Below are positions 1 through 46,769 of a stretch of 46,769 bases of DNA, in pieces. Every line of letters starts with the position of its first letter. Positions within the stretch are counted from its first letter, which is position 1. Made by a program: the position numbers and the translations under genes. The stretch spans positions 1-46,769 of the forward strand of contig JBBCAV010000089.1 of the NCBI GenBank assembly GCA_051382305.1, read 5' to 3'. The stretch is from Bdellovibrionota bacterium FG-2. Lineage in GTDB: Bacteria; Bdellovibrionota; UBA1018. The notes under the pieces were generated by a model. That model did not search any database. It was not told the DNA's origin and saw only the letters and a list, made by a program, of their open reading frames with translations.

Positions 1-133
1 CACCTACGGCACCAGCAAAACCAAGGTAATGATGCTCACGCATTAACTGTTGCCACCGTTCGCGCTCTTCGCGACGGATCGGCCGCACTTGAATCCGCCG
101 AAGAAAAGCCCTGTCAATAGCCGGTTGAGTCAT
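1..133 (-). CDS. N-terminal part of DUF4338 (DruA-like) domain protein, typically IS/transposase-associated; runs off window edge
   Basis: Manual translation from ATG at 133: MTQPAIDRAFLRRIQVRPIRREERERWQQLMREHHYLGFAGAVG. The W..LM..HHYLG motif is characteristic of DUF4338. Too short for the ORF track. Confidence 0.7.
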   Translation of the reverse strand, partial: MTQPAIDRAFLRRIQVRPIRREERERWQQLMREHHYLGFAGAVG

Positions 134-163
134 GAACACAATGCTCGCATACAAAAGAGCCAG

Positions 164-314
164 TGTCCAGAGCTAATAAAAAGCGAAGTCAGCTGGGGCG
201 CTTAACCGAGCGTATGCCGGAATCCTGATATTAGCGAAGGAAGGCTGCTTACCCGATAATTTGAGAGTGCCGGTTCTTAGCTAAGATCCGCATGGCAAGA
301 TTACCCTCTGGACA
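164..314. repeat. 151-bp segment bounded by inverted repeats TGTCCAGAG...CTCTGGACA, with an internal 20-bp near-palindrome
   Basis: tgtccagag 164-172, ctctggaca 306-314; CGG-T-TCTTAGCTAAGA-T-CCG at 271-290. Confidence 0.5.
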
Positions 315-352
315 ACTCATCCATTCCAGGGCCACAATAATACCAACAGCCT

Positions 353-877
353 ATGCCGCGCCCCACCGAAGCCCAGAAAACTTTTCTTACCCTTCTCGCG
401 AAACACCCAGATTTCCTGCGCACTCTCGTGGGGGGCGTAGCCACCACGCTCACGACGCACCTTAAATCCAAGCCCGCTCCCGGCCGGCCGTTTTTGCGGC
501 AGGATCCGCCTGCCGATCAAATCGATGTGTTGAGCACGACCCAGATTAAAGGCCAAGCCAACGGCGCTGACTTCTCCCTCACATTGGTTCTTTGCCTAAG
601 CGAGGCGACTTTCTTGAAGGTGTATCAAGACATGTTTGGAGAAGCGGCTGCGGGCATTTCTTCTGAAAATCAGGACCTCGCTGGAGAGCTACTCAACATG
701 TCCGTTGGATCCGCCGATCCCGAGCTCAAAAAGTTGGGCTACAAACTCAAGGGATCAATCCCCCAAGTTCTCATGGGGACAGCGCTGGGCGCACGATTGG
801 CAGAGATCCGAGAGAAGTCCATCGCGATTCCGCTTTCGACGCCAGAAGATCGGGTGATCTTGGAATTAATGCTATAG
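353..877 (+). CDS. CheX-family chemotaxis phosphatase-like protein
   Basis: DLAGELLNMSVG (E-x-x-N motif) followed by SIPQV, typical of CheX. Confidence 0.7.
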   Translation: MPRPTEAQKTFLTLLAKHPDFLRTLVGGVATTLTTHLKSKPAPGRPFLRQDPPADQIDVLSTTQIKGQANGADFSLTLVLCLSEATFLKVYQDMFGEAAAGISSENQDLAGELLNMSVGSADPELKKLGYKLKGSIPQVLMGTALGARLAEIREKSIAIPLSTPEDRVILELML

Positions 878-1537
878 AAAACACGCCTCCAACCTCTCGC
901 GCCACCCCGCAAAATCCACCCCCGGCGACACATCGCAAAGCCTCGTCATCACCTCACCCGAAAACCCACACGGCGAGATCGCACGAAACACATCTAGCTC
1001 ATTGACGACATTGATCGCAACCCCATGCTGACTCACCCACGAGCGGATCGAAACTCCGACCGATGCAATTTTCTGCTCGCCCCCCCAAATCCCCGCCGCA
1101 TTTTCGCGCCGCTCGAACGAAACCGTGCCTCCCACAAATTTATCCAAGCCCCCAATCACCAGCCCCTCAAGCGTCCGCACCCACGCGCCCACGTCTAGTC
1201 TTGGCGCAAGGCCATCTCCGCCCAATTTGCAAATCGGATAAATCACGAGCTGTCCCGGACCATGATAGGTCAGGTCACCGCCGCGCGCACTCTCGCAATA
1301 CTCCACCCCTGCGGGCAGCGGGCCTAAAGGCATTTTGCGCACGCAGCCTTCCCGCCCCCCGCCGCGCAACGGATCCCACTGCAAGCCTCGACCACGAGTA
1401 ACCACGGGCGTGTGCTCCAAAAACAAAACCGTATCGCAAATCTCATCGCGCACTCGACGCGAAACCAGCTCCTCTTGAAGCGCTAGTGCCTCCGCATACC
1501 CAACCAACCCCGGCAGTGATCGATACTCAACTCTCAT
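872..1537 (-). CDS. lipB: Lipoyl(octanoyl) transferase
   Basis: LEHTPVVTRG, RGGDLTYHGPGQLVIYP, KIASVG, HGVAINV, PCG motifs. Confidence 0.95.
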   Translation of the reverse strand: MRVEYRSLPGLVGYAEALALQEELVSRRVRDEICDTVLFLEHTPVVTRGRGLQWDPLRGGGREGCVRKMPLGPLPAGVEYCESARGGDLTYHGPGQLVIYPICKLGGDGLAPRLDVGAWVRTLEGLVIGGLDKFVGGTVSFERRENAAGIWGGEQKIASVGVSIRSWVSQHGVAINVVNELDVFRAISPCGFSGEVMTRLCDVSPGVDFAGWRERLEACFL

Positions 1538-1547
1538 TTACTTGAAC

Positions 1548-2972
1548 TTATTTGCGTTGAAAAATATGGATCGCGTGCCCCATCACGGCCTCTGCGGCTT
1601 CCATCAAAGTCTCAGGCAGCGTCGGATGAGGATGCACGGTGAGTGCAAGGTCTTCAGCGGTTGCGCCCATTTCGATAGCCAAAGCCGCCTCAGAAATCAA
1701 ATTCGACGCTTCGGCGCCCACAATATGAACCCCCAAAACCCGGCCCGTCTCAGCCTCCGCGACGATCTTCACAAAACCCTCAGGCTCATTGACGGAGAGT
1801 GCACGCCCGTTAGCAGCAAAAGGAAAAACGCCGAGTTTCGTCTTGATTCCCTTGTTTCCCGCTTCAGCCTCACTCATGCCGACGGTCGCGATCTCGGGAT
1901 CTGTGAAAATCACAGCCGGCATTGCCGCGACATCGTACACGGTTTTGAGACCTGCGATGGCTTCGGCGGCCACGATTCCTTCTTTGGACCCTTTATGCGC
2001 AAGTAACGGTTGACCCGCGATATCGCCAATCGCAAAAAGATGCGGCACACTCGTGCGCCTTTGTGAATCGACCGCAATAAAACCCTGCGCATCGGCCTTC
2101 AAGCCCGTATTCTCAAGCCCAATCAACTCAGAATTCGAGCGTCGCCCGACTGTCACCAAAACGGTATCAAAGGTTTGCGTTTCTTGCTTGCCGGTCTCTG
2201 CCGAAAAGAATGTCGCCTCAACGCCCGACTTCCCTACATTCACGGATCGCAATTCTGTCTGAAGCTTCAAATGCACGCCCATCTTCGTTAGCCGCTTGGC
2301 CACGACCTTCGTCAAATCTAAATCCACACCACTTAGAATCTGAGGCATCGCCTCGACCACAGTGACTTGGGAGCCCACTTTTGCGAAAAAAGTGCCCAAT
2401 TCTAAGCCGATATATCCGCCGCCGACACATAAAAGCCGCCCCGGAATCTTCTCCAAGCTCAGCGCTCCCGTGCTGTCACAAATATGCTTCTGATCCACTT
2501 TGAGCCCCGGAATTTTCGACGACAAATCCAACGGCCTCGAACCCGCCGCAATCACGCACGTCTTAAAATTAATCGAGGTTTCTCCCTCTGCTGTTTTCAC
2601 AATCATCGTCGTAGGCGAAGTAAATTGAGCATCCCCCTGCACAACAACGCAACCATTGGCTTTTAGCAAGCCAGCCACACCCGCCGTCAACTTCGAAACA
2701 ACCGAATCTTTCCACTTCATCAACCTTGGGAAATCAACTTTCACCCCTTCAACCGTGATCCCCATCTCCTGCGCGTGCGTGATCTTCTCGATCAATCCAC
2801 CGGCATAAATCAGCGCTTTTGACGGAATACATCCACGATTTAGACAAACCCCACCCACCTCCGCGCGCTCTACTACCATGACTTTTTTCCCAAGTTGTGC
2901 CAACCGAATCGCACATACGTAGCCTGCGGGGCCGGCCCCTAGAACAACAACATCAGCAGAAATTTCGTTCAT
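1548..2972 (-). CDS. lpdA: Dihydrolipoyl dehydrogenase (E3)
   Basis: GAGPAG FAD motif, GGVCLNRGCIPSK redox disulfide, GGGYIGLE, HPHPTLPE. Confidence 0.97.
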   Translation of the reverse strand: MNEISADVVVLGAGPAGYVCAIRLAQLGKKVMVVERAEVGGVCLNRGCIPSKALIYAGGLIEKITHAQEMGITVEGVKVDFPRLMKWKDSVVSKLTAGVAGLLKANGCVVVQGDAQFTSPTTMIVKTAEGETSINFKTCVIAAGSRPLDLSSKIPGLKVDQKHICDSTGALSLEKIPGRLLCVGGGYIGLELGTFFAKVGSQVTVVEAMPQILSGVDLDLTKVVAKRLTKMGVHLKLQTELRSVNVGKSGVEATFFSAETGKQETQTFDTVLVTVGRRSNSELIGLENTGLKADAQGFIAVDSQRRTSVPHLFAIGDIAGQPLLAHKGSKEGIVAAEAIAGLKTVYDVAAMPAVIFTDPEIATVGMSEAEAGNKGIKTKLGVFPFAANGRALSVNEPEGFVKIVAEAETGRVLGVHIVGAEASNLISEAALAIEMGATAEDLALTVHPHPTLPETLMEAAEAVMGHAIHIFQRK

Positions 2973-2981
2973 ACATCACCC

Positions 2982-4229
2982 TCAATGACTGAGCGCCTGC
3001 TCCAAAAAGAGGAGCGTAGGATTCTCGACATAGCTAATGAACAGTTTCATAAACTCGGCGCCTACCGCGCCATCCACAACCCGATGATCCAGGGAGATCG
3101 AAAAATAGGTCCAATCCCTCACCACGACTTTTTCGCGCCCCCGAATCACCTTCACCACGGGCTTGCGAAAAATTTTATTGAAACCCAAAATCGCAACCTC
3201 AGGATAATTAATCACCGGTGTTGCAAACAATCCGCCAATGGAGCCCGCGTTCGTCAGTGTAATCGTGCCACCTTCAAAATCCGCAAGTGTGAGTTTCTTT
3301 GCCCGCGCACGCACCACAAGATCTTCGATCTCTTTGGCGATCGCCATAATACTTTTGTTTTCGACATCCTTAACTACGGGCGCCGTTAACCCGTCTTCGG
3401 TTTGTATCGAAAGCCCGATGTTATAGACGTGCTTCACCACGATCTCACCTGCTTTTTCATCTCCCCCTTTTTCATCTAAAGAAGCGTTCAGTAACGGATA
3501 CTTTTTCAAGGCTTCGACCATGGCCTTCATCAGAAAAGGCAAATAAGTAATTTTCACCCCTTGGCGCGCGCCGATCTCTTTAGCCGTGTTTCGCAGCTTC
3601 ACAAGCTCCGAGGCATCCGCTTCTTCAACATAAGTAAAATGGGCGGCATGATCTTTGGATTGCCGCATTTTCTCCGCTATTTTTTTGCGCAGTCCACGAA
3701 GCGGAATTCGCTCATCTTGCTTGAGGCCGGCCCTTGCCGACTTCACCACGCCCCCGCCCTTAGCCCTACGCTCGACATCTTCTCGCATCACGCGCCCGTG
3801 AGGACCCGTGGCGGGCACGCTCGCCAAATCGATGCCGAGTTCCCGCGCTAACCGACGAGTGGATGGAGCCGCCGGAACGCGTGCTTCCGGCTCGCGAATC
3901 GCAGGAGCCGTCACAGCGGCAGCAGGAGCTGATTTCTCACTCCTCTTTTCACTCCTCTTTTCACTCCTCTTTTCACTCCTCTGGTCACCACTTTTTGCCG
4001 CCCCTTCAAAACTCAACATCAGTTGTCCAACTTTGACGAGCGCACCTTCTTTGACGTGAATCTCTGCGACCGTTCCTTGAAAAGCCGACGGAATCTCAAC
4101 CGTCGCTTTATCCGTCATTACTTCGCACAAAGGCTGATCGTATTTCACTTGATCCCCGGGTTTCACCCGCCATTTAACGAGTTCACCTTCGTGAACTCCT
4201 TCGCCCATCTCAGGAAGTGTGAATCGCAT
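2982..4229 (-). CDS. 2-oxoacid dehydrogenase dihydrolipoamide acyltransferase (E2)
   Basis: ATG 4229 with GGAG RBS; lipoyl domain (EVMTDKA), E3-binding domain (AAPSTRRLARELGIDL), catalytic DHRVVDG. Confidence 0.95.
   Translation of the reverse strand: MRFTLPEMGEGVHEGELVKWRVKPGDQVKYDQPLCEVMTDKATVEIPSAFQGTVAEIHVKEGALVKVGQLMLSFEGAAKSGDQRSEKRSEKRSEKRSEKSAPAAAVTAPAIREPEARVPAAPSTRRLARELGIDLASVPATGPHGRVMREDVERRAKGGGVVKSARAGLKQDERIPLRGLRKKIAEKMRQSKDHAAHFTYVEEADASELVKLRNTAKEIGARQGVKITYLPFLMKAMVEALKKYPLLNASLDEKGGDEKAGEIVVKHVYNIGLSIQTEDGLTAPVVKDVENKSIMAIAKEIEDLVVRARAKKLTLADFEGGTITLTNAGSIGGLFATPVINYPEVAILGFNKIFRKPVVKVIRGREKVVVRDWTYFSISLDHRVVDGAVGAEFMKLFISYVENPTLLFLEQALSH
3935..3982 (-). repeat. 4 x 12-bp tandem repeat (AGAGGAGTGAAA on mRNA) encoding RSEK in the E2 linker
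   Basis: tcactcctct at 3937, 3949, 3961, 3973 (period 12). Confidence 0.95.
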
Positions 4230-5184
4230 TCGAAATCTCCTTAATCTTCTTGGCAACAAAAAACTCCGCAGCCTTATAACTCGATCGCACCAGTGGCCCT
4301 GAAGCCACATACGCGAAACCAAACCCCTCGGCCAAAACTCGCAACGCCTCAAACTCTGAGGGCGTATAAAATCGCTCCACCGGCAAATGCGTCATGGAAG
4401 GGCGCAGATATTGCCCCAAGGTCAAAATATCAACACCCACCCCCCGCAAGTCTGCAAAAGTAGCGCGAAGCTCCGCATCGCATTCGCCCAATCCCAACAT
4501 CACCGAACTTTTCGTCAAAAGTGAAATTCCCTTCCTAGCCGCAACCACCTTCGCAACGCGCAACGTCTCTAGTGACTGCGCATAGGCCGCGCGCGGATCG
4601 CGCACTCGGTATTGCAATCTCTCAACAGTCTCCACGTTATGGGCGTAAACGTCCAAATGAGATTCCACCACAGTTTCGATCGCGGATGGGTCGCCGCGAA
4701 AATCTGAAACCAGGGCCTCAACCAAAACAGCCGAATCGCGGATTTTAATCGCCTTGATGGTCTCCGCAAAATGCCCTGCGCCCCCGTCCGCCAAATCATC
4801 GCGATCCACCGAAGTGAGCACGACATATTTGAGCTTAAGTGCGACAATGCTTTCGGCGACACTCAGCGGCTCACTGGGATCCAACGCCGGAGGAATCCGT
4901 GCCGTCTTCACCGCACAGAACCGACACGCACGCGTGCAAATGTCGCCGCCCAACATAAAGGTGGCCGTTCCACTGGCCCAACACTCAGAAAGATTCGGAC
5001 AGTGAGCCTCTTCACACACCGTGTGCAGCTTCTGGCCCCGCAGCAGGCCTTTGATCTCCGCGTACTTCTCGCCACCTGGGGCACGGATCTTAAGCCACTC
5101 AGGTTTACGAGCCGCTAGTATCTTAGCTGCTTCGGATGGAGGAAGGGGACGCGCTCGTTCGGTAGGAGGTAGGGACATAGCCAT
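4210..5184 (-). CDS. lipA: Lipoyl synthase
   Basis: KPEWLK, CEEAHCPNLSEC, CTRACRFC, RSSY motifs. Start at 5184 or 5178; the ORF-track extension to 5265 runs through a terminator. Confidence 0.97.
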   Translation of the reverse strand: MAMSLPPTERARPLPPSEAAKILAARKPEWLKIRAPGGEKYAEIKGLLRGQKLHTVCEEAHCPNLSECWASGTATFMLGGDICTRACRFCAVKTARIPPALDPSEPLSVAESIVALKLKYVVLTSVDRDDLADGGAGHFAETIKAIKIRDSAVLVEALVSDFRGDPSAIETVVESHLDVYAHNVETVERLQYRVRDPRAAYAQSLETLRVAKVVAARKGISLLTKSSVMLGLGECDAELRATFADLRGVGVDILTLGQYLRPSMTHLPVERFYTPSEFEALRVLAEGFGFAYVASGPLVRSSYKAAEFFVAKKIKEISNAIHTS

Positions 5185-5207
5185 CTTATAGATGAAGTGC
5201 GGGGAAT

Positions 5208-5238
5208 AAAAAAGCCCCCAGGACGATTCCTGGGGGCT
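5208..5238 (-). terminator. Intrinsic terminator of candidate sRNA 1
   Basis: 11-bp perfect stem AGCCCCCAGGA/TCCTGGGGGCT, 4-nt loop, U6 tract on minus strand. Confidence 0.85.
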
Positions 5239-5276
5239 GAGAGAGAGGAGTAGTATGATCCGCATCTTGCGGTCGA
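5208..5276 (-). ncRNA. Candidate sigma54-dependent small RNA 1 (about 70 nt)
   Basis: -24/-12 promoter at 5287-5302, 5' hairpin CCGCA-AGA-UGCGG, single-stranded ACUACUCCUCUCUCUC, terminator. Confidence 0.6.
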
Positions 5277-5286
5277 GACTGCCTTG

Positions 5287-5302
5287 TGCATTTTGGGTGC
5301 CA
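5287..5302 (-). promoter_or_regulatory. sigma54 (-24/-12) promoter
   Basis: TGGCACCCAAAATGCA (GG-N10-GC). Confidence 0.7.
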
Positions 5303-5716
5303 GATCGAGGGACTGGCCTAATAAGAAATCGACACGAAGCGCACCTTTATTTTACTGCGCTTTGACATCACGGACTTAGGGAACAAAGAACGACGGAACC
5401 GCGTGAGTCGATTCCAGATTTGCTCCGCTAGGGCAAACGGTTTCATGACACGAGCCCCCGCTGCCGCTTCATTTTGCATTCATTCACCACCCAAGACCGC
5501 TCATTCTGCCGTTAATTGTCTGACAGGCGAAAAGCGCTTGGGCAGAGTCAAGATGCACCTCAACGGGAACGATTTCTATGTAAATTTTTGCGCTTCCGGC
5601 ATTGCACTTCCGAAACAGCGAAGTAATGGGCCGAAGGGTCGGGGGGGTAGGCCCTTAACTTCGTTGTTTGAGAAGTTGGGGCATTAGCACCTACGCAGCC
5701 GACCTTGCGGCAAGCC

Positions 5717-5756
5717 AAAAAAATCCCGCCCCCACCAACCATGGTGAAAGCGGGAT
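5717..5756 (-). terminator. Intrinsic terminator after 5820-6356 gene / candidate sRNA 2
   Basis: AUCCCGCUUUCACCA/UGGUGGGGGCGGGAU stem with three U-G pairs possible only on the minus strand, followed by U7. Confidence 0.85.
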
Positions 5757-5812
5757 CAAGAGAGAGAGGAGTAGTTAAGAGAGTGTGCCGGAACAATTCC
5801 GACACTTTTACG
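5717..5812 (-). ncRNA. Candidate 3'UTR-derived small RNA 2, sibling of sRNA 1
   Basis: Hairpin GUGUCGGAA-UUG-UUCCGGCAC, identical 16-nt ACUACUCCUCUCUCUC (5760-5775), terminator. Confidence 0.55.
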
Positions 5813-5819
5813 GACACTT

Positions 5820-6356
5820 TTAGAAACTAACGGGTAACCCCAAAGTCGCCATCCCTTCGCTATACATCCACTTGGCTTGATAGGTCGGGAAAAACTGATT
5901 CCAAGGCGCGCTGGAATTAAAAAGAGGACCCTTTTCATCGCTCCAAAAATCCGCACGAAAGGTCGGGTCAAACCCGGGGTTAAACGCTCCTGCTTGCCCC
6001 AAAGAGGGGTCATTAAAGCCTTGATAAAATGGAGCGTCCTTCACAAGCCCCGCCTGAGGCGAAGTGAGTCCAGAAAAAGGAGAACTACTCGTTCGGATCA
6101 ATGAAGCATCAATGATCTGAGATAGACTCGAAAAACCAGAAGCGATGTTCCCACCCAAAACGGCAGTTCCCGCGCCTTGATTAGCGAAACAAGTTGGACA
6201 GTTGAATTCAATGGCTGAAGCACTTCTGCCAAATCCCAGCCCGAGGCCTAAAGCGAGAGTGGCAAAATAAGTCGCCAAATACAGCGTCCTTTTTCTTTTC
6301 TTGAAATTTCTCACTTCTAAATTCCCCGTCTTTAAAGTTTCCATTAAATTTTCCAT
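5820..6356 (-). CDS. Secreted hypothetical protein with CxxC
   Basis: Basic N-region, hydrophobic stretch and ASA cleavage site, then FNCPTCF. Start moved to 6356 because a sigma54 promoter lies at 6405-6420. Confidence 0.7.
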   Translation of the reverse strand: MENLMETLKTGNLEVRNFKKRKRTLYLATYFATLALGLGLGFGRSASAIEFNCPTCFANQGAGTAVLGGNIASGFSSLSQIIDASLIRTSSSPFSGLTSPQAGLVKDAPFYQGFNDPSLGQAGAFNPGFDPTFRADFWSDEKGPLFNSSAPWNQFFPTYQAKWMYSEGMATLGLPVSF

Positions 6357-6404
6357 TTGGCATTTTCGCCTTCTTGCTTCGTAACTTTCGTCGATCCTTC
6401 CTTG

Positions 6405-6420
6405 AGCAAGCCCTATGCCT
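6405..6420 (-). promoter_or_regulatory. sigma54 (-24/-12) promoter
   Basis: AGGCATAGGGCTTGCT (GG-N10-GC). Confidence 0.6.
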
Positions 6421-6697
6421 GAACGCAAACATGCTCAATTCACCCATGCAAACGGTTCCTCAGCTATAAGCCGGGGATTTACTTGGAGCTAAATCGCACC
6501 GCGTCACATATTTTTTTACAATAAAATCAAATAGATGTATAAGATCTGGTCAATTGAACAACATACCTTCGGCCCACAAAACCAGCTCTTCCAGCAAGAG
6601 ACCAGCGATTTGCCCTTTTTCCGAAATCTATTGCAATCTCTATAACCTAGGGCTATTTTTTTATCTAAATATTTAACCTCAAAAACACGGAGACCTC

Positions 6698-7120
6698 ATG
6701 GCAAAAAAAGCAAAAAAACCCGCTAAGAAAAAACCTGTAAAGAAAGCAGTAAAAAAAGCCGCTCCCAAAAAAGCTGCAAAGCCCGCAAAAAAACCAGCAA
6801 AAAAAACGGCCCCGAAAAAAGCTGCAAAGCCCGCTGTAAAAAAAGCGGCCCCCAAGAAACAGGCTCCTAAAAAAGTAGCAAAGCCCGCTGCAAAAAAAGC
6901 TGCTCCGAAAAAAGCATCCGCCCTGCCTGCTGCCGCTGTAGGCGCTGTTGCAGGTGGACTCGCCGGTGCTGCAATTGGATCTTCATTTTCTTCGCGCTAC
7001 GAGCACGAAGAGCACCACCATGAGCACGGCGAACACTGCAATCATGACCACAAAAATGATGACGACGAAGACGAACTCGTAAGCCCTGAAAAAGCTGACT
7101 CTGACGAGTCCGAAGAGTAA
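6698..7120 (+). CDS. Histone H1-like (Lys/Ala/Pro-rich) DNA-binding protein with His-rich and acidic tail
   Basis: KKAAPKK/KPAKK repeats; GGAG RBS; C-terminal HEEHHHEHGEHCNHDH and DDDEDE. Confidence 0.75.
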   Translation: MAKKAKKPAKKKPVKKAVKKAAPKKAAKPAKKPAKKTAPKKAAKPAVKKAAPKKQAPKKVAKPAAKKAAPKKASALPAAAVGAVAGGLAGAAIGSSFSSRYEHEEHHHEHGEHCNHDHKNDDDEDELVSPEKADSDESEE

Positions 7121-7134
7121 AATTAAGTTTTCTT

Positions 7135-7182
7135 AAAAAGCCCCGAAGAAGGCAGGCTTTCGGCCTTTTTCGGGGCTTTTTT
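7135..7182 (+). terminator. Bidirectional intrinsic terminator
   Basis: AAAAAGCCCCGAAGAAGGC...GCCTTTTTCGGGGCTTTTTT. Confidence 0.85.
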
Positions 7183-7190
7183 AATTAATT

Positions 7191-8540
7191 ATGGAAATCC
7201 GAGACGTCATTCATGGCTCCATCGAAATCGACAATCCAGAACTTGCCATTGTTGACTCACGTCTTTTTCAGCGCTTAAGACAAATCAAGCAACTCGGATT
7301 TTCTGAGAATTCTTTTCCGAGCGCCACCCATAATCGCTACATTCATAGTTTGGGCGCACTAGCTACGGCATCAGCCGCTTTTGATCGAGTGTTCTCCCGC
7401 TTCAAGAAAGATCCCGTTCTTTCGCCCCGGCTTTTGAGGTTTCGTTCTGCGCTCAGACTTGCGGCCCTCTTGCACGACATCGGGCACGGCCCTCTTTCTC
7501 ATACGACTGAGTTTGCCATGCCTGACGTTCGAAAACTCGAAGTGCCTCTGACGCCGGTTCCTGCTAAGCCCCGGAAAGCGACGCACGAAGATTACACCCT
7601 CAAGATTATTTTGGACTCCCCCATCACCCCCTTGATTACCAACTTGGGCGCTTCGATGGGCCTTAAACCCTCTCATGTAGCACACCTCATCGATTCCAAT
7701 GTGGCAATATCGGATGACTTCTTTTTCGAATCAATTGAGGGCGTAAAAATCGATTTCAGTCCCATTTTGCGACAGCTGATCTCGAGCGAACTTGATGCCG
7801 ATCGCATGGATTATCTTAGACGAGACAGTCTACATGCGGGAGTAAGCTACGGACATTTTGATTTTGATTGGCTCTTAGGCAATCTCACGTATCACCTGCA
7901 AGACGGCAAAGCGCTTCTGGCTCTTGAACATCGCGCCCTTTTTGCATTTGAGGATTTTCTCATCTCTCGGTTTCATATGTTTCTGATGGTGTATTTTCAC
8001 TACAAGAGCGTCGTCTACGATGAGATGTTAAGCGAGTACTTCGCAAGCGAAGATTGCGACTACGAGCTACCCTCAGATATCGAAAGATATTGTGAATGTA
8101 ACGACGCCCATCTTTTCTCACACCTCGCCCAAAGCCGCAATCCTTGGGCCAAACGAATTATTGAAAAGCGCCCTTACAAAATGCTCATCGAACTCCACAG
8201 CGGAATTCCCGCCACCAAAACCGCTCGCCTTGAGCAACTTGCCCTGCTCAAACGAATCAAGGCAGAATTGGATGAAAAGAAAGTCCATTCGCTTACTGCC
8301 ACCTCGACGAGTGAACTCTCGAAGTATTTTCGAAAGCCCGGCCTGCCCATCTTTGTGCACTATGATAACCACTACAGTGCCGCGGCGGACATTCCGCTTG
8401 AGCAATGCACCGATCTGTACCAACGCTATGGCGAAAAACGCTCCATCACGAGAATGTATGTTTCACCCGAAGATTATCCATCCCTGAAAAGCCACGGCCG
8501 CGCGTCTCCCCTTCCCTACGAAGACCCACTAGAAAGGTAA
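7191..8540 (+). CDS. HD-domain phosphohydrolase (SAMHD1-like dNTP triphosphohydrolase family)
   Basis: IRDVIHG, FQRLRQIKQLG, HNRYIHSLG, LLHDIGHGPLSH, DADRMDYLRRD. Confidence 0.9.
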   Translation: MEIRDVIHGSIEIDNPELAIVDSRLFQRLRQIKQLGFSENSFPSATHNRYIHSLGALATASAAFDRVFSRFKKDPVLSPRLLRFRSALRLAALLHDIGHGPLSHTTEFAMPDVRKLEVPLTPVPAKPRKATHEDYTLKIILDSPITPLITNLGASMGLKPSHVAHLIDSNVAISDDFFFESIEGVKIDFSPILRQLISSELDADRMDYLRRDSLHAGVSYGHFDFDWLLGNLTYHLQDGKALLALEHRALFAFEDFLISRFHMFLMVYFHYKSVVYDEMLSEYFASEDCDYELPSDIERYCECNDAHLFSHLAQSRNPWAKRIIEKRPYKMLIELHSGIPATKTARLEQLALLKRIKAELDEKKVHSLTATSTSELSKYFRKPGLPIFVHYDNHYSAAADIPLEQCTDLYQRYGEKRSITRMYVSPEDYPSLKSHGRASPLPYEDPLER

Positions 8541-8547
8541 CCCCCAC

Positions 8548-9378
8548 ATGTCTCTATTCACAAAAAACGTAAATTATAAAGGAACGCTTAAGCTGAGCCC
8601 CTGGCGCAAAGTCGCCATCGGAACCTGGCGGACGGTGGGCGATCCCAGCGTCTACGGCATGATGGACATTGATGTAGGAGCCGCGACGGCCTACATCGAC
8701 AAACTCAAAAATGATCTCGGCGTCAAACTCTCCCTCACTCATTTTGTCGGAAAACTCATGGCTGAGACCTTGAGCCGCCACCCCGATATCAATTGCGTCT
8801 TAAGATTTGGCCGGCTTTATCAACGAAAAACGGTGGACGTGTTTTTTCAAATCGCCTCTGACGACACGGGCAAAGACCTTTCCGGGACCGTGATACGCGA
8901 GGCCGAACGCAAATCGCTTGCCGAAATCGCGCGTGAACTGCAACTTGCGGCTCGCGAAATCCGCGAAAAAGGGGACCCGGCGTTTAAAAAAATGAAAGGT
9001 CTCATGGGCGGACTACCGGGAATCTTGAGTCGTTATGTTTTAGATTTCGCAGGTTTTATTTTGTATACGCTTAATCTTTGGTCGCCACTGCTGGGCGCCC
9101 CTCGCGATTCTTTCGGCAGCGTTATGGTGACCAGCATCGGTTCCTTGGGATTGGATTCCGCTTTTGCGCCCATCGTCCCCTACTCGCGCTGTCCGCTTCT
9201 AATCACAGTCGGGGTGGTTCGCGACATGCCCGTAGTTCAGGATGGCCAAATCGTGATTCGTCCGATCGTCAGGCTCTGCGCGACTTTTGATCACCGACTT
9301 ATTGATGGGATGCACGCCAGCCACATGGTACGCACCATAATGAAAATTTTCAAGAATCCGGAAGCGGAGCTGAAATAG
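8548..9378 (+). CDS. 2-oxoacid dehydrogenase E2 catalytic-domain-only acyltransferase
   Basis: TFDHRLIDG catalytic motif; no lipoyl or E3-binding domain. Confidence 0.85.
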   Translation: MSLFTKNVNYKGTLKLSPWRKVAIGTWRTVGDPSVYGMMDIDVGAATAYIDKLKNDLGVKLSLTHFVGKLMAETLSRHPDINCVLRFGRLYQRKTVDVFFQIASDDTGKDLSGTVIREAERKSLAEIARELQLAAREIREKGDPAFKKMKGLMGGLPGILSRYVLDFAGFILYTLNLWSPLLGAPRDSFGSVMVTSIGSLGLDSAFAPIVPYSRCPLLITVGVVRDMPVVQDGQIVIRPIVRLCATFDHRLIDGMHASHMVRTIMKIFKNPEAELK

Positions 9379-9390
9379 CGATCAAAGCAT

Positions 9391-11674
9391 ATGGCCACTA
9401 ATTCTGACGACCCAGAACTAGCGAGAGCGCGCTTTTTTAAGGGATAGTCGAGTGCTGTCGCGCTCCTCACAATCCTGGCTGGCCTTCTGGTCATTTGGGG
9501 ATGGCTGTTCGATATCGCGATACTCAGAAGCGGCTTTTACGGCCTAGTGGCAATGAAATTCAATGCCGCAATTTGCTTTGTACTCACTGGAATATCCTTG
9601 TGGTGCATACAAAATGCACCTAACAGTTCGCGGCTTACTTGGATAATCAGAAGCTGTTCAGTCTTAGTAGCGCTTGCCGCTTTCACCACGGGGCTGCAGG
9701 ATGTATTCGGATTTGAATTGGGGATTGATAATCTGCTAATCATCGAAAGGTCCGGCGCCCTTTTGACAACACACCCGGGCCGAATGTCGATCGCGACTGC
9801 GATCTCCTTTGTCTTGCTCAACGCCACACTCGTGTGGTCAACCCTGCACTTCACGGCAGCTACGATTGAAATAATTTCCTATTTTTCACTCTCCGCATAT
9901 GTGCATGGCGCCAAATCACTCGTGATCTTAGGGAGTAGCGTCACGGCGATGGCTTTGCCCTCTGCTCTTATCTTCTTTTTTCTCGCCACGGCCCTTATTG
10001 CAGCATTGCCAGACCGCGGAGTTGTTTGGGTGATGTGTTTGAACACCAGTACGGCGCTCGCGCTTCGCAGAGTTTTTCCGATGGTCATGCTCTTACCGGT
10101 ATGCGTTGAGGCTTTTGAAGAAATCCTAGTCCTTTCAACGTCTGCGAACACACCACTGGCAGATGTCTTTTCATCGACTCTGATTATGGTTGCGTTTTCG
10201 ATAATGCCGAGACGGTGATCAAGCAACACCAGCGTCTGACGGCCCTCTTTGAAGGCATGCGTGATGCGGTTCTAATCGCAGATCCCCAAAGTGGAAAATT
10301 ACTCGATTGCAACAAAGCCGCCTGCGAGCTTTTGGGTAGAACAAAAAAAATATCATCGGTCTACATCAGCGCTAAATTCATCCCATAGAAGAACGCGCGG
10401 GAGAATTCACCCGGACCTTCAAAAAACATGACGACCGTGTTCATGAAGGAAAAATTCTGAGGCCCGACGGCAGCACCCGAGATGTTGCGATCCACCCGAG
10501 TCTTGTCGAAATTGACGGGAATACCGTGATCCAGGGGATATTCCGAGACGTCACCGAAAACAATAATGCCGAGAACGCGCTCCGGGCGAGTGAGAGCAAA
10601 TACCGCACACTTATTGAAGCGACAGACACGGGATTTTTGATACTTGATAATCAAGGCAGAGTGGTGGATGCAAATCCTGAGTATGTACGTCTAAGCGGCC
10701 ACCGTGACATCTGCGAAATCTTCGGCAGAAGTGTGGTAGAATGGACGGCGGAGTATGGAAAAGAAAAAAACGCGGCCGCGGTAGAAAAGTGCATGCTCGA
10801 CGGCTCGATCAGAAATTTCACAATCGACTATATCGATCAGCATGGCCATGTCACCCCCGTTGAGATCAATGCCACCGTCGATTATGAGGGAGACAGGCCT
10901 CGTATTATTTCGCTTTGTCGAGATATCACAAGTCGGGTAAGGCTAGAGTCCCAAGTCCAGCATTCGGCAAAGCTTGCCTCGATCGGAACCCTAGCGGCAG
11001 GGGTCTCCCACGAAATCAACAATCCCCTCACCGTCATTACCGGGTTTACCCGCCTGATCCGGGAGAGACTAACCCAGTCAAATAGGTTGGAAACAATATT
11101 CGAATTACTTTCGAAGCAGGAAAAAGCAGCTGCTCGGATTGCCAAAATTGTCGACGGACTTCGCACTTTCTCCCGTACTGATTCTGAACTCATCGAGTTT
11201 TTCGATATCAACGATGCAATCAAGGACACCCTGAGCATTTGCGAAGGCATTTACGAAAAAGAAGGCCTTTCAATTAAAACAACCTTCAGTACCGTTCAGC
11301 CTATCATCAAAGCCAATTCAGGAAAGTTTCAACAAGTAATCATGAATCTCCTCACCAATGCGAGAGACGCGCTATCAGAGCTGCCCACAGGGGGAACCAT
11401 TACCATAGAATCCGCTATTGTTGCCGAAAACGTCGTGATCTACATATCTGATAACGGCAAGGGGATCGCAAAAAAAGATCTCCCTCAGATTTTCGATCCT
11501 TTTTATACCACCAAAGCCCCAGGAAAAGAAACCGGCCTTGGGCTTTCAATTTCGCACGCTATCATTGATTCTTTCGGCGGGAAGATGACCGTTGAAAGTG
11601 AACTGGGAGTGGGGACGCGCTTCATCCTCACGCTTTCACTCGCTCGCCAGGAGGCGCAGAAAACCTCAGACTGA
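9391..11674 (+). pseudogene. Disrupted membrane PAS-PAS histidine kinase
   Basis: ATG 9391, in-frame TAG 9445; TM region to about 10200; frame break; PAS with frameshift at A8 (10343-10350) and TAA 10373; PAS-HisKA (HEINNPL)-HATPase 10526-11674 with G2 box GKETGLG instead of GKGTGLG. Confidence 0.85.
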
Positions 11675-12076
11675 CACGATTCTAAGTGGCGTGTGCGGGC
11701 CCACGTGCTCTGCAATGGCCAAAAAATCCTGGTCCGATGTTAGCAATTCCAAGTCGTGATCGACGGCGGTTTTGGCGATCATCCAATCTCCAAGGCGCGG
11801 AAGATTCACACCGCTCCGGGTACATTTTCGATAAATAGCAATCCAGGCGTCAAACCCGTCGTTTCTAAAATCAAAAAAGGCCATTTTCTCGAAGGAACTA
11901 GCTAGCTTTTTTCGCTCAAGATCAGAAGTAATACCACGAAGCACTTCGAAATATATCACATGACTAATGCAGACTTCTTCAAGAAGATTGTGAGCTAGAT
12001 TCTCCAATAGCAGGGTGTGCTTATTTTTTCTCTTCTTTAGTAAATCAATCCAGACACAGCTATCCACAAGAATCAT
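11666..12076 (-). CDS. vapC: PIN-domain VapC toxin
   Basis: MILVDSCVWID, FEVLRG, DWMIA, LLTSDQDF. Confidence 0.9.
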   Translation of the reverse strand: MILVDSCVWIDLLKKRKNKHTLLLENLAHNLLEEVCISHVIYFEVLRGITSDLERKKLASSFEKMAFFDFRNDGFDAWIAIYRKCTRSGVNLPRLGDWMIAKTAVDHDLELLTSDQDFLAIAEHVGPHTPLRIVSV

Positions 12077-12085
12077 AAAACGGGT

Positions 12086-12298
12086 TTATCGAGACGCTTT
12101 GTAGTCGTAATTGGCATCAAATTTCACCTGGCTCCGAACAATCGCCCGAAGAGCGTCGGAACTGGTCACCAGACGCATCAGCGCAAAATCAATCACGTCT
12201 TTAGTCGTAAAAAGGCCCGCTGCAGCTCCCACAACTTTCTTCGCTTTTCGCAACTTTTCGATATCCAACTCAACATTGGTGCGCTTTGTTTTCTTCAT
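12086..12298 (-). CDS. vapB: VapB-family antitoxin
   Basis: RTNVELD...TKDVIDFAL, 70 aa, directly upstream of vapC. Confidence 0.85.
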   Translation of the reverse strand: MKKTKRTNVELDIEKLRKAKKVVGAAAGLFTTKDVIDFALMRLVTSSDALRAIVRSQVKFDANYDYKASR

Positions 12299-12315
12299 AT
12301 CGCTCTCTCCCCGTA

Positions 12316-12343
12316 ATACACATATATTACTATTTATGTGTAT
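12316..12343. promoter_or_regulatory. Probable VapBC autorepression operator
   Basis: Perfect inverted repeat ATACACATA-N10-TATGTGTAT just upstream of vapB. Confidence 0.65.
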
Positions 12344-12359
12344 ATAAGTAAAGACCGAA

Positions 12360-12707
12360 CTACTTCTTCGCGTTTACCCCCGTGCCCCGCACTGACGCTC
12401 CTGAATGGCGATAGCCCTGCTTCGCGATCCGGCCCATCGGCCCGCGCAATTGCGGAAGCGAAGCAAGAGAGGGAAGTTGCTCTTTATAATTTTTCTCTTG
12501 CTCCGAAAGCCTTCGAATATCCATATCAAAATTTGGATTCGGTTCCTTTTGCGCATTAATATCGGACAGCTTTTGATAGATCGCAGTATCGTCCGTCACA
12601 TGACTTAAAGGGAACCGATCCGGAACCGCCGCCATGGCAAATGAGAGGGTCAACATTCCAATGGCTCCCGCCACCCCTGCTAGGGCCAGCTTATTATTGT
12701 GCTTCAT
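12360..12707 (-). CDS. Small secreted hypothetical protein
   Basis: Signal peptide (MKHNNKLALAGVAGAIGMLTLSFAMA); sigma54 promoter upstream. Confidence 0.7.
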   Translation of the reverse strand: MKHNNKLALAGVAGAIGMLTLSFAMAAVPDRFPLSHVTDDTAIYQKLSDINAQKEPNPNFDMDIRRLSEQEKNYKEQLPSLASLPQLRGPMGRIAKQGYRHSGASVRGTGVNAKK

Positions 12708-12762
12708 AGACGCATTTCCTTTCCAGTACAGACAACATTACGATCGACGCCGCGCTCGTATG

Positions 12763-12778
12763 AGCAAGTGCAGTGCCA
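12763..12778 (-). promoter_or_regulatory. sigma54 (-24/-12) promoter
   Basis: TGGCACTGCACTTGCT, near-consensus. Confidence 0.75.
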
Positions 12779-12928
12779 GCCACGACACAGGGGAGCGACT
12801 CTTCTACTTCCGCGTTTTTACTAACCTTTTAATAAACGCCCCCTTCTTTCACCCGCCGTACCCCTCAAACAAACTGCTACACACTCTACAGGTGTCAAAA
12901 ACTTAATCACTCTCTCGGCTCGAGCACC

Positions 12929-12957
12929 TTGCCCTCGCAAACGCTCCGAAGTAGGCT
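12929..12957 (+). promoter_or_regulatory. sigma70-like promoter of uvrA
   Basis: TTGCCC-N17-TAGGCT, 9 nt before ATG. Confidence 0.4.
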
Positions 12958-12966
12958 GTACCTTCG

Positions 12967-15897
12967 ATGGCGCAGCAACCGATTCGACTGGTGAAGGTCA
13001 AACAAAACAATCTCAAAGGAATTTCGGTAGAATTCCCCGCCAGAAGACTCACCGTCATCACGGGCGTCTCGGGCAGCGGCAAAAGCTCGCTGGCGTTTGA
13101 CACGCTCTACGCTGAAGGCCAACGGCGCTATGTTGAAAGTCTATCGACCTACACGCGCCAGTTTTTGGAAAAAATGCCAAAGCCTGATTTAGAATCCATC
13201 GAAAACATTCCCCCCGCGATTGCGCTCGAGCAACGCAATCACGTCGTCAGTGCCCGCAGCACCGTGGGCTCGCACACCGAAATTGTAGATTATCTGCGCG
13301 TTCTATTTGCTAAGGTTGGAAAAACTTACTGCCTCGATTGTCTCGACTCTAAAGAAGAAGTGAAGCACCTTACCCCCGACGCGATCTTGGAGTGGGCTCT
13401 AAATTGGCTCCCTGTTCGCAAAGCCCTTCTCGTAGCGCCTCTCACCCCCGTGCAAAAGCAGGAAGACCAGAAACCCCAAGACGCCCGAAAGCCCAAAGGA
13501 AAAAAATCCAAAACGCCCCCCCCCAGTGCGCTGGATTCAATTCTCCAAATCGTGCGGGAACAAGGTTTCACCCGAATCCTGTATAGATCCGGCAAGATTC
13601 AACCCATTATGTGGGAACTCGATGACTCCACTTCGGCTCCTCCTCGGGCGACGCTCGAGCGGGCCCTTAAGAACCACGAACTCTTTGTCGTAATCGATCG
13701 CTTGAGACTCATTGCCGAACCGGACTCGGATGCCCGCGCAAGACTCCACGACTCCATTGCCCAAGCCCTTCACTTAGGCAAAGGCACCCTGGCCTTCATG
13801 GATCTGGATTCTTACGAATGGAAAACGCTCGAGAGCAGATTTGCGTGCCTCCGATGTGGCCGCGAGTACAAAGTCCCGGAACCCCAATCTTTTTCATCCC
13901 ATAGTCCCCTGGGCGCCTGTGATAACTGTAGTGGGTTTGGCTTCACTCTTGATCTGGATGAAAAACTCGTCGTGCCGGATCCAACAAAAACAATTAAGAA
14001 CGGCGCGATTGATCCCTTTTCTAAACCTTCGTTTTCGGATTGGCAGAAAGATCTTTTTCGTTTTGCCGAGAGACAGGGTATTTCGACCGGCAAACGATAC
14101 AGTGAACTCACCCCCGAGCAACGCCGAATTCTCTGGGAAGGCGATCCCAAAGACCAAACATTTCCGGGAATCATCGCTTGCTTTGAAGAACTAAAACGCT
14201 GGAAATACAAACTCTATGTGCGGGTGTTTATCCGGCGCTACCAAAAACAAGAACTTTGCACGCATTGCAACGGAAGCCGAATCAAAGCCGATGCCCTCGC
14301 TGTCCGGTTGGGGGAGCTCAACTTTTTTGACGTCTGCAAACGCCCCATCGAAAAATCCCTCGTTTGGCTCAATGGACTCTCACTCAATAAAAATGAAACC
14401 AAAATCGCGGCCGAACCGCTCGCACAGGTAAAGAGAAGGCTTAGTTTCTTGGACGAAGTAGGCGTGGGTTATCTCACCCTAAATCGCCAAACTAAAACGC
14501 TTTCTGGGGGAGAGTTTCAACGCATCAATCTTGCGACCCAACTCGGCAACGGATTGTGTGGTACCCTCTACGTCCTTGACGAGCCCTCCATTGGATTGCA
14601 CGCCTCAGACACAAGGCGACTCATTCGCATTCTTGAACGTTTGCGCGATCAAGGAAACACCGTCGTGATCGTGGAGCACGATCTCGAAGTCATGCGGGCC
14701 GCGGACTGGCTCATTGAGCTAGGCCCCGGGGCCGGGCATCGCGGTGGCGAACTCATTACTCAAGGCAATGCGGGAGACCTCGCTCGCACTCCGCACTCCT
14801 TAACAGGCAAATACCTTTCGGGCGTATTTCATCTACAACAAAAACCCCGGACCCGCGCTCCTATTCGTAGATTCTTAAAAATCACGGGGTGCAAAGAGAA
14901 CAATCTGCAAAACCTCACCATCGAAATTCCTCTTGATCGTTTCGTCGTTGTCACCGGGGTTTCCGGATCGGGCAAAAGCACGCTGGTTCACAAAACGCTT
15001 TTTGCAGCGCTCGATCGCCACTACAACCATGCGGTAGATCGAGCAGGAGAGTTCGAACGCCTCTACGGCGCAGAACAACTCGGCGGGGTCGTGCTTCTGG
15101 ATCAATCACCGATTGGCAAAAGTTCTCGCTCCAATCCGGCCACCTATCTCAAAGCTTGGGACGAAATTCGCAGACTCTTTGCAGGGCAAACCGCGTCGCT
15201 ACGCCGAGGCTATATGCCCCAGCATTTTTCATTCAACGTCGATGGCGGACGCTGCCCCGTTTGCAAAGGCGAAGGCGAAATCACCTTAGACATGCACTTT
15301 ATGGCCGAAGTCAAACTGCCGTGTGAAGAGTGCGAAGGAAAACGCTTTAAGAAAACCGTGCTCGATATTCGCGTCCGGGGGAAAAACGTGCATGAAATTC
15401 TCCACTCCACCATCGACGAAGTGTTCGAACTTTTTCGAGACAATCCCGTCTTGGCCCGAAAACTGGGCGTCCTAAGGAGCGTAGGTTTAGGCTACTTGCA
15501 ATTAGGGCAGTCCTCCTCGACCCTCTCAGGCGGCGAATCCCAACGACTCAAAATCGCCTCTGCGCTTGACGACAAAGAGGGCGAAAATCTTCTTTATATT
15601 TTTGATGAACCCACGACCGGCCTTCATCACGAGGACATCAAAAAACTCCTCGCCGTCGTGCAAGACTTAGTGGATGCCAAGAACAGCGTCCTCATGATTG
15701 AACATCACCTGGATGTGATCGCGGCAGCAGACTGGGTGATTGATTTGGGTCCCGGAGGGGGCGAACACGGTGGACAAATTATGAGCCAAGGGACTCCAGA
15801 AGACATCAAGAACGACCCAAACTCCCTAACGGGGCAAATGCTCAGTTCGGCCCATCCCCTCGACCTTAGCCACGAACATGTCACGCTCCAGGACTGA
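12967..15897 (+). CDS. uvrA: Excinuclease ABC subunit A
   Basis: Two Walker A motifs (GVSGSGKS), LSGGE signatures, zinc fingers (CLRC/CDNC, CPVC/CEEC). Confidence 0.95.
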   Translation: MAQQPIRLVKVKQNNLKGISVEFPARRLTVITGVSGSGKSSLAFDTLYAEGQRRYVESLSTYTRQFLEKMPKPDLESIENIPPAIALEQRNHVVSARSTVGSHTEIVDYLRVLFAKVGKTYCLDCLDSKEEVKHLTPDAILEWALNWLPVRKALLVAPLTPVQKQEDQKPQDARKPKGKKSKTPPPSALDSILQIVREQGFTRILYRSGKIQPIMWELDDSTSAPPRATLERALKNHELFVVIDRLRLIAEPDSDARARLHDSIAQALHLGKGTLAFMDLDSYEWKTLESRFACLRCGREYKVPEPQSFSSHSPLGACDNCSGFGFTLDLDEKLVVPDPTKTIKNGAIDPFSKPSFSDWQKDLFRFAERQGISTGKRYSELTPEQRRILWEGDPKDQTFPGIIACFEELKRWKYKLYVRVFIRRYQKQELCTHCNGSRIKADALAVRLGELNFFDVCKRPIEKSLVWLNGLSLNKNETKIAAEPLAQVKRRLSFLDEVGVGYLTLNRQTKTLSGGEFQRINLATQLGNGLCGTLYVLDEPSIGLHASDTRRLIRILERLRDQGNTVVIVEHDLEVMRAADWLIELGPGAGHRGGELITQGNAGDLARTPHSLTGKYLSGVFHLQQKPRTRAPIRRFLKITGCKENNLQNLTIEIPLDRFVVVTGVSGSGKSTLVHKTLFAALDRHYNHAVDRAGEFERLYGAEQLGGVVLLDQSPIGKSSRSNPATYLKAWDEIRRLFAGQTASLRRGYMPQHFSFNVDGGRCPVCKGEGEITLDMHFMAEVKLPCEECEGKRFKKTVLDIRVRGKNVHEILHSTIDEVFELFRDNPVLARKLGVLRSVGLGYLQLGQSSSTLSGGESQRLKIASALDDKEGENLLYIFDEPTTGLHHEDIKKLLAVVQDLVDAKNSVLMIEHHLDVIAAADWVIDLGPGGGEHGGQIMSQGTPEDIKNDPNSLTGQMLSSAHPLDLSHEHVTLQD

Positions 15898-17601
15898 AAT
15901 ATTGCGATCCTCCCAAGCGGCAAGCCACAACGCTCGCCCCCGCGCATCCCGATGATGGGGCACTCGCCAGCGTTTCCATTCCCGAATGGAAAGTGTGGCG
16001 CCAGGATCCTGCTGTTTAAGACTTACGCGCAACCCCTCGAGACTCGCTGAATCGGGGGCGACAAATACTGCGCCATTTTTCAACAACGGGGGCAACGCCG
16101 CTTCTAGGTGTACCCCCTTAACTGAAACCCCCGCCTCATAACCAAAAAGCGCCCACTCGCTCCATAGCCCCCGCCCCGTATTTAGATAGAACACTTGGGC
16201 TGGCTTTTCTCCCCCACTCATGAGGATTTCGCCCAGGGGGGTCCACTCCCGCTCCCCTAAAACGACCATAAGCCAGGCGAGGGGCACAAAGAATCCCAGA
16301 GCACCCACAGCAACAAAAGCGGGATTAAAAACCGCAAATCCTTTTCGCAGTCCGCGAATGCACTCTCGCACTATCAAACCCATTCCAAGCAGCGCTACTG
16401 CTGACACCCCAACCGCAAACCCTGTGGGCCACCATGAAGGTAAATCCACGAATCTTGTTTGGATCGCAAAGATAAAACCCGGGACAAAAAACCATGCTAG
16501 GAGTGAGAACAAAAGCGCGATAAAAATAATTTTTCGGCTACTCATTTGACTCTGCTGCCATTGCAGCACCGCAAACAAAACAAGCGCCGAAACTACAGGA
16601 AGACTGTAATTTTGCCCGTGATAGCGGAAAAGGGTAAAAAACAGGAGGTTCGGCAGTGCTACCGCCAAAGCGAGCATGAATCCTCTCGAAGTGAAAAATG
16701 CGGGCGCATCCCCTGGTGAACGTTTGCGAAAAAGCCCTAACACAGAATCACCCAACGCCGCCCAAACCACAAACATCCATGGCAAAAGAAAAAACGAAAA
16801 TACCGCGCTCACGGCTTCAGTCGAACTCCCGCCGTTATCGGCTTTGCTCCAATTTTCTCTTAAAATATAGATTCCAAAAAAATTCTTAAAATCGAGAATC
16901 GCCGCTGGCACATAACCCGCCACGCCCACAGCGACACCCCAAAGCGCACATGCCCAACTCCAGGGGTTACGGGCTCGCGCGCCGAAACTCCCCTCAAAAA
17001 CCCAAAAAAGAAGGGCAGAGGCCGCAAGGTGTACACTATAGACTGGAGACTTGGCCCAACCCATAAAACCCGCTAAAGTCCAAAACAGTAGTTCTCTGTT
17101 ACGAGTGTTTGCGCGTTCCAGCTCATTCATGGCAATGGCTGTGAGCGCCGCAAGTTCGACCTCCATCTGGGATGAAAATGCATAGGAAAATACTCCGAGA
17201 CTCAGGCCAAACATGGTGCCGCCCAAGACAGCCCAGCCCTGATTTTCATACTTCTGACCTAGCCGTAAGATAAGGGAGCCTACCGCCAGCGACGCAAGAC
17301 AGATCAAAATAAAATTCATATAGACCGTCGCCCAGAGACTGAAACCGAAAAGGAGCGTGCCGATTTTCACGAGAATAAGATGAAGCGGGCCTTTAAAATA
17401 ATCAGGCACATCCGCCAAAGTTTGCACAAACCATCGCCCCGATCGAAGCATTTCTAGCGCCTGCGCGACGTAGACCTTGTCATCACCCGCCGTTCGAATA
17501 ACAGGGAGACCTATGAAGGGCAAATAGGCTAGGCACAAAATCAGTACGAGCTGAAAGCGCCAGGAGAAGAGTCGTTTATTGACCACACCCCGTTTGATCA
17601 T
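15826..17601 (-). CDS. ArnT/PMT-like (GT-C) membrane glycosyltransferase
   Basis: GDDKVY..ALEM..SGRW, YFKGPL, many TM helices. Confidence 0.75.
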   Translation of the reverse strand: MIKRGVVNKRLFSWRFQLVLILCLAYLPFIGLPVIRTAGDDKVYVAQALEMLRSGRWFVQTLADVPDYFKGPLHLILVKIGTLLFGFSLWATVYMNFILICLASLAVGSLILRLGQKYENQGWAVLGGTMFGLSLGVFSYAFSSQMEVELAALTAIAMNELERANTRNRELLFWTLAGFMGWAKSPVYSVHLAASALLFWVFEGSFGARARNPWSWACALWGVAVGVAGYVPAAILDFKNFFGIYILRENWSKADNGGSSTEAVSAVFSFFLLPWMFVVWAALGDSVLGLFRKRSPGDAPAFFTSRGFMLALAVALPNLLFFTLFRYHGQNYSLPVVSALVLFAVLQWQQSQMSSRKIIFIALLFSLLAWFFVPGFIFAIQTRFVDLPSWWPTGFAVGVSAVALLGMGLIVRECIRGLRKGFAVFNPAFVAVGALGFFVPLAWLMVVLGEREWTPLGEILMSGGEKPAQVFYLNTGRGLWSEWALFGYEAGVSVKGVHLEAALPPLLKNGAVFVAPDSASLEGLRVSLKQQDPGATLSIREWKRWRVPHHRDARGRALWLAAWEDRNISVLERDMFVAKVEGMGRTEHLPR

Positions 17602-18385
17602 GCTTTAAGATCTCAAGCAACGAAAGATAGTAGTTCCGCTTAAGACTTAACAACGTCACGAGATGGATCGCGCGAGGCAACTCCGTTTCGGCCAAAACTT
17701 TCCCATAATAGAGCGTAAAACTCTCGATAATCCAAGGCATCGCCGCAGCCTGATCCTGCAACTTTTTATCTTGATACCACTCCTGGATCTCTCCAATCAA
17801 ATCTTCGATATCCGGGCGCCCCACCGGGCACTTCTGCATCGTGCACTCGGGATCGCTCAAAAAAGGGCGCGTTGAATCAAAGATTAAAGGTTGAGTCACG
17901 ATTGTATTGAGCCTTTTCCTAAGCGAGAAATCTAACATTCCCACGCCTGGCCGATCCGAATTCTTAGCCAAAGTATAAAACTTAGGACCCAGAGTGATAG
18001 AACTTGAGACTGCTGTGGATGCCAGAGTAAGAACATCTCCCGCTTTGGCCGCAAGCACCAGACCCGATCCTCCAGCCGCGATTCCCGCCAGAGTCCCAAT
18101 GATCATCGACCAGCTTTGCACCCGATATCCGACATTGACGACTCGCAACGACTCATAGTGAGTATTCATGGCCTCCACGGCCCGATCGAGTTCTGAATAC
18201 GTGCGATTGAGTTCGGTTTTGACAAACCGTATTCTATCAGTGCGATCCTGTAAACTGAGTTGGCATTCTCGATCTGCTACGGGCCTTTGAAACTCTTGCA
18301 GCGTCATCGCAAATGCGGATGAAGACAAAAGTCCGACCAGTGCGAAAACAAAAAATCTCCCCCACCCCTTTTTCAAAATCGTCAT
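17576..18385 (-). CDS. Secreted hypothetical protein
   Basis: ATG 18385 with GGGGGA RBS, signal peptide ending SAFA; sigma54 promoter upstream. Confidence 0.7.
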   Translation of the reverse strand: MTILKKGWGRFFVFALVGLLSSSAFAMTLQEFQRPVADRECQLSLQDRTDRIRFVKTELNRTYSELDRAVEAMNTHYESLRVVNVGYRVQSWSMIIGTLAGIAAGGSGLVLAAKAGDVLTLASTAVSSSITLGPKFYTLAKNSDRPGVGMLDFSLRKRLNTIVTQPLIFDSTRPFLSDPECTMQKCPVGRPDIEDLIGEIQEWYQDKKLQDQAAAMPWIIESFTLYYGKVLAETELPRAIHLVTLLSLKRNYYLSLLEILKHDQTGCGQ

Positions 18386-18428
18386 AAATTCCCCCAGGAA
18401 CATGATATTGAATACGCTCATGACGCGA

Positions 18429-18444
18429 TGCATCACTCGTGCCA
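18429..18444 (-). promoter_or_regulatory. sigma54 (-24/-12) promoter
   Basis: TGGCACGAGTGATGCA. Confidence 0.7.
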
Positions 18445-18561
18445 ATAACCCCACGACCCAACTCAGGGGTGCCCAAGCTTTAGACAGATCTCAAGAGTAT
18501 CGACACCTTCGCCACCTAAAGAACGGATTTCACCCGCAAAAAAGCCCGAGGAGACGCCCTA

Positions 18562-19965
18562 TTAAGAGGGTGGAAAAGTGTCTAACTTTTTGACAGTCGA
18601 CAAAACTTTGGACAGGGGACCGGAGAAATTCCCCCATAAAAGCGGAATCGAGCCGTAGACCACCGCGAATCGTAAGACCGTGCCCAAAGCAAAACACGCG
18701 CGAAACCCTCCGTAGGCGTGAAGCACCACGGAGAGATTGCCGCCTAGGAAATTCCCCAGGGCTCCCAAAACCCCAGAGGTCGCGACATGAATCGAAAAAT
18801 AAAACGGCGTATTTCTCCCGGAGCTCCGCTGAAAAAGAAGCGTCATGATCGCCAGGTTAAATCCGCTCCAAGCCATACCATTAATAAAGTACTCAATCGG
18901 CGCAATGATCTTTATAAGATCCGCGGAACCCACCAAGTAAAACACCGGCGAGATCGCAATCAGATGACAACACACAAACATCACCCCGCGCGGATCCTTT
19001 GAGCGATCAATGCGCTTGCCCCAATAACTTGAAGTGACAAAACTCCCTACCACCACCAGCACCGTCCAAAGAGAAACCAGACTCATCGGAATATGTAATT
19101 CTTTGGTAAAATAGTACGGGAAAAACGGCCCCACAAACTGGACCGAAAAATTAAAAAGCGCGCCAAAAAAAACGAGATTACGAAACGGTCGATTCGCCCA
19201 AGGTTCTTTCAGCGCATCTCTAAACGACACGCCTTGCAACGGCTCCACAACGAGTGTGTCATCAACTTTGGCCAACAAGAAAGTCGAGAGCCCGGCCGCA
19301 ATCACCGCACACAGCCCGAGCATCCAGTAACCCAAATAAGTTCCCCCCGGTCGCCACCCCACCCAATAAGAGCCCACTAAGTGGGCACCCGCAAGCGCCA
19401 ACATCACATAGCGCTGACGAACCCCGAAAAAACGGCCCTGAACGCGAGGAGGAATCAAGCCTTTCACCCACGATAGCCACGCCGTAGAACTCGACGACCC
19501 CAGGAGCGCAGAAGTGCACGCCACAACTGTCGTAAGCTTAAACCACGTCTCAACGGGAAAAATCCCGACCTTCTTCCAGCTCAAATAGCCCCAATAGGCA
19601 GAAGTCAAAACGGGTATCACCCAAAGCAAACGCGCGGCCGAAGCAACTTTAAGAGTATACCGCCGATAAGAAGTCGCACGAAACAAAACCCACAACCCCA
19701 GGAGTTGCCCCACGGAACCGATCCAGGGCGCCGCCAGCAGGACGCTGGCGATACTCACTGGCACGCCGAGCTCACCTGCGAGTCCGCTCAGATAAACCAC
19801 GCCAATCCATGTCTCATAGGACATGGCAAAGGCGCCCTCGAGACAAAGAAGCTCGACATTCCTTCTGAATTTTTGGCTGAATTTCTGACTAAATTTCTCG
19901 CTAGATTTTTGGGGAAATGGTCTGCGAAACTTTTCCACGCTTTTTGAAAGTAACCACGATGCCAT
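18562..19965 (-). CDS. MFS transporter (start uncertain, 19965 or 19938)
   Basis: About 12 TM segments, GRFFGVRQ, WGKRIDR motif. Confidence 0.85.
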   Translation of the reverse strand: MASWLLSKSVEKFRRPFPQKSSEKFSQKFSQKFRRNVELLCLEGAFAMSYETWIGVVYLSGLAGELGVPVSIASVLLAAPWIGSVGQLLGLWVLFRATSYRRYTLKVASAARLLWVIPVLTSAYWGYLSWKKVGIFPVETWFKLTTVVACTSALLGSSSSTAWLSWVKGLIPPRVQGRFFGVRQRYVMLALAGAHLVGSYWVGWRPGGTYLGYWMLGLCAVIAAGLSTFLLAKVDDTLVVEPLQGVSFRDALKEPWANRPFRNLVFFGALFNFSVQFVGPFFPYYFTKELHIPMSLVSLWTVLVVVGSFVTSSYWGKRIDRSKDPRGVMFVCCHLIAISPVFYLVGSADLIKIIAPIEYFINGMAWSGFNLAIMTLLFQRSSGRNTPFYFSIHVATSGVLGALGNFLGGNLSVVLHAYGGFRACFALGTVLRFAVVYGSIPLLWGNFSGPLSKVLSTVKKLDTFPPS

Positions 19966-20557
19966 ATAACAAAAGCATGACAAAAACTGCCGCAACAAAC
20001 CAGTGAAGTTTATCGCGCATCACTTTTACCAACGCCTCAGGCGACTGCAGGAGTTCCGGAGCCCCACCAATGACCTGCTCCCCAAACCAGGCAAGCACCC
20101 AACACCAAAGTCCGGCACCCAAGGTGGTGACGAGACTGAATTTCCCAAAAGGCATTCTTAGAATCCCCGCGGGAATCGAAATTAAATGCCGCACCACAGG
20201 CAAAAAACGCGCCGTAAAAATCCCCATCACGCCGTATTGAGTCACCCACGCCTCGGCCATCTGCACTTTGGCAGGAGGGAATAAGAAGAATTTCCCATAG
20301 CGATCCACGATCGGCTTTCCTAGCCACCGAGCGACCCAGTAGTTAATCGCCGAGCCAAAATAGCTCCCCGCCGTTCCGGCCAACACAACTCCCCAAAAAC
20401 TCATACGCCCTTGCGCGGCCCAAAAAGCCGCAGGTGGCATGACCACTTCAGAGGGGACCGGGACAATGGAACTCTCAAGGGCCATCAAAAGAAATACGCC
20501 CACATAACCCCACGCCTCAACCCAACCAAACCACACCTTCAAAAGTTCATGAAACAT
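19901..20557 (-). CDS. dedA: DedA family membrane protein
   Basis: LESSIVPVPSEVVMPPA, ARFLPVVRHLISIPAG. Confidence 0.9.
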   Translation of the reverse strand: MFHELLKVWFGWVEAWGYVGVFLLMALESSIVPVPSEVVMPPAAFWAAQGRMSFWGVVLAGTAGSYFGSAINYWVARWLGKPIVDRYGKFFLFPPAKVQMAEAWVTQYGVMGIFTARFLPVVRHLISIPAGILRMPFGKFSLVTTLGAGLWCWVLAWFGEQVIGGAPELLQSPEALVKVMRDKLHWFVAAVFVMLLLYGIVVTFKKRGKVSQTISPKI

Positions 20558-20566
20558 TCCCGAACT

Positions 20567-21643
20567 CTACTCGAGAGACGAAGCCTCCTGCAACAAGTTA
20601 ATCCTGCACTCGCTCCGATTCGCCGCACGCAGTTTTACGAGTACCGCCTCAACTGAAGCGCTCGATGGCTCCCGCCCTGAAAGTCGCAAAAGTCTCAAAA
20701 GTTTAATGACCAGCTCCCGCAAATACGCATTTTCCTGGAAGCAAATCTCCGAGTTAATCCGCGCGCGTCGATTCTCCGAAAGCCGCGATGAAAAATGAGA
20801 CTCCTCAATGCTTTGAAAAACTTGATCGCCCAAACTTCTGAGAGTTTCATATGCCAGACGCGCCTCGAACGACACAGACTGCGAAAGTGCGGAAACCTCG
20901 GTGACAAGCGCAGGAATCAATTCCTCAGTCACCAGTCCCAGCTCTCGCCCCACTTTCCAAGCGGGGGCGGACTCAAGGACTGCGCGTTTAATAAATGAGA
21001 CGAGCTCGAGCTGTGGCAGCTCTGCCCCCACCTGCCCCGAAGCGCCAATCCCACCCTTTTTTCGATAAAACATCCGCGGCGCAGAATTCAAATACAGTTC
21101 GTGGTTTCCGCCCCCTTGATCAAAAGGCCCCGGCATCCACTCACCTGCCTCATCCGACATCGTTTCATTCAACGGAACAATTCGATAAAGATAGTGCCGA
21201 AGGTAACCCTTCTTTTGAAAAATCAAATCCCGACCAAATAGAACAGCCGCGTGCGAACGACTAGCTTTCGCATCAAAGACCACCAAATCACCGGGCTGGC
21301 GCTCTACCTCCGACACGGGCCTAAACGAATTTTGCAGAATTAGTTCAAATTCAGCACTCCCGATATATCTGCGCTCACTCTCAGGCAGGGCTCCCGTCGC
21401 AACCAGCGCAGCATGGTAGCAATTGGGACCACTAAATCCTGCACCTTTGTTAAGCTTGGACTCGATAAAAGCCGGATAGAAAAACTTGGCTGAGGGCGCA
21501 GAACTCAAGCCCGCTCCGCTCTCTATACTTGGGACACAGATCTGCTCACCTTGGTCCTCAAAACAACGAGGGGGAGCGGCCGCCCAAAGCGGCGCAGCCA
21601 AAACAAGAAAAGCAGTAAGAATAAAGCTCAGCGCCCTCAACAT
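20567..21643 (-). CDS. Secreted protein with putative NlpC/P60-like Cys-His domain
   Basis: Signal peptide; GPNCYHAA ... PGDLVVF ... SHAAVLFG pattern. Confidence 0.55.
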   Translation of the reverse strand: MLRALSFILTAFLVLAAPLWAAAPPRCFEDQGEQICVPSIESGAGLSSAPSAKFFYPAFIESKLNKGAGFSGPNCYHAALVATGALPESERRYIGSAEFELILQNSFRPVSEVERQPGDLVVFDAKASRSHAAVLFGRDLIFQKKGYLRHYLYRIVPLNETMSDEAGEWMPGPFDQGGGNHELYLNSAPRMFYRKKGGIGASGQVGAELPQLELVSFIKRAVLESAPAWKVGRELGLVTEELIPALVTEVSALSQSVSFEARLAYETLRSLGDQVFQSIEESHFSSRLSENRRARINSEICFQENAYLRELVIKLLRLLRLSGREPSSASVEAVLVKLRAANRSECRINLLQEASSLE

Positions 21644-21751
21644 TGCGAGCCCTTCTACCACAAAAATGACGCAAACGCTAAACTGTTTTGCAAATTGATT
21701 GCGCATTGCGAAAAACCACGATACAAGGCGCCTGGGGTTTTCGGTGGATCT

Positions 21752-22538
21752 ATGGCAACACCACACAATCAAAAGACATTATCAACCGAGATCTTGTTCA
21801 ACATTTCAGAGTATATCCCTGAAGTTTCTGGCGCCGTTTTTGATAAAAAATCCAAGCAGTTTTGGACCCTCCCCGACAGCGGGAATCCTCCGCTCTTGGG
21901 ACGAACAGATTCGCAGACTTTTGAAACAACGACTTTTAAAATCGCGGGCGCAAAAAACGAGGACTGGGAAGCCCTCCTAATTGATCGTGAACACATGCTT
22001 TGGATTCTCGACGTGGGCGACAACGACGCCATCAGAGATCACGTAACGCTTTACCGAGTCGATCCAAGTCACGCTCAGGAGTCCGCCCAGGCGCCCAAGG
22101 AACTCCCCATCATCCAACAAATCAATGTCGTCTATCCCGAGGGTCCCATGAATGTGGAAGCGGGAGCTATTTTGGGTAATCGGATTTTTCTTTTTGAGAA
22201 AACACTGACCGGTCACGCAAGAACGCTCAGTGTTGATATCTCGCCATCTGTCACGAACCCGTCAGATCTTCCGCCCATGCGAGTCGTCCGCGATGAAGGT
22301 GAGCTCCCGCTGCTCGCCGGGCCCCATCACGGATGCGTCGCTCTCGCCGACGGGAAGCCTTTACCTCCTCACTTACGCCGGACTCTATGAAGTGCCCTAC
22401 TGGTGGAGTAAAAAATCTCGCTACACAAAAGTAATCCATCACATGTTTTGGGGACAAATCGAATCACTCGTTGCCCTCAGTGATAATCTGTTTCTCATTG
22501 GCCGAGAAAGTGGCAAAGTCTTTTTGCTTACGCGCTAG
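21752..22538 (+). pseudogene. Frameshifted beta-propeller-like (SdiA-regulated-like) protein
   Basis: EVSG, DSGN, DWEAL, DVGDN, NVEA motifs in one frame continue as ITDASLSP...LLTY...QIESL in the +1 frame; shift at gggcccc 22319-22325. Confidence 0.7.
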
Positions 22539-24079
22539 GCCCCATGAATCCGATCCTCAAACGCTGCCAGGGCGGCCTTCGCGCCCTCGCCCATCGCAAT
22601 CACGATTTGTTTATAAGGAACCGTCGTCACATCTCCGGCAGCGTAAATCCCTTTTGCGGAAGTTCGATTTTTGAGATCTATCACGACCTCACCAAAAGAA
22701 GTCAATTCTACCACACCCTTCAAAAAACCACTGTTTGGGAGTAGACCGATCTGCACAAAAATTCCGTCCAGCGGAACCTTGTGGATCTCTCCCGTTTTGC
22801 GATCTTCAAACTCCAAATGACTCACCTTCTGACCATCCCCTAAGACTTGCTTAGTCTTGGCACTCTTCACAATTGAGGTGTTCGGCAGCGATTTAAGTTT
22901 ATCGACTAAAACGCGATCGGCTTTGAGCTCATCAAGAAACTCGAAAAGCACGACTTCACCCACAATCCCAGCAAGATCAATTGCGGCTTCTACGCCGGAG
23001 TTTCCACCACCAATGACGGCCACTTTTTTACCTTTGTAAAACGGTCCATCGCAATGAGGACAAAACGCGACGCCCCGACCAAGATATTCCTTTTCGCCAG
23101 GCACACCAAGCTCACGCCATTTTGCGCCCGTTGCGACGATGATCGAATCGCCACTTAAGTGCTCTCCGCCTTCAAGCAGAACTTTGTGCCTCTCAATTTT
23201 CTGCACGCGACGCAGCTCAAGCACGTGCACGGGATAAGCGTCCACATGTTTGCGCAAGCTAGCCGCAAGCTGGGGCCCTTCGGTATAGGGCACTGAAATC
23301 AAATTCTCAATTCCTTTGGTTTCTTGAACTTGCCCGCCCAGTTTCTCAGCGACAAGCGCGGTCTTAAGTCCCTTTCTTGCGCTATAGATCGCAGCCGATG
23401 CGCCTGCGGGGCCGCCGCCAATTACGACCACGTCAAAATGACCTAAGTTTGAATCTAAAACCGCGCCTTCAGCTGCTTGAACCCCATAGACTGCCTCAAG
23501 TTTCGTGATGAGATCAAGAAACTCAACTCGCCCCGAATGAATGAGTTTCGAACCCACCACGACCGCAGGCACTCCTTGCAGACTCAGCGCCGCGACCTCT
23601 TCAGGAACAAAAGACCCATCAATCATTTCGTGCTGAAAGTCCGGATGCAGGAGCGCCATTTGATTGAGCGCTTGCACGACGTCCGGGCAATTCTCGCAAG
23701 TCAAAGAGATGTAGGTCTTAATGCGAACGGGCCCTTTGATTCGAAGAATACGCTGGGCAATGTTTTTTTCAGGAAGCTTTCCTTTTCCGTCAGCATTCAA
23801 AATCGCAAGCACCAGAGAAGTGAACTCATGCCCCCCTGGGATGCCCTTAAAAGTAATGCCCGTAAACCGACCTTGAAGGTAAACTTGAAACTGAGGAAAA
23901 CTCTCCGACTTGCCCGAGGATCGGACCCCAAGTTTGGGACTCACGGAGGCCAGGCCGGTTAGCATTTCCAGAAGTTCGCCCTGAGATCCGTGAGCCGTTT
24001 CACAATAAAGCAGTTCGACCCCATTCTGAAGGGGGGCAAAAACTTCTCGCAACTGTTCCTTAAGATCATTGTCTAGCAT
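22535..24079 (-). CDS. ahpF: Alkyl hydroperoxide reductase subunit F
   Basis: GHEFTSLVLA, SLTCENCPDVVQ, CPHCDG, GGGNSG. Confidence 0.97.
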   Translation of the reverse strand: MLDNDLKEQLREVFAPLQNGVELLYCETAHGSQGELLEMLTGLASVSPKLGVRSSGKSESFPQFQVYLQGRFTGITFKGIPGGHEFTSLVLAILNADGKGKLPEKNIAQRILRIKGPVRIKTYISLTCENCPDVVQALNQMALLHPDFQHEMIDGSFVPEEVAALSLQGVPAVVVGSKLIHSGRVEFLDLITKLEAVYGVQAAEGAVLDSNLGHFDVVVIGGGPAGASAAIYSARKGLKTALVAEKLGGQVQETKGIENLISVPYTEGPQLAASLRKHVDAYPVHVLELRRVQKIERHKVLLEGGEHLSGDSIIVATGAKWRELGVPGEKEYLGRGVAFCPHCDGPFYKGKKVAVIGGGNSGVEAAIDLAGIVGEVVLFEFLDELKADRVLVDKLKSLPNTSIVKSAKTKQVLGDGQKVSHLEFEDRKTGEIHKVPLDGIFVQIGLLPNSGFLKGVVELTSFGEVVIDLKNRTSAKGIYAAGDVTTVPYKQIVIAMGEGAKAALAAFEDRIHGA

Positions 24080-24085
24080 GGCTGC

Positions 24086-24652
24086 TTAAATCTTACCGAC
24101 GAGATTCAATCCAGGCTTCAACGTTTTTTCTCCTGGATGCCATTTAGCGGGGCAAACTTCACTTGGGTTTGCCGCAATGAACTGCGCCGCTTGAACCTTA
24201 CGATGAAGCTCATCTGCGTTACGGCCGATTCCGTTGTCATTGATTTCGCAAAGTTTGATTTTGCCTTCTGGGTCCACTAAAAACGTGCCGCGATAAGCCA
24301 ATCCGGCTTCTTCGATGTGCACACCAAACGCGCGAGTCAGAGTCCCCGTAGGATCGGCCAACATAGGATACTGGATCTTCTTGATGGTCTCAGAAGCATC
24401 GTGCCAAGCTTTGTGTACAAAGTGAGTGTCGGTGCTGATAGAGTACACCTCTACGCCCATTTTTTTGAACGCTTCATATTTATCCGCCATGTCGCCGAGT
24501 TCCGTCGGACAAACGAAGGTGAAGTCTGCGGGATAGAAAAACAAAATCGACCATTTTCCAAGCAAGTCATTATGAGTCACAGTTTTGAAGGTTTCATTCT
24601 GATAAGACTGAACTTTAAACTCCGGTATCTTGGTATTGATGAGGGTATTCAT
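24086..24652 (-). CDS. ahpC: Alkyl hydroperoxide reductase subunit C (peroxiredoxin)
   Basis: FYPADFTFVCPTE and EVCPAKW; ATG 24652 with AAGGAG RBS. Confidence 0.97.
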   Translation of the reverse strand: MNTLINTKIPEFKVQSYQNETFKTVTHNDLLGKWSILFFYPADFTFVCPTELGDMADKYEAFKKMGVEVYSISTDTHFVHKAWHDASETIKKIQYPMLADPTGTLTRAFGVHIEEAGLAYRGTFLVDPEGKIKLCEINDNGIGRNADELHRKVQAAQFIAANPSEVCPAKWHPGEKTLKPGLNLVGKI

Positions 24653-24750
24653 ATTCTTCTCCTTATAATATAGGCCATTTATTAATGTTATTTCGAAGAT
24701 TCTATCTCTTCTCTTGAAACCAGAATAGTCTAATCTCACAATTTAATAAA

Positions 24751-24786
24751 ATCGATTAAATCTATGATATGATCGATTTAGCCGAT
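24751..24786. promoter_or_regulatory. OxyR-type binding site
   Basis: ATCG-N7-CTAT-N6-ATCG-N7-CGAT between divergent ahpC and oxyR, resembling ATAG-N7-CTAT repeats. Confidence 0.65.
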
Positions 24787-24808
24787 CAACCCCAAAAGTG
24801 AGGCGCCC

Positions 24809-25774
24809 ATGCTTTCGCGGATGAACTATTCTTTGACGCAACTCGAATACGTAATAGCGGTGCACAAATTTGGCCATTTTGCAAAGGCTGCTCAGGCTTG
24901 TCAGATTACGCAACCCACTTTAAGCATGCAAATTCAAAAACTCGAAACCAATTTAGGCGTCGTCATTTTTGATCGATCCAAGAAGCCCATTCTCCTCACA
25001 GACATTGGTGCAAAACTTATCACTCAGATTCAATCTATCCTCTTTGAGGCCAATAAGATCGACAGCATCATTCAGCTCAGCCAAAAAGGAACGCTTGGGG
25101 GCCGATTACGCGTCGGCGTGATCCCCACCGTTGCGCCCTACCTTCTCCCTAGACTCTTGCCTGTAATCGAACGCATGTTCCCCACGCTTGAGCTTACACT
25201 GCTCGAGCTCCAAACACATCGCATTGTCGAAGCCTTAAACAATGATGATATCGATATTGGAATTCTCGCCACTCCCTTGAAGGCATCTCAGGTTTTTGAA
25301 TTTGCACTCTACTACGAGCCCTTTTCGGTCCTCTGCAAAAACGATCACGAACTCAGCCAATTTAAGAAGGCGAGATACTCACTATTAAAAGGCGACGACA
25401 TTTGGCTCTTAAGCGAAGGACACTGCTTACGCCACCAGATGCTCGATGTGTGCAGCATCAAAGAAAAACAAAAGAAAAGTACCAAGCGCAAATACGAGTT
25501 CGAAAGTGGAAGCCTGGAAACCCTAAAAAGTCTCATCGACAAATTTGGGGGCTACACCCTGCTGCCAGCCCTTGCACAAGAGAACCTAGGACCTCACACG
25601 GCGCTGATTCCGTTTGAGCGCCCCATCCCCGCGCGTGAGATCGGATTGGTCTATCGCAGAGAGCATCACAAGAAGGAGCTCATTGAAGCGCTGGGCGATT
25701 CGATCTTGCAAGCGATTCCTGAAAGTTTGAAAAAGATTCGAAAGAAGGATTTAGAGGTACTTCCGATTGAGTGA
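24809..25774 (+). CDS. oxyR: Hydrogen peroxide-inducible LysR regulator
   Basis: LysR HTH (TQPTLSMQIQKLE), EGHCLRHQMLDVC with both redox cysteines; divergent from ahpCF. Confidence 0.92.
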   Translation: MLSRMNYSLTQLEYVIAVHKFGHFAKAAQACQITQPTLSMQIQKLETNLGVVIFDRSKKPILLTDIGAKLITQIQSILFEANKIDSIIQLSQKGTLGGRLRVGVIPTVAPYLLPRLLPVIERMFPTLELTLLELQTHRIVEALNNDDIDIGILATPLKASQVFEFALYYEPFSVLCKNDHELSQFKKARYSLLKGDDIWLLSEGHCLRHQMLDVCSIKEKQKKSTKRKYEFESGSLETLKSLIDKFGGYTLLPALAQENLGPHTALIPFERPIPAREIGLVYRREHHKKELIEALGDSILQAIPESLKKIRKKDLEVLPIE

Positions 25775-25790
25775 TTCAGACCGCGTCTCA

Positions 25791-26978
25791 TTATCCCAAA
25801 CTCGCCCAAGATACGAGACTGACACCCTTATCGAGCACCATTCCATTCAAACAAGGTGCCGCAACCAGCACAGGAATCTCTCGATTTTTGGCCAAAAACG
25901 CATCTACTGACCGCAACTGGTAAGTAGAGGGCGCTTCGTTTTCCACAAGTTTAATGGCGTAGGACAATTTTCGAGCCTGAACGATGAAGTCGATCCGTGA
26001 GCCACGGGACGATTGATAATAGAAAACATCCGGCCGCATTTGAGCCGAATACGAAAATTGTGAGAAACACTCATTAAGGAAAAGCCCCTGAAGACGCCGG
26101 TCCGAATCCGCACCCGCGAAGCCAGCAATCCCTGAATCAAAGAGATAAAACAGCGATTTTCCGGCACTCGTCTTATAGGGTTCAATCTCATAAAAAACGA
26201 AAAGTGCCTTGAACGCCTGCAAGTAAGCTTCTATCTGACGAGGGTCCCGCCCTACTGCGCTAGCAATTTCTGTTCGATTAGGAACGTCAGCCTTCGCAGT
26301 CTCCAAAAAGATTCGCCGAGCCAAGTCTGGATTAAATCGCGGAATCTTAAATTGTGCTAAATCGCGCGTACAAGTCGTCTCGATCCAAGTCTCATAGAGC
26401 GCCTCTCGATTTTCAGTATCACGAACGGCAAATAGCCCCGGCATCCCCCCTCGCGCGATCCAAGTGGCGACATCCTTCAAATGAGGTTTGGTTTTCACAT
26501 TTGGGGGGCGCAGAGGGTCGGTCAAAAAGTAACTGGGCTCCTCGTCAATAATTTCCGCCAAACAAAGCGGAAACAATCTTAACAAAGCAATTCGCCCCGT
26601 GAGGGATTCCATTATACCCGTCTTCTTTGAAAACTCCGTGGAACCAGATACCGCAAATCTCCCTGGTCTTTTGCGCTCGTCTACCTCCGCTTTGAGCGTA
26701 TCAAAAAGAACCGGGGCCTTTTGAATCTCATCAATACAAACAGTTTGAACTTGGGAAGATTCCAGATTTGATAGAAACAAAGTCGGTTGCCGCTGAGCTT
26801 GGACGCGAACCTCTTCCCGATCCAGCGTGACGTAGGCAACCCGACGGCGAGTCGCGAGCAAATTCCGAAGTAAAGTACTTTTCCCCGTCTGCCGAGCACC
26901 TAAAACCCCCACAACCGGGAGCATTTTGAGCCGTTTTTCAAGAAGATCAAGCAAGTTTCTTGCTTTTTGGTGAGGCAT
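25791..26978 (-). CDS. AAA_14 ATPase with C-terminal DUF4143 domain
   Basis: GARQTGKST, IDEIQK, SGS, ESLTGR, GGMP, YLFDSG, RIDF...AIKL. Confidence 0.85.
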   Translation of the reverse strand: MPHQKARNLLDLLEKRLKMLPVVGVLGARQTGKSTLLRNLLATRRRVAYVTLDREEVRVQAQRQPTLFLSNLESSQVQTVCIDEIQKAPVLFDTLKAEVDERKRPGRFAVSGSTEFSKKTGIMESLTGRIALLRLFPLCLAEIIDEEPSYFLTDPLRPPNVKTKPHLKDVATWIARGGMPGLFAVRDTENREALYETWIETTCTRDLAQFKIPRFNPDLARRIFLETAKADVPNRTEIASAVGRDPRQIEAYLQAFKALFVFYEIEPYKTSAGKSLFYLFDSGIAGFAGADSDRRLQGLFLNECFSQFSYSAQMRPDVFYYQSSRGSRIDFIVQARKLSYAIKLVENEAPSTYQLRSVDAFLAKNREIPVLVAAPCLNGMVLDKGVSLVSWASLG

Positions 26979-26990
26979 AACCCTATTATA

Positions 26991-27038
26991 TAAGTACGTC
27001 GATTTTTAGCAAGTTCTTGCAATAAATCGACGTACTTA
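26991..27038. promoter_or_regulatory. 48-bp near-perfect palindrome overlapping a leaderless sigma70 promoter
   Basis: TAAGTACGTCGATTT-tta-GCAAG-tt-CTTGC-aat-AAATCGACGTACTTA; minus strand reads TTGCTA-N16-TATAAT-N6-ATG. Confidence 0.75.
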
Positions 27039-27062
27039 GCCCTACGATTTGTACCTATTTGG

Positions 27063-28997
27063 TTATCGCGAAAATTCCACATCAAACGTCTCTTGCAGCC
27101 GCTTGCGCACCATGTAGTTCACGACAAAAGCCATGCAAGTCGGCGTAAAAGCTTTGATGCCATCAACAGCCTCACCCTCCTGGCCGGTCCGAATGGCCCG
27201 TGCCACTGCCGAAGAGTCAGCAATCGTGATTACTTTCGGAACCATTCCTGCTTTTTTGCTGTCAGCCATTCGCTTGAAAAACGAATCTATACGATCTCTG
27301 ATGAGTCCAAACTCTTTAGTCGTCACCGCGACATTCGGATCTGACTCGGTATTTTGCTCGTGAGTTCCATGAAGACCGTACTCGATTTCGTGTCCCTTGG
27401 TGCGCTCCCAAGAGATCGGCTCAACCAAGCCTCCACGACCTTCGGAAACGAAGACATCAAGATCGATATCCAATAGGTATCCGTTCTTTTTGTCCTGCGC
27501 CGGAAAATAGTCCGCAAGCGGCGCAGGAGGCGTGGATTTCTGTCTCACTTCAAACATCTGCTCGCCCTGAGAATTTTTGAATGTTTCCACTCGCTCCTCA
27601 TTGTTGCAGTCGACAATCTGAAAACGTGAGGGTGCTAGAACCTTCACGTTGCCTACTTGCACGTCCGACGGCATGAAAGCCTCAATATTCCAATATCCCG
27701 CAGGCACGTCAGTTACCGACATTTCGAAACCCAACTCCCCGCGCCTTTCAACAAAATTAAGCGCAAGGGGCGCAGGCTTACTCGTCCCATCGGCCTGCTT
27801 TACGTATTGAGTTCGAGGCAGCTCCTTAGACCAAGGAGGCATACACATTATGAAGTCTCCACTAGAAACCCCGGTGGCCTGCGAAGCTGCAAGGGGTTGA
27901 GCAATGTGGTGGACCGTCTTGCGGATTTGCATTTCGAGCTCTTGGCGAATTTCAGCCTCGGGCTGCGCCGCAATTCGCGCTACGAGACTTTGTTTTTCAG
28001 GAGCAGTCAAGACGGAACTCGCGTTAACTTTCTGAACGAGAAACCGAGACATCTCGCCTGCGGGCTTAAGGAGCGCCTCATGCGTGCCCTTAAAATCCAG
28101 TGCATGAGAAGACCAGTGTCCATGGGTATGAGTATGGACTTCTCCCATATCCGTATGGGTATCGGCATGAAAAATCGTCAAACCTTCAAGCGGAACATTG
28201 CCCTTCTGCTGCTCCTTTGCCCAGTAGTAGTACGACGCATTGTGATCATTCACATTATAGACCGGAATCTTCTTCGTTGCGGCGGTCAATTGCGAGCGGT
28301 TTTCCCCATCGTAAAAAGACGACCACACCGAATAGGCGTTCCGCAAAACGGCGCAGTCTTCGTCGGTAAGATTGGGCTTTTTCCAGAAGTGATCAAATAG
28401 GTCCTCGAAAAAACCCGAGAAAGTCCCTTTCATCTTAGAATTTTGAAGAGGAGACGAAGTCGAAAGACATTGTGAGACCTTTTCAAGCCCACGCAAAAGG
28501 GCTTGGTTTTTTGCGTCCTTTGCAAGATTGCGGGTCGCCTTTGCCAAGTCCTGCCTAAAAATACAAAACTCAGAATCTCGGGCGGATCCAAAATATTTGT
28601 CGTAGACGCCCTGTAATTCCTTTTTGATCTCAAGGAATTCTCGTTGATCCTTAACCGCCGTTTCAGAAACCAGCTTCTCCTGCCAAGTTTTCAGAGACTT
28701 AAGAACATACTTAGCGTTAATCATCCGATCTTTGTGCGCTTGAATGTCCAGTGGATCGTCCGAACATGGCAATCGCGAACCATGAACGCTTTCAAAACTC
28801 TTCAATTCGCTTGCGATTTGGTCGCGATACTCCTGCGAGTTGAAGACGGAGACTACGCGAGCGTTCGAATCGTAACCCAAAGGTTCAGAAGCAAAAGCAA
28901 AGTTCTCTATGGCTGCGAAATGCGCGGCAAGAGCCAACGACAAAATAAAAATGTACCTAAAACTCAAACGCAAGAATAGCCCCCAATGCTCTTCCAA
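27063..28997 (-). CDS. Secreted protein with UPF0489/arginase-deacetylase-like metal-binding domain
   Basis: Signal peptide; VNDHN..YYYW, FHADTHTDM, LLDIDLDVF motifs. Confidence 0.6.
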   Translation of the reverse strand: MEEHWGLFLRLSFRYIFILSLALAAHFAAIENFAFASEPLGYDSNARVVSVFNSQEYRDQIASELKSFESVHGSRLPCSDDPLDIQAHKDRMINAKYVLKSLKTWQEKLVSETAVKDQREFLEIKKELQGVYDKYFGSARDSEFCIFRQDLAKATRNLAKDAKNQALLRGLEKVSQCLSTSSPLQNSKMKGTFSGFFEDLFDHFWKKPNLTDEDCAVLRNAYSVWSSFYDGENRSQLTAATKKIPVYNVNDHNASYYYWAKEQQKGNVPLEGLTIFHADTHTDMGEVHTHTHGHWSSHALDFKGTHEALLKPAGEMSRFLVQKVNASSVLTAPEKQSLVARIAAQPEAEIRQELEMQIRKTVHHIAQPLAASQATGVSSGDFIMCMPPWSKELPRTQYVKQADGTSKPAPLALNFVERRGELGFEMSVTDVPAGYWNIEAFMPSDVQVGNVKVLAPSRFQIVDCNNEERVETFKNSQGEQMFEVRQKSTPPAPLADYFPAQDKKNGYLLDIDLDVFVSEGRGGLVEPISWERTKGHEIEYGLHGTHEQNTESDPNVAVTTKEFGLIRDRIDSFFKRMADSKKAGMVPKVITIADSSAVARAIRTGQEGEAVDGIKAFTPTCMAFVVNYMVRKRLQETFDVEFSR

Positions 28998-29066
28998 GTT
29001 TACAGGAGAAACTTGGGGGCCTCAATGACAGTATTTTGACAGCTGAATCCATGATAGACAACCTTT

Positions 29067-29315
29067 ATGAGCATGAAAAACAAGAAGGGCGCCCCCACCG
29101 TTCCGACACTCGACCTCCACGGGTTTCTCGTCGACGAAGTGTACGATGCGATCGATCACTTTTTGCGAGACTCCGAACGAAAGGGCCACGCGCGCGTTCG
29201 CATCATTACCGGCAAAGGCAGCGGCAAGGTCCGAGCAGAAACTCTAAGCTACCTCAAGACCGCACATTATAATCCCCAGCAGGAAAACGAGGGGTCATTT
29301 TTGGTGGTGCTGTAA
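29067..29315 (+). CDS. Smr/MutS2 C-terminal domain protein
   Basis: TLDLHG, RIITGKGSG, NEGSFLV. Confidence 0.9.
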   Translation: MSMKNKKGAPTVPTLDLHGFLVDEVYDAIDHFLRDSERKGHARVRIITGKGSGKVRAETLSYLKTAHYNPQQENEGSFLVVL

Positions 29316-29323
29316 GCCCCCCC

Positions 29324-29917
29324 TTATCTAATCCCCCCAAACAAAATACGTCCCTCAAGCAACCCCTGCCGCACCGACTTCAACCGATTCTGCACAAGAG
29401 GCAGTGAGAATAGGCCATCCACAGGATCGAAAAACCGAGGCGAAAGAAGCGAAAGCGTTAGAATCAACTCCTCGCGCGGAGTCTGCAGCTCGCCAAAGAG
29501 GCTTTCCATCCATTCGACCCTCTCAAAAAGCCCCGAAGCCAGCCCCTCGCGATAAACCGACACAGTGATGGCCCACGCGCGCACTTCCGTCAACAAGCCC
29601 CGATGCAAGCCAGCGATTAACCAAGAATCGAGCGTGATGAGATCAAGAGCCGGAAGCTCCAAAGGCGACTCATACTGGTGTCCCCACTTCGCAATCATCG
29701 CCACCGTATTATCATTGTTATAGACTGGCAAAGCCGCTGCGAGATCACTGTCCACGGCATGGGCCAACTCATGACAAAGCACCAACAGCCATTGACTGCC
29801 CCGAATGAGCCCCAGGTCCATAAAAATGGAGTGATTAGCCCGGTGAAAACCACCAGGGTTGCCCGTGGGATTGCTCTCGTCGTGATGAACGATGATGGGA
29901 TGAAGCGCGCGTGTTGA
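29324..29917 (-). pseudogene. 5'-truncated HExxH protein
   Basis: HELAH. The frame stays open upstream of ATG 29821 to a TAA at about 29918 with no start or RBS, and abuts the opposite-strand fragment. Confidence 0.5.
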
Positions 29918-30900
29918 TTAATGAAAACATCGCCACAGCGAGAAAGGACGGCGCACGCCTTTTACTTGTGAACAGCCTCGAATGCCGCACTCACCTTGAG
30001 TATATGTCGGGAGACTTGAAGGCCGCGCAAGGCGCGCTTGCGACAACTCAAGCCGTAGCACTTGATCCATCCTCCCCTCTGCGCGATGTATTCTTTGTCG
30101 AAAAATGGCGCATTCTAATCGCTTACCGCGCAAAGCCCTCCATTCACTGGCTCCGAGAAGCTCGCGCGCTCCAAAGCCTCGCTCGCGACCATCGAGATTT
30201 CGAGACAGCACGGGCCATTGATTTTCACTTAGGCAGAGAGCTCAAAGATCCCAAGCGTCTCACTCAAGTCTACTATGGATCACCCTTTCCCTCTTACCGC
30301 CGCCGCATCGAAGAAACCGCAAAAGGAATAGGAATTGAAATTCCTGACACTTACCTCTGGCAGCCCTCGCCTTCTGGACGATTCCCATCGCCTCCGGTCG
30401 ATATCACTCATGCGGCGCCACTTCGCGGATTGATTCCCAAGCTTTTAAATGCGCTTTGCGCCGATCATTATCGGCCACAGCCGCTGCTGGCTCTGCACGA
30501 AAGACTTTATCCCGGGAACCATTTTAGCCCCACTAGTTCACGAGATCAGATGCATCAGGCGTTTAAGCGATTGCGCGGCTATCTCTCGTCTCATTCGCTT
30601 GCACTAGATATTCACGAACGCAAGGGGACCTATAGTCTTGCGGGAGCACAGCGCCTCATTTTACATCGAAGGAGTGATGCGGACGCCCGCATCCGAGTTG
30701 CGCGAAAACGGCTGGGTGATCACGAGGAATTCGCGTCGAGCCTTTTTGCCTCACGCATGAACATTTCAAAACCCACGGCCGTTTCGATCCTTCGTGAATG
30801 GACAAGTGCCGGAGCAGTGACCCGCGCAGGAGCGGGGCCGGGAACGAAGTACAAGTTTGTGACGCAGACACTCCTGTCGCGATACAGGTCTTTTAACTAA
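29911..30900 (+). pseudogene. N-terminally truncated TPR + winged-HTH regulator-like protein
   Basis: Begins mid-helix with no RBS or promoter space; C-terminal wHTH (ISKPTAVSILREW...GAGPGTKY). Confidence 0.55.
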
Positions 30901-31367
30901 AGCCGAATCAGTATCCCCATATCTCCGATCACAAATTCTTTGTTTCCACGCGCTGAACCCATGAGTCCCCAAGACTCATCAAGATTAAGGCTCACCCTTG
31001 CTCCCAAATGTGGCGAAATTCGAATCTCGTCTCTCACAAAAGAACTGATTCCCATCAGCCCCTATTTTCCGGATTGAGCATCCCTGTCCCCTGTTCAAAA
31101 GCCGGAAAGTCCAGCAGCACAGAACCCATTAAGCGAAACCTTCTGAATTCAGGCAGCTTCTCTCCTGGCCCATCCACCTTGGCGAGTGTCGAGCTTGAAA
31201 CAGGGGCCGAAGCAAGAGTCGTCGTGAGCGTTGGGGTCCCACTCGCAGGCGCTTTGCATTCTCCACTCACCGAAACACTCGGCGTTGCCGTACTGTTATC
31301 GCCCTGCTCGGTGCCGTTAAAATTAAAATTGTAAGTCGCGCCCTTCCTGAGTTGCGAAATCCACTTC
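30898..31367 (-). pseudogene. Frameshifted remnant of an exported/outer-membrane protein
   Basis: Open frame without start 31367-31058, shifting to GLMGISSF...GDMGILIRL* (alternating beta-strand-like C-terminus). Confidence 0.4.
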
Positions 31368-31385
31368 TAGCTGCGAAAATAGCGC

Positions 31386-32396
31386 ATGTCTCAATCTTCA
31401 AAACGTGCGCTGGTCTTGGGCGGAACCAAATTCTTTGGACGCCATCTCGTGCGTAGCCTGCTGGATCAAGGTATCGAAGTCACTCTTGCCACTCGGGGGA
31501 TCACGCCCGATCCATTCACAGGCAGAGTTCAGCACCTAAAAGTCGAGCGAACGGATCGCAGATCTTTGGAAAATGCATTGCGCGGTACGAGCTGGGACCT
31601 CGTATATGATCAGATCTGCTATTCACCCGATGCAGCCACCCTCGCTTGCGAAACACTCAAAGGCCGTGGCGGGCGATACCTCCTCACGTCCACTCAATCG
31701 GTCTATACAAAAAGTGGCACCGTCACAGAAGAAGACTACGAGCCCTGTCACTATCCTGTCCGCATGGGATCCTATAAAGAACTGGACTATGGCGAAGGCA
31801 AGAGACTAGCCGAAGCGGTGTTTTTCCAGCGCGCTGCTTTTCCAGTTGCTGCCATTCGGTTTCCCTATGTGCTCGGCATGGATGACTACACGGAACGTCT
31901 CAAGTTTCATGTTGACCGCATTAAGGCGGGAAAGCCTATTGGAATTCAAAATCTTGATGCTCAAATACCCGTTATTCAATCTACCGAAGCAGGTCAGTTT
32001 CCTTCGGGGTTAAGCTTCGGCACTGCCATCGCTTTGGTGCGCACCCCTGGAAATACTGCAGAGCGGGGCTTTTTCGCGGCGAGTATCCTGACGATTGCGG
32101 CCCCAATTGCTGGCCTCATCCTGCTAGAGCAAAATGGAAATTCCGGCCTTTCATTTTCGCCACTTTCTTTTGAACAGGCAACGGGCCTTGGCGTTTCTCC
32201 GGAAACCGCTGCCATTTACAATGCGGAGATCGAAGAGCTCAACGCTGTAGCAGATTCGGTAAACTCCGAACTGACGACAAATACAAATCCCACCATCGAA
32301 CTTTCTGCAACTCTGTGGAATCAGTATAGACCTACCCTCAGCCCTGAGACTGCCGAAGTGGCAGGAAAAGTCCTCACCGCAAACTTCTCAGACTGA
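31386..32396 (+). CDS. NAD-dependent epimerase/dehydratase N-terminal part fused to an unrelated C-terminus (probable chimera)
   Basis: GGTKFFG, YDQICY, YGEGK; family-like sequence stops at EAGQF (about 32000). Confidence 0.65.
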   Translation: MSQSSKRALVLGGTKFFGRHLVRSLLDQGIEVTLATRGITPDPFTGRVQHLKVERTDRRSLENALRGTSWDLVYDQICYSPDAATLACETLKGRGGRYLLTSTQSVYTKSGTVTEEDYEPCHYPVRMGSYKELDYGEGKRLAEAVFFQRAAFPVAAIRFPYVLGMDDYTERLKFHVDRIKAGKPIGIQNLDAQIPVIQSTEAGQFPSGLSFGTAIALVRTPGNTAERGFFAASILTIAAPIAGLILLEQNGNSGLSFSPLSFEQATGLGVSPETAAIYNAEIEELNAVADSVNSELTTNTNPTIELSATLWNQYRPTLSPETAEVAGKVLTANFSD

Positions 32397-32435
32397 CAAT
32401 CTCCCCGCTCCAACCGTTACAACATGAAGCGGAAC

Positions 32436-33578
32436 TTAAAACAGACTCACCCTTTGCATAAATATCGAATCAAAGTTTTCAGGAGAGCCATATTCAATTC
32501 CCCCATCGTTCGTTTCAAGATCAGCGACCAGTTCCCACTGAGGCGCGAGCCACCCTTTCTTCTTATAGAGCTGGACATGGATATTTCCCTTTAAGGTTTC
32601 ATAATCATAAAACCACTGACCTTGGGGGGTCATAAACGGCAAGTTCATAAACTCGCTTTTGGGGGCATGAGCGGATATCACAATCCTCTGACCCTCGCGA
32701 TTTTCACCAACAACTTCCCACTTTCCAAAGTTGATGTCGGCCTTCACTTTGTCACCATCATTGGGCCGAAACGTGTACTCAATGCCCTCATGGCGAAAGC
32801 CCACAATGACAGAACTCAAAAGCTCAACGTGATTGAAAATTTTCGGCCGCCCTCCTCCAGCCGTAAGCACGGTGCCTGGAGAATCTTTAAAATGATTGGA
32901 AACGAGCCAAGTCCACCACTTGGGAAAACTACGACCCCAATTGCGGTCTTGATAAGCGGGAGCGTGATCTAACTCCACTCGGCGAGCGACCTGCCCCTCC
33001 TGTGCGATCTCAACCCAACCGCTCATCACGGCACTCGCCTGCGCGGGGTACCAAAAAATGTTGCTCACCCAATCGTGAAACATCCCCCACCCCATGGCGT
33101 TGAAGCTCCACTCACGCTCCATCGTCAGGCTCCACTTCGCTGCGACTTTCGCCTCTGCGTCCACTATGGTGCCCTGAAGATCGTGATCTGTGGCCGTGTT
33201 TTGGCCCACTTGAATAAAGGTCCGGTCATAAGCGGCGCTAAAGTCACGGGGATTAAATTTCTCTTCACCTATGATCTTGGAAGAGAAGTCACCAAAACCC
33301 ACGTAAGAGCGCGACGCAGGATTCGACGGGGCGGCGCCCTCTACGTCCCAGGGATTGACCACCCCGTAGACAAAGTAAAAAGACTGATCAGTGTTAGGAA
33401 CAACGACTTTGTAATACCACCACTCATACCACTCGCCTTGATCGACTTTGCCGTTCCCGACGAGTGCGTTTTCGCGATTCCAAATGAGCGCGTTGTAGGG
33501 ATCGGCACTGTCATCCGCTTGGGCAGAATATACGGATAAAATAGCGAAGACTAACAGCGCCAAAAAAAGCTGTCGCAT
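32436..33578 (-). CDS. Secreted tocopherol cyclase-family protein
   Basis: WYEWWYYKV, YQDRNWGRSFPKWWTW, GGG motifs; signal peptide; GGGGGAG RBS. Confidence 0.8.
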   Translation of the reverse strand: MRQLFLALLVFAILSVYSAQADDSADPYNALIWNRENALVGNGKVDQGEWYEWWYYKVVVPNTDQSFYFVYGVVNPWDVEGAAPSNPASRSYVGFGDFSSKIIGEEKFNPRDFSAAYDRTFIQVGQNTATDHDLQGTIVDAEAKVAAKWSLTMEREWSFNAMGWGMFHDWVSNIFWYPAQASAVMSGWVEIAQEGQVARRVELDHAPAYQDRNWGRSFPKWWTWLVSNHFKDSPGTVLTAGGGRPKIFNHVELLSSVIVGFRHEGIEYTFRPNDGDKVKADINFGKWEVVGENREGQRIVISAHAPKSEFMNLPFMTPQGQWFYDYETLKGNIHVQLYKKKGWLAPQWELVADLETNDGGIEYGSPENFDSIFMQRVSLF

Positions 33579-33600
33579 TGGAACTCCCCCTTCATAAGGG

Positions 33601-34676
33601 TTATTCCACACAACCTAGGCAAAATAAAAGGTCGTATTTTTCGCCCGTTTTTTCATAACCACGCACTGCCCAATGAAAGCCGGTAAAGCGCACTTCCCAA
33701 AGTAAGGGGGTCTGTGTTGTTGGCTACCCAAAACACAAGATCGGTATCAGAAACCGGGTAGTTAGCTGACAGATGCAGCCAATAGGTCGCGCCCCTCTGA
33801 AACGTCAGCGGATTATCCAACACAAATATAGCGGAGCCCGCTGCCGCAGCGACACTTGTAGCTCAAGGTGGCCGTCGCGAGTGTCGCTCCATCAGGAGTA
33901 TTTGCAGCGTCTTTTTGGACACGGAGGGTCAATGTTCCGCTGGGATTACCTATCTTGCTCAGCTTCAGCTGAACGAGAGAGATACTGGTATCAAATGCCG
34001 CAACAAAAGATTGAGCGACGTCGCTTCCGCCCACAAACTTTAAGGGGTCGGTATTGGCCGCGGCGATTCCGATTTTGGAACTCCCATCGCCTTCGAAATT
34101 ATTAAGGAGACACTCTCCACAGCCCGCCATGAAAAGCAGATCCATAGAGGTGGACAGATTCAAGGACGTCCAATCATTGGGGGTTGAACTTTGAAAAAGC
34201 GCTCGCCCCTGTGAAAAAGGATTAGAACTGTTTCCCGCCCATTTGATGTGGTCCGCATCGGAAAGGGGATACGAAGAAGACAATCGCAGCCAATAACGAG
34301 TCCCGGCCTTCACCAAATAGGTCGCACTCCCGAGCGTCACGCCATCAGGAGCCCCATTGCCCGATCCACTGCTTCCCTGAACTTTCAAAGTCAGTAATCC
34401 GGAAGGTGCCCCAACTCGCAGTAAACCAAGTTGCACCATAGACAAAGCTGCATCGCTGGCCAAAACAAAAGATTGTGCAACCTCCGTCCCACCCGGAGTA
34501 AGCTCTAAAGTGCCCAGTGTCACACCCACCCCTGTTTCTGATTGCGTCACTCCAAGCAGACAGGAGCCCACATTCGAGGCGTCGGGCGCTGAGGACACCG
34601 TCGGGGTCACACTACAGTGAGCAAAGACGAGGACGAAAGAGACAATGGCTAAGGCCCATCGAGCAGATGCATTCAT
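33601..34676 (-). pseudogene. Lipoprotein with two tandem beta-sandwich repeats, twice frameshifted
   Basis: Repeats AQSF..VQL.L..G.PSG.LTL.VQ..PDG..L..AT..YWL.LS..YP.SD.D..W..N. Repeat 2 continues after shifts at about 33865 and 33655 to YDLLFCLGCVE*, matching repeat 1 end MDLLFMAGCGE. Confidence 0.75.
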
Positions 34677-34730
34677 ACTTTCTGGTCTATCGAAATAGGC
34701 AGTATCCTACAATTATATTCTACTCATTTC

Positions 34731-36362
34731 TCAATACTCTTCCATGTTGCTCACGGTGTTGACGAAAGTTGTCGTCGACTGAGAAAAACATAGCCCAGGA
34801 TCAATCGGATTCACCGAGGATCCAGGGCCACTTGAGCGAAGCTTTACGGTAGTACCGATATCACTCTGAAATATCGAGAGTCCCTCCATCTGCCTCGATT
34901 CAATGATCAATACTGCTTGGTCTTGGCTTATTGTGCCAAATTGAGTGACAAGGGAGACGAGCCTTTTCAAACGATCCATCTTAATCGACGTAATCGGATG
35001 AGAGAGGTAATTTACGAACTCAGCCACTCCCACGACCTTAATGTGATGCACGAGAGTGAAGCTATTATCGTCCTTGCGCTCAATCGATACACTCCCCGTA
35101 ATCGAGCTGTTATTGAGACTAATAGTCCTTTTAAGATATGCCTGACGTCCATCAGCACCTGTTAACTTCGGTAAGTCGGTGAGAAGCAAGTTGGGACGAC
35201 CGTTAATTCCCTTCATTGCGGCTGCCTCATCGAACACCAGCAGGGCTTGATCAATGCTGCTTTGAGGGACTCGAACGGGCGCATTCACAAACTCGCCCGT
35301 TGCTCCCACCGTGCCCAAATAGGACATTGTTTTATAGGTCCCCTGAAGAGCAAATCCCAGCGGGGGATACAAACCCACGCATGGCTCACTAATCATTGCA
35401 GAGAAGGGACACGCATCATTGTCGTCGCCAATGGGCGCGGCAATTTTATATTCCTCCATATTACTCACCGAAATGTTGTAGGTTTCGGATTGTTCACAAC
35501 CGATTGGATTGGGGTCCAGAGGTTCCTGCCAGGTACCGTGCCCCGATGACTTGAGAGTGGGCGAACTTGCGAGGTCTCCCTCGTTGAGAAACACGCCCTC
35601 CATCTGCGTGGCACGAACCACCAACACCGCGCTGTCATCGGTAACCGCAGAGAAGCTCTGAATAAGATTCCTCAGAGTCTTCAATTGCGCAATCTTCTGA
35701 GATGTCCCGACGTAGGAGGCCAAATACTTCGCAAAAGCGGAAACGCCCTGCGCCTTGATATAGTTGATTAATGTAAAAGTACCGTCTGAGTTGCGCTCAA
35801 TCATGAGGTTTCCCGTAAGCGTTCCACCCGGTGCGCCCGCGGCCCCAGCCTCAAGAATAATTTTGCGGCTCACATAGGCGAGGCGGCCTAAATCGCCTGA
35901 AATTTTTGGCAGATGCCCTAGAATCATTCGGGGTTCATGCTCAAGCCCCATCATTGAACGGGCTTCATCAAAAAGCGAAAGCACATCCGCCGCATCGGCT
36001 TGCGGGACCGCAACACTGGTAGGAGTAAAATCGCCCGAAACCGATCCCGTTCCAACAAAAGACTTCGTCTTAGCGGTAGCCTTAAGAATGAATCCACCCG
36101 CGGCTTTTACCGCGGCAGGGCCCGGACTAGCTGTGGCCGCTATTGGGGTCTCCTCGGCGATCGTGAGCGGAGTCGTTGTGTCGGGCGAAGTCGTCGTGGT
36201 CGTTGTTGTAGTCGTCGTCGTGGTTAACGCCGCGTCCGTCGCAGACATTTCTGCAGGAGCCTCACCACACCCGGAAGCAAGCGCTAAAACACTGCTCATC
36301 GCACACAGGGCAATGGCGCGGGTAACGCTGAGCGGACGACAAAACTTTTTGTAATTTCTCAT
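34731..36362 (-). CDS. Lipoprotein with poly-Thr linker and a duplicated ~200-aa unknown domain
   Basis: Lipobox LASGC, Thr run, two homologous halves both ending VSNMEEY. Confidence 0.8.
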   Translation of the reverse strand: MRNYKKFCRPLSVTRAIALCAMSSVLALASGCGEAPAEMSATDAALTTTTTTTTTTTTSPDTTTPLTIAEETPIAATASPGPAAVKAAGGFILKATAKTKSFVGTGSVSGDFTPTSVAVPQADAADVLSLFDEARSMMGLEHEPRMILGHLPKISGDLGRLAYVSRKIILEAGAAGAPGGTLTGNLMIERNSDGTFTLINYIKAQGVSAFAKYLASYVGTSQKIAQLKTLRNLIQSFSAVTDDSAVLVVRATQMEGVFLNEGDLASSPTLKSSGHGTWQEPLDPNPIGCEQSETYNISVSNMEEYKIAAPIGDDNDACPFSAMISEPCVGLYPPLGFALQGTYKTMSYLGTVGATGEFVNAPVRVPQSSIDQALLVFDEAAAMKGINGRPNLLLTDLPKLTGADGRQAYLKRTISLNNSSITGSVSIERKDDNSFTLVHHIKVVGVAEFVNYLSHPITSIKMDRLKRLVSLVTQFGTISQDQAVLIIESRQMEGLSIFQSDIGTTVKLRSSGPGSSVNPIDPGLCFSQSTTTFVNTVSNMEEY

Positions 36363-36389
36363 AATACTATTCCCTCACCTGCGCGATTT

Positions 36390-36405
36390 TGCACAATCGA
36401 GGCCA
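36390..36405 (-). promoter_or_regulatory. sigma54-like promoter
   Basis: TGGCCTCGATTGTGCA (GG-N10-GC), 28 nt upstream of ATG. Confidence 0.5.
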
Positions 36406-36604
36406 CCGGCCCAAAGATCAGCACTTATCGCCTATGTCACTGGATCTGTTCTAGATTATTCCGAGCTCAAGTCAGCGCGCCACTAACTGTGCTTTTCGGC
36501 AAATACGCGAAGAAATAGGCTAGTGACTAATGGTTTGACAGTCTCTCTTTACGGATTGAGCCCGCAGGGTTAGTATGAAACCAACAAAAGAAAAGGAAAC
36601 TCAA

Positions 36605-36955
36605 ATGACTCAAATTTCAGTGGCGGGAAAAGCGCTTTTTTTGGTCGGATCATTTTTTTCGCTAGCCTTTACGCCAGCGGCTTATGCAGATCCTGCGACG
36701 ACAACTCAAGCTCCAGATTTTTCAAAACACAAACAAGCGTTTATCGTTGAGCTAGACAGACACCTAACGGCACTTCAAACTGCGAAGAATTGCACCACGG
36801 CAGCCCAAGATCATGACGCACTCAAGAAGTGTCGCGACGAGCTCCACAAAACGCGCATGCAAATGCAATCTGAGATGAAAGACAAGCACAAACAGTCGCT
36901 CGACGCTCGAATTAAAAAACTCCAAGACGAAAAAGCTAAGATGGAACAACACTAA
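36605..36955 (+). CDS. Small secreted helical protein
   Basis: AAGGA RBS, signal peptide ending AYA, two Cys, coiled-coil C-terminus. Confidence 0.7.
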   Translation: MTQISVAGKALFLVGSFFSLAFTPAAYADPATTTQAPDFSKHKQAFIVELDRHLTALQTAKNCTTAAQDHDALKKCRDELHKTRMQMQSEMKDKHKQSLDARIKKLQDEKAKMEQH

Positions 36956-36969
36956 TGGCCACCCTATAA

Positions 36970-36985
36970 TGGCCAAGAGATTGCT
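36970..36985 (+). promoter_or_regulatory. sigma54-like promoter
   Basis: TGGCCAAGAGATTGCT. Confidence 0.5.
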
Positions 36986-36997
36986 AGAATAAATAGC

Positions 36998-37384
36998 ATG
37001 GCCCGAGCGATGGTTCGCACACTCTTAGCACTTCTAGTTTTTGGGACGTCTGCTCCAATAGGACACGCCCTCGGAGCGGTAGCGACCGGCCCACACGGGG
37101 GCCAGATCCTTTCAAACTCGCACTATAAATTCGAAGTCAAAGTGAATGGCAAAAGTCGAGAAGTTTTGGCTTACCTGCTCGAGTCAAAAAAAGACCCTCC
37201 GCAAAGTGTTTCCGTAGTGCTACGCAAAGAAGGCGGTGCGGGTCCAGAAATTCAGCTAGAGCCCGTCACGCCAATTCTCGAGCCCACGCCTCAGTATCTC
37301 GGCAGAGCGCCACAAGACCTGGGATCCTTCATCGGTGTCGCAATCAAAATCCACGTCGGCCGCGAAGTCGTGCAGATTCCTTAG
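36998..37384 (+). CDS. Secreted hypothetical protein with GPHGG motif
   Basis: Signal peptide; GPHGGQ motif as in small periplasmic metal-related proteins. Confidence 0.6.
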   Translation: MARAMVRTLLALLVFGTSAPIGHALGAVATGPHGGQILSNSHYKFEVKVNGKSREVLAYLLESKKDPPQSVSVVLRKEGGAGPEIQLEPVTPILEPTPQYLGRAPQDLGSFIGVAIKIHVGREVVQIP

Positions 37385-37406
37385 CCGTAGAGTGGAAAAA
37401 TCATCC

Positions 37407-38261
37407 ATGAAACCCCCTGAATTTGAACTCGTCACCCTGAAATCCGGAATCAAGAGTTTGCGCGCGCTCGATAATCTTGAAACCTTTCACCCCGTCACGG
37501 GGCCGTGGATCGAAGCCAATGAGCTTCATGTTGAACAGCAAAGACTTGTCGACCGCAGCGCCAACACGAAAGGACCTTTTGTCATCTGGGATGTCGGATT
37601 AGGCGCCGCCGCCAACGCCTTGGCCGCCATTGAAGCCCTCAAGAATATTAGCGATAGTGAAATCGAAATTCACAGCTTCGATAAGACCACGCGCCCCCTC
37701 GAATTTGCGCTGCAAAATGCTGCTGAACTGAGCTACCTTTGTGGCCACGAAGAAACAATTCAACTTTTACTCGCATCCCAGAGAGTGAAACTCGCACCTC
37801 GAATCACCTGGGCACTTCATTTGGGCGATTTTTGCAGCGAATTGAAAGATCGGCAAATTCCCTCCCCCCACGCAATAATCTACGACCCGTACTCCTCAAC
37901 GGGCAATCCTGAGATGTGGTCCCTGACTCATTTTCAATCCCTGCAACAACGGCTCAACCCCCTGATCCCCTGCATGCTCACCAACTACACTCGCTCCACG
38001 GCTATCCGTGTGACGCTGCTCTTGGCGGGATTTTTTGTAGGAGTGGGCCGTCACATTGGCCAAAAGGCGGAGACAACCGTGGCATCAAATCAAGCGGAAC
38101 TTCTAGACCAGCCCCTTGATTTGCGGTGGCTAGAGCGCGTACGCGTCTCGCGAAATGCGGCGCCCCTAAGTGCGACGGCCTCTGGCGTCTCCCCCATCAC
38201 CCCCGCAGACTTTGAGCGACTCAAGAATTGCCCTCAGTTTGTTGTTTCCGGAAAGTGCTAA
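37407..38261 (+). CDS. MnmC/MnmD-like SAM-dependent methyltransferase
   Basis: ETFHPVTGP..EA, DVGLGAAAN, YDPYS..NPEMW, LLLAGFFVG. Confidence 0.8.
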   Translation: MKPPEFELVTLKSGIKSLRALDNLETFHPVTGPWIEANELHVEQQRLVDRSANTKGPFVIWDVGLGAAANALAAIEALKNISDSEIEIHSFDKTTRPLEFALQNAAELSYLCGHEETIQLLLASQRVKLAPRITWALHLGDFCSELKDRQIPSPHAIIYDPYSSTGNPEMWSLTHFQSLQQRLNPLIPCMLTNYTRSTAIRVTLLLAGFFVGVGRHIGQKAETTVASNQAELLDQPLDLRWLERVRVSRNAAPLSATASGVSPITPADFERLKNCPQFVVSGKC

Positions 38262-38271
38262 TCAGGCGGAG

Positions 38272-38832
38272 TCATTCCATTGGCGTGGGAGACTCATCGG
38301 GACCAATAAAGGCGAGACAATGGAGCTGAATTTCCTGAATCTCGCTTTCACTCAGGAAAAACGACGCTAAGTGCATGGTTTCGTGAAAAATCGTACTCGA
38401 TAGACTGTAGCATTTTCCAGTGAAGGCCATTCGATTCAGATGAATTCTATGAACCAGACCTCCGTAGGAACGTGTGTAGGCGCAAACATCATTATTCGTC
38501 TTGTCGTCAGGATCAAAGACAAAGGTAATTTCCTTGTTTTCAAAAATATCCAGGACTGCCTTCTGAATCTGCGGACGCTCTCTAGCTAGCTGAAGACAGC
38601 CCTGTGCAGTACTATGAGCATTAATGAGTCCATGCGCGAGAAGATCACGAAGTTCCGGCGGAAAACCCTCTGCCCTATAATCGAGATTCACTTCTTGTTT
38701 CTGGATGGATGCGAAGGTTGCGTCCGAACCCGTAAGTCCAAAATACAAAAGCAAAAAATCAACGAAGACGCCCGAACCCCAGAAAGTGCGACGTTTTGAT
38801 TTCCACGAGAATCGGCTCCAAAAGTTCTTCAT
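38272..38832 (-). CDS. Membrane-anchored/secreted HExxH protein
   Basis: N-terminal hydrophobic segment; IFHETMH. Confidence 0.55.
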   Translation of the reverse strand: MKNFWSRFSWKSKRRTFWGSGVFVDFLLLYFGLTGSDATFASIQKQEVNLDYRAEGFPPELRDLLAHGLINAHSTAQGCLQLARERPQIQKAVLDIFENKEITFVFDPDDKTNNDVCAYTRSYGGLVHRIHLNRMAFTGKCYSLSSTIFHETMHLASFFLSESEIQEIQLHCLAFIGPDESPTPME

Positions 38833-38857
38833 AGAGAATTGCCGCAGGGAACACATA

Positions 38858-38873
38858 AGCGAATATCGTGCCG
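38858..38873 (-). promoter_or_regulatory. sigma54-like promoter
   Basis: CGGCACGATATTCGCT (GG-N10-GC), 26 nt upstream of ATG. Confidence 0.5.
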
Positions 38874-39094
38874 AATTGCGGTCCCCTCAGATTCGATAAA
38901 TGAGGCATTGGCCCCGCGTTGCGTGATATGAATGTAGATGCTTTTGACACCAAGACTTTTTCTGGACAAACCTGCGGGACGATCTTCCTTCTAAACTGCA
39001 TCAAAACAGCTGCCTAGAAACCAAAGTCTTCGAATCGTAGCTTGGTCCAACTTTTGCTCATCTCTAGCGAGACTATTCCCGCTCCGAATGGGCT

Positions 39095-39502
39095 TTGGTA
39101 TTTTTCGATCAAGTTGCCGTCATTTATTTAACGCGAATTGCGGCCCATCGCGAGGCCATCGAACGATATGAGTACAAATTCATCAAGAGAGGACTCCCCG
39201 CTAATTACGGCGCGCAAATGCAAGGAGTCTCCGAGAGTGATCGTGCAGGCTTTGAGAAAGAACTCAACCGCTGCCTTCAGGACATGCCCCACAATGTGTA
39301 CTGCCTCATCGGCAAGTCTTCGTGCTTGAGCAAAAGAGGGGACCTCGAGGGGGCTCTGACGCGATTAACCCAAGCCTACGCCATTGATTCCACCAACCCG
39401 GAACTCCTCCTCGAATTCATCACCGTCTATCCAGCCAAAAAAATGCCCCGAGAGGCGGACCTAATGCAGGCTCGTTTCGACCGATTGACCTTTCACAACT
39501 AA
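39095..39502 (+). CDS. TPR-like protein, possibly remnant of a longer gene
   Basis: GDLEGALTRLTQAYAIDSTNP TPR-like helix pair; weak TTG start; upstream frame interrupted by TAGs at 39038 and 39065. Confidence 0.45.
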   Translation: MVFFDQVAVIYLTRIAAHREAIERYEYKFIKRGLPANYGAQMQGVSESDRAGFEKELNRCLQDMPHNVYCLIGKSSCLSKRGDLEGALTRLTQAYAIDSTNPELLLEFITVYPAKKMPREADLMQARFDRLTFHN

Positions 39503-39566
39503 AATCCGCCACTTGCAATCCCCACGAACCCCCGTTATGTTCAGAACACATTAGGGGAGAACTACT

Positions 39567-39884
39567 ATGCTGTACTCGGATACTTCGATTAGTTGTGACG
39601 AACGCGGAATCACGATTTCAGATTATTATCTGCCTGTAGGCGGCGATAAAAAAATCGCTTGGAAATCCATAAAGAGTTTCAAAGAATTTCCCCTTACACT
39701 GCTGGGCGGAAAACTTCGCGTCTGGGGCATGAATTTGGGCCTCGCGTGGTTCAATTGCGATTTCAAACGCGCAACAAAAACCAAACTTTTTGTGCTTAAC
39801 ACCGGCAGCCTCATCAAAGTCGCCGTGACCCCAGAGCGTCCCCGAGAGTTCGCTGAAGTGCTGCGGGCTAAGATCAAGAAATAG
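39567..39884 (+). CDS. Small bacterial PH-like domain protein
   Basis: GGGGAG RBS; GITI..YY, IAWKSI, RVWG, VTPE pattern. Confidence 0.6.
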   Translation: MLYSDTSISCDERGITISDYYLPVGGDKKIAWKSIKSFKEFPLTLLGGKLRVWGMNLGLAWFNCDFKRATKTKLFVLNTGSLIKVAVTPERPREFAEVLRAKIKK

Positions 39885-39900
39885 GCAAATCCAGCGCGCT

Positions 39901-40689
39901 TTAGCGCCCTGAACCCAAGCGCGCAAAAAGTGCGGCCACCCCTGCCCGATCATCATCGGTAAGGTGAAAATACAGCGAATCCTTCATGACGCTGGTGGGC
40001 TGCTCCGCCGAGCGATAGGCGGGATCACACTGTTGATCCGCCGCATAGGTATCGCAAAGCCCAAAAGAATGTCCAAACTCATGAACAAAAATCCGGTACG
40101 TGCTCCAATAAAGTGCGTAGAAATTTAACCCCTTCTCTGAAGCCAACTCCCTCACTCCTTTTGGAGAAACAAACGAAACGGACTCCAAGAATCCGGGGAA
40201 CGCTTCACCCGGCACTCCCACTAAATCAAAAAAATCAGAGATGGGCCCATTTTGGTCGGCAACCTTATATCTAAATTCCGAATCAATCTTCACCATCGAG
40301 TACGCGTAATCGCCCTCAACAGTGGCACTCTGGTAGGCCCCAATCTCAGGAAAAGCAGTCTCAGGACCGAACACGATTTTAAGATTCTTCGTCGTCGAGT
40401 CGCAAGAGACTTGCGCGACACTCACTTGGGGAAACCCAGCCTTATTCATTTCGGATAGCCAAACCCGGAGAGCCGATTCAATCTGAGGCACCACGGTTTC
40501 CATGCGAAAGCGGGGGCTCAAAATTTCAATGCAATACTGGACTGAGTGGTTTCTAAGTGCGGGAAAGACCAGGGAAGCCTTTGACCAGGCAGGATTGTTT
40601 AAGTCATTGTTTAAGCCCCAGCCAAAGGCCAAATGCCCGGGAAAAAAGGCTAGAAGAAGCAAAAAAACACAGCCGGAGCAGTTCCCCAC
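39901..40689 (-). CDS. Secreted metzincin-like zinc metalloprotease (start uncertain)
   Basis: HEFGHSFGLCD zinc motif, SVM Met-turn, LTDDDRAG; signal peptide. Confidence 0.75.
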   Translation of the reverse strand: MGNCSGCVFLLLLAFFPGHLAFGWGLNNDLNNPAWSKASLVFPALRNHSVQYCIEILSPRFRMETVVPQIESALRVWLSEMNKAGFPQVSVAQVSCDSTTKNLKIVFGPETAFPEIGAYQSATVEGDYAYSMVKIDSEFRYKVADQNGPISDFFDLVGVPGEAFPGFLESVSFVSPKGVRELASEKGLNFYALYWSTYRIFVHEFGHSFGLCDTYAADQQCDPAYRSAEQPTSVMKDSLYFHLTDDDRAGVAALFARLGSGR

Positions 40690-40819
40690 AGTGACCCCCA
40701 CTTGCGACCAAACATTCAACCCCTGAACATTTATCCTGCCGCAGTGCGGCTCGCAAGACCAAATCTTGTCAACAAAAAACATTCTCAAATTGCGCGCAAA
40801 GGTCTGGTATACTTTTATC

Positions 40820-41086
40820 ATGGACCGACTACGACAGATCGAACTCATTCAGCGCTCGCTGGGCATTCGTCATAAACTTAAGGTACACGAAAGTATGAAG
40901 GCTCCTGAAACTCATGAGGATCTTTCGATTATGCTTTGGGGAAAATGGGAACTTGAAGACGAACTTCACGCCATCGAAGAACTCCTGGCGGAAGTCCGGT
41001 CACAAAATCGTGCGAAAAAGAAGAGTGCGATTATAAAAGACGACGGACCCGTAAAAGGCGCCGGAAAGAAAAAATCACCCCCTTGA
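40820..41086 (+). CDS. Small hypothetical protein, probably leaderless
   Basis: Extended -10 TGG-TATACT 6 nt before ATG 40820; helical protein with basic tail. Confidence 0.65.
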   Translation: MDRLRQIELIQRSLGIRHKLKVHESMKAPETHEDLSIMLWGKWELEDELHAIEELLAEVRSQNRAKKKSAIIKDDGPVKGAGKKKSPP

Positions 41087-43000
41087 ATTCAGGGCGTTCT
41101 TGATCCAACCCTTAGCTACTTTGGAGCGCGGTACGCCTCGGGGAAACTCCGGCTCAAACCACATTCTCACGTCTTCATCTAATCCTGCGCTTTGCATAAA
41201 GTTATAGAGCGCGCGATTTAGCCCCACGCCCAGGAGATCATGATCCACGCCAGGCAAACCTTTGAGGTCTTTGAAAGCCAAATCGTTTCGAGCAAAAACG
41301 CGCGAACGCTTCGGGTTTTTTTCCAATTCAATTCCAAATCGGGCCGGCGCTTGCCCAATTGGGCTATGGGCCGTCACGGAGAAACGATGCCAAAAAGCAG
41401 ACTGCACGCAGCCCGCCTTGAAGAGCTGCCGCACTCGCTCAAGTGCATCCACCGTTTCAAGTAAAGTCTGCCCTGGTACGCCGTACATTAAATAAGCGTG
41501 CACCATCACACCCGCTTGTGAAAAAGCGTGAGTCACGCGCGCCACCTGATCTACACTCACTCCTTTGTTGATCACTTTTAAGAGCCGATCACTGGCGACC
41601 TCAAGGCCTCCCGTCACGGCCACGCAGCCTGAACGCGCAAGGAGCTGCGCGAGTTCCCTCGTAAAGGTCTTCTCAAATCGAATATTGCCCCACCAGGTGA
41701 CTTGCACTCGTCTGGCAACTAATCGCTCTGCTAATGCTTTGAGATGTGCCGGAGGAGCCGCCTCGTCGACGAAGTGAAACCCGCTTTGCCCAGTCTCCTT
41801 GATCAGTTCACACATCTGATCCACTAAATGGTCCCCGTTTTCGGCGGGCGCTTGCACATCGTACCGGGAAATATAGGGTAAGCTCACGTCACAAAAATTG
41901 CACTTCTTCCAATAACAGCCGTGCGCGACCATGAGCTTGTTCCACCGACCATCGGACCACAATCGGTGCATGGGGTTTTGCGATTCACACAACGAAAAAT
42001 ACTTTTCTAGCGGCAAACCCTCGTAACAGGGTGTCCCTAAATCCTGAAAAGGAATATCGTGACGGGGAATATCACCCAGCGCTTCGCCAGCTCTAAACAC
42101 CACTTCACCCTTTTCGCGCACAAAGGTACGAAAAGGCCGGCCCTCGAGCACTCCCAGTAACGGCCGCTCTCCATCATCAAGCGTCACATAATCGACGAAA
42201 TCAAAAACTCGCGGATCACTCAACTCGCGCAACTCGGTATTGACGTAGCCACCGCCAAGAATCACGAGGGGAGAGCCCCACTGTTTGGCCTCACGAGCGA
42301 TCCAAAAAGCGCCGTAAACATTGCCCGGGAAAGGAACGCTAATTCCGATCAAATCGGGACGATGGCGATCAAAAGTCCCACGGGCAATCGCGGTCATCAT
42401 TTGCTCAACCAAAGTGGGAGCGCGTGCGCCAACCTCAAGCGCGTTGAAAAGAGGATCAAAAGAAGTCTGACTTGCAGCCAGTTTCTCTGCGTAACGAGAA
42501 AAGCCAAACCGAGGATCTGCGCCTTCACGAATCACATCCACCAGGTCATCGATGAAAAGACTGGCCAGGTGCTTCGCGTGATCTTGAGTGCCTTCATTTG
42601 CCGCGGGCGCCTCGTCTCGCAACTGTTCAAATCGCGGGCCCTCAGGCAGATACTGCCGGCCGACAATCCTAAGCGCCAGCGTCGGATCGCGCCCCTGCAG
42701 AAACGCGATTACAGGCTCCACGCAGTCTTGATAGGCCAGGAACTGAGTGAGAAAAAAATCAAGCGCGGGCGAACGTTTTTTGGAGACCTCAACGCCTTCT
42801 CGCACTCGCGCCAACCCGTCTCGTGAAAAAAGTCTAAGCGCAAGTTCAAGCGACAGATCCGCTTGAGTGACGTTCAAATCGGCTATGATAAGGTTTCCAC
42901 TCGCCTTAGTTTTCTTGAGAAACCCCGCCAAAAAAGCGATCGAAGGGTAAGTCGTATTGAGTTGAGTCAGGGGTGGAACAATGAGGAGGAGCCGTTTCAT
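41075..43000 (-). CDS. B12-binding domain radical SAM protein
   Basis: PPLTQLNTTYP, GGGY, GCYWKKCNFCD (CxxxCxxC), FVDEAAPP, GLEVAS. Confidence 0.88.
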   Translation of the reverse strand: MKRLLLIVPPLTQLNTTYPSIAFLAGFLKKTKASGNLIIADLNVTQADLSLELALRLFSRDGLARVREGVEVSKKRSPALDFFLTQFLAYQDCVEPVIAFLQGRDPTLALRIVGRQYLPEGPRFEQLRDEAPAANEGTQDHAKHLASLFIDDLVDVIREGADPRFGFSRYAEKLAASQTSFDPLFNALEVGARAPTLVEQMMTAIARGTFDRHRPDLIGISVPFPGNVYGAFWIAREAKQWGSPLVILGGGYVNTELRELSDPRVFDFVDYVTLDDGERPLLGVLEGRPFRTFVREKGEVVFRAGEALGDIPRHDIPFQDLGTPCYEGLPLEKYFSLCESQNPMHRLWSDGRWNKLMVAHGCYWKKCNFCDVSLPYISRYDVQAPAENGDHLVDQMCELIKETGQSGFHFVDEAAPPAHLKALAERLVARRVQVTWWGNIRFEKTFTRELAQLLARSGCVAVTGGLEVASDRLLKVINKGVSVDQVARVTHAFSQAGVMVHAYLMYGVPGQTLLETVDALERVRQLFKAGCVQSAFWHRFSVTAHSPIGQAPARFGIELEKNPKRSRVFARNDLAFKDLKGLPGVDHDLLGVGLNRALYNFMQSAGLDEDVRMWFEPEFPRGVPRSKVAKGWIKNALNSRG

Positions 43001-43009
43001 GAATTCCGC

Positions 43010-43807
43010 CTAAGATTTCTTCCGTAAATCAATCTTGCTGCCCACCACCAACCTAGAAAAACCCCGGGCCAATCGAGGCGAGAGCCGTTGCATCGCCAAC
43101 AAGGCTTTGCCATTGGCGGTCGGAAAAATCGCCTGCTCGCCCGCGGCAATTCCTGCGACAATACGCCGGGCACAATCATCAGCTTTGGTGGTCAAAAAAA
43201 GTAATTCTTTTGGAAAGCCATTTTCCTTCCCCACCCGCATAATCTGAGTTTCCACGAAACCAGGAGACACCAACACGAGCTTCACGGGGGATTTTCTGAT
43301 CTCCAACTCCGCCTGCAATGATTCGGTAAAACCGGTCACGGCAAATTTGCTCGAGACATAGGCCGTCAGACCCGGTGAGGAAATATGGCCAGCAACTGAG
43401 CCGATATTCACGATACTTCCGCCCCCCGTGGACTCCATGGGCTCCAACCAAAAGCGCACACAGGTGAGCATCGCAAAAAAATTGACCTGCAGAGTTTGCT
43501 CAAACTCTTCATCAGTCGTTTCAGCCATGCCCTTGATGGGCGCCACCCCGGCGTTATTGATCCATACACAAGGCACGCCGCGCGCCTCCCGCAGCCCCTT
43601 CAAAACTTGGTTGAGGTCAGACTTGTCAGCAAGATCACACCTCACTCCACTAAACAGGCCGGTGCATTCTTTTTCTAACGAACTAAGGCCCGCCTGATCA
43701 ACATCCAAGCCCACGACCGGCAGACCTTGCGCGAAGAACTGCTTAACCAATTCTCGCCCAATTCCTCCTGCGGCCCCTGTCACACCCACAAATCTGGATT
43801 CGCTCAC
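43010..43807 (-). CDS. Short-chain dehydrogenase/reductase
   Basis: TGAAGGIG, NNAG, YVSSK. Confidence 0.9.
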   Translation of the reverse strand: MSESRFVGVTGAAGGIGRELVKQFFAQGLPVVGLDVDQAGLSSLEKECTGLFSGVRCDLADKSDLNQVLKGLREARGVPCVWINNAGVAPIKGMAETTDEEFEQTLQVNFFAMLTCVRFWLEPMESTGGGSIVNIGSVAGHISSPGLTAYVSSKFAVTGFTESLQAELEIRKSPVKLVLVSPGFVETQIMRVGKENGFPKELLFLTTKADDCARRIVAGIAAGEQAIFPTANGKALLAMQRLSPRLARGFSRLVVGSKIDLRKKS

Positions 43808-43808
43808 G

Positions 43809-45146
43809 TCACCCCCGCAACTTACCGGCAAGGTTAAACAGACCCTTGAGCGATATCTTAAGTGAAGTGTCTTTCCGCTCCGGCGTTTGCACTCCGAGCA
43901 GATTAGCCACTTTCATGGCCGAAAAGACCGCGTCGTTATGTAATCCATACCCAAAATGGCTTCCGCAATAATAAGAATTCAAAATCCCATTTAAGCTCGG
44001 CATCCGCTCTATGGCCGCCACGGACTCAAAACTAAATTTTGGCGTTCGCAGCACCGTTTGAAACTCAATAAGATCACTGCGAATGGGAAAATTGGGATGT
44101 TGAGTGCTAATCAAATCACTCTCATCAGGCACCTGGTGCTCAAAGCGAAGGGCACCGTTGACTGAGGTATTAATCTGCCCCTCGCCATCGCGCGTGTAAA
44201 GATAAGTATAAGCTTGAATCAATTCGCGGGCTGGAAAACTGGAGTGATCACGATGTACAATGACTTGACCCTCTTTGTACTGCCAGACCCCCAAAAGCTC
44301 CCGCTCCAAAGGGGTGGGGGTTTCGAGCAAAGCCAGCGCCTGATCGGCGTTGCAAGCAAAAATGACCGAATCAAACCGCTCCTCACTGCCGTCGTCCAAC
44401 AGAACGGTCACCGCCTGCTCGCTCCTCTTTATCAACTTAATGCGAGCATTGAGGACGATCTTGTCGTGAAATGTTTTACGCATCGCCTCGACGTAAGTAC
44501 GGGTCCCCCGTTTCGCGGCGACCACCGAGAATAAACTTTTCGGGGAAACAATATCATTGTGAACCTTGAGTTTACCCAGAAAAAAACTGGCAGGAGTTTT
44601 TAGAACTTCAGCCGCCGACATCGACGACAAAAGGCACAGGGCACAGATCAAGAAAAGAGTGGCGTTCTTGTCAAACGGAGGCGCCAACTTTAAAGCCTCC
44701 CCGAGCGTCATCCCCGTCAAAAGCCCCTTGTCCAATAATGCATGAAGGACCTTGATGCCCTTAAAAAACCCGTAAACGCTCTTAAGATGATCCAATTTGA
44801 GAAGCGAAAAATTCTGGGCAATCCCCCCCCGCAAAGTGGGAGTAAGGTAGATGCCATCCTGGGTGTTGATATCGTGCATGCTCATGAAAGTATTGGCGCA
44901 AAAATCTGTTGCCACCCCTAATTCATCGAGCAGCGCAAAGAAGTGGCCGTACCCTTCTTTGCCAAAGGCGGCGACCGCGATATCGACCCCTTTGACCTCT
45001 TCGGTATCAATGGAAAACGCATTGCCCCCGAGACGATCACTTTTTTCAAAAAGCTTAATGGAGTGAGCTTTGTTCACGTAGTAGGCGCTGGCCAGGCCCG
45101 AAACTCCTCCACCAATAATCGCAACTTTCTTTGGCTTATTCGGCAT
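43809..45146 (-). CDS. FAD-dependent oxidoreductase (amine oxidase-like)
   Basis: KVAIIGGGVSGL, FEKSDRLGG, YYCGSHFGYGLHNDAV. Confidence 0.85.
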   Translation of the reverse strand: MPNKPKKVAIIGGGVSGLASAYYVNKAHSIKLFEKSDRLGGNAFSIDTEEVKGVDIAVAAFGKEGYGHFFALLDELGVATDFCANTFMSMHDINTQDGIYLTPTLRGGIAQNFSLLKLDHLKSVYGFFKGIKVLHALLDKGLLTGMTLGEALKLAPPFDKNATLFLICALCLLSSMSAAEVLKTPASFFLGKLKVHNDIVSPKSLFSVVAAKRGTRTYVEAMRKTFHDKIVLNARIKLIKRSEQAVTVLLDDGSEERFDSVIFACNADQALALLETPTPLERELLGVWQYKEGQVIVHRDHSSFPARELIQAYTYLYTRDGEGQINTSVNGALRFEHQVPDESDLISTQHPNFPIRSDLIEFQTVLRTPKFSFESVAAIERMPSLNGILNSYYCGSHFGYGLHNDAVFSAMKVANLLGVQTPERKDTSLKISLKGLFNLAGKLRG

Positions 45147-45162
45147 ACTAGAAAAGTTACAC

Positions 45163-45900
45163 TCAATTCGCGTTTTTGACCAGCATGCCTTCGCAGCGTG
45201 GTACATTCACATACCCCGCCTGTTGCCCAATTCTAAGAGTCTTGAGCTGTTCCGCTACCCCATGCTTCCCAAAACGCAGCCCCACGCGCGGCCACAAAAA
45301 GGATTGAGCGGCGACCAGCAAATGCATTTTGAACGTGGCATTGCTCAGAACCTGGCCTGCGACGTAGGTGTCCACGCTTAATTGGCGTTTCCACAAACCG
45401 AGGCGCCTCTTCTTCTTTTTCAACTTAGGGCACTCCAGTTCTAAGATGAGATCCAAAGTGGCCTTGTCTCTGAGCGTGCAAATGCGATGAGTTCCCGTAT
45501 CTCGAAACGTAATATCCGCTAAGAATTTGGGATAATGAAGCAGTCCCTTGCCGCCCGCCACTGACAGCTCTGTGCTCACAGGCAAGTGAATGATGTGGGC
45601 ATGAAACTTCGCTCTCACGAGCGATCGCAGGGGCTGCACGAGCACGGATAACGCCACTTCATTGTAAGGACCAATATCCGTGTCCTTATATTCAATACAA
45701 TTGACAGCAAAAAGCGCTTTGCCAAAAGGCAGTTTTAGGGGTCGATGCGGGGCACATAAAACTTTTGCCTGGTCATAGTCACACAGGAAAAAAGCCCCGA
45801 TCACGTTGGCATCCCGAATGAAAAATGGGGATTTAAAGACATGGCCTTCATAGGGCATTTCCGTTTGTACGACCTGGGAGAAAAACATTGAAGGATTCAC
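45163..45900 (-). CDS. Acetoacetate decarboxylase-like family protein
   Basis: EYKDTDIGPYNEV, LPVS, GG..LHYPK. Confidence 0.8.
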   Translation of the reverse strand: MNPSMFFSQVVQTEMPYEGHVFKSPFFIRDANVIGAFFLCDYDQAKVLCAPHRPLKLPFGKALFAVNCIEYKDTDIGPYNEVALSVLVQPLRSLVRAKFHAHIIHLPVSTELSVAGGKGLLHYPKFLADITFRDTGTHRICTLRDKATLDLILELECPKLKKKKRRLGLWKRQLSVDTYVAGQVLSNATFKMHLLVAAQSFLWPRVGLRFGKHGVAEQLKTLRIGQQAGYVNVPRCEGMLVKNAN

Positions 45901-46038
45901 TTGATTGGCTCCTTCAGCTTCGTCACGACTTCATTTTTGCTCAAAGCTTTTTCTCCTTCTTTGTTCAAAGATCCTTTGACGCAACGGAAAAAAATCAGAC
46001 CGATCAAACCATACTCTTCGCAATAACGACGCGTACAG

Positions 46039-46212
46039 TTGGATGTCTTTCTTTACCAGCCACTCTATTTAGACCCTGTGTTCCTCCACCAAAAATATGC
46101 CATCGAAGGGCTATCCGCAACCCAAATCGCGTCACAAACAAGCCGCTGCCTCCGTACAATTGACTCATTCAGGCCACCAATGCCAAATCAATATCTTCCA
46201 AGACTTCTCTAA
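46039..46212 (+). pseudogene. Short HTH fragment
   Basis: PLYLDPVFLHQKYAIEGLSATQIASQ HTH-like start that degenerates; upstream in-frame TAA at 46024. Confidence 0.35.
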
Positions 46213-46558
46213 CCCTGAGCAGGGTCTTTAAAGTCGGATTATTTTCACCCGACTCCAGCCGCTGATATGGCAAAAGACCAATCCCGATTTTTTCTGCCAG
46301 CTGCTGCTGCGTGAAGTGATGCTTCAACCTCGAGATTTTGATCATGACCGACAATTTCACGTAAGGGTCGAACATATCTAGTTCACTCAATCGTTCTGAT
46401 GCCCCTTCCACACTGTAACCGACTACTTTCCTGGTTTTTTCAGAACAAATTTTAAAAATTCCCGCCTTCTTCGAACCAGACAAAGGGACGGCATAATTGG
46501 GACCTTTTTTTTCCAGCACTTCAAGGTAGTCAGTCTTGTCATCGTAATAAATGTACAT
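46169..46558 (-). CDS. DUF2283-like + XRE HTH protein (antitoxin-like)
   Basis: IYYDDKTDYLEV N-terminus; TQQQLAEKIGI...YQRLESGENNPTLKTL. Confidence 0.8.
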   Translation of the reverse strand: MYIYYDDKTDYLEVLEKKGPNYAVPLSGSKKAGIFKICSEKTRKVVGYSVEGASERLSELDMFDPYVKLSVMIKISRLKHHFTQQQLAEKIGIGLLPYQRLESGENNPTLKTLLRVREVLEDIDLALVA

Positions 46559-46560
46559 AA

Positions 46561-46680
46561 TCAAGTCCCTTTCTTATAAATAATGCGTCCCTCTTTGGGC
46601 CGAGTCGTGGTCAACGCTGTCGAAATAAAGTTCCCATCCGCACAAACTTTCACCACGACACAGATGTAACGTGTCCTTTT
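46561..46680 (-). pseudogene. C-terminal remnant of a RelE/BECR-like toxin
   Basis: KRTRYICVVVKVCADGNFISTALTTTRPKEGRIIYKKGT*, stop 2 nt before the antitoxin ATG; N-terminus missing. Confidence 0.55.
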
Positions 46681-46741
46681 TTAAAAAGTGCGTAACATGA
46701 GCCGATTATTCTGATTACCTTTACCTACGAGGAGGAAGGGT

Positions 46742-46769
46742 ATGAAGGAAACTGTTGGAGCGGTGGAAT
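46742..46769 (+). CDS. Start of a gene running off the window
   Basis: Strong AGGAGG RBS then ATG: MKETVGAVE. Confidence 0.5.

Follow-up and report, generated by a model that had tools for sequence, protein, structure and literature searches.

We identified a conserved small RNA gene within a 46,769-nucleotide stretch of the genome of Bdellovibrionota bacterium FG-2 (hereafter the window). As judged from sequence comparison it is a new small RNA (sRNA) family of a known kind, with several features in addition: two predicted sigma54 promoters that are both non-consensus, a short and a long form, a seed found across classes and a copy carried by a phage. Copy 1 is a putative sRNA gene of ~70 nt with a predicted sigma54 promoter, from which we infer its expression. 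Copy 2 carries the same C/U-rich seed in the 3′ untranslated region (3′ UTR) of an upstream gene. We consider it probable (roughly 0.6) that the RNA acts in trans by base-pairing and blocks the ribosome-binding sites of other mRNAs.

A C/U-rich seed present twice on the minus strand

A first-pass annotation of the window had pointed to a 16-mer occurring exactly twice. The two sites (Table 1) are the only ones in the window, where no other has two or fewer mismatches (0.03 expected by chance), and no further exact copy occurs in the 4.3-Mb genome (G000, 85 % complete). As had been proposed, folding of the minus strand gave the same layout for both, a 5′ hairpin, an unpaired seed and an intrinsic terminator with a U tract (z of -5.3 and -4.9); both terminators are also in a terminator listing, and the continuous 16-pair terminator stem of copy 2 forms on the minus strand only. 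A dispersed DNA repeat, an outcome named beforehand as fatal to the proposal, is not what we found: there are two exact copies, and a covariance model search of G000 at E ≤ 5 gave five matches, of which two were credible, which does not fit a REP/MITE-type repeat.

Table 1 Features of the locus (window coordinates)
Feature	Position	Strand	Description
sigma54 -24/-12 box, copy 1	5287..5302	minus	TGGCAC-N5-ATGCA; -12 element not TTGC; function putative
Copy 1, predicted ~70-nt small RNA	5207..5276	minus	fold and covariance model; start from sigma54 spacing (+/-2 nt)
5′ hairpin, copy 1	5257..5274 (core stem 5260-5272)	minus	loop AAGAU here; GGA-containing in most relatives
Unpaired stretch, copy 1	5238..5258	minus	CAU + shared 16-mer (5239-5254) + core ACUCCUCUCUC (5241-5251)
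Intrinsic terminator, copy 1	5207..5238	minus	11-pair stem, U tract
Copy 2, 3′ UTR of host gene	5715..5819	minus	hairpin 5785-5805, seed 5760-5775, terminator stem 5722-5757, U tract
Host gene, ~164-aa probably secreted protein, unnamed family	5820..6314	minus	signal-peptide-like N terminus, CxxC, conserved C-terminal motifs
sigma54 box of host gene	6405..6420	minus	AGGCAT-N5-TTGCT; CGGCAY in most relatives
lipA (lipoyl synthase), first of lipA-E2-E3-lipB cluster	4210..5178	minus	Pfam Radical_SAM, LIAS_N; E2 and LipB domains nearby
-10-like box TATAAG	5185..5190	minus	6 nt before lipA ATG at 5178

The unpaired stretch of copy 1 is the complement of a Shine-Dalgarno (SD) sequence followed by four nucleotides and AUG, and its seed has a predicted unpaired probability of 1.0. 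Copy 1 scored 78 bits with a covariance model built without the promoter (R1) and 88 bits with a second model (R2). The sigma54 boxes reported ahead of copy 1 and of the upstream gene are both present and both conserved in relatives, and G000 has rpoN and csrA. An Rfam scan of the window returned no match at gathering thresholds and nothing near a cut-off at relaxed ones.

The short RNA is conserved among relatives

The 14-mer core alone was found in 20 of 61 related genomes, counting 16 of the 36 from the same family, against three matches in 61 for a reversed-pattern control. Three features lying outside the query accompanied the family matches: a terminator, a hairpin with a CCGC/GCGG stem and, 47-50 nt upstream, a TGGCAY-N5-NTGCA box. 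With R1, 52 of 75 family genomes gave a match at E ≤ 0.05; 36 matches in 34 genomes fell below 1e-10, while some of the weak ones represent chance. At E ≤ 0.01 the model matched 47 of 96 class genomes, including 38 of 53 in the family as well as genomes in six further families of the order; a single match in 15 genomes of the group f10 was judged to be chance, and the other orders of the class had none (0/10). A pattern running from promoter to core matched 36 of the 96 class genomes and its control none. An independent metagenome set was queried with a 21-nt internal pattern that excludes the promoter, yielding 24 loci, 19 of them distinct; the sigma54 box was present in 18 of these 19, a terminator in all 17 testable copies, and lipA lay downstream at 12 of 15 testable loci. 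We set aside weak covariance model matches at L197, L216, L218-L222 and L226 as chance or unrelated terminators, and most weak R2 matches outside the order, apart from L364-366, L369-373, L375 and L378.

The four pairs of the 5′ hairpin all show two-sided changes (14 cells, reached in 0 of 500 shuffles and with lower values in slid controls), counted among kin that are not independent. The core read exactly ACUCCUCUCUC in 57 of 67 distinct loci, a figure inflated by selection of the loci on part of the core. A CAU lies within 10 nt ahead of the core in 54 of the 67, at a spacing of 4 nt in 38 of these 54. Hairpin loops contain GGA in 40 loci, ANGA in 24, this window's among them, and other sequences in three, and the terminator stems vary in sequence among relatives. 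The -12 element was never TTGC (0/55 loci; 0/18 in the metagenomes), whereas across the G000 genome 28 of 49 sites of this type have TTGC. The open reading frame (ORF) that would start antisense from the implied AUG ranges from 4 to 97 aa across 54 loci and is not conserved.

Sequence comparison thus finds promoter box, structure, seed and terminator conserved and a conserved ORF absent; lack of the seed and terminator in relatives, named beforehand as an outcome against the proposal, is thus not observed. The first-pass claim of an undescribed sRNA family is supported at the sequence level, in that the conserved gene combines a sigma54 box with an anti-SD core and a terminator and has no match in Rfam. 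In f10 the RNA was absent at five lipA loci, and in five genomes there were 12 core matches against 13 for the control, none with a terminator. The relatives carrying copy 1 belong to UBA1018 Bdellovibrionota, an uncultivated and probably predatory class that is sister to Bacteriovoracia and for which the name Bdellonasia has been proposed (PMC13200544).

Copy 2 ends the predicted transcript of a putative secreted-protein gene

Copy 2 sits 48 nt past the stop codon of its host ORF. It has no promoter of its own and shares its terminator with the host mRNA, as in 3′UTR-derived sRNAs of the CJnc230 type. The two elements had been put forward as sigma54-driven twin sRNAs, which holds for the shared seed and for the sigma54 box of copy 1 and does not hold for a sigma54 box belonging to copy 2. 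Since copy 2 would end a longer transcript, the term twin fits the seed and is a putative label for the molecules. The element is also present in a genome of the same genus (G001), and a seed with terminator occurs upstream of copy 1 at 14 of 49 loci with enough flank and at 6 of 17 metagenome loci.

The host gene had been annotated at 5820-6356; the gene itself stands, but its start is likelier at GTG 6314, which has the best SD and yields a signal-peptide-like N terminus, than at ATG 6356. The protein gave no Pfam match and no atlas match, and a single-sequence search returned only itself. A profile of it matched in 24 of 75 family genomes and in 80 representatives among 1.84e9 sequences of a large library. 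The homologous proteins encoded upstream of copy 1 are a diverged family whose members begin with a signal-peptide-like stretch and have a CxxC. A sigma54 box precedes 17 of 30 host genes, mostly CGGCAY-N5-TTGCT and with C in first position in 14 of the 17, and these boxes support the call of AGGCAT in the window.

Long forms in the genus g27 lack an ORF, measure about 200-240 nt and have a sigma54 box of their own, and copy 1 is relocated ahead of a SNF2-domain gene. There (L428, L192, L185, L188, L196, L193) a loop GAGUUGC is complementary to GCAACUC just before the seed. Modelled pairing of the two, likely a pseudoknot, is invariant and hence without covariation support. In relatives the host gene and the RNA mostly have a divergently transcribed Tad-domain (PF13400) gene next to them, as at L309:2-1597 and at numerous homologous loci, a place taken in the window by a gene for a histone-like protein of 140 aa (6698-7120, plus strand), which is Lys/Ala-rich with a His-/acid-rich tail, has no Pfam match and is transcribed away from the host gene.

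lipA is a neighbour

The first-pass annotation had tied the RNAs to the lipoate/2-oxoacid dehydrogenase operon, a tie that we do not uphold. A TATAAC/G box lies 6-12 nt before the lipA start at 17 of 53 lipA loci (strict script), so that lipA probably has, by its sequence, a near-leaderless transcript of its own. Given its own -10 box, the RNA missing at lipA in several genomes and, in several genera, copies located elsewhere, we regard lipA as no more than a neighbour. Elsewhere in the window we observed a short tandem repeat of SEKR units in the E2 linker (3935-3980), a PIN-domain gene behind a 70-aa ORF resembling a VapBC pair (11666-12298, minus) and two more genes with sigma54 boxes for small exported proteins (12360-12707 and near 18444, both minus). 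Five related elements near contig ends of G000 (L515-L519; contigs C232, C236, C244, C342 and C417) have a perfect SD, a basic ORF of 30-47 aa and upstream hairpins, and in sequence resemble a multi-copy cassette for a small protein or of the type I toxin-antitoxin kind.

The seed in other classes and in a phage

A pattern of seed plus U tract was run over 401 genomes and R2 over 151 genomes of the phylum. The seed directly before a terminator was found in two families of other classes, in 17 of 29 genomes of f18 and in two of three genomes of f24; its 14 nt are identical across classes. Nineteen f18 genomes matched the pattern, and the 17 terminator-like loci retrieved all fold. These lie mostly ahead of a Ser/Thr kinase gene (one confirmed by Pfam), and most lack a canonical sigma54 box; the two tested had no Rfam match. 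In f18 (L411-L425, L429, L430) we observed a multi-hairpin region with the same seed and terminator at its end, and in one genus four loci with TGGCAY-N4-TTGCA, one base short of sigma54 spacing.

Six genomes of f21 (L364, L365, L366, L370, L373, L375), a group that we guess may correspond to Bacteriovoracia with cultured members, have a separate conserved RNA of ~90 nt with a sigma54 box. It consists of a GU-repeat start, a hairpin with an invariant AAGGAU loop, UGUCUCUC and a terminator, and from sequence it is possibly homologous to copy 1. In f20, which we take to be Bdellovibrionaceae, two of 57 genomes matched the pattern, without a hairpin, and seed plus terminator was not seen. Outside Bdellovibrionota, many of the 80 retrieved 16-mer matches were without structure.

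The full copy-1 RNA was found at 55 bits in one of 72 viral contigs bearing the 15-nt seed, with the sigma54 box missing. This single case lies on the minus strand of a 157-kb viral contig (L592:7965-8035; also L546), between tail and homing-endonuclease genes and with a major head gene nearby. Of five viral matches to a pattern of the hairpin alone, four lacked the full RNA, as did two of the three to a pattern of the seed alone; these were rejected, and one further viral pattern search found nothing.

Comparison with known RNAs

Qrr1-5 of Vibrio are sigma54-driven siblings that need Hfq, and C/U-rich anti-SD seeds are familiar from RsaE/RoxS, RepG, NfeR1 and MmgR/SuhB. The analogies with Qrr, RsaE and RepG drawn at the outset are looser than that with Yfr1. 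In the window none of these RNAs had a match at its Rfam gathering threshold, Hfq was not found in G000, and a SuhB match scored 15 bits against a cut-off of 41.

Yfr1 is the closest known RNA. As described in PMC2190773, PMC6778093 and PMC6974561, Yfr1 (RF01116) and Yfr10 are likewise RNAs of 54-69 nt with a 5′ stem-loop, an unpaired stretch and a GC-rich terminator with a U tail, and, as in the present family, sibling RNAs have only the motif in common. Copy 1 has the Yfr1 layout of two stem-loops around an unpaired stretch of 16-20 nt, and the two cores, ACUCCUCACAC in Yfr1 and ACUCCUCUCUC here, agree in 9 of 11 bases. Yfr1 represses at ribosome-binding regions, with many envelope targets (PMC2190773, PMC6974561). 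It is, however, described as near-constitutive and usually located between guaB and trxA, whereas here we find a sigma54 box, lipA or Tad-like neighbours and another phylum, and the sibling ends an mRNA, unlike that of Yfr1. None of the 67 loci has the Yfr1 form ACUCCUCACAC, which selection on CUCCUCU excludes by design. The Rfam gathering score of Yfr1 (38 bits) was not reached, with no match in the window at E ≤ 5 and none in four homologue loci at E ≤ 10; the best score, 24.6 bits, came from an f24 locus (L426). On core, Rfam score and taxon and neighbours the family is therefore not a member of Yfr1, though it would work like it. Whether the likeness reflects common origin or convergence on the anti-SD sequence is an evolutionary question.

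The nearest model for copy 2 is CJnc230 (FlmE) of Campylobacter jejuni, an RpoN-dependent RNA with two stem-loops around an anti-SD stretch that is released by cleavage of an RpoN mRNA at its 3′ end (PMC11187230). It differs in following flgE and in being without a stand-alone sigma54 twin, and we saw no Rfam or sequence match between them. CsrB/RsmZ sponges share the GGA-loop hairpin (40 of 67 copies), sigma-factor-specific transcription and the presence of csrA. They contain many GGA motifs, whereas here there is a single hairpin whose loop holds no more than one GGA (that of the window copy has none), and the C/U seed dominates. APsRNA1-7 and merRNA of Bdellovibrio bacteriovorus, from the same phylum, are 98-655 nt long, some with FliA promoters, and were reported without homologues elsewhere (PMC3627812); we set them apart from this family by description. 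Theirs is the one account of non-coding RNAs in the phylum that our literature searches brought up. In the literature outside subscription papers we found no description of the RNA, and the main text of PMC11109978 contains no Bdellovibrionota term.

Candidate targets

At the start regions of 30 host genes, predicted pairing with the seed was stronger than at SD-matched starts of G000 (-13.1 vs -9.9 kcal/mol), and one in 100 flank-shuffled seeds did as well; these genes are kin, including two near-duplicate pairs, and the background comes from one genome. The host start in the window pairs weakly (-11.1). In G000, 24 genes with a sigma54 box pair better than the 2149 others (-13.4 vs -10.9; p 0.002 against an SD-matched background; equalled by none of 60 flank-shuffled seeds), in a test prompted by the same data on which it was run. 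Six other RNA-bearing genomes (31 genes, a subset of sites) gave a shift of -0.88 (0 of 100 shuffles; rank p 0.10), against -0.22 (34 of 100 shuffles) in five genomes with no match to the RNA (17 genes). With this rank p, and with strong pairing sites at 4 of 31 versus 8 of 70, the replication is weak.

No near-perfect conserved target was found, and the strongest matches across G000 outside the locus do not lie at the starts of long ORFs; a site on contig C369 was rejected because it precedes only a 21-aa ORF. In the order GAGAG is enriched 12-42 nt past sigma54 boxes, often right at the predicted start, and many genes with such boxes encode exported proteins. Counts of GAGAG against GGAAG after sigma54 boxes were 482:180 in the order (85 genomes) and 28:26 in other orders (10 genomes), with overlapping matches included and the RNA's own loop adding to GGAAG. 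The enrichment is no higher in genomes with the RNA (232:109) than in those without a covariance model match (278:97), and it is high in f10 (100:25), where we found no copy. Likewise, the density of AGAGGAGT-n-ATG does not follow presence of the RNA, and signal-peptide genes are negligibly enriched among the best-pairing starts (21.9 % vs 20.5 %). Overall the evidence on targets is mixed, with one test across genomes speaking against them.

One small gene for a secreted protein, with a sigma54 box, reaches a pairing energy of -17 in both G000 and G006, and its start region in G001 is similar; further orthologues were sought in metagenomes, and none could be confirmed. On contig C42 of G000 (L513:330-400) ACTACTCCTC comes immediately after a sigma54 box, the gene's ribosome site being its complement. 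From sequence, the C42 gene is a candidate target; start regions resembling it exist in G001 and G006. The best candidate is the neighbouring secreted-protein mRNA, followed by other sigma54-driven exported-protein mRNAs.

Proposed function and alternative explanations

We propose that sigma54 holoenzyme together with an activator would produce the ~70-nt transcript of copy 1, in which two hairpins would keep the C/U stretch unpaired. By pairing with purine-rich translation starts (GAGAG-AGGAG(U)-n-AUG) this stretch would keep ribosomes off several mRNAs, in the manner of Yfr1. In copy 2 this seed would close a longer sigma54 transcript that contains a secreted-protein ORF here and none in other lineages; copy 2 may act after processing or within the long RNA. 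We infer transcription, sigma54 dependence, base-pairing, repression, targets and copy 2 processing from predicted features. The trans-acting reading is drawn from the conserved seed, promoter and terminator, hairpin covariation, non-coding character, pairing at host starts and the Yfr1 layout. At the sequence level copy 1 has what is generally expected of a trans-acting anti-SD sRNA, namely a promoter, a terminator, an accessible anti-SD seed and no conserved ORF. Against ribosome blocking stand the lack of a near-perfect target, GAGAG and AGAGGAGT-n-ATG not tracking the RNA, the negligible signal-peptide enrichment, the weak pairing of the window's own host start, the weak replication of the sigma54-gene signal and the missing Hfq match in G000.

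An unlikely alternative is that the RNA works through CsrA, either as a one-site decoy bound at the 5′ loop or because CsrA brings the seed to GGA ribosome sites in place of Hfq. The loop GGA of most copies is retained through stem changes in divergent ones, the f21 loop is invariant, csrA is present in 93 of 96 class genomes and no Hfq match was obtained in G000. CsrA promotes sRNA-mRNA pairing in B. subtilis, but CsrB/C have 13-22 sites against a single one here (PMC6546359). Moreover, the 24 ANGA loops, the window's included, have no GGA, and genomes in which we did not find the RNA carry csrA just as well, which makes its co-occurrence uninformative. The CsrA proteins here also carry a C-terminal extension, typical of FliW-controlled CsrA, and the seed would be left unexplained. 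We also hold it rather unlikely that the seed serves to bind a protein or a second non-coding RNA, in a sponge pair like Yfr1/Yfr2, and does not repress mRNAs. Its 14 nt are identical across classes, yet we found no equally long mRNA complement that is conserved, and the length of the CU repeat varies; for Yfr1, too, this possibility has been discussed (PMC2190773), and its partner there is Yfr2 (PMC6778093). The CAU at SD-to-AUG spacing nonetheless fits translation starts, host starts pair better with the seed than with shuffled seeds and no partner RNA was seen.

It is quite improbable that the seed of copy 2 acts in cis, folding onto the 5′ end of its own transcript until processed, with copy 1 as a freed duplicate. 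Host starts do pair with the seed, and the consensus fold of five ORF-less g27 long forms pairs it with a 5′ GAGAG-GGAG. These g27 pairs, however, show no two-sided change, shuffles were beaten at p ≤ 0.08 by none of 17 f18 RNAs and by 6 of 22 f1 long forms, mostly from g27, and within the whole host mRNA of the window the seed is predicted to be 76 % unpaired. An insulator or terminator that shields lipA from read-through, its C/U motif sequestering a downstream ribosome site, would suit the frequency of lipA as next gene in the metagenome loci and the CT-rich insulation described within 25 bp of the SD at sigma54 promoters (10.1101/086108). We regard it as very improbable: the seed precedes the terminator and lies more than 60 nt from the start of lipA, a gene with a separate -10 box and without a recognizable SD, a dedicated promoter would be superfluous, and full copies occur before SNF2-domain, ssb-like and other genes and in a phage. 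Low complexity of CU repeats and the unstructured 16-mers outside the phylum could suggest chance or a dispersed repeat, and the plus strand offers an SD with ATG 5255 and a 36-aa ORF, as for the ribosome site of a small opposite-strand gene. Two copies in 4.3 Mb, fixed promoter spacing, covariation, terminators and the unconserved antisense ORF speak against this, and we take the conservation pattern to refute it.

Implications

The literature that we found has next to nothing on base-pairing regulation in Bdellovibrionota. Reporter tests in E. coli can be applied to the short RNA and its candidate targets even with hosts that are uncultured. A more far-reaching, speculative and in our view improbable interpretation is that of an ancient, Bdellovibrionota-wide and Hfq-free regulator, its seed perhaps related by descent to that of Yfr1, and with CsrA perhaps as its matchmaker. 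Made as a short sigma54 RNA and as a long form, mRNA-borne or ORF-less, from two differently non-consensus sigma54 promoters, it would time translation of the predators' exported proteins and would have been captured by a phage to manipulate this. The retention of the seed across several classes, together with the phage copy, suggests that it serves a central step of regulation in predators apparently devoid of Hfq.
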